Virus record (IMG/VR): IMGVR_UViG_3300038701_001110
Span: 1-63,042 of that record
Strand: one strand, 5' to 3'
DNA length: 63,042 bases
DNA from: a virus
Positions within the stretch are counted from its first letter, which is position 1. Each line of letters starts with the position of its first letter. The position numbers were made by a program, and so were the translations under genes. Positions 1 to 63,042 of the stretch are shown here, in pieces. The notes beneath the pieces were generated by a model. That model was not told the DNA's origin, ran no database searches, and worked only from the letters and a program-made list of their open reading frames with translations.

Positions 1-126
1 GATGGCGGCGATGGCGGCGATGGCGGCGATGGCGGCGATGGCGGCGATGGCGGCGATGGCGGCGATGGCGGCGATGGCGGCGATGGCGGCGATGGCGGCG
101 ATGGCGGCGATGGCGGCGATGGCGGC
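1..126. repeat. Tandem array of the 9-mer GATGGCGGC, 14 units, at the left contig end
   Basis: Read directly: units 1-9, 10-18 ... 118-126, followed by a GGATCC flank. Bases 1-125 are identical to 62918-63042. Confidence 0.95.
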
Positions 127-200
127 GGATCCCCACAAAAAAGAATCGTTTGTTATCAATGGGTTGACCACTTGTTCACATTTTTAATCGCTTTTACGGG

Positions 201-228
201 TTTACATACGTTTTGGATTGTGTAGATT
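201..228 (+). promoter_or_regulatory. Candidate sigma70-type early promoter
   Basis: TTTACA (201-206), 16-nt spacer, TAGATT (223-228), about 80 nt upstream of the first + strand gene. Sequence match only. Confidence 0.4.
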
Positions 229-308
229 GATCCTTGTCAGCGGGACAGACCCGGACCCGCTGGCCCAATCCGCCGGACCGGGACGGCGTTAAATCTGGAG
301 TAAATCCT

Positions 309-944
309 ATGTCTATCTCGAACCTTCGCACCACCGTCGCAGCTGTTGGCGAGCAGCTGTCCACCGTCAACGATAAGGGCGAGGCCCTTTATGTCCCTCT
401 GATTGACCAGCTCGAGGTGCTCGAAATGACGCCTCTCTGCATCGCCAAGGGCGGCGAATATCGCAGCGCCTTGATGATGGGCTTTTTTGTGGGCTGGCAG
501 GGGGCTGAATGGGCCGAAACCTACACCTCTGCCAAGGGCAAGGACGTCCTTAGCGGTAGCGTGATGGGTCCTAAGGGCCGCAAGAAAATTGTGGAAAAGC
601 CCAAGTCGGCTTGGACCACTCACGCCAACAATGCGGTGGACCGCTTGGCATCGGTCTATGCTGACATGTATTGGGAAAAGGTGGCTATCCAGCGCGAGGA
701 AGCCAAAGGGGCTTCCAAGGGCGACGCGGCCGCTAAGGTCAAGGCTGACAGGGAAGCCAAGCGCGACGCTAACAAGCGTACGCCTATCGAAGTGATGGTG
801 TCCAATGTGGACAACATCGCCCGGCGCCTGACGGCGATTAAAGATGGTACGGCGAAGGGAAGCGACGCCAAGGTCTTAGGCGACGTGACGGAAGCCCTCA
901 AGGCATCCCGCGAACTTCTGAAGGCCCTGAAGGCCCTCGGATGA
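309..944 (+). CDS. Hypothetical early protein, 211 aa, K/A/E-rich helical C-terminal half
   Basis: ATG 309 has GGAG 8 nt upstream. The track ORF 234-944 begins at TTG with no RBS. First gene of the rightward arm. Confidence 0.7.
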   Translation: MSISNLRTTVAAVGEQLSTVNDKGEALYVPLIDQLEVLEMTPLCIAKGGEYRSALMMGFFVGWQGAEWAETYTSAKGKDVLSGSVMGPKGRKKIVEKPKSAWTTHANNAVDRLASVYADMYWEKVAIQREEAKGASKGDAAAKVKADREAKRDANKRTPIEVMVSNVDNIARRLTAIKDGTAKGSDAKVLGDVTEALKASRELLKALKALG

Positions 945-1015
945 TCCGAGACTTCATCGGGGCCGCGGTAATCGCCGCGGCCCTCCTCATCATACTTCTA
1001 GTCACCCCGATGTGA
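941..1015 (+). CDS. Possible 24-aa hydrophobic micro-protein (MIRDFIGAAVIAAALLIILLVTPM)
   Basis: ATGA overlap with the stop of 309-944. The whole peptide is a single TM-like helix, and it ends just before the terminator at 1022. Too short for any statistics. Confidence 0.3.
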   Translation: MIRDFIGAAVIAAALLIILLVTPM

Positions 1016-1021
1016 CCTCAA

Positions 1022-1050
1022 CCCCGGCGGCAACGCCGGGGTTTTTCTTT
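1022..1050 (+). terminator. Rho-independent terminator
   Basis: CCCCGGCG-GCAA-CGCCGGGG stem-loop followed by TTTTTCTTT. Confidence 0.75.
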
Positions 1051-1074
1051 GTCTCCACTTCCGAGGTTCGGGCG

Positions 1075-1110
1075 CGTCGCCAGTTCCCAGTTCAGCAGAG
1101 CGCCTAGATC
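1075..1110. repeat. 36-nt direct repeat, copy A
   Basis: CGTCGCCAGTTCCCAGTTCAGCAGAGCGCCTAGATC. Compare copy B at 1170-1205, which differs at about 6 positions. Confidence 0.75.
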
Positions 1111-1148
1111 CCATCCGGATTCGGTGTGACACCGCGCGCCCGTGTCCG

Positions 1149-1163
1149 CATACGCCGCGTATG
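1149..1163. promoter_or_regulatory. Core-only palindrome CATACG-CCG-CGTATG
   Basis: Shares the ATACG-N3-CGTAT core of the early-arm 19-bp palindrome but lacks the outer GTT/AAC bases. Confidence 0.5.
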
Positions 1164-1169
1164 TATCGC

Positions 1170-1205
1170 CCGTCGCCAGTTCCCAATGCAGCAGAGAGCC
1201 TATCA
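1170..1205. repeat. 36-nt direct repeat, copy B
   Basis: CGTCGCCAGTTCCCAATGCAGCAGAGAGCCTATCAC, 95 bp after copy A. Confidence 0.75.
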
Positions 1206-1206
1206 C

Positions 1207-1219
1207 ATACGCGGCGTAT
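1207..1219. promoter_or_regulatory. Core-only palindrome ATACG-CGG-CGTAT
   Basis: Directly abuts repeat copy B and lies just downstream of the stop of the minus-strand gene 1225-1626. Confidence 0.5.
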
Positions 1220-1224
1220 ATCAG

Positions 1225-1626
1225 TTACTCCTCTCGCTTTGCGACCTTCAGTCTGTGGTCGAAGCCGTGTTTCCTTGCTGCCCGCATCAGTGATATCAGC
1301 ACCCGAACCCGCTGCCGCTCTGCTTCCAACGCCTGATCTGTAACCTGCACAGCGTCGGTATATGCAGCCAGCGCTCTGCTGATCGCCTCGTTCACGGTTG
1401 GGCCAGCGTCACCAGTTTCCTGTGCAGCGGAGGGGCTCCCTTGGAGCTGCGCGACGCGCGCTTTCAAGCGTGCCGAAAGGTAGTCCACATACACGCTATG
1501 CGGTAGGTTTCCCCTGTCTTTTGCGCATGTCACACAACACGTTATTGTGTCACCCGGATAACCCTCCATTATTTTTGCCCGATCAACTCGTGTGCGCTTG
1601 CCACAATAGTCACATTTTTTGGCCAT
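1225..1626 (-). CDS. Zinc-ribbon-like protein, 133 aa (CDYC...CCVTC), helical C-terminal half; candidate regulator
   Basis: GGAGAGGGAAAAG lies directly before ATG 1626. Two Cys pairs sit in the first 35 aa. It is the only leftward gene inside the early arm and faces the AT-rich island. Confidence 0.7.
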   Translation of the reverse strand: MAKKCDYCGKRTRVDRAKIMEGYPGDTITCCVTCAKDRGNLPHSVYVDYLSARLKARVAQLQGSPSAAQETGDAGPTVNEAISRALAAYTDAVQVTDQALEAERQRVRVLISLMRAARKHGFDHRLKVAKREE

Positions 1627-1660
1627 CTTTTCCCTCTCCTATGTCAAACATAAACGTGCC

Positions 1661-1679
1661 ATTATACGGATCGTATAAC
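1661..1679. promoter_or_regulatory. Early-arm palindrome copy (ATTATACG-GAT-CGTATAAC)
   Basis: Lies 35 nt upstream of the start of the minus-strand gene 1225-1626. The first base is A instead of G. Confidence 0.6.
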
Positions 1680-1760
1680 AGTGCCATCCTTGTCATGCTT
1701 AACCGTGACTTAGTCAACCCTTATTCGTGTCAAAACTTGATCCTATTTTGACAAAGTTAC

Positions 1761-2153
1761 GAATGTTCCTAGGAAAGTTCCATAGTTTAATGATTAAACG
1801 GAACATTTAACCCGTTGATGTCAAACGATAATTTAGGAATGTTCCGAATGTTCCGCCTCTGGAGGGGATAAGCTTTCTTGAACGAGCGAGAGAGCGGCGG
1901 AATGCGCCACGACGCACCACAGCCCCAAACCCCCAAATCTCCAGACCTCTAAAGCGTTATTTTTGGCTACTTTCGGAACTTTAGGACTTTCCTTGAAAAT
2001 CAAGCACTTACGAGGGACCATGCACGGAAGCCCCTTTTATTTAGAGAAATCAATAACTTACCTACTACTACTACACATGCTAAGGAAAAAATTATCCAAC
2101 AAAATCAGTGCCTTGAGAAAGTTCCCTAGCCTGCGGAACTTTCTGGAACATTG
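1761..2153. repeat. Cluster of GAAWGTTCC 9-mers in both orientations inside an AT-rich non-coding island
   Basis: Forward copies at 1761, 1773, 1837, 1846 (the last two abutting) and 2117. Reverse copies (GGAACWTTN) at 1800, 1975, 2135 and 2145. Degenerate copies at 1984 and 2153. No ORF here has an RBS. Confidence 0.8.
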
Positions 2154-2201
2154 CGAACAAATTCCCGTATAACTATTTTTAACCACGTATAGTCCCATCT
2201 A

Positions 2202-2230
2202 TTGACATATACTTGTTTTTGTGGTATTGT
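2202..2230 (+). promoter_or_regulatory. Candidate sigma70-type promoter
   Basis: TTGACA (2202-2207), 17-nt spacer, TATTGT (2225-2230), at the right edge of the AT-rich island and pointing into the early genes. Confidence 0.5.
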
Positions 2231-2315
2231 GTAAGGGTCGGTTGGCACCCTGCCTCCCGGCCCGGGCCTCGGCCCGGCGCTCTTTATCATTGTTGGTTTG
2301 TGCCACAGCTAGGCC

Positions 2316-2334
2316 GTTATACGTCCCGTATAAC
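2316..2334 (+). promoter_or_regulatory. Early-arm palindrome copy
   Basis: GTTATACG-TCC-CGTATAAC; ends 7 nt before ATG 2342. Confidence 0.7.
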
Positions 2335-2341
2335 CAAGCCG

Positions 2342-2533
2342 ATGATGCGAGGATTGTGGTGCCATTGCTCGACGCGGGGAGTTACGCTAACGCTCCTGCA
2401 CCGCGCGAGTGCCGGCGTTCTGACGGAGTGCTTATGCACCCGTGATGTGACACCGAACGCCCAGCCCTGCCCGATTGAAACCCGGAAGCAGACGCATGCG
2501 CAATCCGCAACAAATGGACAACAGCTAGGGTAG
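2342..2533 (+). CDS. Possible Cys-rich 63-aa protein (MMRGLWCHCSTRG...)
   Basis: ATG follows the palindrome but there is no Shine-Dalgarno sequence. It is the internal part of track ORF 2213-2533. This stretch could instead be untranslated leader or ncRNA. Confidence 0.3.
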   Translation: MMRGLWCHCSTRGVTLTLLHRASAGVLTECLCTRDVTPNAQPCPIETRKQTHAQSATNGQQLG

Positions 2534-2575
2534 CCCCACACGGGGCTGCCTCATGGTGCTGTCCGCACCCGTGCC

Positions 2576-2594
2576 GTTATACGGCGCGTATAAC
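2576..2594 (+). promoter_or_regulatory. Early-arm palindrome copy
   Basis: GTTATACG-GCG-CGTATAAC; ends 14 nt before ATG 2609. Preceded by the hairpin AGCCCC-ACAC-GGGGCT (2532-2547). Confidence 0.7.
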
Positions 2595-2608
2595 CAAGGA
2601 GATGAATC

Positions 2609-2731
2609 ATGAAGCCCAAACACAAGCGCGCCCTGCGCCTGCGCTACTACGCCGAGGCGACGTTCGGCGTCGTAAGCCTGTGTATCGCAGGCTACGCTGG
2701 CTGGCTGCTGGCTGCAGCCGTTCTCAACTGA
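2609..2731 (+). CDS. 40-aa membrane micro-protein (MKPKHKRALRLRYYAEATFGVVSLCIAGYAGWLLAAAVLN)
   Basis: GGAG 7 nt before the ATG, a basic N-terminus and one TM-like helix. Below the 60-aa threshold of the track. Confidence 0.55.
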   Translation: MKPKHKRALRLRYYAEATFGVVSLCIAGYAGWLLAAAVLN

Positions 2732-2744
2732 GGAGGAATAAATC

Positions 2745-2927
2745 ATGACTGACCTCAACTACGAAGCCTGCTTCGACCAGCTGCCGCGCCACCAGCGCGA
2801 GGTGCTGGACTATATCGTCCAGCCTGATGAACCCCTCACCCATGCCTCGATCATGGTAGGGGGCATGAACCCCAACAACGTCAAATCCAAGTACCGGGAG
2901 GAGCAGTATGCGACCTACGGCGCATGA
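2745..2927 (+). CDS. Hypothetical protein, 60 aa
   Basis: GAGGAGG RBS 8 nt before the ATG; packed tightly with its neighbours. Confidence 0.7.
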   Translation: MTDLNYEACFDQLPRHQREVLDYIVQPDEPLTHASIMVGGMNPNNVKSKYREEQYATYGA

Positions 2928-3129
2928 GCCCGAATGCACCGAGTGCGGAGAGAGCTACGACCAGCGCCGCGCGGCGCTGGGATACTCAACGTGCCTCGAC
3001 TGCGGGGACGCCGCCGCTGCAAGCGAACGGGCCTCGTGGTGTATCGCACCAGCCGGCCATAAGCAGGGTGAGACACTGGTGCGAGACCCAGCGCACCTAA
3101 AACAAATCAACAAGTATGCGGCGGGCTGA
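2908..3129 (+). CDS. Zinc-ribbon protein, 73 aa (CTEC...CLDC)
   Basis: GGAGGAG RBS, a 20-nt overlap with the previous gene, and two CxxC pairs. Confidence 0.7.
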   Translation: MRPTAHEPECTECGESYDQRRAALGYSTCLDCGDAAAASERASWCIAPAGHKQGETLVRDPAHLKQINKYAAG

Positions 3130-3136
3130 GCCCGCC

Positions 3137-3155
3137 GTTATACGGAGTGTATAAC
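3137..3155 (+). promoter_or_regulatory. Early-arm palindrome copy (7-bp arms, 5-nt centre)
   Basis: GTTATAC-GGAGT-GTATAAC; ends 1 nt before ATG 3157. Preceded by the hairpin GCGGGC-TGA-GCCCGC (3121-3135), which contains the upstream stop codon. Confidence 0.7.
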
Positions 3156-3156
3156 G

Positions 3157-3378
3157 ATGAAAAACTACGGCAACGGCTACGGCTACGGCAACGGCAACGG
3201 CTACGGCTACGGCGACGGCTACGGCGACGGCAACGGCACCGGCACCGGCTATGGCAACGGCTATGGCAACGGCTACGGCGACGGCAACGGCTACGGCTAC
3301 GGCTACGGCGACGGCTACGGCGACGGCACCGGCACCGGCAAAGGCGACGGCGACGGCTGCGGCCACGGCTACGAATAG
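3157..3378 (+). CDS. Gly/Tyr/Asn/Asp repeat protein 1, 73 aa (MKNYGNGYGYGNGNGYGYGDGYGDG...GHGYE)
   Basis: The ATG and the TAG bracket the repeat block exactly. No SD; the palindrome abuts the ATG. All six frames are open here, and the frame choice is argued in the findings. Confidence 0.55.
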   Translation: MKNYGNGYGYGNGNGYGYGDGYGDGNGTGTGYGNGYGNGYGDGNGYGYGYGDGYGDGTGTGKGDGDGCGHGYE

Positions 3379-3388
3379 GGACGGTATC

Positions 3389-3646
3389 ATGACACACAAC
3401 GGCAGAGGCGATGGCTACGGCGACGGCAGCGGCGACGGCTACGGTTACGGTTACGGTTACGGCAACGGTTACGGCAACGGTGACGGCAACGGTTACGGAA
3501 ACGGCTACGGCTACGGCAACGGCAGCGGCGAAGGCGATGGCTACGGCTATGGTAACGGCTACGGCATCGGCACCGGCACCGGCATCGGCAACGGCGACGG
3601 CGACGGCTACGGCTATGGTAACGGCTACGGCAACGGCGACGGATAA
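3389..3646 (+). CDS. Gly/Tyr/Asn/Asp repeat protein 2, 85 aa (MTHNGRGDGYGDGSGDGYGYGYGYGNG...GNGDG)
   Basis: The GY frame shifts by +1 relative to ORF 1 and is again bounded by an ATG and a TAA at the block edges. Gly codons vary GGC/GGT/GGA, which is synonymous only in this frame. Confidence 0.55.
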   Translation: MTHNGRGDGYGDGSGDGYGYGYGYGNGYGNGDGNGYGNGYGYGNGSGEGDGYGYGNGYGIGTGTGIGNGDGDGYGYGNGYGNGDG

Positions 3647-3679
3647 AAAACAACAAACACATCGAAAAGGAGAAACACG

Positions 3680-3985
3680 ATGTATGATAAGGGAACGAAA
3701 GTGATCATTCGAAGCTCAGAGTCTGGTGTCCATCATGGAACACTGACTGACTACAGCCTCGACGGTGGATGGGTTCGGCTTGAGAACTCCCGGCGCCTAT
3801 GGAGCTGGAAGACGGCCAACGACGGGATCAGCCTGAGCGAGATCGCGATTGCAGGGATCGACCAGAGCGAGAGCAAGATCACCGACACCCTGCCGGACAT
3901 CATTATCATAGGGGTGTGTGAGATCATCCCCACATTCGGGATGGCAGACGTCACCATCGAAGGTGCCCCCGTGGCGAAAGCATGA
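3680..3985 (+). CDS. Hypothetical protein, 101 aa
   Basis: AAGGAGA RBS 6 nt before the ATG. Confidence 0.8.
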   Translation: MYDKGTKVIIRSSESGVHHGTLTDYSLDGGWVRLENSRRLWSWKTANDGISLSEIAIAGIDQSESKITDTLPDIIIIGVCEIIPTFGMADVTIEGAPVAKA

Positions 3986-3990
3986 TCGCC

Positions 3991-4009
3991 GTTATACGAC
4001 GCGTATAAC
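3991..4009 (+). promoter_or_regulatory. Early-arm palindrome copy
   Basis: GTTATACG-ACG-CGTATAAC; ends 22 nt before ATG 4032, followed by CAAAGGAG. Confidence 0.7.
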
Positions 4010-4031
4010 AATGACCAAAGGAGACTAAATC

Positions 4032-4808
4032 ATGGCATTCACTGTAAATATGGACTGGCGCGACTGCGTCGATAGCTACGCAAGTGCTCTTCAACTGCAC
4101 ACCAAAGCCGAGGCTAAGCCTTGGCGTAACGGGGGTGAGGATTACCCCCTACCTAACAAGCGCGTGCGTCACATGGGCGTGCGCAAGCTGCCTGACGGCA
4201 GCATCGCCTTCCGCTTCCACCGCACCGACGTGGTGACGTGGCATCCCGACGAGACCTACACGCTGGTTCCGTGGCAGTCGCAGAGCACCTGCGAGTTCGC
4301 CAACACGTTTCTGCCCAGCGGGCACTACCTGCACAGGGTCGGAACCTGCCTCACCATGGGTGGGTGGCACAATGGCACCACTTACCCCGTCGACTACGAC
4401 AGCACGGTGCATATCAACCCCGAAACCAACGCCCCGACACACCCCCTCAAGAGTGTGTTCCGCAAGCGCAAGGTCGACCGCAAGAAGGCCAAGGTGCTGC
4501 TCGCTGAGACTAACTACACCGAGTATCGCGAGTGGTGGAAGCTGATGCTGTCTATGAGCGGCACCGGGGAGCGCAACTGGGATGTGAACGCCCACAACCT
4601 GAAGGAATACCTCGCCGACCGGGACAAGTGGCATGACCTGATGTGCTCGTACTACGGCAATCCGGACACTATCCGCGAGTTTATCTACGATACCACATTC
4701 GGTGATCGCTCCCCCTACCACCACGAGCACGCCGACACCCTGCCTGCAAACACACGCGTCATCTCCGACACCGTAGGGTCGGGGTGGCATATCACTGGAC
4801 GCAACTGA
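4032..4808 (+). CDS. Hypothetical protein, 258 aa
   Basis: AAGGAGA RBS and a long ORF with coding-like composition. No motif recognised. Confidence 0.85.
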   Translation: MAFTVNMDWRDCVDSYASALQLHTKAEAKPWRNGGEDYPLPNKRVRHMGVRKLPDGSIAFRFHRTDVVTWHPDETYTLVPWQSQSTCEFANTFLPSGHYLHRVGTCLTMGGWHNGTTYPVDYDSTVHINPETNAPTHPLKSVFRKRKVDRKKAKVLLAETNYTEYREWWKLMLSMSGTGERNWDVNAHNLKEYLADRDKWHDLMCSYYGNPDTIREFIYDTTFGDRSPYHHEHADTLPANTRVISDTVGSGWHITGRN

Positions 4809-4820
4809 AGGAGACAAGAC

Positions 4821-5120
4821 ATGATGACTAACGACCCGAACGAGACCGCCGACCCAGAGATCACGAAGCAAGTGAGCGTGGCTCTCGATGCGTTCAACAA
4901 CGCCCTGCCTGACACCCTACGCACATACCATGTGATCGGCATCCTTGTGTCGATCATCCGCAACTTCACATCGGACAGCCGAGACGCCGCCGATCTCATG
5001 AAGGACCTGCTGCTTGCGCTCGCGGAATCATACACCATGGACGAGCAGAGCTTCGGACCCGACACCGACGAGTGCATGTGTTCCGCCTGCGTGGCGGCAC
5101 GCAAAGCTCAGGCTCACTAG
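4821..5120 (+). CDS. Hypothetical acidic protein, 99 aa
   Basis: AAGGAGA RBS. Confidence 0.8.
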   Translation: MMTNDPNETADPEITKQVSVALDAFNNALPDTLRTYHVIGILVSIIRNFTSDSRDAADLMKDLLLALAESYTMDEQSFGPDTDECMCSACVAARKAQAH

Positions 5121-5176
5121 GGTTGCATCCCAAGGTAAATCATGGTAACATAGTCTAGGTAAAACAGGAGACGACC

Positions 5177-5674
5177 ATGGTTCAACCTACCGGTGAGGGA
5201 AACACAGCGTATCAACATGGCCATTCAAGAAGGGGGAATAAGAGCACACTATACATACGTTGGCAAAATATGAAGGCTCGATGCCATCAGCCTTCCAACA
5301 AAGACTACCCCAGATATGGTGCGGTTGGTATCACAGTGTGTGACCGTTGGCGTTACGGTGAGAACGGGGTTAGCGGCTTCTCTCTATTCTTGGAGGACAT
5401 GGGGGAGCCGCCTTTCCCGTCAGCAAGCATCGACAGGATCGACGGAAGCAAAGGATACTGCGCCGAAAACTGCCGGTGGGCGGACGTTCAAACCCAGACA
5501 GTGAACAGGCGCACCACCAAGTGGCTTACCATAGATGGAGAGACCAAACCCTTGACCGAATGGGCGAGGCAAGTTGGTGTCGGACCAAAGACAATCCACT
5601 ACAGGCTCAAGAAAGGTTTGAGCCACAAAGATGCAGTTTTCCTACCCACGGATCGTGGGAGGAGACTCAGATAG
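5177..5674 (+). CDS. Homing-endonuclease-like DNA-binding protein, 165 aa; N-terminal domain paralogous to 16170-16835
   Basis: Pattern YxxWxxMKxRCxxPxxxxYxxYGxxGITVCDRW...F..DMG...SIDRID....Y...NCRWA..Q..NRR, shared with the polymerase-inserted gene. C-terminal HTH-like segment. Visibly lower GC than its neighbours. Confidence 0.6.
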   Translation: MVQPTGEGNTAYQHGHSRRGNKSTLYIRWQNMKARCHQPSNKDYPRYGAVGITVCDRWRYGENGVSGFSLFLEDMGEPPFPSASIDRIDGSKGYCAENCRWADVQTQTVNRRTTKWLTIDGETKPLTEWARQVGVGPKTIHYRLKKGLSHKDAVFLPTDRGRRLR

Positions 5675-5680
5675 GGCGTC

Positions 5681-5699
5681 GTTATACGCCCCGTATAAC
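5681..5699 (+). promoter_or_regulatory. Early-arm palindrome copy
   Basis: GTTATACG-CCC-CGTATAAC; ends 18 nt before ATG 5718. Confidence 0.7.
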
Positions 5700-5717
5700 A
5701 CCAAGGAGAAATGAGAG

Positions 5718-6809
5718 ATGAACCAAGCACATACCATGTATCTCGTGAGCCTCGATCAAGCGACGAACCTGATCAAGGTGGGTGGTCACAAGCGCACCGT
5801 TCTGGTGCAGGGCCATACCGGCACAGGTAAGAGTTCTATCCTGCGCACCCTCGCTCAGGAGATGCCGACCCACACGGCGTGCTACTTCGACTGCACCACG
5901 AAGGACTTGGGCGACATCATGATCCCCAAGATGAAGGACCTCGACGGGCAGGACTACGTGCAGTTCGCCACCAACGAGGAGCTGGGTCTGCACCTGCGGG
6001 ACAAGCCGATCATCCTGATGATCGACGAATACGGCAAGGCCAACCCGATGGTGAAGAACGCCCTGCTGCGCCTCATGCTGGAGCGTCAGGTTGGCAGCTA
6101 CAAGCTGCACCCGGAGAGCATTGTGTTCGCTACCACCAACCTCGGCGCCGAGGGTGTCGGGGACATTCTGCCACCCCATGCACGCAACCGCATAACAGTG
6201 GTGCAGAGTCGCAAGCCGTCCCATACCGACTGGATCGAGTGGGGTATCAACAACGGTATCGACCACAGCCTGCTCGGCTGGGTGCGTGACAACCCGCAGC
6301 TGTTCCAGTCCTTCGAGGATGTGCAGTCGCCTGACGAGAACCCCTACATCTACCACCCACGCTCGCAGCGCGCTGCGTTCGTGACGCCTCGCTCCCTTGA
6401 GGCTGCGTCGGACTGGCTCAAGCTGCGTGACGGGCTCGACGACCAGACCGTGACCGCTGCCCTGATGGGTACTATCGGTGATCGTGCGGCGATGGACCTG
6501 ATGGCGTTTGTGCGACTGGCTGATGACCTGCCGACAATGAAGCAGATCAAGGAGGATCCCGAGAACGCACCGGTGCCGCAGTCGCCGGCCGCCGCCTGTA
6601 TGGTGGTGTTCCGCACACTGTCCAGCATCGAGATTGACTGGGTCGACGCGTGGGTGACCTACGTCAAGCGCATGAGCGACGAGGCTGTCGGCGTGTTCAT
6701 CAACGGCGTACGCACCCCGAAATACAGCAGGGCTGGTGTGGTCATGACCAACAATAGCTTCACCGATCTCGTGCGTGACCGGTCCTACCTGTTCACCGCA
6801 GACCAGTGA
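5718..6809 (+). CDS. AAA+ ATPase, MoxR/CobS-like, 363 aa
   Basis: Walker A GHTGTGKS, Walker B ILMIDEYG, and an arginine-containing segment (PHARNR) after sensor 1. Adjacent to a VWA partner. Confidence 0.8.
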   Translation: MNQAHTMYLVSLDQATNLIKVGGHKRTVLVQGHTGTGKSSILRTLAQEMPTHTACYFDCTTKDLGDIMIPKMKDLDGQDYVQFATNEELGLHLRDKPIILMIDEYGKANPMVKNALLRLMLERQVGSYKLHPESIVFATTNLGAEGVGDILPPHARNRITVVQSRKPSHTDWIEWGINNGIDHSLLGWVRDNPQLFQSFEDVQSPDENPYIYHPRSQRAAFVTPRSLEAASDWLKLRDGLDDQTVTAALMGTIGDRAAMDLMAFVRLADDLPTMKQIKEDPENAPVPQSPAAACMVVFRTLSSIEIDWVDAWVTYVKRMSDEAVGVFINGVRTPKYSRAGVVMTNNSFTDLVRDRSYLFTADQ

Positions 6810-6826
6810 GACAATCAGCGAGGCGC

Positions 6827-6845
6827 GTTATGCGCCTCGCATAAC
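6827..6845 (+). promoter_or_regulatory. Early-arm palindrome copy (G:C covariant stem)
   Basis: GTTATGCG-CCT-CGCATAAC; ends 17 nt before ATG 6863. Overlaps a perfect 9-bp competing hairpin, GCGAGGCGC-GTTAT-GCGCCTCGC (6818-6840). Confidence 0.7.
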
Positions 6846-6862
6846 CATGGGAGAAGTAACCA

Positions 6863-8095
6863 ATGATCAAGACAACCAACATCAGCGCAGAACAGCGGCT
6901 GGAGAAAGCCGTGCTGGCTATCATGCACAGGCCAGAGTATATCGCCCTGTCCGGCGTGATGATGATCGGCAAGCGCACCGTGACAGACTCGCCGAAAGTG
7001 CCGACAGCCTGCACGAACGGGCGTGACGAGGCGTATGGGCGGCAGTTCGTCGGCACGCTGACCGACGCCGAGCTGCGCTTCCTCGTGCTGCACGAGGTCT
7101 ACCACAAGCTCTACAAACACCTGACCACATGGCGCTGGATGTATGACCGGAACGCCAAGGTTGCCAACATGGCCTGCGACTACGTGATCAACATCCAGCT
7201 GTCCGACGCTCACCGTGACGGGTGGGCCAAGATGCCCGACGGTGGACTGCTCGACCCGAAGTATCGGGGATGGGATAGCGCCAAGGTGTTCCACGACCTG
7301 ATGAAGGACGCGCAGCAGCGGCCGCAGGGCGGCAGCGGCGGTCAGGGTGGACAGGGTGACGGTCAGCCTCAGCCGGGTGAACAGGGCGGTGGCTTCGACG
7401 AGCACGACTGGGACGGTGCCAAGGAGATGCCCACCGAGGAGAAGGAAGCGCTGGCCCGGGACATTGACGAGGCCCTGCGTCAAGGCGCGCTGGTGGCTGG
7501 CAAGCTGGGCACGGGTGGTGACCGCACGTTCGAGGACCTGCTCCAGCCCAAGATCGACTGGCGCGAGGTGCTGCGGGAGTTCATCCAGAACACCTGTGCC
7601 GGGTCTGACTACTCAACGTGGCAGAAGCCTAGCCGCCGGTATATCGGCGCCGGGTACTATATGCCGTCCGGCATATCCGAAAGAATAGGCGAGATCGTCG
7701 CTGCACCTGACATGTCCGGCTCCATCGGTGATGTTGAGATCCGCGCCATGCTGGGAGAGATCAAGGGCATCGCTGATATCGTCCACCCCGAGGCTATCCG
7801 GTTGCTCTACTGGGACACCGAGGTGACGCAGGACGAGCGGTATGAGACGCACGAGCTCGACACCATGATGCAGACAACCAAGCCCAAGGGTGGCGGCGGG
7901 ACGGCCCCTGACTGCGTGCCACGCTACATGACCGAGAACAACATCGAGGCTCAGTGCGCTGTCGTGCTGACCGACGGCTACGTCGGCAACTGGGGGAACT
8001 GGTCATGCCCTGTGCTCTGGGTCGTCGTCGACAACCCCCGCGCCAACCCGCCGTTCGGCAAGGTTGTGCACATCGAAGCAAGTGATCTGAGATAA
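6863..8095 (+). CDS. VWA-domain protein with N-terminal HExxH metallopeptidase-like domain, 410 aa
   Basis: LHEVYH motif near residue 75, MIDAS-like DMSGS in the C-terminal half, VLTDGY, and a Gly/Gln-rich linker. Classic partner of MoxR-type ATPases. Confidence 0.75.
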   Translation: MIKTTNISAEQRLEKAVLAIMHRPEYIALSGVMMIGKRTVTDSPKVPTACTNGRDEAYGRQFVGTLTDAELRFLVLHEVYHKLYKHLTTWRWMYDRNAKVANMACDYVINIQLSDAHRDGWAKMPDGGLLDPKYRGWDSAKVFHDLMKDAQQRPQGGSGGQGGQGDGQPQPGEQGGGFDEHDWDGAKEMPTEEKEALARDIDEALRQGALVAGKLGTGGDRTFEDLLQPKIDWREVLREFIQNTCAGSDYSTWQKPSRRYIGAGYYMPSGISERIGEIVAAPDMSGSIGDVEIRAMLGEIKGIADIVHPEAIRLLYWDTEVTQDERYETHELDTMMQTTKPKGGGGTAPDCVPRYMTENNIEAQCAVVLTDGYVGNWGNWSCPVLWVVVDNPRANPPFGKVVHIEASDLR

Positions 8096-8104
8096 ACGAA
8101 GGAG

Positions 8105-8695
8105 ATGGAAATGAGACTTACCAACGGCATTCGCGACGCCATCCTGTATAAAGCCATGACCGGTGTCCCAGCGATAGACTATATCGCCAAGCTGGTCCCT
8201 GTGATCCAAGGTGTGATCTACAAGCATATGCCCGATAAGGTTAAGGCGGTATATGACGATGAGGACTCCAGAAAATATCTCCACAGCACGAGATGTGTCA
8301 TCAAGGATGGGAACAAGTGGTATTGGGTCGAACCGCTTCTCCGCGGATTGGACAATGCCAACAATCTTGAAATCCAAATCAACCCAGACGCGGTCAGTAT
8401 TATGAAAAAGGGCACGCTCCGGTTTGATCTGTCGAAGGCTGTGATAGCCACAGGCTATGTTGAAAAGCACATCGAGCAGGTTGAGCTACGCAAGGATGTC
8501 GAGCGCAGGCTCAGGAACACTCTTCGTTCTGTGACCACAACGAAACGCCTGCGTGAGGTTTTGGAACCAGAGCTGCATCACCTGATCCCGGTCGAGAGTG
8601 CAAGTGGGGCCAACCTTCCGGCACTGGCAGCCCCCGTCGTTTCCGATTTGCGCAAGCTCGGGGCCCAGCTACCCGATGTTCCGAAGGCGAAGTGA
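8105..8695 (+). CDS. Hypothetical protein, 196 aa (alternative start 8111)
   Basis: GGAG abuts ATG 8105, so the in-frame ATG 8111 has better spacing. Lower GC than its neighbours. Confidence 0.75.
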   Translation: MEMRLTNGIRDAILYKAMTGVPAIDYIAKLVPVIQGVIYKHMPDKVKAVYDDEDSRKYLHSTRCVIKDGNKWYWVEPLLRGLDNANNLEIQINPDAVSIMKKGTLRFDLSKAVIATGYVEKHIEQVELRKDVERRLRNTLRSVTTTKRLREVLEPELHHLIPVESASGANLPALAAPVVSDLRKLGAQLPDVPKAK

Positions 8696-8705
8696 GCGTC
8701 TCACT

Positions 8706-8727
8706 GTATAGCCCCACGGGGCTATAC
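8706..8727 (+). other. Strong hairpin after the stop codon (GTATAGCCCC/GGGGCTATAC)
   Basis: 10-nt perfect inverted repeat with no U-tract. Similar in its AGCCCCAC..GGGGCT core to the hairpin at 2532-2547. Confidence 0.6.
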
Positions 8728-8749
8728 TATCGGGTGCTCACCCGGCGCC

Positions 8750-8768
8750 GTTATACGCGGCGTATAAC
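8750..8768 (+). promoter_or_regulatory. Early-arm palindrome copy
   Basis: GTTATACG-CGG-CGTATAAC; ends 14 nt before ATG 8783. Confidence 0.7.
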
Positions 8769-8782
8769 CAAAGGAGACTAAC

Positions 8783-9676
8783 ATGAACTTTGAATCCACC
8801 CCCACCGTGTCCGCGCCTTCCATCTCTTCCTCGGCCATGCTGGTCGATCTCGGCATCTCTGTCTGGACCGGTCGCAAGAAGGACAAGCGCGCGTCGGCCG
8901 AGGTCGCCGACACCAACCATGCCAATCGTGGCGTGGCGTCCGTGAACAAGGCCCTGCTCGGTGACTGTGCTGAGCTGACCGCCATCAGCAAGTTCGCATC
9001 TATGGTGCGCCAGTCGCACTACGCTTCGACCATGCCGTGGTCCGACACCGGCCTGCGCCTGCTGCCCACGCAGCGCTACTTCGCCTATGTTGAGCAGATG
9101 AGCGGCTTCCAGCAGGAGTTCAACCGGCTGGTCGAGGCGTTCCTGTCCAACTACGAGTGGGAGGTGCTGCAGGCTCACGCCAAGCTCGGTGATCTGTTCA
9201 ACGCTGACGAGTATCCCACCGTCGACTCCCTGCGCGACAAGTTCGGGTTCCGTCTCAACTACATCCCCCTGCCCGACAGCGGCGACTGGCGCGTGGACAT
9301 GGAGGCTGAGGCTCAGCAGGCTCTGCGTGAGCAATATGATGGCTTCTACCGCAAGCAGATGGAGACAGCCATGGACGACGTGATCCAGCGTGTCACCGGC
9401 GAGCTGCAGCGCTTCGTCAAGCAGCTGGACGTGGATGAGGATGGTCGCCGCGGCAAGATCTACCAGTCGACCCTCGACAACGTGCGCAACCTGACCAAGC
9501 TTCTGGAGGAGTGCAACTTCACCAACGACCCGACCATCTCGCTCGCACTCGCCAAGCTGCGCCAGACCCTGCGCGGTCTCGACCCGACAGCCCTCAAGAA
9601 GAACGAGGCGTTCCGTGACGAGACCAAGCGTGACCTGCAGGCTGCCATCGCAGCGCTGCCTTCGCTCGACATGTGA
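8783..9676 (+). CDS. Hypothetical protein, 297 aa; possibly DUF3150-like
   Basis: AAGGAGA RBS. The N-terminal pattern LVDLGISVWTGRKKDKRA resembles, from memory, proteins that accompany CobS/CobT-like ATPase-VWA pairs on plasmids. Not verified. Confidence 0.7.
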   Translation: MNFESTPTVSAPSISSSAMLVDLGISVWTGRKKDKRASAEVADTNHANRGVASVNKALLGDCAELTAISKFASMVRQSHYASTMPWSDTGLRLLPTQRYFAYVEQMSGFQQEFNRLVEAFLSNYEWEVLQAHAKLGDLFNADEYPTVDSLRDKFGFRLNYIPLPDSGDWRVDMEAEAQQALREQYDGFYRKQMETAMDDVIQRVTGELQRFVKQLDVDEDGRRGKIYQSTLDNVRNLTKLLEECNFTNDPTISLALAKLRQTLRGLDPTALKKNEAFRDETKRDLQAAIAALPSLDM

Positions 9677-9701
9677 GCATACACAACGGCGGGGCGTGTA
9701 G

Positions 9702-9720
9702 GTTATGCGCCCCGCATAAC
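9702..9720 (+). promoter_or_regulatory. Early-arm palindrome copy (G:C covariant stem)
   Basis: GTTATGCG-CCC-CGCATAAC; ends 16 nt before ATG 9737. A competing 8-bp helix pairs GCGGGGCG (9689-9696) with CGCCCCGC (9708-9715). Confidence 0.7.
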
Positions 9721-9736
9721 CAACGGAGTAAGCAAT

Positions 9737-10342
9737 ATGGCAATATCTGACGAACACAAAGCCAAGCTGATCGAGGAGCATCGTGACATCAACGTGGGCT
9801 GGGGTGAATGGTGGGACGCGGTCTACGACGACTTCAAGTCGATCTGCACCATCCTCGGTATCACGCTGGACAAGAACGAGCCGTCCTTTTCTGGGTTCTG
9901 GAACCAAGGTGACGGTGCGTCGTTCACCGGTGACTTCTCACCGAGATATATATTGGATGCCCCGGCCAAGATGCGTGAGTATGCGCCGAAAGACGTGGAG
10001 CTGCACCGCATAGCGGACGAGCTGTGCGAGCTGAACATCATCTATCTTGCCAAGTTCTGGGCTACCATACGTCGGGGCGCCACCTACTACTGCCATTCCA
10101 ACACGATGATCAGTGAGATCGAGATCTTGGACGAGGATGAAGACTTCTGGCCCAATGAGGTGTTCGACATTGTCGATGCGAGCTTCCAGCAGCTGATGCG
10201 AGACTTGGCCAACTGGCTCTACGAGGCGCTCGAGAATGAATACGACCACCTCACCAGCGACGAGGGGGTGTGGGAAGCCATCGTGGCGAACGAACTGGAT
10301 GAAGAAGAGGAGGATGGGGATGAAGAAGAGGATGAGGATTGA
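9737..10342 (+). CDS. Acidic protein with poly-Asp/Glu tail, 201 aa
   Basis: ACGGAG RBS. Ends ...ELDEEEEDGDEEEDED. Contains the internal motif FSGFWNQGDGASFTGDF. Confidence 0.8.
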   Translation: MAISDEHKAKLIEEHRDINVGWGEWWDAVYDDFKSICTILGITLDKNEPSFSGFWNQGDGASFTGDFSPRYILDAPAKMREYAPKDVELHRIADELCELNIIYLAKFWATIRRGATYYCHSNTMISEIEILDEDEDFWPNEVFDIVDASFQQLMRDLANWLYEALENEYDHLTSDEGVWEAIVANELDEEEEDGDEEEDED

Positions 10343-10769
10343 TCTCGAGCGCGCGAGCCTAGCGACAATGGTAAACAGATCCAAGGCGGCAGGTGTCGAT
10401 GGCGACCTTAACGTGGAGTGGTGGGCGAAAAAGAGCACTTTCGAACGATCCACCTACATACACAGACTGATTCACATGATGCACAACAGCATGCCGCTGG
10501 ACGACGATCCCGTATTACGGGTTCAATTGAACGCGGACGGCACATACCAGACCCTTCGTATGTTCGTCGCGTCTCCCAAAAACATCCGGTATTACGACAC
10601 TCGCGATGAGCTGCCACAGTGGGTGCAAGACCGCATGCTGATGCTCGACATGATGCGCGATGCAAACATCAAAGATCGCAAGATCGAAGGCATTGGCATG
10701 ATGGTGACCGACACTGTGTATTGGCTCAACCCAATGGATGAGGAAGACAACAATGGCTATGACACCTGA
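10320..10769 (+). CDS. Hypothetical protein, 149 aa
   Basis: Start chosen at ATG 10320, behind GAGGAGG (10307-10313). The track ORF begins further upstream inside the previous gene. Confidence 0.7.
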   Translation: MKKRMRIDLERASLATMVNRSKAAGVDGDLNVEWWAKKSTFERSTYIHRLIHMMHNSMPLDDDPVLRVQLNADGTYQTLRMFVASPKNIRYYDTRDELPQWVQDRMLMLDMMRDANIKDRKIEGIGMMVTDTVYWLNPMDEEDNNGYDT

Positions 10770-11076
10770 GAAGAAAGTGAAACAGAAAGTGGTGGCAGTG
10801 CTCAAGAAGCACGGCGCCTATTATTTCTATCCGGTGACGGGGGGATACGGATCAAGCGGGGTGCCTGATATTATCGCTTGCGTCGCTGGTCAGTTTGTTG
10901 GTATAGAGTGTAAAGCGGGTAAAAACCGCCCAACAAAACTACAGGAGGCTAACCTAGACAAAATAGCAGAGTGTGGGGGGATCGCACTCATCATCAATGA
11001 AACTAATGTTCATGTGCTCGACACCATGCTGAGCCAACTAGGAGAAAGCAATGACTATGACAATGACAACATTTGA
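10753..11076 (+). CDS. VRR-NUC-type PD-(D/E)xK nuclease, 107 aa
   Basis: GVPDIIACVAGQFVGIECK...Q motif order typical of VRR-NUC. GAGGAAG RBS before ATG 10753. Confidence 0.7.
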   Translation: MAMTPEKKVKQKVVAVLKKHGAYYFYPVTGGYGSSGVPDIIACVAGQFVGIECKAGKNRPTKLQEANLDKIAECGGIALIINETNVHVLDTMLSQLGESNDYDNDNI

Positions 11077-11593
11077 GCGTCGCGTCCCTGTCGTGGCGGA
11101 CATCGTGATCTACAAGGTTCTGCCGACAGGCGTTGCGTTTGCGGAACGCTACGACACCGGCGAGAATGTGTACATCAACCACAGTGTGGCAGCCATCTCC
11201 GGCGTCCGAGAGGGGGACGTTCGGAAAGCGAAACTGGTAACAAACAACGGCCCGTCGACAACGCCTTGGTTTGCAACATACGTCGCCAAGGCTGTGGAAG
11301 CTGCGGTCGAACCAGAGCTTGAACTGGACCTCCAGACGGAGCCCGAGCCGGAATTGCACACTGAGCCAGAGATGAGCCATGAAGCTTTGGCAATGAAGCT
11401 CATTGACGAGATGACGCTCGTGTCAACGCAAGAGGTGCGCGAGGAGCTCGGCATCAACCCTGTGGAGGCGTCCAACCTGCTCATGCGCCTGCACCGCAAG
11501 GGGCTTCTGCAGCGGGTCGAAGTGTACAAGGCCCACGATCAGTCTCGGGCGTCTCGCCGACTCTGGACCAAGGACATCGAGCTGGTTCTGTGA
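11051..11593 (+). CDS. Hypothetical protein with acidic linker and C-terminal winged-helix-like segment, 180 aa
   Basis: AGGAGA RBS. The EPELELDLQTEPEPELHTEPE linker is followed by a helical region resembling a wHTH. Confidence 0.75.
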   Translation: MTMTMTTFERRVPVVADIVIYKVLPTGVAFAERYDTGENVYINHSVAAISGVREGDVRKAKLVTNNGPSTTPWFATYVAKAVEAAVEPELELDLQTEPEPELHTEPEMSHEALAMKLIDEMTLVSTQEVREELGINPVEASNLLMRLHRKGLLQRVEVYKAHDQSRASRRLWTKDIELVL

Positions 11594-11732
11594 GTTTCGT
11601 GGGTCGGGCGTCTGAACGTGGCGCATTCTGGTAGCACAGCCAACACCCAAACCACTCTTGGCGGTTCCAAGGTTGAGTTGCTCCCGACCCACACCATCGA
11701 AATACCAAGCTGGGAGGCTTGGCGCAAGGGTC

Positions 11733-11751
11733 GTTATACGACCCGCATAAC
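11733..11751 (+). promoter_or_regulatory. Early-arm palindrome copy (one A/C mismatch)
   Basis: GTTATACG-ACC-CGCATAAC; ends 21 nt before ATG 11773. A competing 6-bp helix pairs GGGTCG (11728-11733) with CGACCC (11739-11744). Confidence 0.7.
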
Positions 11752-11772
11752 AACGCACCAAAGGAGAATGAC

Positions 11773-12330
11773 ATGCGTAAAGTTATCGTGAAGATCGAAG
11801 GCATCTCGCCCTACAGCCAGAGCCGCATGCACGACGAGCCGAAGCTCGACAAGGAGTCGGCCAACGACTACGAGAACCGCACATGGCGTGAGCGGTGCAA
11901 CACCGACAAAGACGGCATGGTGGTGATCCCTGCGATGGCGTTCAAGCAGGCCCTGCCCATCGCCTGCAAGAAGATCGGCCGGCAGATCCCGGGGCGCGGC
12001 AAGTCCACATACACTAAGTATTTCGAGGGTGACGTGCTGTGTGTCGCTGACGCCAAGCTCGGTCTCCACAAGGACGACATGCGTAAGGTGACGATCAACG
12101 CCCATGCGAACGGTCAGCGCGGCTCCGGCACGCGTGTGAAGCGCCACTTCCCTGTGGTGGATGAGTGGCAGACAGAGGTTGAGTTCCTGATCTTCGACGA
12201 CACCATCACCCGTGACGTGTTCGAGGAGACGTTCACAGCTGCAGGCATGGGTGTTGGCATTGGTCGCTTCCGTCCCGAGAACGGTGGCGTGAACGGTCGG
12301 TTCCGCCCGGTCGAGTTCATCTGGGAATGA
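11773..12330 (+). CDS. Hypothetical protein, 185 aa
   Basis: AAGGAGA RBS before ATG 11773. The track ORF start at 11719 lies inside the palindrome. Confidence 0.8.
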   Translation: MRKVIVKIEGISPYSQSRMHDEPKLDKESANDYENRTWRERCNTDKDGMVVIPAMAFKQALPIACKKIGRQIPGRGKSTYTKYFEGDVLCVADAKLGLHKDDMRKVTINAHANGQRGSGTRVKRHFPVVDEWQTEVEFLIFDDTITRDVFEETFTAAGMGVGIGRFRPENGGVNGRFRPVEFIWE

Positions 12331-12408
12331 TGTAGGTTTTCGACGCAACGCTGCTCCGCGCAATGCGCCTCAACGCCACCCCGAGCCATGCCACGCTGCG
12401 CACCTCGC

Positions 12409-12811
12409 CTCAACGCAACGAAAGGTTATGTCCAGCGCCACGCTCCGCGGCTCTACTCGGCGCTGCGCCTCGCAGCTCAACGCAACGAAAGGTTATGTCC
12501 ATCGCAGCGCAACGCATCGCTACGCTTCGCCGCTCCCAGCGTAGCTTCGCCTCGCCGCTCAACGCCGCGCAACACAACGCAACGAAATGTTATGTCCAGC
12601 GCATCGCTTCGCGGCGCAGCTCCGCGCTTCGCAGCTCCACTCAACGCAACGCAACGCAACGAAAGGTTATGCCCGCCGCTCCGCCGCGCCTCGCTCCGCT
12701 GCGCGCCTCAGCTCAACTCAACGCAACGAAAGGTTATGTCCGACGCTTCTCGACGCCTCGCGGCGCGACGCAGCTCAACTCACCGCGGCGCCCCGCAACT
12801 CAACGCAACGA
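12409..12811 (+). repeat. Iteron-like array: five copies plus one half copy of CTCAACGCAACGAAAGGTTATGTCC
   Basis: Copies at 12409-12433, 12476-12500, 12573-12597 (2 mismatches), 12650-12674 (2 mismatches), 12717-12741 (perfect), and a half copy at 12799-12811. Spacings are 67, 97, 77, 67 and 82 nt. All are in the same orientation inside a 500-bp gap with no credible gene. Confidence 0.85.
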
Positions 12812-12832
12812 CACCCACAAAGGAGAAACACC

Positions 12833-13225
12833 ATGTTCACAAGATCAAAGCTTACAGAGCAGCTGTGCCAACTGCTGCGGGAAACGAACCAAGACATCAG
12901 CTACGCCCGTATCGAGGCGGAGACGGGAAAAGACCTCGATAAGTTTCGAGCGGCCCTGTACAATGCGCGTCGATACCTCGAGCGCGACGAGGGTATTGTG
13001 TTTGCTCCCGTCCCGGGAGTCGGTCTGCGCCGCCTCACAGATGAGGAGAAGCTCGAAAGCTCCAAGACTTTCAACAAGACCATCAGGCGTACGGCGATCC
13101 GCGGTGTCACCCGGGTGAACGCCATCCAAGAGCCGGACAAGTTGAGCAACGCCGACCAGCTGACGCTGACAATCCAGCGGACGATCTTCGAAGCCGTGCA
13201 ACGTGAGACCGGGGAGAGGGGATGA
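12833..13225 (+). CDS. Hypothetical protein, 130 aa, immediately downstream of the repeat array
   Basis: AAGGAGA RBS before ATG 12833. The track ORF 12587-13225 runs back through the stop-free repeat region. Confidence 0.75.
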   Translation: MFTRSKLTEQLCQLLRETNQDISYARIEAETGKDLDKFRAALYNARRYLERDEGIVFAPVPGVGLRRLTDEEKLESSKTFNKTIRRTAIRGVTRVNAIQEPDKLSNADQLTLTIQRTIFEAVQRETGERG

Positions 13226-13452
13226 CAATGACCGAAGCACAACGTAAACGTCTCGCCCAACAGCGAGACAGAGAAGAAGCCGCTACAGAAGCCATGCTTG
13301 AAGCCATGCGCTGCCTTGGGTTTGAGGCGATCTGTCAGACCTTTGCAGGGCATGTTCTTGGGCGGCCTGACGTAACACCTACGCAGGTGCATGACGAGCT
13401 TCAGCGGCTGGCCCGCTGCGCGTGGGCAGAGATACCGGCGGGGGAAGTGTGA
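13222..13452 (+). CDS. Hypothetical protein, 76 aa
   Basis: ATGA overlap with the upstream stop. Confidence 0.7.
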   Translation: MTMTEAQRKRLAQQRDREEAATEAMLEAMRCLGFEAICQTFAGHVLGRPDVTPTQVHDELQRLARCAWAEIPAGEV

Positions 13453-13736
13453 TGAGTGATCTGCCAACTTACCACAAGGGCAAACGGAACTTCGGCACCG
13501 GCTACGACATGATGGACCGCATTGAAGCGTTGGAGGCCGAGGCGGAAGGCGCACTTGCCATCATCGCAGTAGAGCGGGCCGAGGTGATCAAGCTGCGGGA
13601 GGAAAACGAGCGGCTGCGGGGAACGCTCGTTTGGGTTGCCGATGTAACATCGCACAGCATGGGCCTAACCAAAAATGAAGAGCGCACAATCAACAAGGTT
13701 GCAACATCCGCCATGAAAGGAGACAGCGATGACTGA
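13452..13736 (+). CDS. Coiled-coil protein, 94 aa
   Basis: TGATG junction with the upstream stop (start at 13452). Heptad-like segment IEALEAEAEGALAIIAVERAEVIKLREENERLR. Confidence 0.7.
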   Translation: MSDLPTYHKGKRNFGTGYDMMDRIEALEAEAEGALAIIAVERAEVIKLREENERLRGTLVWVADVTSHSMGLTKNEERTINKVATSAMKGDSDD

Positions 13737-13911
13737 CGCAGAGAAGCGAGCCTTTTCCGCAGGGATCGAGGCGGCAAAGAAGGAATATCGCAGGCTGCAA
13801 ACGGGGCTCCCGGTCGGTGCATCTGACGGGCAGACTTTCACAATCCGACATGTCAGTGCCGAAGAGTTTGACGAAGCCCTCCGCTCCCTCGCAGAGCGGG
13901 AGGGGGAGTGA
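13729..13911 (+). CDS. Hypothetical protein, 60 aa
   Basis: AAGGAGA RBS and an 8-nt overlap with the upstream gene. Confidence 0.65.
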   Translation: MTDAEKRAFSAGIEAAKKEYRRLQTGLPVGASDGQTFTIRHVSAEEFDEALRSLAEREGE

Positions 13912-14177
13912 TGATCAACGGTAACCGCGCTCGCGTGGAGGAGCTGACCATGCAAGGCTGGTCGGCATCCGAGATCGGCAGGGAGCTTGGTATATCTGCG
14001 AGCACAGTCTACGCGCACAGGCATGAAGCGCGGCGAAGACAGAAAAACCCAATGCCAGACACACCTGTTGTGTTGGCAGGCGGGCGACCGAGAAAACACA
14101 ACCAAGGAGAAGGTGATGACGAAAAGAGAAGAGATGGTGTGGAACTACATCCTGCGCAACAGGCAGGCCACGGCTGA
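13908..14177 (+). CDS. Small HTH protein, 89 aa
   Basis: GWSASEIGRELGISASTVYAHR looks like a sigma-70 region 4 / LuxR-type helix-turn-helix. ATGA overlap with the upstream gene. Confidence 0.65.
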   Translation: MMINGNRARVEELTMQGWSASEIGRELGISASTVYAHRHEARRRQKNPMPDTPVVLAGGRPRKHNQGEGDDEKRRDGVELHPAQQAGHG

Positions 14178-14502
14178 GGAAGTGGCACACGCCTGTAGCG
14201 TGAGCACGGATCTTGTGTGGGAGATGTTTTCAAAAATCGGAACCCCGGAAGAGATATGGCGCAACGGTGGGGACGCCCTGAGCAACCAAGTCGGGGGGAG
14301 CCACTACAAGGACATGGAGATACAACCGTGGCAGGCCATGGAAGCGTGGCTCACACCTGAGGAGTACCGCGGCTACCACAAGGGGGTCGCTATCGCCTAC
14401 CTCGCCCGGGAAGGACAAAAGGGCGGGATCGAGGACATCAAGAAGACCATCCATCACCTGCAGCGTCTGGTGGAGATGCAACCAACCGAAGGAGAAGAAT
14501 GA
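14116..14502 (+). CDS. DUF3310-like protein, 128 aa
   Basis: GGSHYK...IQPWQAMEAWL...YHKGVAIAYLAR...KGGIEDIKKTIHHL matches the DUF3310 pattern as I remember it. AAGGAGA RBS before ATG 14116. Confidence 0.7.
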   Translation: MTKREEMVWNYILRNRQATAEEVAHACSVSTDLVWEMFSKIGTPEEIWRNGGDALSNQVGGSHYKDMEIQPWQAMEAWLTPEEYRGYHKGVAIAYLAREGQKGGIEDIKKTIHHLQRLVEMQPTEGEE

Positions 14503-15032
14503 TGCACTACATGATCGACCTTGAGACGATGGGCACAGCGCCCGGTTCCGCCATCGTGGCTATCGGCGCCGTGGCGTTCGACGCAGAGAAGATCCACGAC
14601 ACCTTCTACCAAACGGTGTCTCTCGAGAGTTCCGTGGCTTGGGGCCTGACCGTGGATGCCAGCACCGTCATGTGGTGGATGCAGCAGAGCGACGCGGCGC
14701 GCGCCGAGATCTGCGATCCGATGTGCTACAACCTGAAACATACGCTGCAAATTATGCGCACATGGACGCGAATGGAGGGCAAAGATATTTCCGGCGTGTG
14801 GGGCAACGGCGCCACGTTCGATAACGTGCTGATCCGCGTAGCCATGGAGAAGACGGGGGTCACACCGCCGTGGAAGTTCTGGCAGGACAAGTGCTATCGC
14901 ACGGTCAAGGGTGCCCACCCTGAGATCGACATCGTGAAGGAAGGCACGGCGCACAAGGCCATCGACGATGCCCTCTCTCAGGCGAAGCACCTGATGGTCA
15001 TCAACAAGTCGGCCGGGGGGATCTACCTTTGA
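14499..15032 (+). CDS. DEDDh 3'-5' exonuclease, 177 aa
   Basis: Exo I MIDLET, Exo II WGNGATFDNVL, Exo III HKAIDDALSQA. Confidence 0.8.
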   Translation: MMHYMIDLETMGTAPGSAIVAIGAVAFDAEKIHDTFYQTVSLESSVAWGLTVDASTVMWWMQQSDAARAEICDPMCYNLKHTLQIMRTWTRMEGKDISGVWGNGATFDNVLIRVAMEKTGVTPPWKFWQDKCYRTVKGAHPEIDIVKEGTAHKAIDDALSQAKHLMVINKSAGGIYL

Positions 15033-16144
15033 CCAAGACACCCATCTTTCTCGATATCGAGGTCTACAAGAACTACTTCTTGGCGACGTTCATGACAGAG
15101 GATGGACGTGCCAAGATGTACGAAATCTTCAACGGGGACGCTTCGGCGTTCCCGTCCAACGAGATCTACGATCTTCTGCGCCGTGACGATATCGAGATCG
15201 TGACATTCAACGGCAACCACTACGACATCCCACTGCTGACCCTCACGCTTCTGAACAGAGACACGTTCATGACCAAGCGGGAGAGTGATCGCATCATCAA
15301 CTACAACATCCGCTCGTGGAACTTCTACCGGGACAACGGTATCTCCGAGCCCCAGATAAACCACGTCGACCTGATCGAGGTGGCCCCCGGCCGTGTGGGT
15401 CTGAAGCTCTACGGTGGGCGCATGAACTGCCCAAGACTGCAAGAACTGCCGGTGGATCCGTCCGCGACCATAACCGAGGAGCAGAGGAAGCTCCTGCGGC
15501 GCTATTGCAAGAACGACACCGAAGTCACCCGGGAGCTGTACCGCACGCTGCGCAAGCAGCTGGACCTGCGTCGTGAGATGAGCAAGCAGTATGGCGTGGA
15601 CCTGCGGTCAAAGTCTGACGCACAGATCGCCGAGGCCGTGCTGAAGACGGAGTTTCATCGCATCACGGGGGACTGGCCGTCCAAGGTGACGCCGACCTAC
15701 AAGAGCTTCTTCTACCAAGCGCCAGACTACGTCAGCTTCCGCACTGAACCGCTCCGTGAGGTTCTGGACGTCGTCACGTCGGCTGAGATGGTGCTCGACC
15801 CCGACACCGGGCATGTGAAGATGCCCAAGCAGATCTCCGATCTCAAGATCAAGATCGGTGACAGCAACTACAACATCGGCATCGGTGGCCTGCACAGTCA
15901 GGAGTCCGAGGTGACCCATTTCACCGACGACGAGAACGTGCTTCTGGACCGGGATGTGGCGAGCTACTACCCCACGCTGATGCTGAACATGAACATGCAG
16001 CCGGGTGGTTTCGGACAGCACTTCAACACCGTGTATCGACGCATCCTCGTTGATCGTCTGGGGGCAAAGCGCAGAGCGAAAGAATGCCGAGATAGGTTGA
16101 AGGATCTCGAGAAAGAGCTTGCGGAACTTGGTGACAACGCATAA
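15029..16144 (+). CDS. Family-B DNA polymerase, N-terminal fragment (exonuclease domain plus motif A), 371 aa
   Basis: Exo I FLDIEVY, Exo II FNGNHYDIPLL, Pol motif A DRDVASYYPTLM. TTG start overlaps the upstream stop. The ORF stops before motif B. Confidence 0.8.
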   Translation: MTKTPIFLDIEVYKNYFLATFMTEDGRAKMYEIFNGDASAFPSNEIYDLLRRDDIEIVTFNGNHYDIPLLTLTLLNRDTFMTKRESDRIINYNIRSWNFYRDNGISEPQINHVDLIEVAPGRVGLKLYGGRMNCPRLQELPVDPSATITEEQRKLLRRYCKNDTEVTRELYRTLRKQLDLRREMSKQYGVDLRSKSDAQIAEAVLKTEFHRITGDWPSKVTPTYKSFFYQAPDYVSFRTEPLREVLDVVTSAEMVLDPDTGHVKMPKQISDLKIKIGDSNYNIGIGGLHSQESEVTHFTDDENVLLDRDVASYYPTLMLNMNMQPGGFGQHFNTVYRRILVDRLGAKRRAKECRDRLKDLEKELAELGDNA

Positions 16145-16818
16145 TGTGGTAAAACCACAGGAGGTCACAATGGCAAATTCAACGTATCATGAGCGCGGAA
16201 AACTGATCAACGGGATGCACCCTAGGGAGCACCCGAACTACAGCGTGTGGGCCAATATGAAGAGGCGCTGCAATAGTCCAAGCGCGAGCGGCTATAAGAA
16301 CTACGGGGGTCGCGGTATAACCTACGACCCCCGTTGGGAAGACTTCGAACCGTTCTGCATTGATATGGGAGTTCGACCGAGTAGCGAGCACACCATCGAA
16401 CGCATTGACAACGACGGGGACTACAACAAAGCCAACTGCATTTGGGCGGACAAGGCAACTCAGGCTCAGAATCGACGGCGCTTTTCGAACAACACCAGCG
16501 GCAGGACCGGTATCAAAAGGAAAGGCGACAGATATACAGCACAGGTTAACTACAATAAAAAGAGATACAAGGTTGGTGGAACTTTCAAAACCATGGAAGA
16601 GGCACACGCCGCGAGGTTGGCACTGATAGATGCCCTTCGTTCTGGGAAAGACGTGTCGACGATGCTTGAGAGGCCTCCGCGTTACGACTCATCCACTGGC
16701 ATAAGGGGGATTAGTGTGCACAGCAAGGGAGGCTTCATAGTAAGGACGACTGTTGGGGGCGAACGCAAATACCTTGGTTATTTCAAGACACTGAGTGAGG
16801 CTAAAAGGGCGTTGGAAG
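16145..16818 (+). mobile_element. Homing-endonuclease gene insertion that splits the polymerase gene
   Basis: The 674 nt between the two polymerase ORFs are almost fully occupied by an independently translated endonuclease-type ORF with its own AGGAGG RBS, in a third reading frame. Confidence 0.7.
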
Positions 16819-16835
16819 ATGCGAAGCAGGGCTGA
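16170..16835 (+). CDS. Free-standing homing-endonuclease-like protein with two AP2-type DNA-binding repeats, 221 aa
   Basis: The N-terminal domain is paralogous to 5177-5674 (WANMKRRC...YKNYGGRGIT...DMG...IERIDNDGDY..NC.WA..Q..NRR). It is followed by GIKRKGDRYTAQVNYNKKRYKVGGTFKTMEEAHAAR and GISVHSKGGFIVRTTVGGERKYLGYFKTLSEAKRA. Confidence 0.7.
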   Translation: MANSTYHERGKLINGMHPREHPNYSVWANMKRRCNSPSASGYKNYGGRGITYDPRWEDFEPFCIDMGVRPSSEHTIERIDNDGDYNKANCIWADKATQAQNRRRFSNNTSGRTGIKRKGDRYTAQVNYNKKRYKVGGTFKTMEEAHAARLALIDALRSGKDVSTMLERPPRYDSSTGIRGISVHSKGGFIVRTTVGGERKYLGYFKTLSEAKRALEDAKQG

Positions 16836-17748
16836 GATCGAGGCGGAGATGGAACGTCTAAAGGCGGAAATCAAAGAGTGTGAGACCATGGCGGATTCAT
16901 ATAAAATTTCTTTGAACGGGACCTTCGGGAAGACGTCGAGCCAATACAGCACGATCTACTCCCCGAAGTTTATGATCCAGACCACCCTCACCGGGCAGCT
17001 CAGCTTGCTCATGCTGATTGAGGTTCTGGAGCTTGTCGGCATCCCCGTTGTGTCTGCGAACACCGACGGCGTGGTCATCAAGTGTCCGCGCGATAGGCTG
17101 GACGACCTCTCTGCTATCATCGCCAAGTGGGAGAAACGCACCGGGCTCGAGACCGAAGAGACTCGATACGCAGCGCTCTATTCCCGCGACGTGAACAACT
17201 ACATCGCTGTGAAGGAGGACGGCGGTGCCAAGGTAAAGGGTGTGTTCGCCGAACCATCCCTCAGCAAGAACCCGCAGAACCCGATCTGCGCTGAGGCGGT
17301 CGTGCGGCACCTGACCAACGGGGAAGAGATCTCCGATGTGGTGCGCGGATGCAAGGACATCACCAAGTTCCTGACCCTTCGCACGGTGACAGGTGGGGCT
17401 GTGAAGGATGGTCAGCCGCTCGGCAAGGCGATCCGCTGGTATTACTCCGATGGAGAGAAGGGCACGATCAACTACGCCACCAATGGCAACACGGTGCCGA
17501 AGTCGTTCGGCGCCAAGCCGGCGCTGGACCTTCCGGAAAAGTTCCCGTCCGACGTCGACTACGACTGGTATATACGAGAGTGCGGCGAGATCCTCATGGC
17601 AGTCGGCGCGCGCCCTCGGCCAGTGATGGCAAAAATACCTAGAAAGAATAGTAAGGCTTGGAAAGCACTACGTGATGAGGGTAAGATCGTCGAGCAGCCA
17701 GACGGCAAGAAGTGGGTCTGGGCCGAAGGAGAGGGAGTTTTGGGATGA
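16819..17748 (+). CDS. Family-B DNA polymerase, C-terminal fragment (motifs B and C, thumb), 309 aa
   Basis: Motif B KISLNGTFGK and motif C SANTDGV. ATG 16819 lies inside the 3' end of the endonuclease ORF. The track start is GTG 16795. Confidence 0.75.
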   Translation: MRSRAEIEAEMERLKAEIKECETMADSYKISLNGTFGKTSSQYSTIYSPKFMIQTTLTGQLSLLMLIEVLELVGIPVVSANTDGVVIKCPRDRLDDLSAIIAKWEKRTGLETEETRYAALYSRDVNNYIAVKEDGGAKVKGVFAEPSLSKNPQNPICAEAVVRHLTNGEEISDVVRGCKDITKFLTLRTVTGGAVKDGQPLGKAIRWYYSDGEKGTINYATNGNTVPKSFGAKPALDLPEKFPSDVDYDWYIRECGEILMAVGARPRPVMAKIPRKNSKAWKALRDEGKIVEQPDGKKWVWAEGEGVLG

Positions 17749-18230
17749 TCGGACGACTGTTTGGGAAGACAAAGGTAACGACGGAGCGTGCCGAAGACGA
17801 AGGTACGATACCGGAGGGGTGGCAAACCAGATCGCTATCTGAGGCTGAGAGAGAGGCGTTGGAGCAGATTTCGAACCGAACGGTATGGAACGGGTCGCTT
17901 GGTGGGGTCTCCGTAGGCCAACAGGCACACAGCTACAACACAAGCATCCACAACGCAACGACTTACCCTCCAAAGCTGTACCTTGGGAGTGAGGTTCTCA
18001 GTGAAAACATGTTGTCAGTGATTAAGATGTCCGATTGTGCTCACCCGGCTTTGCGCGAGAGCCTTGTTGAAACGCTCATCGCACTTGCCGACAGCGACTC
18101 TGTCTCCGACAGGGCTTTTGCTGTCATGCACAAAGATCTGCCCGAAGCGAAACGGATCATGATGCTTTCGGACGACGATCAGAACGTGGTGGAAATTGCG
18201 AAAACCATTTTGGAGTGGGCAGATGAGTAA
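17745..18230 (+). CDS. Hypothetical protein, 161 aa
   Basis: ATGA overlap with the polymerase stop. GGAGAGGGAG upstream. Confidence 0.7.
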   Translation: MIGRLFGKTKVTTERAEDEGTIPEGWQTRSLSEAEREALEQISNRTVWNGSLGGVSVGQQAHSYNTSIHNATTYPPKLYLGSEVLSENMLSVIKMSDCAHPALRESLVETLIALADSDSVSDRAFAVMHKDLPEAKRIMMLSDDDQNVVEIAKTILEWADE

Positions 18231-18891
18231 GGTAGCACCGTGGTCATTCAGCCGCATCAAGGCGTTCGACACATGTCCGAAGCAGTTCTACCACACGTAT
18301 ATCCTCAAGGAGTTTCCGTATGAGGAGACCGAGGCTATGCGCTATGGGACGGAGTTTCACAAGGCGGCCGAGGACTATATCGGGAAAGGGTCGCCAGTTC
18401 CCGAGCGCTTTGCCTTCGCTCAGCCGATGCTGGATGCACTCAACGCCAAGCCCGGCACAAAGCACTGCGAGCTTAAGTTCGGACTGACGCGCAACCTCGA
18501 GCCGTGCGGGTTCTTTGACTCTGATGTGTGGTTCCGCGGTGTCGTTGACCTTGCGATCATCGACGGGGACCGCGCGTGGGTGGTCGACTACAAGACCGGC
18601 AAGTCCTCCCGCTATGCCGAGAAGGGTCAGCTTGAACTCATGGCTCTGGCACTGATGGCTCACTTTCCCGAGGTCAAGACAGTCAGCGCTGCGCTCGTGT
18701 TCGTCATCGCCAACGACGTTGTGAAGGTGAAATACGACATCACCGAGCGTGGCGAGATGTGGGCGAAATGGCTTTCAGAGTATGCTAAGATGGAGAAAGC
18801 CGCCGAGACTGGCGTGTGGAACCCGAAATCTTCGGGCCTCTGCCGAGCCCATTGCAAGGTTCTGGAGTGCCCCCACAACGGCAGGAGCTGA
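18223..18891 (+). CDS. PD-(D/E)xK nuclease with Cas4-like Cys cluster, 222 aa
   Basis: FDTCPKQFY near the N-terminus, VVDLAIIDGDRAWVVDYKTGK, and CRAHCKVLECP at the C-terminus. Confidence 0.75.
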   Translation: MSKVAPWSFSRIKAFDTCPKQFYHTYILKEFPYEETEAMRYGTEFHKAAEDYIGKGSPVPERFAFAQPMLDALNAKPGTKHCELKFGLTRNLEPCGFFDSDVWFRGVVDLAIIDGDRAWVVDYKTGKSSRYAEKGQLELMALALMAHFPEVKTVSAALVFVIANDVVKVKYDITERGEMWAKWLSEYAKMEKAAETGVWNPKSSGLCRAHCKVLECPHNGRS

Positions 18892-18893
18892 CG

Positions 18894-19184
18894 ATGCCGT
18901 ACAAGAACCCCGAACGAGACCGTAACTACAAGCGGGAGTACAAGCTTCAGCAGGCGAGGGGGGAGAACCCCGCCAGAGCTGAGCGCGCCAAGGCGCGACG
19001 GGCGTTCGACAAGAAGCACGGGCGGAAGGCCCGGGAAGGTCTCGACATCAGCCACAACAAGGCTATCGCCCGTGGTGGGAGCAACTCTGACGGCACGCGC
19101 CTTGAGAGTCCATCGAGCAACCGGGCGCGGGGAGGCGCCATGAGCAAACCACACACGAAGACAAAGCGCCGTCGGCGCTCATAG
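18894..19184 (+). CDS. Small basic protein with HNH-like remnant, 96 aa
   Basis: AGGAG RBS. DISHNKAIARGGSNSDGTRLESPSSNR resembles an HNH core. Very basic tail. Confidence 0.6.
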   Translation: MPYKNPERDRNYKREYKLQQARGENPARAERAKARRAFDKKHGRKAREGLDISHNKAIARGGSNSDGTRLESPSSNRARGGAMSKPHTKTKRRRRS

Positions 19185-19202
19185 TTATACGCCTCGTATA
19201 AC
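19184..19202 (+). promoter_or_regulatory. Early-arm palindrome copy
   Basis: GTTATACG-CCT-CGTATAAC; ends 13 nt before ATG 19216. Preceded by the hairpin AGCGCC-GTC-GGCGCT. Confidence 0.7.
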
Positions 19203-19215
19203 CAAAGGAGAGACC

Positions 19216-20748
19216 ATGGAGATCGTGGACAACAAGGCGTTGCGCCTGAAGCTGCGCAACCCTCAGCAGGTGCTGACCACCATACCGGAAAGCCGGGCCA
19301 TCGGGCCCAACGAAGTCCTCGTCAAGTGGGATGTGCCTCAGGTGCACCGCTTGCGGAGCATGAACATCGACGTGCCTTCTCCGATCCAGCGCTACAACTG
19401 GCCGGGAAAATACAAACCGTTCGAGCATCAGAAGGTGACCGCGGAGTTCTTGGTGAACAACCCGAAGGCGTTTTGCTTCTCGGACATGGGGACCGGGAAG
19501 ACCGCCTCTGCGATATGGGCGGCAGACTTTCTCATGACGCGGGGTATCATAAACCGGGCGCTGATCTTGTGCCCTGTTTCGATCATGGACGCAGCGTGGA
19601 GAGCGGACCTGTTTTCATTCGCCATGCACAGGAAGGTCGACATCGCGCACGGCTCCGCCGACAAGCGGCGCAAAGTCATAGCCAGCGATGCGGAGTTTGT
19701 CATCATCAACTTCGACGGCACCAAGGTTGTGAAGGATGAGATCGCGAACGGCGGGTTCGACCTGATCATTGTGGACGAGGCAAGTGCGTATAAGACGGCG
19801 ACCACACAGCGCTGGAAGACCCTGAAAAGCCTTATCGGTCCGGACACATGGCTCTGGATGATGACGGGGACACCTGCCGCACAGGGGCCGCAGGATGCCT
19901 ATGGTCTAGCAAAGCTGGTCAATCCGGCTGGCCTGCCTCGCACATTCGCTGGTTACAGGGACATGGTGATGTACAAGGTCACCCAGTTCAAGTGGGAGCC
20001 GAAACCGAACGCAACCGACACCGTTCACCAGATACTACAACCGGCCATCCGCTTCGCAAAGGAAGACTGCCTCGACCTGCCAGAGATGACCTACGTGGAT
20101 AGGCACGTCGAGCTGACCCCGCAGCAGCGGGCCTATTACAACAAGCTTCGGAAACAGCTCCTCATGCAGGCGGCAGGCGAGACAGTCACAGCTGCGAATG
20201 CAGCGGTGGCGATGAACAAGCTTCTCCAGATCAGCTGTGGCGCTGTCTACACCGACGACGGGAACACCTTGGAGTTCGACATCAAGAACCGCTACTCGGT
20301 GCTGAAGGAGGTTGTCGACGAATCCGCCAACAAGGTCATCGTGTTCGTCCCGTTTCAGAGTAGCATCGAGGCGCTGTCGGCGAAGCTGAACAGCGATGGT
20401 GTGACGGCCGAGATCATCAACGGCTCCGTCCCTGCCGGGAAGCGGACAGAGATCTTCAAGAAGTTCCAGACAGAGACACACCCGCAGGTGCTTGTCGTGC
20501 AGCCTCAGGCCGCCGCGCACGGCGTCACTCTGACAGCGGCGGACACAATCGTGTGGTGGTCACCGACCCCCTCTCTTGAGATTTACTCTCAGGCCAACGC
20601 CCGCATCCACAGGTCCGGTCAGAAGAACAAGTGCACCGTCGTGAAGCTAGGCGGATCTGCTGTGGAGAGGAAGCTGTACGACATGCTGGACAAGAAGCTC
20701 GACGCGCAGTCGAAAATCATCAAACTCTACGAAGAAATACTTGCGTAG
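19216..20748 (+). CDS. SNF2-family (SF2) helicase, 510 aa
   Basis: Motif I DMGTGKT, motif II IVDEASAYK, motif VI QANARIHRSGQKN. Confidence 0.85.
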   Translation: MEIVDNKALRLKLRNPQQVLTTIPESRAIGPNEVLVKWDVPQVHRLRSMNIDVPSPIQRYNWPGKYKPFEHQKVTAEFLVNNPKAFCFSDMGTGKTASAIWAADFLMTRGIINRALILCPVSIMDAAWRADLFSFAMHRKVDIAHGSADKRRKVIASDAEFVIINFDGTKVVKDEIANGGFDLIIVDEASAYKTATTQRWKTLKSLIGPDTWLWMMTGTPAAQGPQDAYGLAKLVNPAGLPRTFAGYRDMVMYKVTQFKWEPKPNATDTVHQILQPAIRFAKEDCLDLPEMTYVDRHVELTPQQRAYYNKLRKQLLMQAAGETVTAANAAVAMNKLLQISCGAVYTDDGNTLEFDIKNRYSVLKEVVDESANKVIVFVPFQSSIEALSAKLNSDGVTAEIINGSVPAGKRTEIFKKFQTETHPQVLVVQPQAAAHGVTLTAADTIVWWSPTPSLEIYSQANARIHRSGQKNKCTVVKLGGSAVERKLYDMLDKKLDAQSKIIKLYEEILA

Positions 20749-20753
20749 ACTGT

Positions 20754-20769
20754 TTATAGTTACTATAGT
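20754..20769 (+). promoter_or_regulatory. Divergent palindrome TTTATAGT-T-ACTATAG
   Basis: Occupies the same position as the canonical palindrome (26 nt before ATG 20796, followed by CCAAAGGAG), but the arms are TATAGT/ACTATA. Confidence 0.4.
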
Positions 20770-20795
20770 CCCGTTTACCACCAAAGGAGAACGCC

Positions 20796-21191
20796 ATGAG
20801 CGAAGTATCGCAAGTGGACCGGCTGACGCAGGTCTACATCAAAATCCGCGACAAGCGTGCGCAGATCGCCGCTGAGTTCAAGGAAAAGGACGACAAGCTG
20901 AAAGCACAGCTCGACTCCGTGAAGAGCGCCTTGCTCGACTACTGCAACGAACAGGGCGTGGAGAGTGTTCGCACAGGCCATGGGCTCGTGTATCGCACAA
21001 CCAAGGTCCGTTACTGGACCAGCGACTGGGACTCCATGAACACGTTCATTCTGGAGAATGGGCTGCCGGAGTTCTACGAGAAGCGCCTGAACCAAGGTGT
21101 GGTCAAGTCGTATTTGGAGGAGAACCCTGAGTCGATCCCTCCCGGGCTCAACTCGAACACCGAATACACCCTTACCGTGAGGAAGAAATGA
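20796..21191 (+). CDS. Coiled-coil protein, possibly Mu Gam-like or Gp157-like, 131 aa
   Basis: An N-terminal helix followed by a beta-rich segment, in an order reminiscent of Gam-type nuclease inhibitors. Weak, by eye only. Confidence 0.4.
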   Translation: MSEVSQVDRLTQVYIKIRDKRAQIAAEFKEKDDKLKAQLDSVKSALLDYCNEQGVESVRTGHGLVYRTTKVRYWTSDWDSMNTFILENGLPEFYEKRLNQGVVKSYLEENPESIPPGLNSNTEYTLTVRKK

Positions 21192-21454
21192 CGGAAGAGA
21201 CAAAGAAATACCTATCCACCTCAGATCTCGCCGAGTACCTTAACATCTCGTTGAGCAAGGTGAACGACATGGTCCGCACGGGTGCGATCCCGAAGGACAT
21301 GTACTGGCAGCACAACCGCACCTATCGGTTCGATTGCCGCCGGATCGAGCAACATCTGCTCGACAGCGAGTTCGCACAAAGCGACGATGAGCAACTTGAA
21401 CTCCCGTTCGATGCCAGCATCTACCGGGATTTCGACGAAGACCCCAACCACTAA
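21188..21454 (+). CDS. Excisionase/MerR-type HTH protein, 88 aa
   Basis: YLSTSDLAEYLNISLSKVNDMVRTGAIP. Confidence 0.65.
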   Translation: MTEETKKYLSTSDLAEYLNISLSKVNDMVRTGAIPKDMYWQHNRTYRFDCRRIEQHLLDSEFAQSDDEQLELPFDASIYRDFDEDPNH

Positions 21455-21464
21455 GGAGACACAC

Positions 21465-22355
21465 ATGAGCAACCTCGAACTTTTCAAGGGTAACCCCCTT
21501 GCCAGCAGCGACCTCTTCAAGTCGCTCATGGAGACCAACAAGAAGCTTCAGGGCGGCAATGCCGGGGGCCCCCGCATCAGCATCCGCGGCGGCCGGTTCC
21601 GCATGATCGTTGGCGGAGAGCAGGTTTCTGTCCGCAAAGACGACTTCCTGAATGTCATGGTCGCCGAAGCCAGCGGCATCAACCGCACCTACTACGAGGG
21701 TACGTATGACCCTGAGAACCCGGCACCGCCGAAGTGCTGGTCTGTCGACGGGGAGAAGCCTGCCCCTGAAGTCGACGAAGACGACCGCATGGCGGCGCGG
21801 TGCGCCGACTGCCCGATGAACGTGAAGGGCTCTGGTCAGGGAAACTCGCGCGCCTGCCGGTTCTCCCAACGTCTCGCCGTGTTGCTCGAGGGGGATGAGA
21901 GCGAAACGGTTTACCAGATGCAGGTTCCGGCAACGTCGATCTTCGGGGCTGCCGATGGCAACAACATGCCACTGCAGGCGTACGTGAAGCTGCTGACGGC
22001 CCATGACACGCCGATCCAAGCTGTCATGACACAGGTGTTCTTCGACGAGAACAGCGAGACGCCCAAGCTGTTCTTCAAGCCGGAGCGCCCACTTGATGAG
22101 ACCGAGCTGAACACTGTTGTGGCAGCGAAAGACTCTCCGGAAGCCAAAGCGGCCATCACCATGACCGTCTCCCAGATGGACAACGTGCAGCCCAAGAAGC
22201 AGGCTGAGACCAAGCCCGCCCCGAAAGCGACCAAAAAGGTCGAAGAAGACGCTGAGGCTGAGGTCGAAGAGCCCAAGAAGACGACCAAGAAGGCGACCCC
22301 GGCCGCAACTGCGCCCTCGGATGTTGCGGACATCCTCGCAGAATGGGATGACTGA
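21465..22355 (+). CDS. Putative ssDNA-binding protein, 296 aa
   Basis: AAGGAGA RBS before ATG 21465, a Cys4 cluster, a K/E/A/P-rich linker and an acidic-aromatic tip (DILAEWDD), located between the helicase and the primase. Confidence 0.5.
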   Translation: MSNLELFKGNPLASSDLFKSLMETNKKLQGGNAGGPRISIRGGRFRMIVGGEQVSVRKDDFLNVMVAEASGINRTYYEGTYDPENPAPPKCWSVDGEKPAPEVDEDDRMAARCADCPMNVKGSGQGNSRACRFSQRLAVLLEGDESETVYQMQVPATSIFGAADGNNMPLQAYVKLLTAHDTPIQAVMTQVFFDENSETPKLFFKPERPLDETELNTVVAAKDSPEAKAAITMTVSQMDNVQPKKQAETKPAPKATKKVEEDAEAEVEEPKKTTKKATPAATAPSDVADILAEWDD

Positions 22356-22362
22356 CATCTCC

Positions 22363-22387
22363 GGGCACAGCGTTATTCGCTGTGCCC
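22363..22387 (+). other. Perfect 10-bp hairpin GGGCACAGCG-TTATT-CGCTGTGCCC
   Basis: Lies between the SSB-like and primase genes, with no U-tract after it. Confidence 0.6.
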
Positions 22388-22411
22388 ACACCTGCACACC
22401 GAGGAGACAGC

Positions 22412-25294
22412 ATGAATACGGGCGATTTTCTTGCGCTTGTTCTTGGGGAGGGTCCGTACTACTGCGCGTTCGGTGCGCGGGCGGAGACCAAGAAGCGCGT
22501 TCAAAAGTTCTACACCTCTCACGATGACCTGACACATGCCGTTGAGCGTATGGACGACAACGGCCTTGACGCATACTTCGCTCTGGCCACCTTTCGCACG
22601 GGCGAAACCCGAGAAGCCACCAACGCCGAAAGCATGAAGGCGTTCTTCCTCGACCTCGACTGCGGGGAGGGGAAAGAGTTCGCAAGCCAGCGCGATGCTA
22701 TCGCGGCGCTACGTGTGTTTGTGAAGACCGTCGGTCTTCCGACACCGATCCTTGTCAGCAGCGGGCGCGGCATCCACGTCTACTGGCCGCTCGAGGAGCA
22801 GGTGCCTGTCGCGGAGTGGCTTCCCATCGCTCAGAAGCTGAAGCGCGCCTGCGCCGAGCACGAGCTTGCCGCTGACCCTGCTGTAACTGCAGACGTTGCA
22901 CGGATCCTGCGCCTTCCCGGGACCCACAACCACAAGGATGACCCCGCGTCCCCCGTCGTCGTCATGGGCACGGCCAAGGGGTATGATACTACAAGTCTTG
23001 ATCGCATGGCCGAGCTGCTGGCCAGCTACAAAGCACCTAGCCTGCCGGCGGTTTCGGCGTCGTTGTTCGGGGGCGCGGTGGTTGGCGGGAGTGCCCGCTC
23101 TGACCCTACGATGCAGCGCCTGCTCGGGAACAGCGAGTCTGTGTTCAAGACGATCATCCAGAAAAGCAGCAGGGGTAAGGGATGTGCCCAGATTATGGAG
23201 GCTGTGAACAACCAAGCGGAGACCAGAGAACCAGTCTGGAGGGCGGTTCTCTCCATCGCACAGTTCTGCTCTGACCGGGACAAGGCGATCCACTTGGTCT
23301 CTAAGAAGCACCCGGAGTACAACCCAGACCTCACCGAGCAGAAGGCATCTCAGGCTAAGGGGCCGTACACCTGCGTCAAGTTCGATGAGCTTAATCCCGG
23401 CATCTGTGGTGAGTGCGCGCTACGGGGGAGGTTCAATTCACCGATTGTGCTAGGGAACAGGGTGATCGCGGCCACAGAGGAAGACAACACTGTTATCGTT
23501 GAAGCTTCCGACCCTGATGAGCCCGAGAGCGCGGCGGTGTACAGCATACCGGCCTACCCGGAACCCTATTTCAGGGGACGGCACGGGGGCATATATGTGC
23601 AGATGCGGGATGACGACGGTGACCCCATGGACATCAACATATACCCGCACGATTTCTATTACGTCAGGCGGATGTTTGACGAAGAGAAGGGCGAGTCGAT
23701 GCTTGCCCGAGCGCACCTGCCGAATGACGGGGTGCGGGAGTTCATCGTTCCTTTGGTGGAGGCTACGTCAAAGGATGAACTCAGAAAGTGCCTCGCTACG
23801 CGGGGCATCAGCGTTGGATACAAGGAGTGGGATAAGATCATGGCATACACACAAGCATGGACAGACAAGCTGCAGGCCGAGAGCGCTGCAGACATCTCGA
23901 AGCGCCAGTTCGGCTGGGCCACTGACGCGATGGAGTCTTTCGTTGTCGGAGACCGAGAAATCTTCGCAGACCACGTCGCCTACAACCCTCCCTCGGCAAG
24001 CACGGCTGGCTACTTCCCGGCGTTCGAGCCGACCGGCACGTTGGAGGGGTGGGTCCAGCAAGCCGACTTCTACAATCGGCCCGGTCTTGAGCCTTGGCAG
24101 TTCATCATTTGCCTGTCTCTCGGGTCCCCTCTGATGCGCATGACGCAGCACCATGCGGCGCTGTTTCACATGTTCAGCGACGACACCGGCTTCGGGAAAA
24201 CCACGACACAGAACGTCGCCCTTGCAGCGTTCGGTAACCCAGACCTGCTCCGGCTCAGCCTCGACGACACCCTCAATTCGCAGATGAACCGCTACGAACT
24301 CTACAAGGACTTGCCTGCTCAGCTCGATGAGGCGACAAACATGACCCCTGAGGATGCCTCGAAGCTCGTCTATGGTCTGACCATGGGCCGCCAGAAGGCT
24401 CGGATGAGCCAAGGTTCAAACGCGGAGCGGCGCCGCGGGGACCCGTGGCATCTCACCTTGGGCATTTCTTCCAACAGCAGCCTGCTGTCTAAGATCATGT
24501 CGTACAAGGCGGCACCGAAAGCGGAGATGGCCCGACTGCTCGAGTTCCACGCCTACCGACACAACTTCAAAAGCAAGCGCGAGACTGACGATTTCGCATA
24601 CGGTGTCGGGGATCACTATGGGCACGCGGTTGTACCGCTCATCCAATACATCCTTCAGAACAAAGAGACGGTGCGCACCGTGCTGGAGACCCTACAGGAG
24701 CGCGTTGACAAGGCCGCCGGACTGACCATGCAGGAGCGTTTCTGGTCCAACACTGCAGCCATCGGCCTGACAGCGCTGACCATCGCCCGGGAGGTGGGCC
24801 TTCTTAGCTACAACCCGAAGGCCATGTTCGACTGGGTCGTTGAGATGATCGAGAAGAACAAGTTCAACCGCGCAGAGAGAACCGTTGACTGTCAGACCCT
24901 GATCACCGACTTCGTTGCCGAGAACTACGGCAGCATCCTGTGGATCAAGAGCACCGAGGACCGCCGGGGTGAGAACATGACACATGGCGAGGGTCTGGAC
25001 AGTCTTGTTGTGCCGGACCAGCAACCCAGAGTGAAGTTCGTGGCACGTTACGAGACTGACCTGAACCGGCTCTACATCCTGCCGAAACCCCTGAGGACGT
25101 GGTGCTCAAAGCAAAGTCTCAACTCCGACTCCCTGATCAAAGATCTGGAACAGAAGATGGACGGGAAGCGCAAGAAGATCCGCATGGGCAAAGGGACAAA
25201 GTTCAACATGCCGCCAGTGACTGTCATCTCCATCGACTGCTCTGGGCTCGATCTTTACGAGGGCGACGGAGAAGATGGCGGTTCTTCAGATTGA
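22412..25294 (+). CDS. AEP-type primase-polymerase fused to SF3-like helicase/NTPase, 960 aa
   Basis: AEP motifs FLDLDC, SGRGIHVYW and LRLPGTHNHK; C-terminal Walker A TGFGKTT and Walker B-like QLDE. GAGGAGA RBS before ATG 22412. Confidence 0.8.
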   Translation: MNTGDFLALVLGEGPYYCAFGARAETKKRVQKFYTSHDDLTHAVERMDDNGLDAYFALATFRTGETREATNAESMKAFFLDLDCGEGKEFASQRDAIAALRVFVKTVGLPTPILVSSGRGIHVYWPLEEQVPVAEWLPIAQKLKRACAEHELAADPAVTADVARILRLPGTHNHKDDPASPVVVMGTAKGYDTTSLDRMAELLASYKAPSLPAVSASLFGGAVVGGSARSDPTMQRLLGNSESVFKTIIQKSSRGKGCAQIMEAVNNQAETREPVWRAVLSIAQFCSDRDKAIHLVSKKHPEYNPDLTEQKASQAKGPYTCVKFDELNPGICGECALRGRFNSPIVLGNRVIAATEEDNTVIVEASDPDEPESAAVYSIPAYPEPYFRGRHGGIYVQMRDDDGDPMDINIYPHDFYYVRRMFDEEKGESMLARAHLPNDGVREFIVPLVEATSKDELRKCLATRGISVGYKEWDKIMAYTQAWTDKLQAESAADISKRQFGWATDAMESFVVGDREIFADHVAYNPPSASTAGYFPAFEPTGTLEGWVQQADFYNRPGLEPWQFIICLSLGSPLMRMTQHHAALFHMFSDDTGFGKTTTQNVALAAFGNPDLLRLSLDDTLNSQMNRYELYKDLPAQLDEATNMTPEDASKLVYGLTMGRQKARMSQGSNAERRRGDPWHLTLGISSNSSLLSKIMSYKAAPKAEMARLLEFHAYRHNFKSKRETDDFAYGVGDHYGHAVVPLIQYILQNKETVRTVLETLQERVDKAAGLTMQERFWSNTAAIGLTALTIAREVGLLSYNPKAMFDWVVEMIEKNKFNRAERTVDCQTLITDFVAENYGSILWIKSTEDRRGENMTHGEGLDSLVVPDQQPRVKFVARYETDLNRLYILPKPLRTWCSKQSLNSDSLIKDLEQKMDGKRKKIRMGKGTKFNMPPVTVISIDCSGLDLYEGDGEDGGSSD

Positions 25295-25496
25295 CAACCT
25301 CGACCCGGACGGCGCTCAGATCGTCGTTCTGTGGGACAACATGCGTGTGGGGGACTCAGTCTTCATCCCCTGCATCAACACAACGGCAGCGGTCAGGCAG
25401 GTCCGAGGTGTGTTCGAGAGGCGACAGTGGGAGTTTGAAAGTAGGGTGCGGATAGAAAACAACATTTGGGGTATTCGCATCTGGCGATCCGCATGA
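25275..25496 (+). CDS. Hypothetical protein, 73 aa
   Basis: GGAG RBS, a 20-nt overlap with the primase gene, and the last gene of the + arm. Confidence 0.65.
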   Translation: MAVLQIDNLDPDGAQIVVLWDNMRVGDSVFIPCINTTAAVRQVRGVFERRQWEFESRVRIENNIWGIRIWRSA

Positions 25497-25552
25497 TATA
25501 GTCATCACTGCGGCGAGCCCTCCCCTCGTCGCTTAATCTCCTTTGTGTGGGA

Positions 25553-25585
25553 AGCCCCCGAGTTCGCTCGGGGGCTTTTCCTTTA
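25553..25585 (+). terminator. Terminator at the convergence point of the two arms
   Basis: AGCCCCCGAG-TTCG-CTCGGGGGCT followed by TTTCCTTT. The U-tract exists only in the + direction. It abuts the stop of the 1922-aa minus-strand gene. Confidence 0.75.
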
Positions 25586-28500
25586 CGGGACTCCCCACTC
25601 GCCAAGCACCTGTCGAATGTAGCGCTCGTTTGTGGCGCTGAAGAGAACACCGTGGTGCATACGCTGCGTGGTGCGTTCGTGCGAAGACAGGGAGTTGGAG
25701 ATCGTCTCCGGCCCGATAAAGGCGTCACGGTTCCCCCGCTGCAGCTGCTCTCTGTTGAACTGCCTGATGTCTCGCAGGGTCTCCCGGAACCCGGCCCTGT
25801 CACCTTGCCGCCGCGCCGTGTAGAGCTCGCGAAGAAGACGGACGCGCCTTGCGGAGATGGCTTGGTCGATGCGACGGCCGACGTTGTTCTGCTCGAGCTG
25901 CAGCAGGTAGTCGGACGGCATGAAGCCGAACGCTTGGGCAATGGCGCTGTATGGAGTCACGTCGCCGACAATTGGATCCCCGCGCAGCGTGTTGATACCG
26001 TCCGTATAGTAACGGACGCCCCGGAAAATGTTGCCGAATGAAGTGGGCAGTGCGGCCTCAATGGCACGCTCGTAGTCACCCTCTGCGATCAGGCTCGGGA
26101 CGCGGTCGGTAGCCTTAAGAAGCAGACCCAGCACGGGACCACCGAGCGCCTCCACCTGCTGGAACAACCACGGGGCGTCTCGGTTGAAGGATTCCCGATA
26201 GAAAGAGCCGGACAGACCGATGCGGCTGGCAACGTCCACGCCGAACGCGTAGTTCAGGATGCCGTTGTATCCGAGCTCACCGATCCCGGTGCGCACTAGG
26301 GTCTCGAAGTCCTCTTCGTCGTCCGCAGCGAACAGGTTGTACATCGCAGCCATAGTTGCGAACAGCGGCACCCCTTGGGCCCCGCTGAACAGGGCGAAGC
26401 TCCCCATGATACTCGCGAACTGCATACGTGCGATGCGGATGTCAGACATCTTCGCCTCGTAGTCCGGGTCGGACTTGGGAGGAGCTTGGAAGATCTTCGA
26501 GCGCCGCAGCGTCTGAGCCAGCATGTTGAACATGGCCAACGGGTGCCGCTTGTAGAGGTAGATCAGGCGCGTGAAGCCATGTTGGGCGAGCAGCGGAGCC
26601 CCGGTCGACGTCACCGACCCGTTGGTGAGTTCCGAGATATACGTCGCCTCTCTGGCCGCGGATTGCAGCTGCTCCTCGTTGAGTCGGTTCACATCGTTGT
26701 GGCCCGCCTCTTTCGCAATCTTCTGAGCTTCCAGCTGGAACGCGGAAATGGCCGTCACTTGCCGAGCCATGTTTTCCGTCAGGTGCTGGAATATACCAGA
26801 CTTGGCAAACAGGGTTTGCATCGCCCCGATGGCACCCTTGGCGTCGAGCAGTTCGTTCGTGTACGACTGCTGGAACATGTTCTGCTGACGCATCTCCTCC
26901 TGCAGATACCGCATGTAACGGATGTTCGCGTTCTTCGGATCGCCGAAGTCGTAGTTCTCGAGGGAGTAGTCGAACACCTCTCCCCGCTCCTGACCTTCAA
27001 CAAGTTTCCCACTCTCGTCGAACATCGGCACGTTGCGGGTTTTCCCACTGCCGAAGAGGACGCGGTGAGCGTTCCCCATGGAGCGCACCACCTTGCCCAT
27101 CCCGCCGTACTGGGAAGCGAGGTAGGGTGCCGCCACAATCGGCAGGTTGGCCAGAGACAGGATCGCCGACGAGATGTTGAGGCCCAGCGTCATTGCGTAT
27201 GTCATGCCGGTGGCACCGGTGGAGAGCGGACCGTAGCGCCGCTTGGCGGCGTCGATGTATTCGTCGAGCAGGTTCTTATACATACGCACGATGCTGGAAT
27301 CACGCGACGCCTCCTGCCACCCCTTCGACAGGTTCCGGTTCGTATAAGTGTCTGTGTACTCTTGCGATTGTCGCTTGAGCTGTTCCTCTTGAACGGAGTA
27401 CTCCATGGCCGCGAGGCTACGAGCACTGTCGTAACCCTTGGTTTGAAGCATGTGGATGGTGTCTTTTCTGGTCAGCCCTGCCGTTCCCGGGGCGATGTCC
27501 CCGAGGAAACCCCGGACGCCGGTGTACATACCATCTTCGCGAGCTTTCTTGCGAGCGCGGTAGGCTTGAACAAACGAGCGCTCCGGGGACGCATCAAAGA
27601 TGAGGTCTGTCAGTTTCTGCTCAAGTTCCGGGGTCATTTGACCAGAAGACTTGACCGTTACAAGAACGTCTGCGGCGAACTGCAGGGGGACCTTTTGTGC
27701 CCCCCTCGAGGACCGAGAATTGTAGCTGTCGAACTGCGATATTTGCACACCGTCTTCGTCACGGATACGCTCGAGTTCAGTTATACGAGCCTGACGATCA
27801 GACTCCGACGCGAAGGATTCCTTGTAGCGTTCCACTTCCCCGAGAAAGGGGTCTTTCGCTGTGTAGGCGATCCAGTACGACCCGTTACGTTGCAAGGGTT
27901 GATAGCCGTCAGTGATCTGGCCGGCGAGGATTTTCTCGTGGATCCTGTCAAATACCGAACGGCGGACAGTGGCGTCCTGTTCCGACAACAGCGCGTCGAT
28001 ACGCGCCTTGAGTGCCTTGCTGGTGGCAATGTGCATATCTTCAAACATGCCGAGTGCGCGAGCGTAGGCGGCTTTACCGTCGGCCCCGAGGCTTTCATAC
28101 ATGGGCTTCAGTCGACGGTACATGTCTACCGTGAACTGATCTGGTGCTGGTTCCCGGCGAGCCTTTGAGGCGGTGTTCCCACGGCGACGTTCATGGAGCT
28201 CCATGGCTACTGTGCGGTCAGACTCGGTGTCGAACGCTTTCCGCACGCGACGCTTTATGGTCCCGTCGGCGTTTAGCTCGTCGTAGTAGAATCGCCACTT
28301 GGAGTAGTAGGATTCCGGCTTGCGCAGGTCGATCTGAAACAGCGTTCCGAGTAGACGTACGTCATTGAACGTGTTCAGCTTATCAGGGGCACCTTTCAAG
28401 AACGCCGAGATCTGGTTCACCGTCCGGCGGACCAAGCCAAGAAGTTCCTTCTCTCTGTTCTGTCTCCCTTTGATCACGCTGTCGTAGGCATCCACCATCT

Positions 28501-31351
28501 CCGGGGGGAGATAGTCCTTGGCGAGATCCATGAGGTTCCGCATCGGCACGGCCGTGCGCAGCAGATACTCCTTGCTGCGGTCAGGGATAACCCTGCTCGC
28601 GATGGCGTCTCGAATTTTGCCGATGTCCGCCTGCGTCGGTGCCCGCACCTTCCCCTTCATCGAACTTAGCGCCTGCCGGGCACGGTTCGGTGCAAAAGAC
28701 GTGTCGTATAGATTCCCAGTGCCCCGGCTCTGAACGTCCGGTGATAGCAGCGCTTGGAAGATCTCGTCGGCTGCGTCAAGAGCTCTCGTGTTGTCCCGAG
28801 TCTGCAGGCCGACCATGGCCCGCATTTTGTTCATCATCGCACGCTGGAAGCTGCGCAGGGCGGTGACCTCGGAGCCGTCGATGTTTATCTGCGCGAGCTG
28901 CACGCGGAACTCTTGGTTTGTCAGCGCCTCAGCGACGAACTCCTCCGGGTTCTGCATGGCGTACTGGCTGATCGGTGTGTCCCCGAGCTTCTCCATGAGC
29001 GCAACCACGCGTCGCGTGAGCGGGTCTGACGGGTTCCGTAGGATCTTCGACGTGGCCGCGTGCACCATCTCGTGCATCAGCGTGCCGACAGTCATACCAG
29101 TTTCCGCGTTCAGATAGATGCGGTTGTTGGTGAACGCACCGGGGCGGACCTGCCCGTTGGGGTCAGTGAGCGGGGCCATGTTGTCTACGGTTGGGTCAAG
29201 CACTTCCACCGTAACCCCTTCCGTGAAAGGAGCGAGGGCTTTAGCGAGACGAGCGATCTGACGAACCGACCCCTTACCCTTGCGAGCGGCAATGGTATCG
29301 AGGGCGCCTCGAAGATTACCAGCAAGCACCTGAGACCGAATGTCCCCCGGGGCGGTGTTGTCGATACCAGACTCCCGCACGGGTGCGGGCTTGGCGACGT
29401 CGGGTTCTGGCGTGACGGTGATCTCGGCGGCGTCGATGGCTGCCTGAAGCTTGGCTTGCGCCACCACCTCGTCGATAGACGCGGCGTTCGTAAACGGGTT
29501 GTCGCTCCGTTGGAACACCGGCTCGATGGCATCCCACTGAGCTTTAGATAGGTTGCCTAGCCAATCGGCGTAGTTTGCCACCCCTTCCAGATTTGGGTTG
29601 TCTCGCATCTCCGCGGTGCGTTTTGGACTATACGCTCGCTGGAACGTCTGGCGAGGAGTGCTTGGACCCCCGCCGTCCCTGATAATCTGGTCGGCAACGT
29701 CTTCTTCCGGCGCAGCTTGGGCTTCCGGCGCAGCTTGGGCTTCCGGCGCAGCTTGGGCTTCCGGCGCAGCTTGGGCCTCCGGCGCAGCTTGGTCTTCCGG
29801 CGCAGTTTGGGCTTCCGGCGCAGCTTGGGCTTCCGGCGCAGCTTGGGCTTCCGGCGCAGCTTGGGCTTCCGGCGCAGCGGGGGTTTCCGGCGCAGCTTGG
29901 GCAACAGGCTGGAGCAACGATCCCAAAGCCTGACGAAGTTCCGGTCGCTTGGTTCTTGAAGCGAGGCTTCGCGCTGCCTCTATGACGGCATCGGGGGTCG
30001 CCGTTCCGGACGACGCCAACCTGTACAAAGCGGTACTCCTCGGGAGGATGCGGCTCGGGATAGCATCCAGCGCTTCAAGGCTGATCGGCGCTGGAGCCCG
30101 GACCTGCTCCTGTGGAGCGGCTGGCTCTGCATTTTCGGTCGCTCGCGCCCCCGGCACGCTTGACGTGGGTTGTCCACGGACGGGGCCCGGGACTTGAATC
30201 ACTGGCGGCGTTTGTGCCTGTGCAGCGGTACGCTGCGTAACCGTTTCCGGCGAAGGCAGGGCGCGCGGGGGAGCGGGCAAAGCTTGTCGAGTTCTGGCAA
30301 GCTCGGCCTCAGAGGGTGCAGGCAGGGCGGCAGGGCGCACAGGAGCGGGTATGCCAACGCGCCCAGCGGCCGTCTCCTCTCGGCTTGGGGCGGGAAGGGC
30401 CAACGGCTCAGGCGCGACCTCGTCCTCCTGTTGTGCCGGACGGGAGACAGCACCACCAACGCCACCGAGACCGCCACCGAGCACAGCTGCGCCGACAGCG
30501 GCATCCATGTATTCCTGCAGCGCCTCGTCGTCGTCCAGCGGCAACCCCGCTTGCCAACGCTCAATGACCTGCTGTCCAACCTCTGTCGGGACTTCCACGG
30601 CCGCACCGCGACCGGCACCGGCAACCGTGCGAGTGAAGATGTTACGCCCTGCGGGGGCAACAAACCCTAGCGCTCTAAGCGGGAGTAGCAGTTTGTTCAT
30701 AACGGAGTCTAAGGCGCCCTGAGCCATTGCCCCGAGAAGAACTTCGGCGTCGCTGCGGTCCCCACCTTCCTCGTCGCGACGGGCAACGCCAGTGCCGTAG
30801 AATAACGGAGTGACAGTGGCAGCGCCACCAGCAAGCGCGCCGGCTAGCCCACCTGCGGGGCCCCCAACGGCGGTACCAGCAAGCCCACCAGCAAGAGACC
30901 CAGCGAGGCTCGCCGCCATCTCCGGTCCGGATTGTCCAGCCATCTCACCTGCGTAGGTCAGAAAGTCTCCGACACCTTCCACGTCGCGCCAGTTTGTCGG
31001 CGCTGGCATGTGGGCGGCTTCGGCGATCTGCTCTTCTCGAGCGCCCCCGACCATCCCGGCCCCAAGGTTTTCGAGCCAGTCTGCACCGATGTTCTGCCCG
31101 AGGTTCTCAGCAGCGCTACCGAGTGCGCTGTAGGATGACGTCAAGCCGCGATCCCAGCCGCGACCGAACGCCGTCCCGTCGTCCCAAGGAGTTTCCCCGC
31201 GGCTTTCCTCCCAAGCTTGTTGGAATTCAGCCTCCCGCTGCATGAGCATTGCTTGGGCTCGCGCAGCCTCACTGGCCGTTGGGGTATCTCCGTCTATCTC
31301 TACAGTATAGGTGCGACCGCTAAAGCCACCCTGAACCTGAATAGTGCCCAT
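25583..31351 (-). CDS. Very large virion (probably internal/ejected) protein with an HExxH motif and a PEAQAA repeat tract, 1922 aa
   Basis: Last gene of the late operon. HEMVH is encoded at 29060-29074. It has an N-terminal Gly/Ala-rich segment and a Pro/Ala-rich low-complexity region. Confidence 0.8.
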   Translation of the reverse strand: MGTIQVQGGFSGRTYTVEIDGDTPTASEAARAQAMLMQREAEFQQAWEESRGETPWDDGTAFGRGWDRGLTSSYSALGSAAENLGQNIGADWLENLGAGMVGGAREEQIAEAAHMPAPTNWRDVEGVGDFLTYAGEMAGQSGPEMAASLAGSLAGGLAGTAVGGPAGGLAGALAGGAATVTPLFYGTGVARRDEEGGDRSDAEVLLGAMAQGALDSVMNKLLLPLRALGFVAPAGRNIFTRTVAGAGRGAAVEVPTEVGQQVIERWQAGLPLDDDEALQEYMDAAVGAAVLGGGLGGVGGAVSRPAQQEDEVAPEPLALPAPSREETAAGRVGIPAPVRPAALPAPSEAELARTRQALPAPPRALPSPETVTQRTAAQAQTPPVIQVPGPVRGQPTSSVPGARATENAEPAAPQEQVRAPAPISLEALDAIPSRILPRSTALYRLASSGTATPDAVIEAARSLASRTKRPELRQALGSLLQPVAQAAPETPAAPEAQAAPEAQAAPEAQAAPEAQTAPEDQAAPEAQAAPEAQAAPEAQAAPEAQAAPEEDVADQIIRDGGGPSTPRQTFQRAYSPKRTAEMRDNPNLEGVANYADWLGNLSKAQWDAIEPVFQRSDNPFTNAASIDEVVAQAKLQAAIDAAEITVTPEPDVAKPAPVRESGIDNTAPGDIRSQVLAGNLRGALDTIAARKGKGSVRQIARLAKALAPFTEGVTVEVLDPTVDNMAPLTDPNGQVRPGAFTNNRIYLNAETGMTVGTLMHEMVHAATSKILRNPSDPLTRRVVALMEKLGDTPISQYAMQNPEEFVAEALTNQEFRVQLAQINIDGSEVTALRSFQRAMMNKMRAMVGLQTRDNTRALDAADEIFQALLSPDVQSRGTGNLYDTSFAPNRARQALSSMKGKVRAPTQADIGKIRDAIASRVIPDRSKEYLLRTAVPMRNLMDLAKDYLPPEMVDAYDSVIKGRQNREKELLGLVRRTVNQISAFLKGAPDKLNTFNDVRLLGTLFQIDLRKPESYYSKWRFYYDELNADGTIKRRVRKAFDTESDRTVAMELHERRRGNTASKARREPAPDQFTVDMYRRLKPMYESLGADGKAAYARALGMFEDMHIATSKALKARIDALLSEQDATVRRSVFDRIHEKILAGQITDGYQPLQRNGSYWIAYTAKDPFLGEVERYKESFASESDRQARITELERIRDEDGVQISQFDSYNSRSSRGAQKVPLQFAADVLVTVKSSGQMTPELEQKLTDLIFDASPERSFVQAYRARKKAREDGMYTGVRGFLGDIAPGTAGLTRKDTIHMLQTKGYDSARSLAAMEYSVQEEQLKRQSQEYTDTYTNRNLSKGWQEASRDSSIVRMYKNLLDEYIDAAKRRYGPLSTGATGMTYAMTLGLNISSAILSLANLPIVAAPYLASQYGGMGKVVRSMGNAHRVLFGSGKTRNVPMFDESGKLVEGQERGEVFDYSLENYDFGDPKNANIRYMRYLQEEMRQQNMFQQSYTNELLDAKGAIGAMQTLFAKSGIFQHLTENMARQVTAISAFQLEAQKIAKEAGHNDVNRLNEEQLQSAAREATYISELTNGSVTSTGAPLLAQHGFTRLIYLYKRHPLAMFNMLAQTLRRSKIFQAPPKSDPDYEAKMSDIRIARMQFASIMGSFALFSGAQGVPLFATMAAMYNLFAADDEEDFETLVRTGIGELGYNGILNYAFGVDVASRIGLSGSFYRESFNRDAPWLFQQVEALGGPVLGLLLKATDRVPSLIAEGDYERAIEAALPTSFGNIFRGVRYYTDGINTLRGDPIVGDVTPYSAIAQAFGFMPSDYLLQLEQNNVGRRIDQAISARRVRLLRELYTARRQGDRAGFRETLRDIRQFNREQLQRGNRDAFIGPETISNSLSSHERTTQRMHHGVLFSATNERYIRQVLGEWGVP
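29705..29902 (-). repeat. 11 tandem 18-bp units (TTCCGGCGCAGCTTGGGC) encoding (AAPEAQ)n
   Basis: Read directly. A few units carry 1-3 substitutions. In frame within the 1922-aa ORF. Confidence 0.9.
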
Positions 31352-31362
31352 CTGCTATTCCC

Positions 31363-32619
31363 TTAGCTCGTGGCGGAATCTCTGGCGTCTATGAGGGTTT
31401 GGGTCAAAGTCTGTGTTGCCGGACCAAACCCAAACGTCATTCCCCCGGCCCCGATGGCTTGTTGAAGCGACGCTCGTGCATTTGCGACGTCTTGTTCCGC
31501 CTCGGCTATGGCGGTTCGAGGGGCGTTCGGGTCCAAGCTCAGATTTGTCAACCGCTCTTGCGCGCCATCCAGCTGAGCTTGCAACACACCGATATAGTTG
31601 TCCAGAGAAATGGGCGGTCGAGAGCTTCCAGCGCTGCGTGCCGCGAGCGTGCGCTCAGCCAGATCCCGCTCGAAGCGCTGCTGCTCCATACCCTGCATGT
31701 AGTCCAGCGCGTTCATGCCCGCCTCACCGATGGCACCGCCGAAGGTGGGCTGATCGGAGGACATGAGGCCGAGACCGAACCGGGCCAGAGTCAGCCAGCG
31801 ATCTTGCTGCGCAAGGCGGTCAGCGGCGGAGGGTCCACCGGCACCGCCGGTATCGTCTTCGGGCGCTTCCGGGGCTTCAGGGGCTTCCGGGACCGGGGGT
31901 TCGATGCCAGCGGCTGCAAGTTCCTCTTGACTTGGGAGCAGCTGTTGGTCCGGGGTTAGCATGTCGCCCCTTGTCGTGCCGGGGGCGGGTTGTAGGAACT
32001 GCCAAACCTGTGAAACGAACGGAGACTCAGGGTCGACCTGTTCCATTCGAGGTTCGATAATCTCACTTCCAAACCCGGGCGGTGTTGGCTCTTCGATATA
32101 GGTTGGCTCGAACTCACCGCTTTCGGATAGGGTCTCGAACGCCTCCTCCGGAGAAACGTCAAATCGTCTGGCCATGGCATCGACGAGATCTCGGTCTTCT
32201 TGGGAAATGGTGCCGAGTGTCGGTGGCTGCCAGTCCTCTTCTGCTTCTGTCGGAGCATAATCCCCGACATCTCGGCTGATCCCAGCGAGGCCGCCCGGCT
32301 GCATGCGTCGCACGGCTCCGCCACCGGCCATAGCCGCGACGCCGGTGTTCTGCGCCATGTCGGTCTGCGGAGCCATCGTGCGCGCCATCTGGGCGATGCC
32401 ACCTTGGGGGACACCGGCCGCAGCAACGGCATCCTCGGCGACGGTCGTCTGGGGGCGACCCTGATCTCCGGCAGCGGCAGCCTGCATGCGCTTGCGGCGC
32501 TGCATCTCCGACAGGACGAGGTACTGGGGCACATTCCCGCTCGGCATCTTCATCTCTTGGACGAGCTGCTGCTGTGAGAAGTCCTTGAGCTGCTCCTGCA
32601 GCTCGATCATGTTCATCAT
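31363..32619 (-). CDS. Virion protein, function unassigned, 418 aa
   Basis: AAGGGAA RBS, a position among the internal-protein genes, and an acidic, Pro-rich middle region. Confidence 0.8.
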   Translation of the reverse strand: MMNMIELQEQLKDFSQQQLVQEMKMPSGNVPQYLVLSEMQRRKRMQAAAAGDQGRPQTTVAEDAVAAAGVPQGGIAQMARTMAPQTDMAQNTGVAAMAGGGAVRRMQPGGLAGISRDVGDYAPTEAEEDWQPPTLGTISQEDRDLVDAMARRFDVSPEEAFETLSESGEFEPTYIEEPTPPGFGSEIIEPRMEQVDPESPFVSQVWQFLQPAPGTTRGDMLTPDQQLLPSQEELAAAGIEPPVPEAPEAPEAPEDDTGGAGGPSAADRLAQQDRWLTLARFGLGLMSSDQPTFGGAIGEAGMNALDYMQGMEQQRFERDLAERTLAARSAGSSRPPISLDNYIGVLQAQLDGAQERLTNLSLDPNAPRTAIAEAEQDVANARASLQQAIGAGGMTFGFGPATQTLTQTLIDARDSATS

Positions 32620-33692
32620 GCGCTCATCCCCCGATAGAGACCGATTGCGCCGAGCCCGGCCCCGAGCGCTTGCTGGAGCGGGTTGTACGGCTGATATAGC
32701 GTTGTCGACGTCGTCGGATCGACAGGCACGCCGCGCAGGATCGACGAGTAGAGCTGGAGCTGCTGCTCCGGATACGCCTGCTGTCGCAGGAAGTCCTGAT
32801 AGGCGAGGTCAAGCTGCTGCTGGCGAAGCCCCTGCTGCTGAGTCCCGATGGTCTCAAGCAGCTGCGCGTTCTGGATATCCGTCGCACGCCCGGTCTCTCC
32901 GAGCGCAGCGAGCTGGCCGCTAAGGTTTGCGGCTTGACCGAACGCCCCAAGGCCGAACTGACCGGCAGCGCGGTTTTCTGCTGCCTGCGCCCCCTGCACG
33001 CGGCCGAGCTCTCCAATGTCGATCCCTTGGGCACGGGCCTGCTCCGCAGCTTGCGCTTGCTGGCGGGCGAAATCAGCGGCGCGATCAGACTGGAACGCCT
33101 GCTGAGCCGACTGGAACGCGTTTTGCTGACCAGTGGCTTGAATGTCTGCCATGCGGTTGAGAAGATCTCGCTCAGCCATGCCCTCTTGCACCGCTTGGCG
33201 AGAGCCGCCGAAAGCTCCGGCTTGCACAGCCTGAGCGTTACGACCGCCCCGCTGTTCTTCGAATTGACGCCGAGCCTGCTCTTTCTGCACGTCCAGCACA
33301 TTCTGCATGTAGGGTGACATGTATTGCCCAACGCTCTGACCGGTGAAAGTCTGCGTCGGGCTGTAACCATATTGCTCCGATTGACCAGCGGAAAACTCAT
33401 AAGGCTGGTTCGCGTAAGCAAGCCCCTGCGTCCCCTGTAGCGCACCGTATGTGGCACCCATGGCTTCCGGAAGACCCGCGATCCCCTGTCCAGCGATCTG
33501 CCGTGTCAGGTCGTATGATGCCGTCGTCTCTGGGGCGTACTCCGCAATGCGGGGGCCCTCGTACGGGGTGTACGGGGTTGTCGATTGCTCGCTGGTGCGT
33601 TCGAGCAGTTCCGTGAAATACGGCTCCGCGTAGGACGGAAGGTTGGACTGCTCAACCGTGCTCGTCGAAGGAGCGCTGCTACCCTTGCCCAT
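32616..33692 (-). CDS. Gln/Ala-rich virion protein, 358 aa
   Basis: 4-nt overlap with the downstream gene. Q-rich coiled-coil-like composition. Confidence 0.8.
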   Translation of the reverse strand: MGKGSSAPSTSTVEQSNLPSYAEPYFTELLERTSEQSTTPYTPYEGPRIAEYAPETTASYDLTRQIAGQGIAGLPEAMGATYGALQGTQGLAYANQPYEFSAGQSEQYGYSPTQTFTGQSVGQYMSPYMQNVLDVQKEQARRQFEEQRGGRNAQAVQAGAFGGSRQAVQEGMAERDLLNRMADIQATGQQNAFQSAQQAFQSDRAADFARQQAQAAEQARAQGIDIGELGRVQGAQAAENRAAGQFGLGAFGQAANLSGQLAALGETGRATDIQNAQLLETIGTQQQGLRQQQLDLAYQDFLRQQAYPEQQLQLYSSILRGVPVDPTTSTTLYQPYNPLQQALGAGLGAIGLYRGMSA

Positions 33693-34113
33693 GTGGCACC
33701 TCTAGTTTGTACATGACGCGTTCTGCGGTCCAGCCCAGCTTGCCGAGAGGCTTTTCCCACCCTTTGCGACCCGCGCCGTGCATCTCGCTGCACCCGTGAG
33801 CGGCGGCATAGTCTTGGAGCACTTTTTGAGCGGTCGGCAACCACTCACTCATGCGAGACCCTGCGATCCAATCCATAGCAATAATTCTCTTCCCGGGCAA
33901 TTCCGCAATGCGCGTGGTAATTGCGGCCACTGGGGTGGTCCCCTCCAGCGCGACCCACAGGCCAAGCCTGCGAGCGTCGATCTCATCCTTCACGTAGCGT
34001 AGATCGTAGGCCCCGCTTGCCGTCTCAACGGCCCGCTCAAGCATCGGGGCTACGTCCGGCCATACAAGATCCACAACCTCATAAGGAACAGCGCTGAAGC
34101 TCAGGTCGCTCAT
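33679..34113 (-). CDS. Hypothetical protein, 144 aa; possible degenerate GNAT-like fold
   Basis: The order of strand/helix-like segments and the C-terminal GRKGWEKPLGKLGW resemble acetyltransferase folds, but the canonical Q/RxxGxG/A motif is absent. Confidence 0.7.
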   Translation of the reverse strand: MSDLSFSAVPYEVVDLVWPDVAPMLERAVETASGAYDLRYVKDEIDARRLGLWVALEGTTPVAAITTRIAELPGKRIIAMDWIAGSRMSEWLPTAQKVLQDYAAAHGCSEMHGAGRKGWEKPLGKLGWTAERVMYKLEVPHGQG

Positions 34114-35288
34114 ACCGGCATAAGACCTCCGGCTGCCACTTGCTTGGGCTGCTCTCGCATCCCGGTGCGCTCCTGACGCACCCGCTCCATCATCTTGTAA
34201 AGCTCATCGGCCCCGGCATCTGTGGAACCGTTGCCAATTCCGCTGACAACATCCGCGGGGACAACGAACTCCCCGTCGCTCAGGAGGACGTCTTGGCTAC
34301 CATCATCCATCGCGGCCGGGACCATGTCGTCCATGCCATCACCCGGGCCTTGCACCGTGCCCTCGACATCACCCCTCGGGCCGGCGGCGCGGCCGGACTG
34401 AACATCATCCACGAGCTGGCGCAGGGCGTCTTCGCCGAACGTCTGGAGGAACTGACCGAGCACAACCGCGGCTTCCGCCTCCGGTAGGCGCCCGCTGACC
34501 GCTTGGATCGCGGCTTGGACCAACTGCTTGTCGTTCATCTGCGGACGCTGCGCCTGACCAGACTGCAGCTGAGGGGCCATCTCAGCGATGCCGCCGCGGC
34601 TGACTTGCACCTGACCACCCTCGGCGTAGCCCGCGACCTGCGGAACCCATGGGTCGAAATAGAGGAACTCGCCTTGACGACCGGGCTGATAATTCGCCGG
34701 TGCCGCGTAAGACTGACGACGCGTGTTGGGGTCGATGCCGGGGCGCTCGTAATCCCCTTGGCCGGGCACGTCCATCGCCGGGGGTTGTGTCATCATCGCT
34801 CCGCCGAGGGCTGTCCCGAGACCAGCGCCAGTCATCGCACCTTGCTGGAACCCACCCTGAAGAACCTGCCCAAGGGGTACCTGTCCCGCCCCGGAGCCGA
34901 TCTGGCCGACACGGCCGGCGAGTGTTGCTGCGTCAATTCCCGGAATAGTCCCGGGCTGGAACCCGGACGGCATGTTCTGGAACATGTTCCCGAGTATCCC
35001 TTGCTGTGCCGCTTGCTCCGCAGCGCCAGTGGCAGCGGCGGCTCCCGCCCCTGCTCCGGCACCGGCTCCCGTCGCGGCGGCTCCGGCACCGCCCGTCAGC
35101 ATACCACCAATGCCCCCGAAAAGGCCGGCTGTCAGACCAGTCCTGAGGCCCTCCTCAAGAGACCCGCTCTCGATTGCGGACCCGACCCCAGACCCGAGCG
35201 CCCCTGCGATCAGGGGACTCATTGTGCCAAGCATGCCAGCACCGGCAGCGGTTGAACCAAGGAGACTTAGAATGAACGGAAGTGCCAT
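34110..35288 (-). CDS. Glycine-rich membrane-associated virion protein, 392 aa
   Basis: The N-terminal 100 aa are hydrophobic Gly/Ala-rich segments (LLGSTAAGAGMLG..., GAGAGAGAGAAAATGAA). Confidence 0.8.
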   Translation of the reverse strand: MALPFILSLLGSTAAGAGMLGTMSPLIAGALGSGVGSAIESGSLEEGLRTGLTAGLFGGIGGMLTGGAGAAATGAGAGAGAGAAAATGAAEQAAQQGILGNMFQNMPSGFQPGTIPGIDAATLAGRVGQIGSGAGQVPLGQVLQGGFQQGAMTGAGLGTALGGAMMTQPPAMDVPGQGDYERPGIDPNTRRQSYAAPANYQPGRQGEFLYFDPWVPQVAGYAEGGQVQVSRGGIAEMAPQLQSGQAQRPQMNDKQLVQAAIQAVSGRLPEAEAAVVLGQFLQTFGEDALRQLVDDVQSGRAAGPRGDVEGTVQGPGDGMDDMVPAAMDDGSQDVLLSDGEFVVPADVVSGIGNGSTDAGADELYKMMERVRQERTGMREQPKQVAAGGLMPV

Positions 35289-35351
35289 GGCGCTAACCTC
35301 ATGTGTATTTGCCGCATAATACCATGCCGCGCGTTTATTGTAACCCCGCCG

Positions 35352-36449
35352 TTACAGCTGCAGCTGCGAGACGTGGGCGATGACGGAGGGTGCGTCCGGA
35401 GCAAAGCTCAGACCGCTGATTGCATCGAGCGTCATGCTCGTGGTGTCCGCCGCCCACATCAGCTCGACGTAGTCGCTGGCGGCGAGAGAGATCTGATAGG
35501 TGACAGTCACGACCTTCGTGTCGCCGTTGGCCTTGATCGTGAACACCCTTGTGGTGTCATCAACATCGGTTCCGTTCTTGGACAACCAGAAGTAGGCGTT
35601 GGAGGCGCTCGCGGTTGACGACGTGACCTGAAACGAAGCCTCAACCGAGTAAAACCCGGCTTGGGACACGGTGATCTGGGAGCCGGAGGCGACAGTTACC
35701 CCACGGGAGATTTCGGTGGTGTTCAGCGTCACAGCGTAGGCGGTGTCCGCCGCGGCGGGTGTCTGATCCGTGGTATCAGTGAACGAGCCGTAGTCCAGAC
35801 CCATTGGAATTGTCGGGCGCACGAGGATCTGCCCGTCCGTTGCATCGACAGACAACACTGCAGCGACGACGATCACCTCGTTTGGTGCCGTTGGTCTTAC
35901 GTTCGTGAACGCCCCTGCGGTCGATGGGGAAGCATAGAGAATGTCGCCGACCGACCACGTCTCGCCAACCGGAGTGCCCGTCGTGTCCACGCCACGAACT
36001 TTTCCGTAGACTGTAACCGGTCGAACCTCGTCGTCCGGAATGTCGGAGGTGGTGACCCCGATGAAGTAGAGCGACGGGACTGTGCCATCTGCGATGTACT
36101 CGTTGACCTTGATCTCACCATTGACCCCAGCAAACCCGACCACGGTGCCATTTGCAATAGTGGAACCAGTCTTGTTCTCGCACCGCATGTAAGTCTCGAA
36201 CCCGATCTGCTGGGTGATGTCGTTCCCCATGGTCAGATCAAGAGTTTCGTCCGTAGTGCTCCATGACAAGGTGCCGTAGTCAGAGTCTGTCGTGCTCGGC
36301 GTAATGGTCAGAGACAGAACGCGTTCTGGTCCCGGAACTTGAAGCTGTTGCGCGTATGACGCAAACTGTCTCGTCATGTCGGCAAAGTAAGACGGCTCGT
36401 ACTCGTACGGCGGGTAGGCGAAATATGGGATAGGGATCGCTTTTGCCAT
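35352..36449 (-). CDS. Tail/receptor-binding-type structural protein, 365 aa
   Basis: Beta-rich T/S/V composition and a position next to the large tail protein. Function inferred from context only. Confidence 0.75.
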   Translation of the reverse strand: MAKAIPIPYFAYPPYEYEPSYFADMTRQFASYAQQLQVPGPERVLSLTITPSTTDSDYGTLSWSTTDETLDLTMGNDITQQIGFETYMRCENKTGSTIANGTVVGFAGVNGEIKVNEYIADGTVPSLYFIGVTTSDIPDDEVRPVTVYGKVRGVDTTGTPVGETWSVGDILYASPSTAGAFTNVRPTAPNEVIVVAAVLSVDATDGQILVRPTIPMGLDYGSFTDTTDQTPAAADTAYAVTLNTTEISRGVTVASGSQITVSQAGFYSVEASFQVTSSTASASNAYFWLSKNGTDVDDTTRVFTIKANGDTKVVTVTYQISLAASDYVELMWAADTTSMTLDAISGLSFAPDAPSVIAHVSQLQL

Positions 36450-38314
36450 CAGCGGCGCCCGTCCGTTCGAACATCAACTCTTGGTGACCCAAGTCGCCAC
36501 GTCGTGTTGTACTGATCGGACTCCAATCGCAGGGCGGCGGCACGGCCGCGCAATCTCACGAAAAGCTGCTTCGTGTACTTCTCGACGGGGAGTTCCGCGG
36601 ACCGAGTGATCACACCATCGTCCTCCTCCCCACTGTAACCACCGCCCGGGTAGTCAAGCATCTTCAACGTCAGCGTAGCTGACGGGTCCCCGGTTGAATT
36701 GCGGAAAGACAGGTCGGGGAGAACGCGCGATGCAAACATATACTGATCGCCCTCTGCGATCTCCACCGGGGACGACTCGATATGCGAAGGGATGGCGACT
36801 TCCGGGTTCGACGACCCATCGTTCAAACCAGTCTCGTGGTTGTACAGCCTGCCGTCGGTGGATGCAGCGATTGGGTTCCCGATCTCACCTTTAGCGACCC
36901 ACGCTGTCCTGACCATGGTGCCGAAATACCATATGTTCTGGGCGTAGTTGTAAATAACGTACCTGTCGTTTTCGTCACTGTCTGCGGACGGGTAATGCCA
37001 CCAGATCTCCGAAAAGGCGGTGTTGTGTCCGGCGACAATCTTGTTCGACTGGTAGGGGTTCAGGTCGTTGAAAACGTAGTCGCGTACCGGGCAGGGGATC
37101 TGCTGCACGCGCCCGTTGTAAGAATAGAACTCGCCCTTGCCCATCCAGTACACGGTGTCGTTCACCGCCACTGCGGAGTTGAACCCGGCGAGGCTGGTGT
37201 TGGTGGAGACCTCGGTAATGCCGAAGGTGAACGGGGGGCCGATGTACTGCATCGCATGCAAGGACACATCGGTGAAGATCAGGATCTGCTGTTTGGTCTT
37301 GATCGCGGCAAGAATCTGGCTGCCCGAGCTCAAGCGCAACGACCCTGCGGTGTTGTCCGCGCGGGTTTCCCAGTCGGTAATGTCCTCCTGAGCGGAGAAG
37401 CGGATCAGTGTCAGGTCTTGGTTGCCGACATCAAACTCACCGTCGCATCCGAACGCAATCGTGTGGCGGTCACGCGTAGATACCATGACCTGACGAGCTA
37501 CAGTCGGAGCCTTGTTGGCCCCGGATAGGTCCGAGATCGCCACCGCACGGTCGGTAATGGGACCAGAAGTGTCCCAGTAATATATGCCCCCGTTGGTCGG
37601 GTTGAAGATCAGATCTTCTCCGTAGTTGTCATGCGACCATGTGCGGAGCTGGGCACCGACAACGCTTAGAGTGGCCGGGTCACCCCAACCTCCAAAGCCC
37701 CAGCGATCTGCACCCCAGCCTGAGCCCACCGCGGCGGTCGCGAGACCGCTGTTGATCTGATAGGCCCCCACAACAGAGGCTCCGCCGTTTCCGGTGTCGC
37801 TCGCATTGGCCACCACACCAGATAGTTCGATGGTGTAACTGTCCGAGTCGATAAGGTTGATGATCTGATGCTCTGCGTTCAGCACGTCTGCAGTGACCGT
37901 GCCACCCAGACTGACGGCACCTGAAAAAGTGACGAAGTCGTTCTCTAAGGCCCCGTGGGATGTGTCGCTGACAGTTACCGTGCTTGATCCGGATGTTGCA
38001 GAAAAGGTAACATCGCCCGCCGCCGTAGTCGCACGGATGGGCGTCACGTCGTAATAGTCACCCCCTCGCTCCACGTAGTATTTCAGATTGGTCCCAACCC
38101 CCATGTACGGGGTGTTATCTAGGTCGCTCCACGGGAGCAGGGCGCGACAGACTCCCAAGAACGTGTTACCGCTGTACCGCTGCCAACCACCGATCATCTC
38201 AGGGAAGCCGTTGCGAAACCTGATCTTGTCGCCGTCGCGCCATCCGCCTTCGTTGGTGTACGACGTCACGTCCCGAACAATGCCGGGACGGAACTGAAGC
38301 TTTACAAACGGCAT
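36449..38314 (-). CDS. Large tail structural protein, 621 aa
   Basis: AAAGGA RBS. TGATG junction with the downstream gene. Beta-rich with many W/Y/G. Context only. Confidence 0.8.
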   Translation of the reverse strand: MPFVKLQFRPGIVRDVTSYTNEGGWRDGDKIRFRNGFPEMIGGWQRYSGNTFLGVCRALLPWSDLDNTPYMGVGTNLKYYVERGGDYYDVTPIRATTAAGDVTFSATSGSSTVTVSDTSHGALENDFVTFSGAVSLGGTVTADVLNAEHQIINLIDSDSYTIELSGVVANASDTGNGGASVVGAYQINSGLATAAVGSGWGADRWGFGGWGDPATLSVVGAQLRTWSHDNYGEDLIFNPTNGGIYYWDTSGPITDRAVAISDLSGANKAPTVARQVMVSTRDRHTIAFGCDGEFDVGNQDLTLIRFSAQEDITDWETRADNTAGSLRLSSGSQILAAIKTKQQILIFTDVSLHAMQYIGPPFTFGITEVSTNTSLAGFNSAVAVNDTVYWMGKGEFYSYNGRVQQIPCPVRDYVFNDLNPYQSNKIVAGHNTAFSEIWWHYPSADSDENDRYVIYNYAQNIWYFGTMVRTAWVAKGEIGNPIAASTDGRLYNHETGLNDGSSNPEVAIPSHIESSPVEIAEGDQYMFASRVLPDLSFRNSTGDPSATLTLKMLDYPGGGYSGEEDDGVITRSAELPVEKYTKQLFVRLRGRAAALRLESDQYNTTWRLGSPRVDVRTDGRR

Positions 38315-38345
38315 TGGGTGTCAGTCCTTTACTGGGACGCTGGCG

Positions 38346-38648
38346 TCACGACCACGGAGTACCGGTTTCAGTGGTCGGGTTTTTCTGGTTTTCGATGTTG
38401 GCCGCGAGGTTGGCCTCCGTCTCGTCCTTGTCCAGCTGACTCCACACCCAGTTGAGAACTTCCCCCTCGGTCACGTTGGCGTAGGGAATGAAGTTGGGGC
38501 TAGACGGATCAGGACTCAGGCCCTCCGAGCCATAGACGCGCGCCCGGTAGTCACCGTCGGTGGCAACACACTCCCAATGGGCGACGGTGATGCCACCGGT
38601 AGCCACGTCGTGCTCGCAGGTTGCGATTTTCCAGTTGTAGGTGGTCAT
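38346..38648 (-). CDS. Hypothetical protein, 100 aa
   Basis: AAGGAGA RBS provided by the 3' end of the preceding micro-ORF. Confidence 0.75.
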   Translation of the reverse strand: MTTYNWKIATCEHDVATGGITVAHWECVATDGDYRARVYGSEGLSPDPSSPNFIPYANVTEGEVLNWVWSQLDKDETEANLAANIENQKNPTTETGTPWS

Positions 38649-38764
38649 TAGTCAGTCTCCTTTGCGGCTTCGAGTTCTGCGATACGCGCATGCGCTTTTT
38701 CGAGTTCGGCCATCAAGTGAACACGCTCAATGGCATACTGCGCGATGACATCGTTGATTTGCAT
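38648..38764 (-). CDS. 38-aa coiled-coil micro-protein (MQINDVIAQYAIERVHLMAELEKAHARIAELEAAKETD)
   Basis: AAGGAAG RBS 6 nt before ATG 38764. TAATG junction with the downstream gene. Below the track threshold. Confidence 0.5.
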   Translation of the reverse strand: MQINDVIAQYAIERVHLMAELEKAHARIAELEAAKETD

Positions 38765-38778
38765 CGTTGCTTCCTTGG

Positions 38779-41700
38779 TTAGACAATCTTGAGTGTTCCG
38801 CCATCGTTCCATACATCACCCGCGCTAAGGCCAGCAGAGGATGTTGGAAGCCCTACAATGGAAAGTTTAGAGCCGGGATTGCTCGTCCCGATGCCGACGT
38901 TGCCGCTGCTGTCGATGCGTAGGCGCTCTGTGTTGTTGGTTAGTATCAAGATATCTTCCAGAGCTTGGGTAGCTAACTGGAAAGCCCCTCCGTAGTTCCT
39001 TATTTCAGCAACCCCAGTAGAATAGCGGGTAAGAAAAGTTGCGTCGGATGCTCCACTGCGAAGGCTAAGGTTGTAGTTTCCAGAAACTGTGTTAGACCCG
39101 CCTCGAAGACTCCCGACCACGTCAAGAGAAGCCCCGGGACTGCTCGTGCCGATGCCGACGCGGTTGTTGGCGCTATCCACATAGAGCGTATTGGTGTCTA
39201 CTGTGAGGCCAGCGAAGGTTGGGCTGTCCGTCGTCGCCACGCCTTGGTCGATGGCATCAAGCTTCGCCCCATCTGCAGCCACGTTGCGACCGTCTATCTT
39301 GGAGGAAAGGCCATCCACGCTGACGATCTCCGTATCGGAGGGGAGGATGCGGGAAGTGCTGAGCTTCCCCCCAATCAGGCGCAGACCGGTCGCTGATGCG
39401 TTGACATCAAGATCGCGAGTTATCCCCCCAGACAGCTCCATCAAGTTAATCGTGTTGTCAGTCGCGGTCGCGCGCAAGTTGAGGTTTGTGTCCGCGTTCC
39501 GACACCCGATTGTTAGGTTGGAGGTGTCGGCAAACAGGTCCACACCAAATGACGGTGATGCCTTGCTGCTATCAGGATCATAGTTCAGATCAATATAGCC
39601 TGACCACCCTGCGCCTGTGAGCGATACACCCACAAAACCATCTCCGGGGTTCGACCCCGTGAACTCAAGGTGATTGTCGCTGATGCCCACAGATGCGTAG
39701 TCATCCACGACGATAACGCATTGCTCGTTCATGTCATGGCCATTGACGCGGAACACACAATTGGTCACCCCTCCCGGAAGAGCCGCTGTGCCCGGAACCA
39801 AATAGAGCGCGTTCTGACAATTCCGAGCCACCACATCAACCGTGATGCCTTCAAAGATTGCGCCAAACAAACTCACCGCAGGGCCGTCACAATCCTCCGC
39901 CACAACATTTGCATAGATGTTGCGCATGGTGCGCTGAACAACCGCATCATCCGTCAAGTTGATTAGAAACCCGCGCCGACCAGCTACAACAGAAGCATCG
40001 TAAGGTGACTTTGCGATAACCGTAAGGTTGTAGTTTTCAACGTCTCTGTTCCTCGCGGAGACCGCCACTGCGTCATCCCCAAGACTCTCAGACATTACCC
40101 TTCCGGTGACGTTTAGAGTGTCGATCCAATGCACACCATCCGCGTTAGTGTTAGGTTCTTGCTCGGCCTCAATCAGGGTGAAGTCATGTCGGTCACATGT
40201 CTCAATGCGGACACCAAAAGACGCTGTGTTGCGAACCCGAATGATGTCATTGGACAGGTGGGTGATGTGCTGGAACCAAATTCCAAAGCCGTTATTAGGA
40301 CCAACATTTGCTTGGTTGCCGTCTATGGTCAGTTCGCCAGAAAATACAACGCGGGCAAGCGGTGCCATTGTCAGGTCGGTCTGGACTAGGTCAATGTCTT
40401 CGCCAGACATCACCTTTAGGGTGCAGCCAGCCATTGCATGAAACTTTAACCCATCTTTGATCAGAAGGCCGTATTCGCGACCCGACTGAGAAAGCCCACT
40501 ACCGGACACCACATACGTTGCGCTAAGACCAACAACCTGCTTCCCAACAGATATTGACCAATCCCATGCGGCTTGAATAGCCGCGCGCATATCGGTGGTC
40601 CCAGGGGTCGTATTTTCTCCAAAATGATCAGGAGTGACATCACCGTATGGCACCCAGCCAGCCAGATCGCTGATAGCGGTTGCCCCGCTATCCCTGACGT
40701 AAGCCACGGTGCCGTCAGTCCACACTGCTCCGTCAGAGACGGCGCTCTTCTCAGAAATGGAGAGGCCGCCCCAGTAGCTAACAAGAGCCGACCGAGATTC
40801 GAAACCAAACGACCACAGGTCGTCGAGCTTAATGCCATCTGCAGCCACGTCGCGACCGTCAACCGTTCCGGTGACGGAGATATTGCCAGTGACGGACAGC
40901 TTTTCAGAGGGACTGTTCGTGCCGACCCCGACGTTGCCAGAGCTGTCGATGCGCATGGCTTCGCTGTTACTGGTATTAATTCTGATATCATCGCCCACAG
41001 ACCCAATAGACTGGGCAAACACGCCTGTTGAATTGGTGTCCGAGAAGTATAAAACTGCGCTGGTAGCACCTGTTGACGTTAAACGGGCAATACCGGAGCC
41101 TGATGCTCTCACATCAAGAGCATTTGTTGGGCCGCTCGTGCCAATGCCGACGTTGCCGCTGCTGTCGATGCGCATGGACTCGGAAAACGAGGCGTCGAGG
41201 CGACGGCGGAAGACGGTCCCCCCTGTGCCGGTCGCACCACCAGTAGTGAGGTACATGTTCCCCGCGTTCGTGGCGTGGTCTTTACCGTAGAGGGCGATTG
41301 ACGCCCCGTCGGTGTTCGAGGTTCCACCTTTGATGCCAACACCAAGCGAAGTGGAGGACGATTGGCCGATCTCCCTGTAGTTGCCGGAAAAACTCAGAGC
41401 ACCGTTGAGGCCAATGTTGCCAGTGACGGACAGTTTCTCGCTCGGGCTGGTTGTGTTGATGCCGATGCGGTTGTTGGAGCTGTCCACATAGAGCGTGTTG
41501 GTGTCTACCGTGAGGCCAGCGAAGGACGGGCTGTCCGTCGTCGCGACGCCCTGATCAATGCCGTCAAGCTTGGTCTCATCTGCCGTTGTGAACGACGCCG
41601 TCGTGTTCTGGAGGACGGAGGAGTAGGCTTGGACCGTGACGCCAATGTCGTTGCTGGTCAGGCCGGAAATGTCGACAACCGCGGCGCCGGTGCCCGCGCC

Positions 41701-42069
41701 ATCGCAGTAGACGATAGCGACGTCGCCATCCGCGACCGTCACGTTGCCACCAGAACCCTGAGTCAGGATCACCGACTCACCGGAGTCGTTCTTGACGAAG
41801 TATGTCCGCTTGGCGTCGTTCGGGGTGATCGTAACAGTGTTGGTACCGCTCGGGCTGCCGCCGAACACAAGCACCGCGTACTGACCCTCGGATAGTGCAC
41901 CGTCAGTCACAGGCAGTGTGTGGGTCGTGCCAGACAGGGTGATCGTACCGGCTTCAGAGATCATCCGGCTGAGGATCTGCAGGTTCTCGTTGGTGGTGCT
42001 CCCCCAAGTACCAGACTGCTCACCATCGCCGATGAGTTCGATCCCGGAAGTGGTATAGGTGCTGGGCAT
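38779..42069 (-). CDS. Tail fiber/tailspike with central beta-helix-like region, 1096 aa
   Basis: GGAGG RBS. Shares an N-proximal module of about 177 aa with 46013-47068. The central region has the irregular G/N/V/I-rich repeats typical of right-handed beta-helices. Contains internal repeats of DQGVATTDSP(T/S)FAGLTVDTNTLYVDS. Confidence 0.8.
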   Translation of the reverse strand: MPSTYTTSGIELIGDGEQSGTWGSTTNENLQILSRMISEAGTITLSGTTHTLPVTDGALSEGQYAVLVFGGSPSGTNTVTITPNDAKRTYFVKNDSGESVILTQGSGGNVTVADGDVAIVYCDGAGTGAAVVDISGLTSNDIGVTVQAYSSVLQNTTASFTTADETKLDGIDQGVATTDSPSFAGLTVDTNTLYVDSSNNRIGINTTSPSEKLSVTGNIGLNGALSFSGNYREIGQSSSTSLGVGIKGGTSNTDGASIALYGKDHATNAGNMYLTTGGATGTGGTVFRRRLDASFSESMRIDSSGNVGIGTSGPTNALDVRASGSGIARLTSTGATSAVLYFSDTNSTGVFAQSIGSVGDDIRINTSNSEAMRIDSSGNVGVGTNSPSEKLSVTGNISVTGTVDGRDVAADGIKLDDLWSFGFESRSALVSYWGGLSISEKSAVSDGAVWTDGTVAYVRDSGATAISDLAGWVPYGDVTPDHFGENTTPGTTDMRAAIQAAWDWSISVGKQVVGLSATYVVSGSGLSQSGREYGLLIKDGLKFHAMAGCTLKVMSGEDIDLVQTDLTMAPLARVVFSGELTIDGNQANVGPNNGFGIWFQHITHLSNDIIRVRNTASFGVRIETCDRHDFTLIEAEQEPNTNADGVHWIDTLNVTGRVMSESLGDDAVAVSARNRDVENYNLTVIAKSPYDASVVAGRRGFLINLTDDAVVQRTMRNIYANVVAEDCDGPAVSLFGAIFEGITVDVVARNCQNALYLVPGTAALPGGVTNCVFRVNGHDMNEQCVIVVDDYASVGISDNHLEFTGSNPGDGFVGVSLTGAGWSGYIDLNYDPDSSKASPSFGVDLFADTSNLTIGCRNADTNLNLRATATDNTINLMELSGGITRDLDVNASATGLRLIGGKLSTSRILPSDTEIVSVDGLSSKIDGRNVAADGAKLDAIDQGVATTDSPTFAGLTVDTNTLYVDSANNRVGIGTSSPGASLDVVGSLRGGSNTVSGNYNLSLRSGASDATFLTRYSTGVAEIRNYGGAFQLATQALEDILILTNNTERLRIDSSGNVGIGTSNPGSKLSIVGLPTSSAGLSAGDVWNDGGTLKIV

Positions 42070-42096
42070 TCTCGCCTCCTAGTCCGCGTTGGGTGG

Positions 42097-42125
42097 AAGA
42101 TAGCATGAGACTTGCCCTATAACAA
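42097..42125 (-). promoter_or_regulatory. Candidate sigma70-type promoter for the fiber gene
   Basis: On the minus strand: TTGTTA (42125-42120), 17-nt spacer, TATCTT (42102-42097), about 25 nt before the RBS. Confidence 0.35.
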
Positions 42126-42158
42126 GAAAAGGCCCCGCCACTCAAAAGAATGACGGGG
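42121..42158 (-). terminator. Rho-independent terminator after the lysis cassette
   Basis: Minus-strand RNA CCCCGUCA-(10 nt)-UGGCGGGG, with one G:U pair, followed by CCUUUUCUUGUU. Confidence 0.5.
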
Positions 42159-42283
42159 TCAGTGTGAAACACATCTGTAGGGGCAGATGTTGGGAACGTA
42201 GCTCGCATCGCTGCGACGCACAGGGCCTTTCCTAGTTAGGTAAAATGCCACTGGACGCCGTGGCCGCGAACCCCTGATGGGGA

Positions 42284-42493
42284 TTACGAAGAAACTTCGG
42301 GAACGCAGGAAGCGCTGACAATCATGTCGCCCGTGTAACCAGACTCCATCCGGAACTCGCGCTCAATATACAGCTCCACGATGGGAGCGGCGCGGCGGCA
42401 TGTGTCGGCATCGAATGGGTCAGGCAGCTGATGCGCGTTACAATCCTGCCCCATGGCAGTGATGAAACAGACGATGATCTGCATCGACATCAT
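42284..42493 (-). CDS. Small Cys-containing protein with hydrophobic N-terminus, 69 aa
   Basis: GGGAGAAAACCA before ATG 42493. ATGA-type junction with the o-spanin stop. Confidence 0.6.
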   Translation of the reverse strand: MMSMQIIVCFITAMGQDCNAHQLPDPFDADTCRRAAPIVELYIEREFRMESGYTGDMIVSASCVPEVSS

Positions 42494-42771
42494 TGGTTTT
42501 CTCCCGGAATGAGGTGCTCCCAGATGGGGCACACAAGCGAGAACGTAGCATAAAGCTCCGTGATCTCGTCAATGGTTACTTGCGTGTCTCGGTGTGATCT
42601 TGTGGGTAGGGCGGCACCCATTTGGCGACAAACCTCACGGCTCGTCTCGGAACCCATGACCCTCATACTGTCGCAGCCGGTCAGGAAGATCACGCTCGAC
42701 GCGATCACGAATGTCGTTAGCAGCCTCACGGTCTTCCTCCTCCATGTCACGTCTCGCGTCGCGTTTGGCAT
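42490..42771 (-). CDS. o-spanin (outer-membrane lipoprotein) candidate, 93 aa
   Basis: A basic n-region (WRRKTVR), a hydrophobic core and the lipobox FLTGC. It starts inside the i-spanin gene in another frame and extends beyond it (overlapped Rz/Rz1 architecture). Confidence 0.65.
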   Translation of the reverse strand: MPNATRDVTWRRKTVRLLTTFVIASSVIFLTGCDSMRVMGSETSREVCRQMGAALPTRSHRDTQVTIDEITELYATFSLVCPIWEHLIPGENQ

Positions 42772-42880
42772 CGGCTCGGATAGCAAGCACGGCCAAGGCA
42801 ACCGCTCCCAGAGCGGCCAGCCACCGAGCAAGTCTCGAGCGGATGAGCACAAGCCACGTCACCGGATGCCCCGGGCCCAC
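42635..42880 (-). CDS. i-spanin candidate, 81 aa (alternative GTG start 42862)
   Basis: An N-terminal TM helix (WLAALGAVALAVLAI) followed by a charged helical periplasmic part. It directly follows the endolysin gene, and GTG 42862 overlaps the endolysin TGA. Confidence 0.6.
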   Translation of the reverse strand: MGPGHPVTWLVLIRSRLARWLAALGAVALAVLAIRADAKRDARRDMEEEDREAANDIRDRVERDLPDRLRQYEGHGFRDEP

Positions 42881-43497
42881 TTCTTCAGGCGCTCCCGCAT
42901 GATGAACGCAGCGAGAAGGCCAAACACAACACAGGCGCCGATGGCCAACATCTGAGCGTTCCCGTCCAATGCTGCGACTGCGGTGACTCCGCCTACAGCG
43001 GCCGTTCCGACCTGAGCAGCGGATGCTTGCACCGTCCGAGACTGCGTGGCAGAAGTGCGTGGCTGGGTGGCCCTACGAACACCGAGGAGCCGATCAGCGC
43101 TGTATGGAGCCACGCTCACAGCGTTGCCTTGGTTGCCACCCAGCACGAGAATGTTGTTGCCGTCGATGCCGTGGTAAAAACCAACGTGCCCCTGCCAGCC
43201 GTCGCGGCTGCCGCGCCAGAAAACGACGACGTCGCCGCGCTGTGCCCGGACCAGATCGACAGGTTCACCCCACTCGAGATAGGACCGAGCGTTCAGGGCC
43301 CCGGTCCCTTGAATACCGACCTGAGCGAGAACAGACCCCACGAAAGCTGCGCACCATGGGATCTCAGAATCTACCCACCCGTGACCAGAGTCCTCAAACA
43401 TCTCCAAGATTGCCGGGTTGTTGGCTGATCCCGGAAACTCCTCGATTCCAAGGTAGGCTTCCGCGGCTTGATACACAGCAGCGTTGATGTTAGACAT
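42859..43497 (-). CDS. NlpC/P60- or CHAP-type endolysin with C-terminal hydrophobic segments, 212 aa
   Basis: Catalytic-Cys context IPWCAAFVGS and His context WQGHVGFY. The C-terminal 60 aa contain two hydrophobic stretches (VGTAAVGGVTAVAAL and MLAIGACVVFGLLAAFIM). ATG 43497 chosen behind GAAGG. Confidence 0.75.
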   Translation of the reverse strand: MSNINAAVYQAAEAYLGIEEFPGSANNPAILEMFEDSGHGWVDSEIPWCAAFVGSVLAQVGIQGTGALNARSYLEWGEPVDLVRAQRGDVVVFWRGSRDGWQGHVGFYHGIDGNNILVLGGNQGNAVSVAPYSADRLLGVRRATQPRTSATQSRTVQASAAQVGTAAVGGVTAVAALDGNAQMLAIGACVVFGLLAAFIMRERLKKWARGIR

Positions 43498-43523
43498 TGG
43501 CACACCTTCTGTAGGAGTCGTGG

Positions 43524-44051
43524 ATGGACGCGGTAGAACTTGCAACCCTTGTAGCATACGACCCGCTAACAGGGCAACTGACCTACTTGGAGAGGCCGAG
43601 AGCTTACTTCAAAAGCGATACGTCATGGAAGACTTGGAACACTAGGTTTTCAGGACGTCCTGCCATGAACGTAAAAAGTTTAAGGGGCTACCTTGTTGGG
43701 CGGGTCAACAGCGTAAGCATGAAAGCGCATCGCGCCGCATGGGCCCTCCACTATGGCGAGTGGCCAAAGCACGAGATTGATCACATCAACGGAAACAAGA
43801 TGGACAACCGCATAGAGAACCTGAGGGACGTTCAAACCCTTGAGAACGGCAAAAACAGACCAAAGCAAATAAATAACACAAGCGGGGTAACGGGCGTCGG
43901 CTACAGCCAAGCAAAAGGCAAGTGGTTTGCGCGTATAAAGGTTAACCAAAAGCTAATTCATCTCGGTCACTTCAGCACGAAAGAGGAGGCCACACACCGC
44001 AGGCTTGTGGCCGAAAGCCGTTATGGGTTCACCAAAAGGCACGGAAAGTAA
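43524..44051 (+). CDS. HNH homing endonuclease with AP2-type DNA-binding domain, 175 aa
   Basis: HEIDHINGNKMDNRIENLR (HNH core), then GVGYSQAKGKWFARIKVNQKLIHLGHFSTKEEA (AP2-like). AGGAG RBS. Opposite strand to all surrounding late genes; lower GC. Confidence 0.8.
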   Translation: MDAVELATLVAYDPLTGQLTYLERPRAYFKSDTSWKTWNTRFSGRPAMNVKSLRGYLVGRVNSVSMKAHRAAWALHYGEWPKHEIDHINGNKMDNRIENLRDVQTLENGKNRPKQINNTSGVTGVGYSQAKGKWFARIKVNQKLIHLGHFSTKEEATHRRLVAESRYGFTKRHGK

Positions 44052-44074
44052 ATCTCACGGCTCATAGCGACCTC

Positions 44075-44776
44075 TTATGCGGCAATGCTGGTCCAATCAG
44101 TGGGCGGAGAAGGCTCGACACCCTCCCACACTGTACTTGTTCCGGGGACGTTGGTCCAGCCCGTGCCCGGGGACGGCACAACTTTGCCCCAGACGGTGAC
44201 CTGACCGACCCTTCCGCTGGCGAAGACGCCTGTCGGGAAAACCCCAGTGGCCGTGCGAACACCCACCGTGCCAACAGACACTGTGGCCGAAACGCCAGTG
44301 ACAGGCGCGTAGGTTATGGTCCGAGCTGAAGCTTCTCCCAGATCCGCCGTTGCGGACACGCCTGACGGGAGCGCTGATGCGCCGCCCGCGACAGCTATTG
44401 TGCCAACCTCACCAGTGGCGGAAACGCCAGAAATAGGAACTTCTGCGGGCAGCCTGACAACCACGTCACCCACCGCGCCGGTGGAAGAGGTGCCCGTAAC
44501 GGTCGTCGCCGACCCACCCGCTATGGCCGGTGTGCCAACTGAACCGGTGGCGGAAACCCCAGACGGGGTGACGTTGACGCTCGCGACAACAGAAACAGAT
44601 ACGGAGCCAACCGCGCCAGTGGCGGACACGCCGCTAACGACAACGGGGACGGATACGAGAACATCTCCCACCGCGCCAGTGGCGGACACACCAGTGACGA
44701 GAACCGTGACGTTCGGGCTTACGACCCCGGCGTCATCCGCTAGGGGCGCGCTCGCGAGGGGTGAAAAGCCGAGCAT
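44075..44776 (-). CDS. Repeat-containing fiber-like protein, 233 aa
   Basis: At least seven copies of the motif GVSATG(A/S/E)VG. Confidence 0.75.
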   Translation of the reverse strand: MLGFSPLASAPLADDAGVVSPNVTVLVTGVSATGAVGDVLVSVPVVVSGVSATGAVGSVSVSVVASVNVTPSGVSATGSVGTPAIAGGSATTVTGTSSTGAVGDVVVRLPAEVPISGVSATGEVGTIAVAGGASALPSGVSATADLGEASARTITYAPVTGVSATVSVGTVGVRTATGVFPTGVFASGRVGQVTVWGKVVPSPGTGWTNVPGTSTVWEGVEPSPPTDWTSIAA

Positions 44777-44780
44777 CTAC

Positions 44781-45212
44781 TTACTCCGGTTCAGTGGGCC
44801 ATGTCACATTGTACGGGAAATCCACCTGCGAGGGAACATCCCTGAGCGCTTGGCGGTACGTTGCCCATGCTGCCTGATCCACAGGGGCATCAGCCACCTG
44901 CGTCCAGTCCGATTGGGCCAGTAGCGTGTCGCGCCGACTGCGGACATTACCCTCAGCGCTATCCTGAGGAAGGTTTTCCACAGTCCAACCTTGGAGCCAC
45001 GCACCGCTGACCTGCTCAAAAGGTGCAGCGGTGATCTTCTGTACAAGCGCGTCGTACGTCGGCTGCGACAGGACTGTGTAGGGATACACGTTCCAGTCAG
45101 CCAGCAGTGCATCGCTGAGTTGTTTCGGGAAACTGACATTGGGGTTATCGCGGCGCAGTTTCCCGATTGAGTAAGTCTCGGGCACGCCGTTTGTGAGTTT
45201 GAGGTAGGGCAA
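44781..45212 (-). CDS. Tail-fiber-assembly/chaperone-like protein, 143 aa
   Basis: The C-terminal pattern RRDTLLAQSDWTQ...W..YRQALRDVP is typical of Tfa-type proteins. TTG start behind AGGAGA. Confidence 0.6.
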   Translation of the reverse strand: MPYLKLTNGVPETYSIGKLRRDNPNVSFPKQLSDALLADWNVYPYTVLSQPTYDALVQKITAAPFEQVSGAWLQGWTVENLPQDSAEGNVRSRRDTLLAQSDWTQVADAPVDQAAWATYRQALRDVPSQVDFPYNVTWPTEPE

Positions 45213-45224
45213 GGTGGTCTCCTG

Positions 45225-46013
45225 TTAGGCTGAAACGGTATATTCGTTTATGTTGTCGCGTTGCTCGCCTGAAACATACATCCTCATGCCGTCGGGCTTG
45301 AAGAACAAGCCCGTAGGGGACGAATCTTCTGTTTGCACGCTAAAGTTTTGAACGTATGACGACGTAGACACATCCCAAGGAATGGAAAGATTGTACTCGT
45401 TTACATCGTCCCCGCTAATTCCCGTAACGTACATCTTTGCGCCGTCGGGCTTGAAAAACACGTCCAAGGGAATGGACTCTTGGGCGGCGACGCTATGGTC
45501 TTGAAAGTATGACGCCGTAGAGACATTCCAAGGATTGGAAAGATTGTACTCTTGTACAGACCCGCCTTGATTTACAACATACATCTTTGCGCCGTCGGGT
45601 TTGAAAAACAGGCCTCGGTTGGCAGTGACCGCGACGTTTTGAAAGTATGACGCCGTAGAGACATCCCAAGGAGTGGAAAGATTATACTCCCTTACGGTTG
45701 TCGTGCTTCTATCTACAACATACATCTTTGCGCCGTCGGGCTTGAAAAACAAGCCGAAGGGGTTGCCGCCGAGGTAAAAGGATTGAAGGAATGTTGCCGT
45801 AGATAAATCCCAAGGAGCGGAAAGATTATACTCCCTTACTCTGGTGGAGTTACTCCCCATAATATACAGCTTTGCGCCGTCGGGCATAAAAAAGATGTTC
45901 GCTGGGTTTGTGTCACCCGCTGAAATACTTTGAACGTACAACGCCGTAGAGATATTCCAGCCCTCCGCGCCCCCCGCAGCTCCTTCTGCGCCAATAGCCT
46001 TATTCCATAACAT
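45225..46013 (-). CDS. Five-bladed repeat (beta-propeller-like) virion protein, 262 aa
   Basis: Five units of about 47 aa: FFKPDGAKMYV...EYNLS.PWDVSTASY.Q. Confidence 0.75.
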   Translation of the reverse strand: MLWNKAIGAEGAAGGAEGWNISTALYVQSISAGDTNPANIFFMPDGAKLYIMGSNSTRVREYNLSAPWDLSTATFLQSFYLGGNPFGLFFKPDGAKMYVVDRSTTTVREYNLSTPWDVSTASYFQNVAVTANRGLFFKPDGAKMYVVNQGGSVQEYNLSNPWNVSTASYFQDHSVAAQESIPLDVFFKPDGAKMYVTGISGDDVNEYNLSIPWDVSTSSYVQNFSVQTEDSSPTGLFFKPDGMRMYVSGEQRDNINEYTVSA

Positions 46014-47068
46014 CAGCTACCATCCCCCACCAGAGCGCCGTAAAGCGTCGTCGATACTTTCCAGAGAGCAATGACCGTGTATCCCGTCGTGGCGAGCGTC
46101 GGGGCAGAACCGCCGTTGTTGACCCATGTGACCGACATGCTGGTGGCCCAGTTAATCGTGTAAGCCGTCCCGTCGTCGATCATCAGCGTGATCGCTTCGC
46201 CAGCAGAGAGGCTGTCAGTGGGCGTGGAGTTCCCCGACAAGGTCCATGTCTGCACCGTCCCGTTGGACGGGTCGAGCGCTGGTGTCGTGCCGCTGAGCGC
46301 GTAGACAGTTTCGGTGACCCCGCCGCCAAGCGTCGTGTCGCCATTGACATGGAGCAACGTGCTCGGACTACTTGTGCCGATGCCGACGTTGCCGCTAGTG
46401 TCGATACGCATGGACTCGGCAAATGCGGCGTCGAGGCGACGGCGGAAGACGGTCTCCCCTGTGCCGGTCGCACCACCAGCGGTGATGTACATGTTCCCCG
46501 CGTTCGTGGCGTGGTCTTTGCCATATATGGTGATCGACGCCCCGTCTGTGTTCGAGGTTCCACCTGTGATGGAAACACCAAGCGAGGTGGAGGACGATTG
46601 GCCGATCCCCCTGAGGTTGCCGAAAAAACTCAGATCACCACCAAGACTCGTGTTGCCAATGACGGACAGTTTCTCGCTCGGACTGCTCGTACCAACGCCA
46701 ACCCTGTCGTTGGCGCTATCCACATAGAGCGTGTTGGTGTCCACCGTGAGACCAGCGAAAGTCGGGCTGTCCGTCGTCGCCACGCCCTGATCTATGGCAT
46801 CAAGCTTGGTCTCATCTGCCGTCGTGAAAGACGCCGTCGTGTTCTGGAGGACGGAGGAGTAGGCTTGGACAGTCGAACCAATGTCCGAAGACACCAGATA
46901 GCCACCTGTGTCGATGACGTAGCCAAGGCTCGTCCACGCCGTGGTTCCGTCCCCAATCTTCACCTTATCGGTGTCGGTCTCGTAACCGATCTCCCCCTGC
47001 GCAAGCGTAGGGTTTGCGCTGGTCCAGTTTGCAGCCGTGTCCCGGCGAACTTGAATGCGGTCAGCCAT
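46013..47068 (-). CDS. Tail fiber protein sharing a module with the 1096-aa fiber, 351 aa
   Basis: Residues about 59-235 align by eye with residues about 137-313 of 38779-42069 (QAYSSVLQNTTASFTTADETKLD.IDQGVATTDSP...). Confidence 0.8.
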   Translation of the reverse strand: MADRIQVRRDTAANWTSANPTLAQGEIGYETDTDKVKIGDGTTAWTSLGYVIDTGGYLVSSDIGSTVQAYSSVLQNTTASFTTADETKLDAIDQGVATTDSPTFAGLTVDTNTLYVDSANDRVGVGTSSPSEKLSVIGNTSLGGDLSFFGNLRGIGQSSSTSLGVSITGGTSNTDGASITIYGKDHATNAGNMYITAGGATGTGETVFRRRLDAAFAESMRIDTSGNVGIGTSSPSTLLHVNGDTTLGGGVTETVYALSGTTPALDPSNGTVQTWTLSGNSTPTDSLSAGEAITLMIDDGTAYTINWATSMSVTWVNNGGSAPTLATTGYTVIALWKVSTTLYGALVGDGS

Positions 47069-47433
47069 TATGCCGATCCCCCGTCGATGGTCTGTTCAGC
47101 CGTGTAGGTCGAGTTGGCGAAGCCGCCATCAGCAGACCTTGTGAAATCCGCCGCAGCGGCGCTTACAAACACGACTGCGGAGCCTGTCAGGTTCAGAAGC
47201 GATCCCGTGCTGCTCTCTTCAAGCGTCCGCGTCATCGTCGTCCCACTGGCCGTGTAGACGCCAGAACCGATTTCCCAAGCGCTGCCGTCCTCAATGACGT
47301 AGCGGACCGTGTCGCCATCCGACACGCCGCCATTCGCAAAGGTCTGGTAGCCCGTCTCCGCAGCGCCGAGCGTCACCGTTCCGGTGCCTGTGGTGGCCGT
47401 GGCCACCTTTACGCGGTTGACGAGCTTCACCAT
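47068..47433 (-). CDS. Virion protein, 121 aa
   Basis: TAATG junction with the downstream gene. Beta-rich G/T/S/A composition. Confidence 0.7.
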
Positions 47434-47436
47434 GGC

Positions 47437-47862
47437 TTACTCGATCCGGATGATGGCGTTCGACGCATCCGCCGTGGGCATAGTAATCACGAAGTCGCCA
47501 GCCGTGGACGTCTTGTCAGAGCCGAAGTCCAGAACCGCAACGGCCTTGTTGGCCTGCGAGGAGTTGTAGATCAGGGCTCCGCGCGCTGTGATCGTCGCGG
47601 TGGACCACGTCACGTCAGAAAAGTCCACGTAAGCAGTCGTTCCGCTCGTGCTCACCGCGCCGCCGGTCACGGTCAGGGTCTCACCGCCAGCTGTGTAGCC
47701 GGTCCCGCTGACCTCGTTAGTCGCGGAGTAGGCAGTGGTCGCTGCGCTTAAGGTGGCGCTGCTGGTGTAGAGCGCGATCTTGAAGGTGTCGGTCGTGAAG
47801 TCGTGCACGCCCTGCAGGGCTTCAGATTTGAAGCTGGTGCACATTGCTTGGGTGATGGCCAT
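47437..47862 (-). CDS. Virion protein, 141 aa
   Basis: GAGGA RBS. T/S/A-rich. Confidence 0.75.
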   Translation of the reverse strand: MAITQAMCTSFKSEALQGVHDFTTDTFKIALYTSSATLSAATTAYSATNEVSGTGYTAGGETLTVTGGAVSTSGTTAYVDFSDVTWSTATITARGALIYNSSQANKAVAVLDFGSDKTSTAGDFVITMPTADASNAIIRIE

Positions 47863-47873
47863 CTGTCAGGTCC

Positions 47874-48503
47874 TCATGGTTTGCGGTATTCGTCTCTGGA
47901 GCTGCGGGCCCCGACGGATGCGAACCGAGACAAGGCGCTTTGGTACCGGTTCGTGTACTCAGCAAGCATGTCGGCGTCACCCTTCATAAAGGTGTACGCT
48001 TCGATGAGCGTCCCGTAAAGCAGAGCCGCCTCAGCGTTCTCACCCCACCACGATGTGCTCGAGTCGACGATAGACGGCGGATCGTAGTAATAATGCAGCT
48101 CAACCGTGTAGGCTGCGTCCGGAGTCGGCGCCAGAATGAAGTTCCCCTCACTCCCGGTGCTGTCACCGTCGAATTGGGCGTAATAGCGCGGCAGCCCGCT
48201 TGTGGAGGTGCTGGGATACGCTTCGCGGATGAAGCTCACGTCCTTGTCGTAGAGGTAATAGTAGTCCCCCTCGTCATCGACGACAGCCATGGAGAACGGC
48301 GCGAGAAAGTCCGACGGTCTGGCCAGATACTGATTCCCCAGCGTTGTCGACGCTGTGGCGTTCTTCCGCAGTTCGGGGATCATCACCGAGCGGTTCAGAC
48401 GCTCTTCAGCTTGCCGAATGAACGTGTCGATCTGGGAGACGAATGTCGTCTCCTCATTCTGCACGTAGTCCTTAACGGCTTGTACCAGCTCGGTGTAGTT
48501 CAC
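47874..48503 (-). CDS. Virion protein, possibly head-tail adaptor-like, 209 aa
   Basis: GTG 48503 behind GAGG, 2 nt after the upstream stop. The N-terminal extension in the track ORF overlaps the upstream gene. Confidence 0.7.
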   Translation of the reverse strand: MNYTELVQAVKDYVQNEETTFVSQIDTFIRQAEERLNRSVMIPELRKNATASTTLGNQYLARPSDFLAPFSMAVVDDEGDYYYLYDKDVSFIREAYPSTSTSGLPRYYAQFDGDSTGSEGNFILAPTPDAAYTVELHYYYDPPSIVDSSTSWWGENAEAALLYGTLIEAYTFMKGDADMLAEYTNRYQSALSRFASVGARSSRDEYRKP

Positions 48504-48505
48504 GA

Positions 48506-48763
48506 TCAGCCTCGCGAGTAGTTGCCACCACGAGTGGCAGCGCCCATGCCGCGGCACATACCGCCGGCCTTCATGCGACGGGTCTTGCCACCGCACGCCA
48601 TCTTGCCAACCTTGCCACCCTTGCGCATATTGCGGTCTTCGCGATCCTGCGCCTCTCGTGCGGCCGCACGGTCAGCTCGGCGCTGAGCTAGGGTTGCAGC
48701 TGCGCGGTCTTCCAATTCGGCAGATCGACGGGCGGGTCGCTTGGATGAAGTCGGTGCTGGCAT
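48506..48763 (-). CDS. Highly basic Arg/Gly-rich protein, 85 aa
   Basis: ORF packed between its neighbours. R/K/A/G-rich. Confidence 0.6.
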   Translation of the reverse strand: MPAPTSSKRPARRSAELEDRAAATLAQRRADRAAAREAQDREDRNMRKGGKVGKMACGGKTRRMKAGGMCRGMGAATRGGNYSRG

Positions 48764-48764
48764 G

Positions 48765-49085
48765 TCAGCCTCCTGTTGTCACAGTGACGGTTCCTACAGA
48801 ACCTACCATACGTGTGAGTGGATTCCCAACAGGATTCCACCCGAAGAGCCCACGGCTCTCGGAAAGAGACGTGTCAGGACGGGCATCTCGGAGAGCTTGC
48901 GGGTCAACAACCCGAACGCGACCAAGGAAGTTCTGAGGATGATCCGGATCAACGACGTCCTTGCCAACGCGCATCCCGGTGCGGCGACCGTCCTTGTATT
49001 CCCATACGAGCTCATTCAGCGGGTAACGGAAACCCGTCTTGTCACAGTAGCCGAACGCGTGTTTGCCCTTAGCGTAAGCGACCAT
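48765..49085 (-). CDS. Virion protein, 106 aa
   Basis: TGATG junction with the upstream stop, giving ATG 49085. Confidence 0.7.
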   Translation of the reverse strand: MVAYAKGKHAFGYCDKTGFRYPLNELVWEYKDGRRTGMRVGKDVVDPDHPQNFLGRVRVVDPQALRDARPDTSLSESRGLFGWNPVGNPLTRMVGSVGTVTVTTGG

Positions 49086-49747
49086 CAGAAACCCCCCGGG
49101 GTGAGGTGCCACGATGCGCGCTCCTCGTCCTCGCTTGCAGCGAGAGCGAACTGACGCTCATACTCAGCCTGCAGAGACGGCGCCCGGGCAGCGGCTTCCG
49201 GCTTCTTCATGGCGATATGAAACGCGAGACCAGAAACAAGCGCAGGAATAAATCGCGGCGGGACAGCAGCGGAACCAGAAATCCCAGAGCTGAGACCGTC
49301 TATTCCTTTGAGGCGGTAATACGCCAAACTGTACTCACCAGAGCTCGGCACTGGCCACACTGTCGCTGTGACGCTCGTTGCCCCACGGTTCACGTAGATC
49401 TGGGTCGGCCGCCCCTGCAGGTTCTTGTTGGTCTGCTGGGAATATGTCGCGACGCTGATGCGCTCCAGCGCTGTGTCGATCTGATTTGTACCAGATCCTG
49501 TACGCAGCTGATGCTCGATCAGATCAATCGTGTCGGTCGGCATGGTGTACGTCGCCGTACCCTCGGTGAGAGCCTGTGTCCCAGACTCAATGGTGAAGAG
49601 GTTAAGCCCGCGGTTCTGCCACTCGAGCGTGAGCATGTTCAGACTACGCCGGGCAGTCTTCAGGTCATAACCGGTCCGCATATCAAGGCCGGCGCGCTCA
49701 AACGCTTCCTCGAAGAGTTCCGAAATGTCAGGGACGACGACTGCCAT
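49085..49747 (-). CDS. Virion structural protein, 220 aa
   Basis: Translationally coupled to both neighbours. Function not assigned. Confidence 0.8.
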   Translation of the reverse strand: MAVVVPDISELFEEAFERAGLDMRTGYDLKTARRSLNMLTLEWQNRGLNLFTIESGTQALTEGTATYTMPTDTIDLIEHQLRTGSGTNQIDTALERISVATYSQQTNKNLQGRPTQIYVNRGATSVTATVWPVPSSGEYSLAYYRLKGIDGLSSGISGSAAVPPRFIPALVSGLAFHIAMKKPEAAARAPSLQAEYERQFALAASEDEERASWHLTPGGF

Positions 49748-51792
49748 TAGCCTCTCCTTAGGGCCCCGAGCCCTCGAGCGTATGGGTTATACCGAGCATA
49801 GTAGGTTCCCGGGGTGAACGCATTGTTCATCGACGGGCGCACAGCGCCCCCTTCTGCCATACCCATCGCTTGCCGCAAAGCGTTGTAGGAGGAGTAGCCG
49901 TACACAGGGTTCGTCGGTGCAGCGGACGGCACGTACGGGCTCAACGTCGACGGTGTGTAGTACGGCGCCGGGATGTTCGGCACGTATGGGGTCGGTTCCG
50001 TTGTGTCAGCCCCCGTTGTCGTGCCAAAAATGTACGGGTAGATGTCCTCGTAGCTCCTCCCACCCATCATGAGCATGCCCAATGTCCCAGCATACGGGTT
50101 ATTGGTCAAACGGTCACGAACGGCTTGTTGTTCAGCGGCGCTCATGGCTGCGAACTCAGCCTCTGTTGGGATAGTTGGGGACTCCGGGTATGGGCTCATC
50201 TCTGAGCCTCTACTCATCTCCTCCTGAGCGGCAAACCAATCGGAAGCTCTCGTTTCGGGATTGCGTGTATCAGCCGGGAGCATACCGTTCTCACCGAACA
50301 GTTGCCGATCCCCGCTGAACACATCTCGGATTGCACCGATACCCTGCTGGATGCCAGACATAAGCCCGAGCCCGGGCATCGTGGCGCTGCTCGGAACCAC
50401 ACCCGCGCTGTATTCGATAGGTGTGCCGCCGGAGGTGGCGTCGGTGTTCTGCGCAATGTCCTGCGCCGATATTTGAGTCGGCTGAGGGGTTGGCGTTTGA
50501 GCCGGGGTGGCTGGGGCTTGGGGCGAGGTGGCGGGGGCTTGGGTTGGGACCCCAGCATTTGCATACTGGTACATGTCCGGAGAAAGATTCTCCGACAAAC
50601 TCGCAAATTCATACGGGTTTGAGTACTCCAGCGCGGTTGTTGGAGAGGATGTCACGGGAGGCGCCGACGGGGCGTTTTGTGGGCGTGTCGATGGGCCGTA
50701 TGAAAGCTGCTGCTGCGGAGGAGTAGCGCCAATGTTGGACGTGAGCCCACCGTACACCTGCTGGGGTGTCAACGCTCGTGTTGTCGACGTGGCGCTTGCG
50801 GAAGCCACACCTTGCTGGGGATTGGCCGGGGCCGACCTGTTTAGTGCCGCGTCCGTTCGTGCCGGTAAATATGGGCCCGGTTCGATAAACGGATTAGACT
50901 GCCGAAGCGGCGTGGTCGTCATTTCCCCCATTCGCATGTCAGGGGGCAGGGCGTCGTATTGCTCCCGCACCATTTCCATTACAGCGTCATATGGGTACGC
51001 GTTTGCCGTCGCTTCAACCTGCGCTGGACGCTGCAAGGGCTTCGGGGATCTTGTCGGAGCCAGAGGTTCCAACGTGCCCATGGAAACAGGCAAACTGGCA
51101 CCATTGGGTTGCTGAGGAAAGGTGTCGAGCCGAGTACCGGATAGGGGGGCCGCCTCCTCACCAAAGCTAAACCCAACCCCGGGGAGGAGTTGCGGTGCGT
51201 AACCATTAGGCCCGGTGGGTTGTGTGGGCGCTGTGGCGCCAATGTTCGAAGTGAGCCCGCCATACACCTGCTGGGGTGTCAGCGCTTGAGGCGAGGGTTG
51301 TTGCGGAGGCGTGGCACCAATGTTCGAAGTGAGACCACCATACACCTGTTGGGGTGTCAGCGCTCGAGTCGGTTCTCGCATCAAAAATTGCGCGGTCTCC
51401 GCCGTCATCGTCCCAGCGGGGTTAAAGTTTGTGACACCTTGGTCCGCCAACATCTGAGCGATCTCAGGGGTTATGGGATCACCAACGCTATATTGGACCG
51501 GGGTCGAAAAATTAACAGGTGTCGCCATGCCGGCAGGTACGGCAGGTTGCCGCGGAGCTCTAGCAGCAAGAACCGCAAGAAGGCCATCACTAGCCGCCTT
51601 ATTTACAGCGGAACTTTGTGCAAGTGCTTGATCTATATAAGCCCTGTTGTCGGGAGCAGCCGGGGCTTTTCCTGAAACCCCGGGAGCGTAACCAGAACCA
51701 CGGTTTTGGTCGCCCATACCGCTTGGACGGACGTCATCCTTGCTGACCGGGGATCTGCCCCCGTCGCCGCGTTGTACTGGTCCTTTGACCAT
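49747..51792 (-). CDS. Pro/Gln/Ala/Thr-rich virion protein with a thrice-repeated 20-aa motif, 681 aa
   Basis: ALTPQQVYGGLTSNIGAT(P/A)P occurs three times, twice nearly in tandem and once about 180 aa later. Confidence 0.8.
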   Translation of the reverse strand: MVKGPVQRGDGGRSPVSKDDVRPSGMGDQNRGSGYAPGVSGKAPAAPDNRAYIDQALAQSSAVNKAASDGLLAVLAARAPRQPAVPAGMATPVNFSTPVQYSVGDPITPEIAQMLADQGVTNFNPAGTMTAETAQFLMREPTRALTPQQVYGGLTSNIGATPPQQPSPQALTPQQVYGGLTSNIGATAPTQPTGPNGYAPQLLPGVGFSFGEEAAPLSGTRLDTFPQQPNGASLPVSMGTLEPLAPTRSPKPLQRPAQVEATANAYPYDAVMEMVREQYDALPPDMRMGEMTTTPLRQSNPFIEPGPYLPARTDAALNRSAPANPQQGVASASATSTTRALTPQQVYGGLTSNIGATPPQQQLSYGPSTRPQNAPSAPPVTSSPTTALEYSNPYEFASLSENLSPDMYQYANAGVPTQAPATSPQAPATPAQTPTPQPTQISAQDIAQNTDATSGGTPIEYSAGVVPSSATMPGLGLMSGIQQGIGAIRDVFSGDRQLFGENGMLPADTRNPETRASDWFAAQEEMSRGSEMSPYPESPTIPTEAEFAAMSAAEQQAVRDRLTNNPYAGTLGMLMMGGRSYEDIYPYIFGTTTGADTTEPTPYVPNIPAPYYTPSTLSPYVPSAAPTNPVYGYSSYNALRQAMGMAEGGAVRPSMNNAFTPGTYYARYNPYARGLGALRRG

Positions 51793-51801
51793 ATCAGCCT
51801 C

Positions 51802-52158
51802 CTATCGCATCGTTCCGCGGGTTTTTCCCCGCTGGCAGCACCCGTCGCCGCGCATTACGCCGCCCTTGGCTTTGCGGGCTGTCCGGGCGGAGCGCTCAAA
51901 CGCTGCATCTGTCGGAGCACCCTCGGACCCCGGGCTACGCATTTTCTCGCCAGACCCCGAAGCGATTCGGCGTCGCTTTGCATTGATGTTTGCGTACAAC
52001 CCCGGTCGCTTAGCCATGGATCCGCCCTCGCTCCTACGCTCGACACCTGTCAAAGTGCCTTTGTTCCTTGACGCGTAGAATACACGTTCTCCACGCTCAG
52101 GGCCATACTGCTCCTTCATGGAGCGCATGACCTTTCGACCTTTGGTTGTCAGAGGCAT
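51802..52158 (-). CDS. Basic hypothetical protein, 118 aa
   Basis: ORF in operon context with a weak RBS. Confidence 0.65.
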   Translation of the reverse strand: MPLTTKGRKVMRSMKEQYGPERGERVFYASRNKGTLTGVERRSEGGSMAKRPGLYANINAKRRRIASGSGEKMRSPGSEGAPTDAAFERSARTARKAKGGVMRGDGCCQRGKTRGTMR

Positions 52159-52162
52159 CGGA

Positions 52163-52414
52163 TCACCACTTTTTACAACTCCAATACCGGGCTGACAGCT
52201 TGCTGGGCTTGTCGGTGTCGCACTTGTGGCGGGCCCGGAAAGACTTCCGGCGATCCGGCTGGTCCTTCTTGATCGACATGTTCGGGTCCCCGAACCTGAT
52301 CAGGCGTACCTTTTCACCGTCCTTGGCGAGCACCGCGAACTTCTTGCTCTTTCCGGGAGTTCGCTTAGGCTTGTTGTAGCCGCTGAAGCGCTCGCCTCTG
52401 TAGGTGATGGCCAT
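52163..52414 (-). CDS. Basic hypothetical protein, 83 aa
   Basis: AAAGGA RBS. Confidence 0.7.
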   Translation of the reverse strand: MAITYRGERFSGYNKPKRTPGKSKKFAVLAKDGEKVRLIRFGDPNMSIKKDQPDRRKSFRARHKCDTDKPSKLSARYWSCKKW

Positions 52415-52416
52415 GA

Positions 52417-52680
52417 TCAGTCCTTTCGGTTGAACAGCGTCCGGATGTCCTCACGCATCTCGTTCATACCGGACTTTACGTCGTCAAACGAGCTTTCAAT
52501 GAACTGGCGGTCATCCCGCCTCCGCTCGTCCCGCATTGCGATCTCGCGCTGCAGCAGTTCGATCTGCTTTTGGTTGGTTAGGATCCGCCGGACAAGCCAC
52601 ACGGACCCAGAAACAATCGCCGCGGCTGCCGCTGCAATCATGCTACCCTGTGCCTCTTCCAGCCTCTCAGACCACGACAT
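52417..52680 (-). CDS. Single-pass membrane protein with coiled-coil tail, 87 aa
   Basis: GAGGGG RBS, TM segment MIAAAAAAIVSGSVWLV, then charged helices. Confidence 0.7.
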   Translation of the reverse strand: MSWSERLEEAQGSMIAAAAAAIVSGSVWLVRRILTNQKQIELLQREIAMRDERRRDDRQFIESSFDDVKSGMNEMREDIRTLFNRKD

Positions 52681-52690
52681 GCGTAACCCC

Positions 52691-52966
52691 TCAGCTGTAG
52701 AACACCGTCAGGGCCGAGATGTTCGTCACAGCGCTGATGTAGACGTCCGACTGGGCACGAATGCCGTAGTCCGGGATGTTCACCGAGTGCGAGTCGGAGG
52801 CGAGGAAGTCCAGATCGAGGAGGGTTTCTCCCCCATCGCCATCAGTTATGGTCAAACGACCAGCGCCTGCACTTGTGAGCACCTGAACTTGTCGGATGCG
52901 AGCCGGGCCGACAGCAAGAGAACCTGTTGCTGTCACGCGCTTTGTCCGAATGTCGGAACTCGACAT
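52691..52966 (-). CDS. Hypothetical protein, 91 aa
   Basis: AAGGAG RBS supplied by the upstream micro-ORF. Confidence 0.7.
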   Translation of the reverse strand: MSSSDIRTKRVTATGSLAVGPARIRQVQVLTSAGAGRLTITDGDGGETLLDLDFLASDSHSVNIPDYGIRAQSDVYISAVTNISALTVFYS

Positions 52967-52969
52967 GGC

Positions 52970-53071
52970 TCACTCCTTCTTCTTTGCAGGTTTCTTCGGA
53001 GCGGGCTTCTTGGGCGCGGGCTTGCGCGCTGCCAACTCTTCCTCAGAGGCGGGTTCCCACTTGATAGTCAT
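52970..53071 (-). CDS. 33-aa Lys/Pro-rich micro-protein (MTIKWEPASEEELAARKPAPKKPAPKKPAKKKE)
   Basis: GAGGTG RBS 4 nt before ATG 53071. Fills the gap between two genes. Below the track threshold. Confidence 0.4.
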   Translation of the reverse strand: MTIKWEPASEEELAARKPAPKKPAPKKPAKKKE

Positions 53072-53079
53072 GGGTCACC

Positions 53080-53316
53080 TCACGATGCTGCGATGGTGGC
53101 GCCAGTGTCCGAACGCTTCCAGTTGGTACCGTCCGAGAACGCGAGGATCGCGGAGCCAGCAGCGCCGTTAGAGACGTAGATCACAGTACCTGCGCCAGCG
53201 GTCGAAGCCGAGGGGGCGGTCGCAACAGTGTAAGTGGGAACTTTGATGGCGCCGGTGACGTCGCCAGTGAAGCCGTTGGTCGAAACAACCGGGCCAGTGA
53301 AGTGGGTGTTAGCCAT
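53080..53316 (-). CDS. Small head-module protein, 78 aa
   Basis: AAAGGA RBS. G/T/A/S-rich and beta-like. Overlaps the GIY-YIG stop by 8 nt. Confidence 0.7.
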   Translation of the reverse strand: MANTHFTGPVVSTNGFTGDVTGAIKVPTYTVATAPSASTAGAGTVIYVSNGAAGSAILAFSDGTNWKRSDTGATIAAS

Positions 53317-53905
53317 CTAGGAGATCCTTTTCGTCCTTGTACTTGAGCGCGATTTTACGAGCTGTGCTCGTGTCGACACCCACCCGTCGTCCGCGCTCAG
53401 CATACGACAGGTCGGGGTTAGAAACAATGAAGATAACCCTCTCTCTGTACTCAGGATCTCTTAGCGCAGCTTTGCGGTGTGCTGCCGAAAGCTTGGCTTT
53501 ATACTCGGGGGTGACGTGATCGCGCTTGCCAAGTTTAGATGCACTTATCTGCGCCCTGCTCTGCTCGGTGTGGCGTCTCCCGTGCATCGGTGTTCGTGCA
53601 GTAGATGAGATGTTGAAAAGTTTCGGACTCTCATCGAACTTTGCCTCTCCGCACAGGAAGGCTTCCTCGATTACGTCCAACTCCGTGGGGTCGTCACAAA
53701 GCACTTCGATCTCAGCGACAAAGGCGTCTTTGCCGGCCTTGTCGTAAGCGTTCTGCAAATGCCGGTTTGGGTGAGCCCCGTTCCCGAGAAGTCGAAAGTG
53801 CTCGGATATGCGTTTCTTTAGCCGACGACTTTGGCCGACGTAACAACACCCTGTGGAAACGTCCACAACTCGATAAACCCCCGCGTAGTCTTCAGCGTAT
53901 GGCAT
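53309..53905 (-). CDS. GIY-YIG homing endonuclease, 198 aa
   Basis: GVYRVV...CYVGQS...R..EH...N motif order, followed by repeated H..E...KIS-type DNA-binding modules. AGGAGG RBS. Sits between the capsid-gene terminator and the next late gene. Confidence 0.8.
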   Translation of the reverse strand: MPYAEDYAGVYRVVDVSTGCCYVGQSRRLKKRISEHFRLLGNGAHPNRHLQNAYDKAGKDAFVAEIEVLCDDPTELDVIEEAFLCGEAKFDESPKLFNISSTARTPMHGRRHTEQSRAQISASKLGKRDHVTPEYKAKLSAAHRKAALRDPEYRERVIFIVSNPDLSYAERGRRVGVDTSTARKIALKYKDEKDLLDG

Positions 53906-53957
53906 AAACCAGTCCTCCTGAACTAGCTATTACCACACTCTGAATGCCGCGTCGACA

Positions 53958-53986
53958 GTTAAAGAAGAGGCCCGCCGAAGCGGACC
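53958..53986 (-). terminator. Rho-independent terminator after the major capsid gene
   Basis: Minus-strand RNA GGUCCGC-UUCG-GCGGGCC, with one G:U pair, followed by UCUUCUUUAA. Confidence 0.65.
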
Positions 53987-54021
53987 TCCCAATACACAAG
54001 TGCTTGATTTCGTTGAAGAAA

Positions 54022-54927
54022 TCAGGCGCCCGGACTTGCATACATCGCCAGCGGGTCGGAAGCGCCGAAGCTGTAGCGTTCCCGTGCCTTGTAGCGCACG
54101 TTGCCAGTGTCAAAATCACCATCCATTGACGTCGACATTGCAGTCCGCACGAAGTGCTTCATGCCGTTCGGGATGTCGGTGGTCAGGAACCACGCGTCAG
54201 TGTCCGTCAGGTAGTGGTTCGTACGGAAGCCTTCCGGGATGGACCCGTTCGACTTCAGCGCGTTCAGATCGTTGTCGGCGGTGCCGACGCGCAGCTCGGT
54301 CTGCAGGAGGCGAGTTGCAACGAACATGAGCGACGGCGGCACGATCAGCTTGCGCGGGCGAGCCGCGATGAGCAGACCACGTTCGTCCACGAAGCCCGCG
54401 ATGTCGATCACGGCCTGCTCGAGAGAGGTCTCGTTCAGGTCAGCGTCAACAGACGGACGGTTCGAGTTGGTGGCGCCCTGCACAGTCGGGTGGGCGGTGT
54501 TGAACAGAGTCACACCGTCGCCCGTCTTGTAGGTGTCGAAGCCGGTGTTCAGCAGCGAAGCTGCCTTGACCTGCTTGGTGTACGCCATGGCCCGAGCCAG
54601 AGCCTTCGTATACCGAGCGGAGAGCGAGTCGTAGAGGTTGTCCTCCATCGCCTCCTCGGTGATCGAAAAGCCCATGGCAACCGTCTCATGCACATAGCGG
54701 GCGGTGAACGCCTCTTGTGCATTGTCGTACGAGATCGAGTCGCCTTCGTTCTTCACCGGAGCTGCGCCGAAGCCGGACAGCTTGGTTTCTTCCTCGAAGG
54801 AGCGTTCCGAAGACTCGGTTTCGTAGATCTCCGAGTGCTCGTTTTCGTACTTCTCGTACTCCATGCCGAACAGTGCATTGAGGCCGGGAAGCAGCTCCTT
54901 GAGAAGCTGTGCGCGTGTGATAGCCAT
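54022..54927 (-). CDS. Major capsid protein (HK97-fold type), 301 aa
   Basis: Size, position after the scaffold, a strong RBS, its own terminator, and capsid-like sequence character. No search run. Confidence 0.7.
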   Translation of the reverse strand: MAITRAQLLKELLPGLNALFGMEYEKYENEHSEIYETESSERSFEEETKLSGFGAAPVKNEGDSISYDNAQEAFTARYVHETVAMGFSITEEAMEDNLYDSLSARYTKALARAMAYTKQVKAASLLNTGFDTYKTGDGVTLFNTAHPTVQGATNSNRPSVDADLNETSLEQAVIDIAGFVDERGLLIAARPRKLIVPPSLMFVATRLLQTELRVGTADNDLNALKSNGSIPEGFRTNHYLTDTDAWFLTTDIPNGMKHFVRTAMSTSMDGDFDTGNVRYKARERYSFGASDPLAMYASPGA

Positions 54928-54940
54928 TCCTCAGTACTCC

Positions 54941-55561
54941 TTACAGGCCGACGGCATTGGTCAGGCTGTGGTAGCCCGGGTTGAACTTCACCAGCACGTC
55001 AGGGTAGTCGTCGCCGATGCTGCCAACAACGGACACGATCCGGAATGCTGCCGTGGTGGTCACGGTGGTCGCATCCAGAGCCGAGGTCGAGTTGCCGGTC
55101 GCAGTGCTGCCGGTGCTGGTGCTCTGCGCTGCTGCGAAGAACGTGTTGGCGCCGATGTCCGACTGGTCGATGGTGCCATCCAGCTGAGCTTGGAACAGCA
55201 CGTTCGGATCGTCGACGACATACGCCTTGATCGAGGTGCCGGTCGGTGCAGCGTACCCGGAGGGGTAATACTGCGAGAAGATCAGCTGGCCCTGAGCGTT
55301 GATGTACTCACAACCGACGAAGACGCCGATGGAGCCGGTCAGGGTGGTACCGGTGGGCAGTGCATTGGTGGTGCCATCAGCGCCGGTCGCGGTGCTGAGA
55401 GCGATGTAACCATCGGCGCCGATGTGAACGACTTGACCATTGAAGATGTTGGTCGCCTCGCCAGCGGGGTCGATGAGGTACTGGGACGTTGCCCCAGCAT
55501 ACGGCATGCCGTCCGCACGTTTTACCGGACGCAGGCCATAGGGAGTCGCAGTGGAAGCCAT
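54941..55561 (-). CDS. Head-module structural protein (possibly decoration or second capsid protein), 206 aa
   Basis: AGGAGAAG RBS. G/T/A-rich beta-type sequence immediately upstream of the capsid gene. Confidence 0.75.
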   Translation of the reverse strand: MASTATPYGLRPVKRADGMPYAGATSQYLIDPAGEATNIFNGQVVHIGADGYIALSTATGADGTTNALPTGTTLTGSIGVFVGCEYINAQGQLIFSQYYPSGYAAPTGTSIKAYVVDDPNVLFQAQLDGTIDQSDIGANTFFAAAQSTSTGSTATGNSTSALDATTVTTTAAFRIVSVVGSIGDDYPDVLVKFNPGYHSLTNAVGL

Positions 55562-55600
55562 ATAACTTCTCCTATACTACGATTGAGCTCACGGTAGAGG

Positions 55601-56047
55601 TTACCCCCTACCAAACGAATGGCGCGTAGACCGTTCAGGTTTGAGAACCGGCATACGAGGGTCGGAGTTCCTCATGTAGTTGTTGTCCACCGCGTCCATC
55701 TGCCGTTCTGCCGCTTCGTTCTGTTGAGCGATGCGGTCCTCGGCGATTTCTTCAGGGATGGCACACAAGAGGAGGCCGCCGACTTCGATATTGTCCTTGA
55801 AACGGGAACCGAGGTCGGGGAGGAGCTGCATTTCCGGGTGATCCGCGGCTTTCACCGGGACATACCCTTCACGGAAACGGGTCGAGACATTGGGGTTGTC
55901 GGAGTTGCCCAAAGTGGAGGTGCGAATCCAACGGAACTTGTAGCCGTCCTTGGGTTCGGGGGTGGGCAGAGCCGACGGACGCGTCCACGACCGCTTCCGC
56001 TGAGTTGCTTCGCGGGTGGTCTGGGTCCGGGGAGTCCGATCAGCCAT
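55601..56047 (-). CDS. Hypothetical head-module protein, 148 aa
   Basis: GAAGGAG RBS and an 8-nt overlap with the scaffold gene. Confidence 0.75.
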   Translation of the reverse strand: MADRTPRTQTTREATQRKRSWTRPSALPTPEPKDGYKFRWIRTSTLGNSDNPNVSTRFREGYVPVKAADHPEMQLLPDLGSRFKDNIEVGGLLLCAIPEEIAEDRIAQQNEAAERQMDAVDNNYMRNSDPRMPVLKPERSTRHSFGRG

Positions 56048-57017
56048 TTCCTTGCTCCTTCAAAATCTGCGCCGCGAGTTTCTCCGGCGGAATGTTGGCC
56101 TTCTTTGCGAACGCCAGCTGCGTAGCAGTCAGGCGAACACGTTGGCGTGGTTTCTTTGTACTTCTCGCTGCGGGCGCAACCACGTTGGACGCCTTTCTCT
56201 GCCGAGGCGTTGCCTCTTCCTCGACATCAGAAAACTCATCAGCGAAACGCCGCCGTACAGCAGCGTCAATGCCATTGTAATACTCTTGACTGTCCGGATC
56301 AACTCCGCTCTTGACAAGCCTTTCGTGTACCCCGAGCGCGTATCCGGTCATCTCGGAATTATCCCCATACCACGGGTTTGCCTCCATCCAGCGCTGTTGG
56401 CGCGGGGTAAGCCGGGGGCGTTCCGGTTGCGGCTGAGGCTGCTGCGGCTGGTATTGGGGCTGTTGTTGGCGCTGCGGCTGCGGAGCGGGGGGTCGATAAT
56501 TGGCGAGCTGCGTCAGCTGCGACTGCGCCTCCGCAAGCTTGGTCTGAGCATCGAGAAGACCATCCGCGTCCCCAGCCTCATACGCCGTCCGGTATGCCAC
56601 TCTCGCCCGCTCAAGCTCGGCGGTCGCACGACCCTTGGCCTGCTCGATAAGGGAACCTTGGTTCTGCGTGAGAGATTGCTGGAGTTTCTGGTTTTCATTG
56701 TAGAGGTTCTGAGCGTACCGCACGGCCTCGTCACGGAGGCGGGCAGCTTCTTCACGCTGTCGCTTCTCTTCGTGATACTCAAACCGCAGCTGCTTGATCC
56801 GCTTCTGGACCTTCTCGCTGTAGTTCTCGATCTCTTCATCGTCGGGGACATCGGCCTTTTGACCTTCCGGTCGTTTCGGCTTCCGGTCTTCCGGGACATC
56901 GTCGACGATCTCGATCTCGAAGTCGCTGTCGTCATCAACTTCGATCTCGGCACTTTCGTCCTCCTCGGCACCGGTGTCCTCGATGTCGTCGGTCTCCTGC
57001 ATCGCTTTCGTGTTCAT
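56040..57017 (-). CDS. Scaffolding-protein candidate, 325 aa (alternative GTG start 57023)
   Basis: A very acidic N-terminus, long coiled-coil-like Q/E/R/A stretches, a Gln/Pro-rich tract, and a position between the portal side and the capsid gene. Confidence 0.55.
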   Translation of the reverse strand: MNTKAMQETDDIEDTGAEEDESAEIEVDDDSDFEIEIVDDVPEDRKPKRPEGQKADVPDDEEIENYSEKVQKRIKQLRFEYHEEKRQREEAARLRDEAVRYAQNLYNENQKLQQSLTQNQGSLIEQAKGRATAELERARVAYRTAYEAGDADGLLDAQTKLAEAQSQLTQLANYRPPAPQPQRQQQPQYQPQQPQPQPERPRLTPRQQRWMEANPWYGDNSEMTGYALGVHERLVKSGVDPDSQEYYNGIDAAVRRRFADEFSDVEEEATPRQRKASNVVAPAARSTKKPRQRVRLTATQLAFAKKANIPPEKLAAQILKEQGNG

Positions 57018-57019
57018 CT

Positions 57020-57385
57020 TCACGCCCTCGTGTATTCGCGCGGATCGTCTACGACGGCTTCCACGGTGTCATCGTTGATGAGTCGGAACTCTTTCCCGGC
57101 GATCTTGAACCGGGTCCCGGAGTAGGACCGGAAGATCACAAAATCACCCTCCTTACAGTAAGGGCCGGTTGGGAACTTGCTCTCGTCGCTGTATGCGTCC
57201 GGGCCGGCTGCCACGACAAAGCCGATAATAGACGCGGTTGTCTCTGCGTCCTTCAGCGTGTCCGGCATGTAAACGCCGCCCTCAGTTTTCTCACCAACCT
57301 CAAGAGTGGCGATGAGCAGTTTGTAGCCCGACGGTGCGGGCAGTTTTGCTGAGACCTGATCGTCCAGCTTCGGTGCTTGATACAT
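57020..57385 (-). CDS. GroES/Cpn10-like co-chaperonin, 121 aa
   Basis: Aligns by eye to the GroES pattern: YKLLI...EKTEGGVYMP...GFVVAAGP...KEGDFVIF..YSG..FKI.GKEFRLI..D.V.AVV. Confidence 0.65.
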   Translation of the reverse strand: MYQAPKLDDQVSAKLPAPSGYKLLIATLEVGEKTEGGVYMPDTLKDAETTASIIGFVVAAGPDAYSDESKFPTGPYCKEGDFVIFRSYSGTRFKIAGKEFRLINDDTVEAVVDDPREYTRA

Positions 57386-57452
57386 GATTCCCTCATGTGC
57401 AGCGATCTAGGCTCGCCGGTGCCTGCGCCGGACCATCCGGCGTAACCGCAAA

Positions 57453-57635
57453 TCACTCTTCAGAGTAACGCTTGCGGATCTCTTTCGCCTCTTCCTTGAT
57501 GCGGCCGTACGCTTCGTACATGCCGGAAAGATGCTTGTAGTGCTCCCAGCTCATGGCAGAGCCTGAGGCCATGTAAAGGCGGTGGCCTTCCTCAACCTCC
57601 TCGATTTTGCGAATCAGGGCCTCCAGCGGGTCCAT
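57453..57635 (-). CDS. Hypothetical helical protein, 60 aa
   Basis: GAAGGAAG RBS. Overlaps the portal 3' end by 44 nt. Confidence 0.65.
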   Translation of the reverse strand: MDPLEALIRKIEEVEEGHRLYMASGSAMSWEHYKHLSGMYEAYGRIKEEAKEIRKRYSEE

Positions 57636-60141
57636 TTCGATCTTCCTTCTGCTGTGCGGACACGTCGCGAGAGATAGTCTCTGCGATCTTCAGTCCGATA
57701 TCTGCGCCTTTCTGGCGGTCCGAGCGCTCGCTCTTGTCGAGCTCCGTTGCGAGCCGGGCCCCGATCTGCGCACCGATGCGCTTGTTCTCGGCCTCAACCC
57801 GGTCTTCCTGCACCTGCAGGTTACCCATCACCTTCTGCGCCTCGAGGCGCAGCTTCTCGAGATCAAGCAGCGCATCGTGCTTGGCCTCTTGCTCTTTCAA
57901 CGCCAGCTCGCGCTCTTTCAGCTCGAGCTCTTTGCGCTGGATCATTGTCAGCGGGTCCTTGGCCTGCTGCTGTTGCTGCTGCTGGGCGGCTTCCGCCTGA
58001 TCCTTCTGGAGCAGCTTGCCTGCCGCCTCGGCAGCAAGGCGCGACACCTCGCGCTCGATGTCCTCCGGCAGAGCCTCGTCCGGGTCGGGCATCTCCACGC
58101 CGAGCATCTTCTGGATCTCCACGCGGTACTGCATGGCGACATGCTCGGTGATGTGCGCCGCGGCAGAGTTCATAATTGCCGATGCGAACGGGGACTGACC
58201 AACCAGCTGCTGGATCTTCGGGTCCTGCATCGCGGCCATGTGGACGCGGATGTGTGCCTCGTGGTCCTGATAGCCAAACACCTTCACAGGCTCTTGCTTC
58301 AGGATCGCCATGTTCTCGGTCACGGGGTCTGCCGGCTTGATGTCTTCCGGGAGCTTGATGATGTCGTCGGCGTCCTGAATGTTCAGAACCTCCAGCATCT
58401 GCCTGTGCAACTTGCCCATGTCATAGAGCTGCGGCGCCTGCTGCGCCAGCTGCAGGGCAGCCTGATACTGGACAACCCGTTGTGCCATAGTCGCTGCGTT
58501 GGGATCGGACACAGGCACGACATCTACCCGGGCGCTGAAATCGGAGAGGCGGTCGTACTCCCCCTCGCGGTCGTACGCGTACTCAGGTCCCATGAAGTCT
58601 TTAATCACAGCCGCAATCAGGCGTAGCTCCCGCTTCATCGCCGCGTGCAGGCGGGCCTGAACACCGGTCATGACCTTCATGGAGCGCTCGAGCAGGGCCA
58701 GCGTGGTGCCCACCGGCGCCTCTGGGTTCATGTTCCCAACCTGAACGTCAGCCACAGACCCGATCCGACGACCCTCGTCCACGACATTGCCGAGCAGCTG
58801 GTAGAGAACCCCGGACGGCTCCTTGTATGGCAACGGGAACAGCGCCTCGCGGATCGACCCGCCCGGCACGTCCACGTCTCGCCACTCCCCCGGCTGCAGG
58901 GGTGTGCTATCCCCGGTGATCCGAGCACCTTTGGCCTTCAAGCCCGCCGGTAGGTTCGACAGAGTGCCGGCATCAATCAGCTGACGCAGGATAGATGTGG
59001 CTGATTTGGCCAGACCGCCGACGAGGTGAATGAGCCCCAGACCGTAGAAGCCCATGCCCGGGAGGTACTTATAGTGCACGAAGTGCATACGCTTGATCTT
59101 CTTCGCGTCATCCTCGTACCAATTCCGTCGGATAGACAGCACAGTGGCTGACGACTTGTCGATAGTGACGACGTAGGGGCGCGGAATCCCATCCGGATCA
59201 TCCACCTGCTCAGGCAGGTTCATTGTGACGTGCATCTCGAGGATAGTGTGGCGGTCGTCATCGTCGATGACTGCGTCCTCACCCGACATGTCATCGTATT
59301 TCTTCTGAATGTCAGAAATGTCCGCGGCTGGAGCTGGCAGCTCCACGTCGAGATACATACCCTCCATCTGCAGCTTCATCACCTCGATGGGCGATTTCCG
59401 CATGACGTGGGTGTAGCGCTCGCAGGTCTGCAGGTCGGATGATCCGTACGGCGCAACGAAATCCTCGGCCGGGACGAATGTCGCCGCCGGTCGTTCCATG
59501 ATCGGGTCGTAGTAGATCTTCTTGAACGCGGAGCCCGCCAACGGCAGGTGGAACAGCATCTGCTCCAGCTCATCGCGATACTCGATCATCTCCTCGGTCA
59601 GCTGGTAGTTGAGCTCGTGCTCAACCCGCTTGGCCTGCTTCAGGATCTCGCCCTCGAGCTCCCCTAGGATCTTTGTCCGCGCCGGACCAGACGGTGGGAA
59701 CAGCTCTCCCATGGCCTGCGCTTGGAACCGCACAACCGCCTCGGTCAGCATCGGGTGGAACACGCCGGAGGCGCCCTGCCACGGGTCTGCACGCGGCTCG
59801 GTCTTCATCCCCAGCAAGTCGAGGCCGTTAACATAGGCGTGCGCCCAGTCTTTCCGCGCTTCGCGGTCCGACTCGAAATCGCTGATGAGCTCAAGCGCCA
59901 TGGACCGCAGATCGTCGTCCTCGATGTACTCAGCGAGGTTGTCGTCGTGGCCCTCAGGGCTCAGATCATCATCCTCTTCCGAGAAGTCGAAGATCATGCC
60001 CTCACCATCAGATTCGATAGCAACGGCTTCCGGGTCAACAATCGTGATCTCGACCTCCTCGGGGTCGTCCATTGCTCCGGCTAGGAGCTCTTCGTTGACC
60101 ACGTCGTCTTCCATCTGGTCCATGGATTTTTCGATAGCCAT
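57592..60141 (-). CDS. Portal protein, 849 aa
   Basis: Immediately downstream of the large terminase, with an AAGGAG RBS, appropriate size, an acidic N-terminus and a long C-terminal coiled-coil/charged tail. Confidence 0.7.
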   Translation of the reverse strand: MAIEKSMDQMEDDVVNEELLAGAMDDPEEVEITIVDPEAVAIESDGEGMIFDFSEEDDDLSPEGHDDNLAEYIEDDDLRSMALELISDFESDREARKDWAHAYVNGLDLLGMKTEPRADPWQGASGVFHPMLTEAVVRFQAQAMGELFPPSGPARTKILGELEGEILKQAKRVEHELNYQLTEEMIEYRDELEQMLFHLPLAGSAFKKIYYDPIMERPAATFVPAEDFVAPYGSSDLQTCERYTHVMRKSPIEVMKLQMEGMYLDVELPAPAADISDIQKKYDDMSGEDAVIDDDDRHTILEMHVTMNLPEQVDDPDGIPRPYVVTIDKSSATVLSIRRNWYEDDAKKIKRMHFVHYKYLPGMGFYGLGLIHLVGGLAKSATSILRQLIDAGTLSNLPAGLKAKGARITGDSTPLQPGEWRDVDVPGGSIREALFPLPYKEPSGVLYQLLGNVVDEGRRIGSVADVQVGNMNPEAPVGTTLALLERSMKVMTGVQARLHAAMKRELRLIAAVIKDFMGPEYAYDREGEYDRLSDFSARVDVVPVSDPNAATMAQRVVQYQAALQLAQQAPQLYDMGKLHRQMLEVLNIQDADDIIKLPEDIKPADPVTENMAILKQEPVKVFGYQDHEAHIRVHMAAMQDPKIQQLVGQSPFASAIMNSAAAHITEHVAMQYRVEIQKMLGVEMPDPDEALPEDIEREVSRLAAEAAGKLLQKDQAEAAQQQQQQQAKDPLTMIQRKELELKERELALKEQEAKHDALLDLEKLRLEAQKVMGNLQVQEDRVEAENKRIGAQIGARLATELDKSERSDRQKGADIGLKIAETISRDVSAQQKEDRNGPAGGPDSQNRGG

Positions 60142-60168
60142 CTGTGAGGCTCCTTAGCGTGCGTTTTG

Positions 60169-61725
60169 TCAGTAATACTCTACTCGGGGCCGATATGGCA
60201 ATTCGTACTCTTCCTCGTCAGTGGGTAGCCTGACGAACCCGCCCTGTCTGAAACGCATAAGCGCCATCACCGTGGAGTCCACAAGGTCGTCATGCGCCAT
60301 ATACGGGAACCCTGCGATCTCCTCAACGACCTGCTCGGCCCAGCGTGTGTCAGGCACCCACACCATACCAGAAGACACCATGTCCGTCACTGAGTTCAGA
60401 CGCGCGTGCTTATCACCTGTCCCCCGGTGTGGCGTGTACTCCTGCACAGCAATACCCATACGGCGAAGCTCCTGATAGATCGCAGTCCCCGCGCTCTTCT
60501 TCTCAACGATGAACGAGTCAGGCTGCCAGTCACGATACTCGTCAAGGCACATCTGCTTCAGCTCAGGGAACTCTAGCCGCTCCTTGATGGCATTCAGCAG
60601 GATGATACTGTGCATGTTCTCCTCTTCGTTGAAGAACACACCCCATGTTGTCAGCGCTGTGTAGTCAGCCCGGTTGTGCTTCTCGGCTGCGGCGTCCAGA
60701 GACATGATCAGGAACTCGCACGGGGGTGGACGCTCTTTTGTCCACCGGCGCCACCACTCCCGCTTGATGATCGCAGCTTCTTCGCCCGTCGGGTTCTGCT
60801 GGTACTGAGCATTCCACTGAAATGTCGGCATGCTTGCCTTTGTGCGCCTCAGCGCCGGCAGATCGAAAAACTCCGGCCACAGGGCACGCTCACTCAAGGT
60901 GCCGTCAGGCTGCTTGGTCTCGATGATCGCCGGGAACTCAAACACCTCGAACTGGTCGGCGTCTTCGTTCTGCGTCATGTCGCGGATCACGCGACCGATG
61001 AGATCTTCCTCACTCCATCGTGTATGGACCACCGCCACGCGCCCACCCGGCATGAGGCGGGTCCGAGCCCCGTATGCGTACCACTCATACGCTTTGGCGA
61101 AGATCTCGAGGTTGCCGCTCAGGATGTCCTGTTCCGAGTGCGGGTCGTCAATCAGCAGCAGGTGGGCGCCTCGGCCGGCGAGAGCCGACCCAACACCCGT
61201 GGCGTAGAACTCACCGCCGTCTGTCGTGTTCCAGCGCCCCGCGGACTTGCTGTCCTTGGCCAGCTCCACGCCCGGGAAAATCTCCCGAAACTCGTCCGTC
61301 GCGATCAGGTTCCGCACCTTCCGGCCGAAATCCACAGCGAGGTCCGTCGTGTGTGAGACAAGCATGACCTTGTGGGCGGGGTTTCGACCAAGATACCACG
61401 CCGCGTAGTATATAGAGACCATCTGGGACTTGCCGTGCCGCGGCGGAACCGAAACACAGATACGGTCCTTGCGACCACGCTCGATGTCCTCCAGAAGCGT
61501 TGCAAGCTTCCGGTGATGGGCGCCGACCTTATAGTCCTCCTGCATGTGTTTGCAGAACTCAATCAGGCTCTTCTGGCACGCCTCCACATGTTGGCGCTTC
61601 TCGAGCTCATCCACCAGCTTATACACTTCCGCCACTTCCTCGTCAGAGAACTGATCGAGGTTGTCCAGCATCTTCTGGATCTCTGCAGGGGTGAAACCTA
61701 CAGGTATGGCGGTGTGTGCGTTCAC
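60169..61725 (-). CDS. terL: Terminase large subunit, 518 aa
   Basis: Walker A-like VPPRHGKS, Walker B LLLIDDPH, and a C-terminal RNase H-like nuclease region (SLDAAA...D). GTG start in a GTGA overlap with the upstream stop. Confidence 0.85.
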   Translation of the reverse strand: MNAHTAIPVGFTPAEIQKMLDNLDQFSDEEVAEVYKLVDELEKRQHVEACQKSLIEFCKHMQEDYKVGAHHRKLATLLEDIERGRKDRICVSVPPRHGKSQMVSIYYAAWYLGRNPAHKVMLVSHTTDLAVDFGRKVRNLIATDEFREIFPGVELAKDSKSAGRWNTTDGGEFYATGVGSALAGRGAHLLLIDDPHSEQDILSGNLEIFAKAYEWYAYGARTRLMPGGRVAVVHTRWSEEDLIGRVIRDMTQNEDADQFEVFEFPAIIETKQPDGTLSERALWPEFFDLPALRRTKASMPTFQWNAQYQQNPTGEEAAIIKREWWRRWTKERPPPCEFLIMSLDAAAEKHNRADYTALTTWGVFFNEEENMHSIILLNAIKERLEFPELKQMCLDEYRDWQPDSFIVEKKSAGTAIYQELRRMGIAVQEYTPHRGTGDKHARLNSVTDMVSSGMVWVPDTRWAEQVVEEIAGFPYMAHDDLVDSTVMALMRFRQGGFVRLPTDEEEYELPYRPRVEYY

Positions 61726-61988
61726 TCGCGCGTCTCAAGGTCTAGGTTAACAAGGCTGGCTTTGGCCATCTCGAGGGCCCCCACCATAGAGAACCCCTCA
61801 ATGACACCAACGACAGAGTAGGCTGTTGTTCGATCCCGATACATGGTGGCAGCCGCCATGCCAAGAATCTCGCCGGACTTCGCCTGCTCCAGCATCTCCT
61901 CGAGATACCCGATCAGTGCTGGGCTATTCTCTTTTGCCATTGGTACGGGTCCACCATGCACAGACACCACATTGGTTTCTTCCGACAT
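61722..61988 (-). CDS. Hypothetical protein, 88 aa
   Basis: TGATG junction with the upstream gene and a GTGA junction with terL. Confidence 0.7.
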   Translation of the reverse strand: MSEETNVVSVHGGPVPMAKENSPALIGYLEEMLEQAKSGEILGMAAATMYRDRTTAYSVVGVIEGFSMVGALEMAKASLVNLDLETRE

Positions 61989-62551
61989 CAGTCCTCCACG
62001 ATATCTGCATCTTCCACGGACGCCGTGACATCCTTCATGCGGCTCAGCTTCTTGCGCAAGCTGTCTCGCAGGTCATCAGTGCTCTGGTGGGTCACAGTCA
62101 CCTCGCTCCGCTCCGTGAACAAGCCAACATCCGTGATCTTACCAAGCATCTCGAGCGCCTTGATCCGGATCCGCGGGTCAGGGTTGTCTGTCTCTTCCAG
62201 AAGCTTGTTGGTGACGTAGTTCCGCACTTGCACGGAGCTTTTCACAATGGCGTGTCCGAAATCGTCAAGCATGCGCTCAGTCATCCGCAGGGCGGCCGGC
62301 GTTGTCTTGGCTATGTTCGCAGTTGTCACGCTTCGGGACGTCTTCTCCGGATTCTTGGCGTACTCTGTCGTAAGCGCAGAGGCGACCGCAAGATCATTTT
62401 GTGTGGGTTCCGGGTCGTCCAAACCATGCTCGGCCAATAGGTCGGCAGCTGCTGCTGCTGCACGGGCCTTCACAAGCAGGTCTTCTTTGGTTGTCTCGTC
62501 CATTTTCGTTGGCAGGGGCACGCCCCTCTCTATGTTCAGGTGCAGAGTCAT
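61988..62551 (-). CDS. terS: Terminase small subunit candidate, 187 aa
   Basis: First gene of the late operon, with a GGAGG RBS. The segment DPRIRIKALEMLGKITDVGLF resembles the conserved helix of P27-type small terminases. By eye only. Confidence 0.5.
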   Translation of the reverse strand: MTLHLNIERGVPLPTKMDETTKEDLLVKARAAAAAADLLAEHGLDDPEPTQNDLAVASALTTEYAKNPEKTSRSVTTANIAKTTPAALRMTERMLDDFGHAIVKSSVQVRNYVTNKLLEETDNPDPRIRIKALEMLGKITDVGLFTERSEVTVTHQSTDDLRDSLRKKLSRMKDVTASVEDADIVED

Positions 62552-62630
62552 GGTGACCTCCGTTTGGTGTAAGTTAGCACTTGACTGTTTGTATGGCTAG
62601 AGGCACGATTTTCGCACCTCCCTGTGACTT

Positions 62631-62662
62631 GCCCCCGGATATACCCCGGGGGCTTTCTTTTT
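62631..62662 (+). terminator. Orphan + strand terminator-like hairpin in the control region
   Basis: GCCCCCGG-ATATACC-CCGGGGGC followed by TTTCTTTTT. No + strand gene precedes it. Confidence 0.45.
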
Positions 62663-62730
62663 GGGTCCCCTTTCTCCGATCTTTCCGGTTGGCAGGGGGT
62701 GGGGGTCTTGCTGCGCTGCAGAAAAACGAA

Positions 62731-62740
62731 GGGGGGGGGG
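62731..62740. repeat. G10 homopolymer
   Basis: Ten consecutive G, read directly, with two G5 runs 26-36 nt upstream. Confidence 0.9.
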
Positions 62741-62754
62741 TGTACGAAATACAC
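62740..62754. promoter_or_regulatory. Inverted repeat GTGTA-CGAAA-TACAC, copy 1
   Basis: An identical 15-mer occurs again at 62792-62806 (52-bp spacing). Confidence 0.6.
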
Positions 62755-62791
62755 GTAACGGTTGTGCTGCTAGGTGCAAGTGGTTGGGACG

Positions 62792-62806
62792 GTGTACGAA
62801 ATACAC
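62792..62806. promoter_or_regulatory. Inverted repeat GTGTA-CGAAA-TACAC, copy 2
   Basis: Identical to 62740-62754. Both copies are preceded by GG. Confidence 0.6.
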
Positions 62807-62860
62807 CAAAACCAGATTTGTTGGAGTGGAATAGTATTACATACAGCTGCACGCGCGCGC

Positions 62861-62883
62861 GTAAAACAGGGGGGTCGCCCCCC
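62861..62883 (-). terminator. Minus-strand terminator-like hairpin
   Basis: GGGGGG-CGA-CCCCCC followed by UGUUUUAC on the minus strand. Preceded on the + strand by the self-complementary ACGCGCGCGCGT. Confidence 0.4.
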
Positions 62884-62902
62884 GGTGGGGTTCCGGTATC
62901 CG

Positions 62903-62915
62903 ATACGTTGCGTAT
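62903..62915. promoter_or_regulatory. Core-only palindrome ATACG-TTG-CGTAT abutting the right 9-mer array
   Basis: Same core as 1149-1163 and 1207-1219. Ends 2 nt before the first GATGGCGGC unit. Confidence 0.5.
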
Positions 62916-62917
62916 GC

Positions 62918-63042
62918 GATGGCGGCGATGGCGGCGATGGCGGCGATGGCGGCGATGGCGGCGATGGCGGCGATGGCGGCGATGGCGGCGATGGCGGCGA
63001 TGGCGGCGATGGCGGCGATGGCGGCGATGGCGGCGATGGCGG
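62918..63042. repeat. Tandem array of GATGGCGGC, 13 units plus 8 nt, at the right contig end
   Basis: Read directly. Identical to bases 1-125. Confidence 0.95.

Follow-up and report, generated by a model that had tools for sequence, protein, structure and literature searches.

A mobile endonuclease cassette splits a phage family-B DNA polymerase gene and may supply the helices that rejoin its halves

Background

Replicative polymerase genes split into two cistrons are known from the T4-like Aeromonas and Acinetobacter phages 25, 31, 44RR, 65 and 133, in which gene 43 is present as 43A and 43B (PMC2988022 and PMC3061061, summarising Petrov et al. 2006). In phage 25 a free-standing homing-endonuclease gene, seg43(25), lies between the gene 43 cistrons (PMC2988022, PMC3061061), although whether that endonuclease gave rise to the split is unclear (PMC2988022). 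Natural breaks at the finger tip of T4-like gp43 give halves that purify together and have activity (PMC2988022). Wild-type-like activity is also found in an engineered Pfu polymerase with a stop and a re-initiation site near the finger tip (Hansen et al. 2011, PMC3061061).

Another essential enzyme gene is split by an HNH endonuclease gene in the nrdA-a / mobE / nrdA-b arrangement of phage Aeh1 (Crona et al. 2011, PMC3045599). The tails of the Aeh1 halves come from inserted, lower-GC DNA derived from mobE and are essential for the function of the split NrdA. They are short, oppositely charged and unique to one phage, act in the dimerisation of heterodimers, and were proposed by the authors as a general way to neutralise gene fragmentation (PMC3045599). 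Fractured genes, which include replication genes in environmental phage-like DNA, have their halves joined through protein trans-splicing (Dassa et al. 2009, PMC2677866).

The window analysed here is the whole of a phage genome, 63,042 bp in length and complete with terminal repeats, in which an endonuclease gene lies between the halves of a DNA polymerase gene. As in T4-like gene 43, the gene encodes a replicative polymerase of family B and is broken into two cistrons at the position of the finger tip. The polymerase differs from gp43 in belonging to the distantly related phrog_1252 lineage, at about 630 aa with very short fingers, and the endonuclease is of the HNH/AP2 type rather than a seg-type GIY-YIG enzyme. 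In contrast to gene 43, one exact site is occupied in many lineages beside unsplit sisters, and the heptad tails are conserved. The locus is like that of Aeh1 in that the gene is contiguous in close relatives and is split here by an endonuclease gene, with both pieces intact and with new terminal tails derived from the inserted DNA. However, the target is a polymerase rather than ribonucleotide reductase, and the tails are predicted heptad helices of matching length that travel with the cassette and extend an existing helical hairpin. The nrdA-a / mobE / nrdA-b locus of Aeromonas phage Aeh1 was reportedly also described by Friedrich et al. in 2007. Split Pfu shares the finger-tip break in a family-B enzyme, but is artificial and has neither an endonuclease gene nor added helices. 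Fractured genes have the same order of half, endonuclease gene and half in a replication gene, whereas no intein blocks are seen here and the extensions are predicted helices of 23–24 residues.

Identity of the polymerase halves

The N-half ORF (15029–16144, plus strand) encodes 371 aa from a TTG start, with KDLEKELAELGDNA immediately before the stop, and covers the 3'-5' exonuclease domain (Exo I–III), the palm's N-terminal portion, which bears motif A, and the first finger helix. The C-half ORF (16819–17748, plus strand) encodes 309 aa from an ATG and runs from the second finger helix, which bears motif B, through the palm and its motif C to the thumb. Family-B DNA polymerases are recognised by the exonuclease motifs Exo I (DxE), Exo II (Nx2-3(F/Y)D) and Exo III (Yx3D) and by the polymerase motifs A (DxxSLYPS), B (Kx3NSxYG) and C (DTD). 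The N-half carries Exo I as DIEVY, Exo II as FNGNHYDIP and Exo III as YCKNDT, all invariant or nearly so in the aligned relatives. Motif A (DRDVASYYP) in the N-half and motifs B (KISLNGTFGK) and C (SANTDG) in the C-half are family-specific variants that are invariant in the relatives. The earlier note, made from the sequence alone, had placed these motifs in the same way, with Exo III now added.

Both halves match phrog_1252, the PHROG DNA polymerase family, the N-half over profile positions 52–404 (E 9e-89) and the C-half over positions 388–653 (E 7e-92), and these are the only matches to this family in the genome. Neither PolA nor a further phrog_1252 copy was found in the complete genome, and the split polB is therefore the sole DNA polymerase of the phage. 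A PDB search with a profile of unsplit relatives gave family-B polymerases for 25 of 25 matches, the best being S. solfataricus PolB1 (1s5j, 8e-7), with which motifs B and C align at their counterparts; Pol II, KOD and Pol alpha are among the others. Pfam DNA_pol_B is not matched and DNA_pol_B_exo2 is matched only weakly, which indicates a divergent family-B lineage.

The AF2 model of the N-half (pLDDT 83.9) has family-B structures, 5mdn and Pol epsilon, as its best Foldseek matches in the PDB, with RNase H-fold chains among the lower ranks. For the C-half model (pLDDT 81.2) all of the top 50 PDB matches are family B, with E values down to 9e-6. TM-scores are modest at 0.36–0.46 because half-proteins are being compared with whole enzymes. 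Low confidence is seen for the motif A strands in the lone N-half and for motif B in the lone C-half, as expected if each needs the other half. The two ORFs together make up a single family-B DNA polymerase, as its N and C halves. The proposal of a gene of this kind interrupted between motifs A and B by an endonuclease gene that stands free is supported by the phrog_1252 and motif matches, by profile matches to family B only and by the leading place of family-B enzymes among the fold matches.

Insertion site and structure of the cassette

An uninterrupted metagenome allele that is 97–98% identical (P0001/L018) supplies the empty site. Identity in the N-half runs to residue 348, and homology ends at 16072 and picks up again at 16903–16912. 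From blastn and alignment of the window with L018, the whole mobile cassette spans 16073–16911 on the plus strand, and its 839 nt stand in for 39 nt (SGDKVTADSLKIV) of the unsplit allele, which encode the finger-tip turn between the finger helices. A fixed 10-residue turn is present at this site in all 103 of the 103 unsplit relatives. GC content is 0.48–0.55 over the cassette and 0.57–0.62 in the flanks. The order within the cassette is the tail of the N-half, its stop, a spacer with a Shine-Dalgarno sequence, the HNH/AP2 endonuclease gene, the head of the C-half and seven recoded codons of the second finger helix.

These recoded codons (ADSYKIS, 16891–16911, plus strand) are homologous to ADSLKIV of the unsplit allele, with 9 of 21 nt differing, and recoding of this kind is also present in both of the other pairs of filled and empty sites. 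Judging from the sequence, they are probably a remnant of the endonuclease target, either made resistant or co-converted from the donor. The same alignment shows that the host codons SGDKVT are replaced in the split allele and that no host residue is duplicated. A short target-site duplication, which the earlier note had suggested from the similar wording of the two new termini, is thus not supported, and the ERLKA/DRLGA resemblance behind it is missing from other split alleles.

From the N-half stop to the C-half ATG the gap is 674 nt (16145–16818), the length previously given for it. It had also been stated that all 666 nt of the endonuclease ORF lie in this gap, which does not hold: the ORF is 666 nt including its stop, of which 649 nt are inside the gap, downstream of a 25-nt spacer, and the last 17 nt overlap the C-half. 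The N-half, endonuclease and C-half ORFs occupy three different frames. The C-half ATG, 17 nt ahead of the endonuclease gene stop, is conserved in other cassettes as MR(S/T)RAE or MQS... at the protein level. Its Shine-Dalgarno sequence is weak (AAGGG, 9 nt upstream), and the translation level of the C-half is therefore uncertain. No terminator-like site was found on the plus strand between the halves. RNA stem-loops can be drawn around the endonuclease ribosome-binding site (16131–16168, plus strand; inner hairpin 16145–16159, outer stem GUGAC/GUCAC). Their folding is a weak feature (MFE -11.7 kcal/mol, z -1.9) and is not conserved among other cassettes.

The endonuclease gene

The free-standing gene at 16170–16835 (plus strand) encodes a 221 aa HNH endonuclease with two putative AP2-like DNA-binding repeats. 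An AGGAGG Shine-Dalgarno sequence at 16159–16164 lies 5 nt upstream of its ATG, in agreement with the earlier reading of a third-frame gene with its own ribosome-binding site. The protein matches the HNH endonuclease family phrog_374 (E 1e-47), as well as phrog_3377 and several other HNH PHROGs, and its GenBank relatives carry AP2 domain or HNH endonuclease annotation. No Pfam HNH model is matched. Pfam AP2 does not match the window endonuclease, but an orthologue that is 55% identical (L021) scores 33.6 bits against a cut-off of 33.3. Orthologues of 221–239 aa are found in the same position in L019–L022, L024, L027 and L032. Alignment of six orthologues has 80 invariant columns and a conserved HNH pattern, H...ER(I/V)DN..(G)Y...NC(I/V)WA...QA.N, with the endonucleases of the different cassettes being only 50–77% identical.

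Recurrence, mobility and loss

At least eight further phage contigs have the same cassette at this site. The architecture of the window recurs in eight assemblies made independently from other samples, and the split is therefore not an assembly accident. Among the 120 best database clusters, 17 are split N-halves of 365–370 aa that end in the same tail. They are spread over the polymerase tree and adjoin unsplit sisters, which indicates homing. The 18 split rows of the N-body tree need 18 changes, at least 15 of them forced by supported branches, in a quick search over 345 columns that does not distinguish gain from loss. Three near-identical pairs of filled and empty sites (window/L018, L027/L028 and L019/L029) share the insertion site, with variable co-conversion on the left side.

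In one allele (L023) the endonuclease gene is gone except for its last 17 codons (KYLGYF...), and both halves and both tails have been kept. These halves are 52 nt apart in different frames, with a remnant of the endonuclease ORF as the spacer.

An essential gene is usually destroyed by an insertion into its core, and the polymerase gene might be an inactivated pseudogene in a phage that relies on a host polymerase or is defective. However, at least 18 split alleles are still open and full-length with all catalytic motifs intact, while their bodies are only 52–80% identical to one another, and the split outlasts the loss of the endonuclease gene. In the alignments both halves keep every invariant residue of the family, none being missing by comparison with uninterrupted homologues, and the complete genome has no other polymerase. 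Inactivation is therefore highly improbable. The recurrence of the split in many lineages with intact motifs instead favours the earlier suggestion that the enzyme is made as two polypeptides, as for T4-like gene 43.

A single full-length polymerase could still result from a self-splicing group I or II intron or from translational bypass. Group I introns that contain an HNH endonuclease ORF do occur in polymerase genes of phages, those of the SPO1 type being an example, and Rfam models can miss divergent introns with large ORF insertions. Against this, Rfam gave no match, to a group I or II intron or otherwise, over 15500–17500 at E values up to 10, and the part of the gap outside the ORF is just 25 nt. 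The sequence flanking the ORF is conserved as heptad-patterned coding sequence, as are the stop and the start, and the allele without an endonuclease gene keeps its two ORFs in different frames around the 52-nt remnant. Very little likelihood is left to splicing or bypass.

The tail and head helices

The cassette-borne tail of the N-half (RAKECRDRLKDLEKELAELGDNA, 16073–16141, plus strand) is 23 codons long and continues the first finger helix. The head of the C-half (MRSRAEIEAEMERLKAEIKECETM, 16819–16890, plus strand) consists of 24 codons that extend the second finger helix backwards. Both are missing from the unsplit allele and lie within the low-GC cassette. The tail has 22–27 residues in all 18 of the 18 split alleles (22–24 in 17 of these) and the head is always 24 codons. 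Tail positions 3, 6, 10, 13, 17 and 20 are hydrophobic in 80–100% of split alleles, with Cys at position 6 in the window and Leu in the others; head positions 7, 11, 14 and 18 are likewise hydrophobic and 80–100% conserved, and position 21 also tends to be hydrophobic. Core positions of tail and head sum to 27–28, the value that two antiparallel helices fixed at the base of the fingers should give. In the AF2 models a single continuous helix covers N-half residues 329–366 and a helix covers C-half residues 4–27. The ratio pN/pS is 0.5–0.6 with pS saturated, and pN is about 0.43. This pattern of conservation argues that tail and head are coding and constrained. As far as sequence patterns and single-chain models can indicate, the matched helices probably clip the halves together as an antiparallel coiled coil, and the conserved length, heptad pattern and predicted helicity suit the earlier idea of helices that aid reassociation.

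The split polymerase could instead be functional with no contribution from tail and head, which would be neutral remains of the insertion, and the halves would then assemble by their native palm and finger interface only. The finger-tip-split Pfu polymerase works without added helices (PMC3061061). The Aeh1 NrdA tails are dispensable for association and heterodimer formation (PMC3045599), and the cassette tails could therefore serve another purpose, or none. The tail sequences are only moderately conserved, as the pN value shows. Leftovers would however be expected to drift in length or to gain earlier stops, whereas the lengths are fixed and the heptad core is 80–100% conserved between cassettes in which the endonucleases have diverged to 50–77% identity. 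Tail and head are also retained in L023 after the loss of the endonuclease gene. Neutrality of the helices is on balance unlikely.

A split intein consists of an N-intein of about 100 aa and a C-intein of about 35–40 aa; it contains splicing blocks and ends in HN, after which comes a nucleophile. Post-translational ligation of the halves by such an intein is suggested by the layout of half-gene, endonuclease gene and half-gene that metagenome fractured genes share with this locus (PMC2677866). The extensions, however, are merely 23 and 24 residues long and are predicted to be single helices. The junction of head and body (ETM|ADS) lacks a His-Asn end ahead of a Cys, Ser or Thr, and AKR|RAK does not fit a nucleophile pattern with Cys, Ser or Ala. 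No match to a Hint or intein family was found. Protein splicing is extremely improbable; the earlier note had judged both an intron core and an intein unlikely, and the empty Rfam and Hint searches and the close-set ORFs of L023 agree with it.

A model for splitting and reassembly

The reading preferred here, with a probability of roughly 80%, is of a functional two-subunit polymerase that is reassembled through its native interface and a cassette-borne coiled coil, with the cassette spread by homing. The mobile cassette would have invaded the sole family-B polymerase gene at the DNA encoding the turn between the finger helices. It would supply 23 codons and a stop, lengthening the first finger helix; a free-standing HNH/AP2 homing-endonuclease gene using its own Shine-Dalgarno sequence; and, within and just past the 3' end of that gene, a new start and 24 codons that would lengthen the second finger helix. 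Because of this stop and new start, the polymerase would be made as two polypeptides, one of 371 aa (exonuclease, motif A and finger helix 1) and one of 309 aa (finger helix 2 with motif B, motif C and the thumb). Both proteins would be made, assembled and active. The halves would rejoin non-covalently through the native palm and finger interface, aided by the amphipathic helices of the cassette, whose length and heptad register would suit an antiparallel two-helix coiled coil atop the fingers. At co-infection the endonuclease would cut the empty site in unsplit alleles, and double-strand-break repair would carry the whole cassette, tails included, into them.

A stronger form of this model is a 'split-and-zip' module, in which the endonuclease moves together with flanking mini-exons that encode a matched antiparallel coiled coil. 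Homing would then break the polymerase and supply the clamp, and since the mini-exons encode the coiled coil, the same event would both break an essential gene and make the break harmless. The chances of this stronger form are about even.

Significance

Selfish DNA is known to be able to interrupt an essential gene without abolishing it, and the endonuclease-split polymerase adds a new case. To our knowledge, earlier descriptions of genes split by endonucleases treat them as isolated accidents, confined to a few T4-like phages; Aeh1 NrdA is the best studied of them. Here the split is a portable unit, with one cassette at one site in many divergent phages, each beside an unsplit sister. Empty, filled and decayed alleles offer a natural series in which to study the permanent conversion of a single-chain enzyme into a two-subunit one by selfish DNA. 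The natural split site with its matching helices is usable for the engineering of split family-B polymerases. For annotation, 'hypothetical proteins' of 365–370 aa and 300–310 aa beside an HNH gene in these phages should be seen as the halves of the replicative polymerase. If the 'split-and-zip' form is true, it would add to introns and inteins a third strategy, free of splicing, by which selfish endonucleases live inside core genes, caught while spreading through a whole phage population and outliving the loss of the endonuclease gene itself.

Anatomy of the split polymerase gene

The 63,042-bp window has direct terminal repeats and the record represents a complete virus. Its DNA polymerase gene is divided by an endonuclease gene into an N-half and a C-half, with the three ORFs in one orientation (+ strand) and in three different frames. 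The N-half (15029-16144) has a TTG start and encodes 371 aa, with the C-terminus ...RLKDLEKELAELGDNA*. The endonuclease ORF (16170-16835) encodes 221 aa and has AGGAGG 5 nt upstream of its ATG. The C-half (16819-17748) encodes 309 aa. From the first stop codon to the third start there are 674 nt, 649 nt of which are taken up by the endonuclease ORF, and this ORF overlaps that of the C-half by 17 nt. The TTG start of the N-half and the stop codon of the Rv2179c-like exonuclease gene upstream of it overlap (TTGA, 15029-15032), and the unsplit polymerase cluster P0001 begins at the same TTG.

The PHROG DNA polymerase family phrog_1252 matches the N-half at profile positions 52-404 and the C-half at 388-653, and has no further matches in the whole genome. 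Since no family-A polymerase was found in the complete genome either, the split gene is the sole DNA polymerase of this phage.

Pfam family-B models did not match the polymerase halves. A profile made from 8 uninterrupted relatives gave 25 PDB matches, all 25 of them family-B polymerases, including S. solfataricus PolB1 (8e-7), E. coli Pol II, KOD/9°N, and Pol alpha. The AF2 models have pLDDT values of 83.9 for the N-half and 81.2 for the C-half. Family-B enzymes make up all 50 of the top fold matches to the C-half model, and P. calidifontis PolB and Pol epsilon are the best fold matches to the N-half model. This supports the assignment of the polymerase to family B. The motifs named in the earlier note, Exo I, Exo II and motif A in the N-half and motifs B and C in the C-half, are confirmed from the sequence, and Exo III (YCKNDT) is likewise present in the N-half.

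Insertion site and empty allele

None of the eight closest IMG/VR relatives (60-67% identity) is interrupted. The large protein search identified a closer uninterrupted polymerase, P0001, which is 639 aa long, 97% identical and carried on metagenome contig L018. Alignment with an uninterrupted homologue had been proposed as the means of finding the breakpoint, and comparison of the window with L018 as DNA places the exact junctions. Homology extends to 16072 (...GGG GCA AAG CGC, encoding GAKR). On the right side blastn homology resumes at 16903, and from 16912 (TTG AAC GGG...) the identity is unbroken. The intervening cassette (16073-16911, 839 nt) replaces 39 nt of L018 coding for SGDKVTADSLKIV. 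The last seven of these codons, ADSYKIS, are kept in the window in recoded form, with 9 of 21 nt changed, where the flank is ~95% identical. GC content is 0.48-0.55 within the cassette and 0.57-0.62 outside it.

The 120 best clusters include 103 unsplit proteins, and in every one of them the segment from RLxAK to LKI has a fixed length of 10 residues. On alignment with solved enzymes, this segment is the turn between the two finger helices, directly upstream of motif B.

A target-site duplication was considered because the PHROG ranges of the halves overlap by 17 positions and ERLKA aligns ungapped with DRLSA of unsplit relatives; the earlier note had suggested one from the similarity of the new termini. 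It is ruled out by the 97-98% identical empty allele and by the other split alleles. No host residues are duplicated at the insertion in the comparison with L018, and the resemblance of DRLGAK to ERLKAE is missing from all other split alleles. It is a chance similarity between helices rich in K, E and L.

Recurrence and mobility of the cassette

Split N-halves of 365-370 aa make up 17 of the 120 best clusters. In all 17 the cassette-borne C-terminus of the N-half, the tail, directly follows AK(H/R). It is 22-27 residues long (22-24 in 16 of the 17) and is of the type ...ELxxRIKELEKELAKC.. or ...DLLxEKxxLxKLLDEM... Genomic contexts were recovered for 8 of the 17 split clusters. Seven of these, L019, L020, L021, L022, L024, L027, and L032, have the same order of N-half, endonuclease gene and C-half as the window. 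The endonuclease gene in these seven encodes 221-239 aa, and the C-half ATG is within its last 14-65 nt; in five of the seven the distance to its stop is 17 nt. The eighth, L023, is without an endonuclease gene. The contig of split cluster P0111 stops at the N-half stop codon and so gives no context.

The part of the polymerase body before the junction was used for a quick-search tree of 121 rows and 345 columns. On this tree 18 changes of state are required to account for the 18 split rows, gain and loss being indistinguishable and the clusters being 90% representatives; well-supported branches force at least 15 of the 18. The nearest neighbour of almost every split row is unsplit. Two further pairs of alleles with and without the cassette were compared as DNA, L027/L028 (flanks 98% identical) and L019/L029 (94%). 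The insertion site is identical in both pairs, and the left edge of the foreign sequence varies from 0 to ~45 nt. Such variation would be expected from double-strand-break repair accompanied by variable co-conversion.

Relatives of the endonuclease do not exceed 55% identity in IMG/VR viral contigs or about 45% in GenBank phages, and the tail peptide has no match in GenBank phages. The endonuclease and tail searches of GenBank phages found no cultured phage with the cassette, which is therefore known so far from metagenomes only. The polymerase breaks in GenBank phages PSV3 and PAB2 lie elsewhere in the gene and resemble frameshifts or breaks in annotation.

An allele without the endonuclease gene

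A spacer of 52 nt separates the N-half and its tail from the C-half and its head, the cassette-borne N-terminus, in L023 (cluster P0080, about 60% identical). Read in the frame of the lost gene, the spacer encodes KYLGYFTDFKLAKKAREEW, which lines up in register with the final 17 codons of the window endonuclease (KYLGYFKTLSEAKRALEDAKQG), and leads to the same ATG, with a good SD before the C-half. The match to the endonuclease 3' codons shows that the gene was deleted here, and that the split, both tails and the good C-half SD stayed.

The earlier note had thought an intron or intein unlikely, which is borne out. Splicing of an intron is rejected on the layout of L023 together with the Rfam E-value scan, in which the only match was a meaningless miRNA. 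A split intein is rejected because the extensions are short and predicted to be helical and intein motifs were not found.

Predicted tail and head helices

Tails (n=18) are hydrophobic at positions 3, 6, 10, 13, 17, and 20 after AK in 80-100% of cases. Heads (n=8) are hydrophobic at positions 7, 11, 14, and 18 in 90-100%, and at 21 in 60%. The core positions of tail and head add up to 27-28, the register expected of two equally long helices that extend antiparallel from the finger base. Closest to the finger base in the window is the pair Cys6 and Cys21. The head is constant at 24 codons and the tail has 22-24 codons in 17 of 18, with 27 in P0111. The pN/pS of tail and head is 0.5-0.6, uncorrected and with pS already saturated at 0.7-0.8. 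Tail codons GAG CTT (E16 L17; 16115-16120) have the same nucleotides in all seven cassettes compared, and the neighbouring synonymous sites are saturated.

AF2 predicts a single unbroken helix at residues 329-366 of the N-half and another at 4-27 of the C-half. It is unsure only of the motif A strands in the lone N-half (284-310) and of motif B in the lone C-half (27-38), which may be the parts needing the partner half. Counted from the sequence, tail and head are not oppositely charged. Tail and head may pair as an antiparallel coiled coil, and this pairing may matter to the polymerase.

Expression signals

No terminator-like site was found between the halves on the + strand. Nested stems, a 6-bp hairpin and an outer stem, bracket the endonuclease SD (16131-16168, + strand; MFE -11.7 kcal/mol, z -1.9), and are not conserved in the other cassettes. 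They recall the hairpins described for mobE and seg43(25) (PMC2988022) and may damp translation of the endonuclease, as described for mobE. The SD of the C-half is embedded in the endonuclease coding region. Several relatives have a strong one, GGAGG at a distance of 10 nt upstream, and the window has a weak one, AAGGG at 9 nt upstream.

Other insertions and mobile genes

A 172-aa ORF without a PHROG match (17712-18230) lies between the C-half and a PD-(D/E)XK nuclease gene. The stretch from about 17749 to 18221 is missing from L018, which is 95% identical, and the nuclease gene is directly after the polymerase in all other relatives. This is therefore a second insertion adjoining the split gene. 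In L027 a 243-aa gene (2258-2989) separates the polymerase from the Rv2179c-like exonuclease gene. It is absent from the otherwise 96-98% identical L028, and is another indel in the replication module.

The window has two more free-standing HNH endonuclease genes, at 5177-5674 (phrog_3377, 4e-47) and 43524-44051 (phrog_99, 8e-56), the first of which shares 45% identity with the N-terminal part of the endonuclease that splits the polymerase. Regions related to window 18196-20748 lie at 4555-6198 and 6698-end of L021, 7964-end of L022, and 4643-end of L029. Downstream of the polymerase, relatives encode an SNF2 helicase of about 800 aa or more. Intein (Hint/Intein_splicing) matches are present in that of L021 and L022, with none on record in the 844-aa helicase of L029. 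The PD-(D/E)XK gene of L021 encodes 547 aa and has a LAGLIDADG match. The two window copies (231 aa and 510 aa) have neither intein nor LAGLIDADG matches. In this phage group, the replication module is a hotspot for mobile elements of several kinds.

Comparison with known split genes

Natural splits at the finger tip of T4-like gp43 occur in phages 25, 31, 44RR, 65, and 133, in one case with a seg endonuclease gene; the gp43 halves are active and purify together (PMC2988022; PMC3061061). When Pfu polymerase is split at its finger tip, it remains wild-type-like (PMC3061061). In Aeh1, nrdA is split by mobE and the insertion-derived tails are essential, which its authors suggested might be general (PMC3045599). 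The Aeh1 tails are oppositely charged, unlike the tail and head of the window. Fractured genes with split inteins have their gene order in common with the window, but the mechanism is different (PMC2677866).

The window case, known here from sequence and models, belongs to the same kind as the gp43 and Aeh1 splits. It differs from known splits in its polymerase lineage and in its endonuclease family, HNH with putative AP2-like repeats. The main difference is that the cassette and its tails behave as one mobile unit, found in many lineages and with one decayed derivative.
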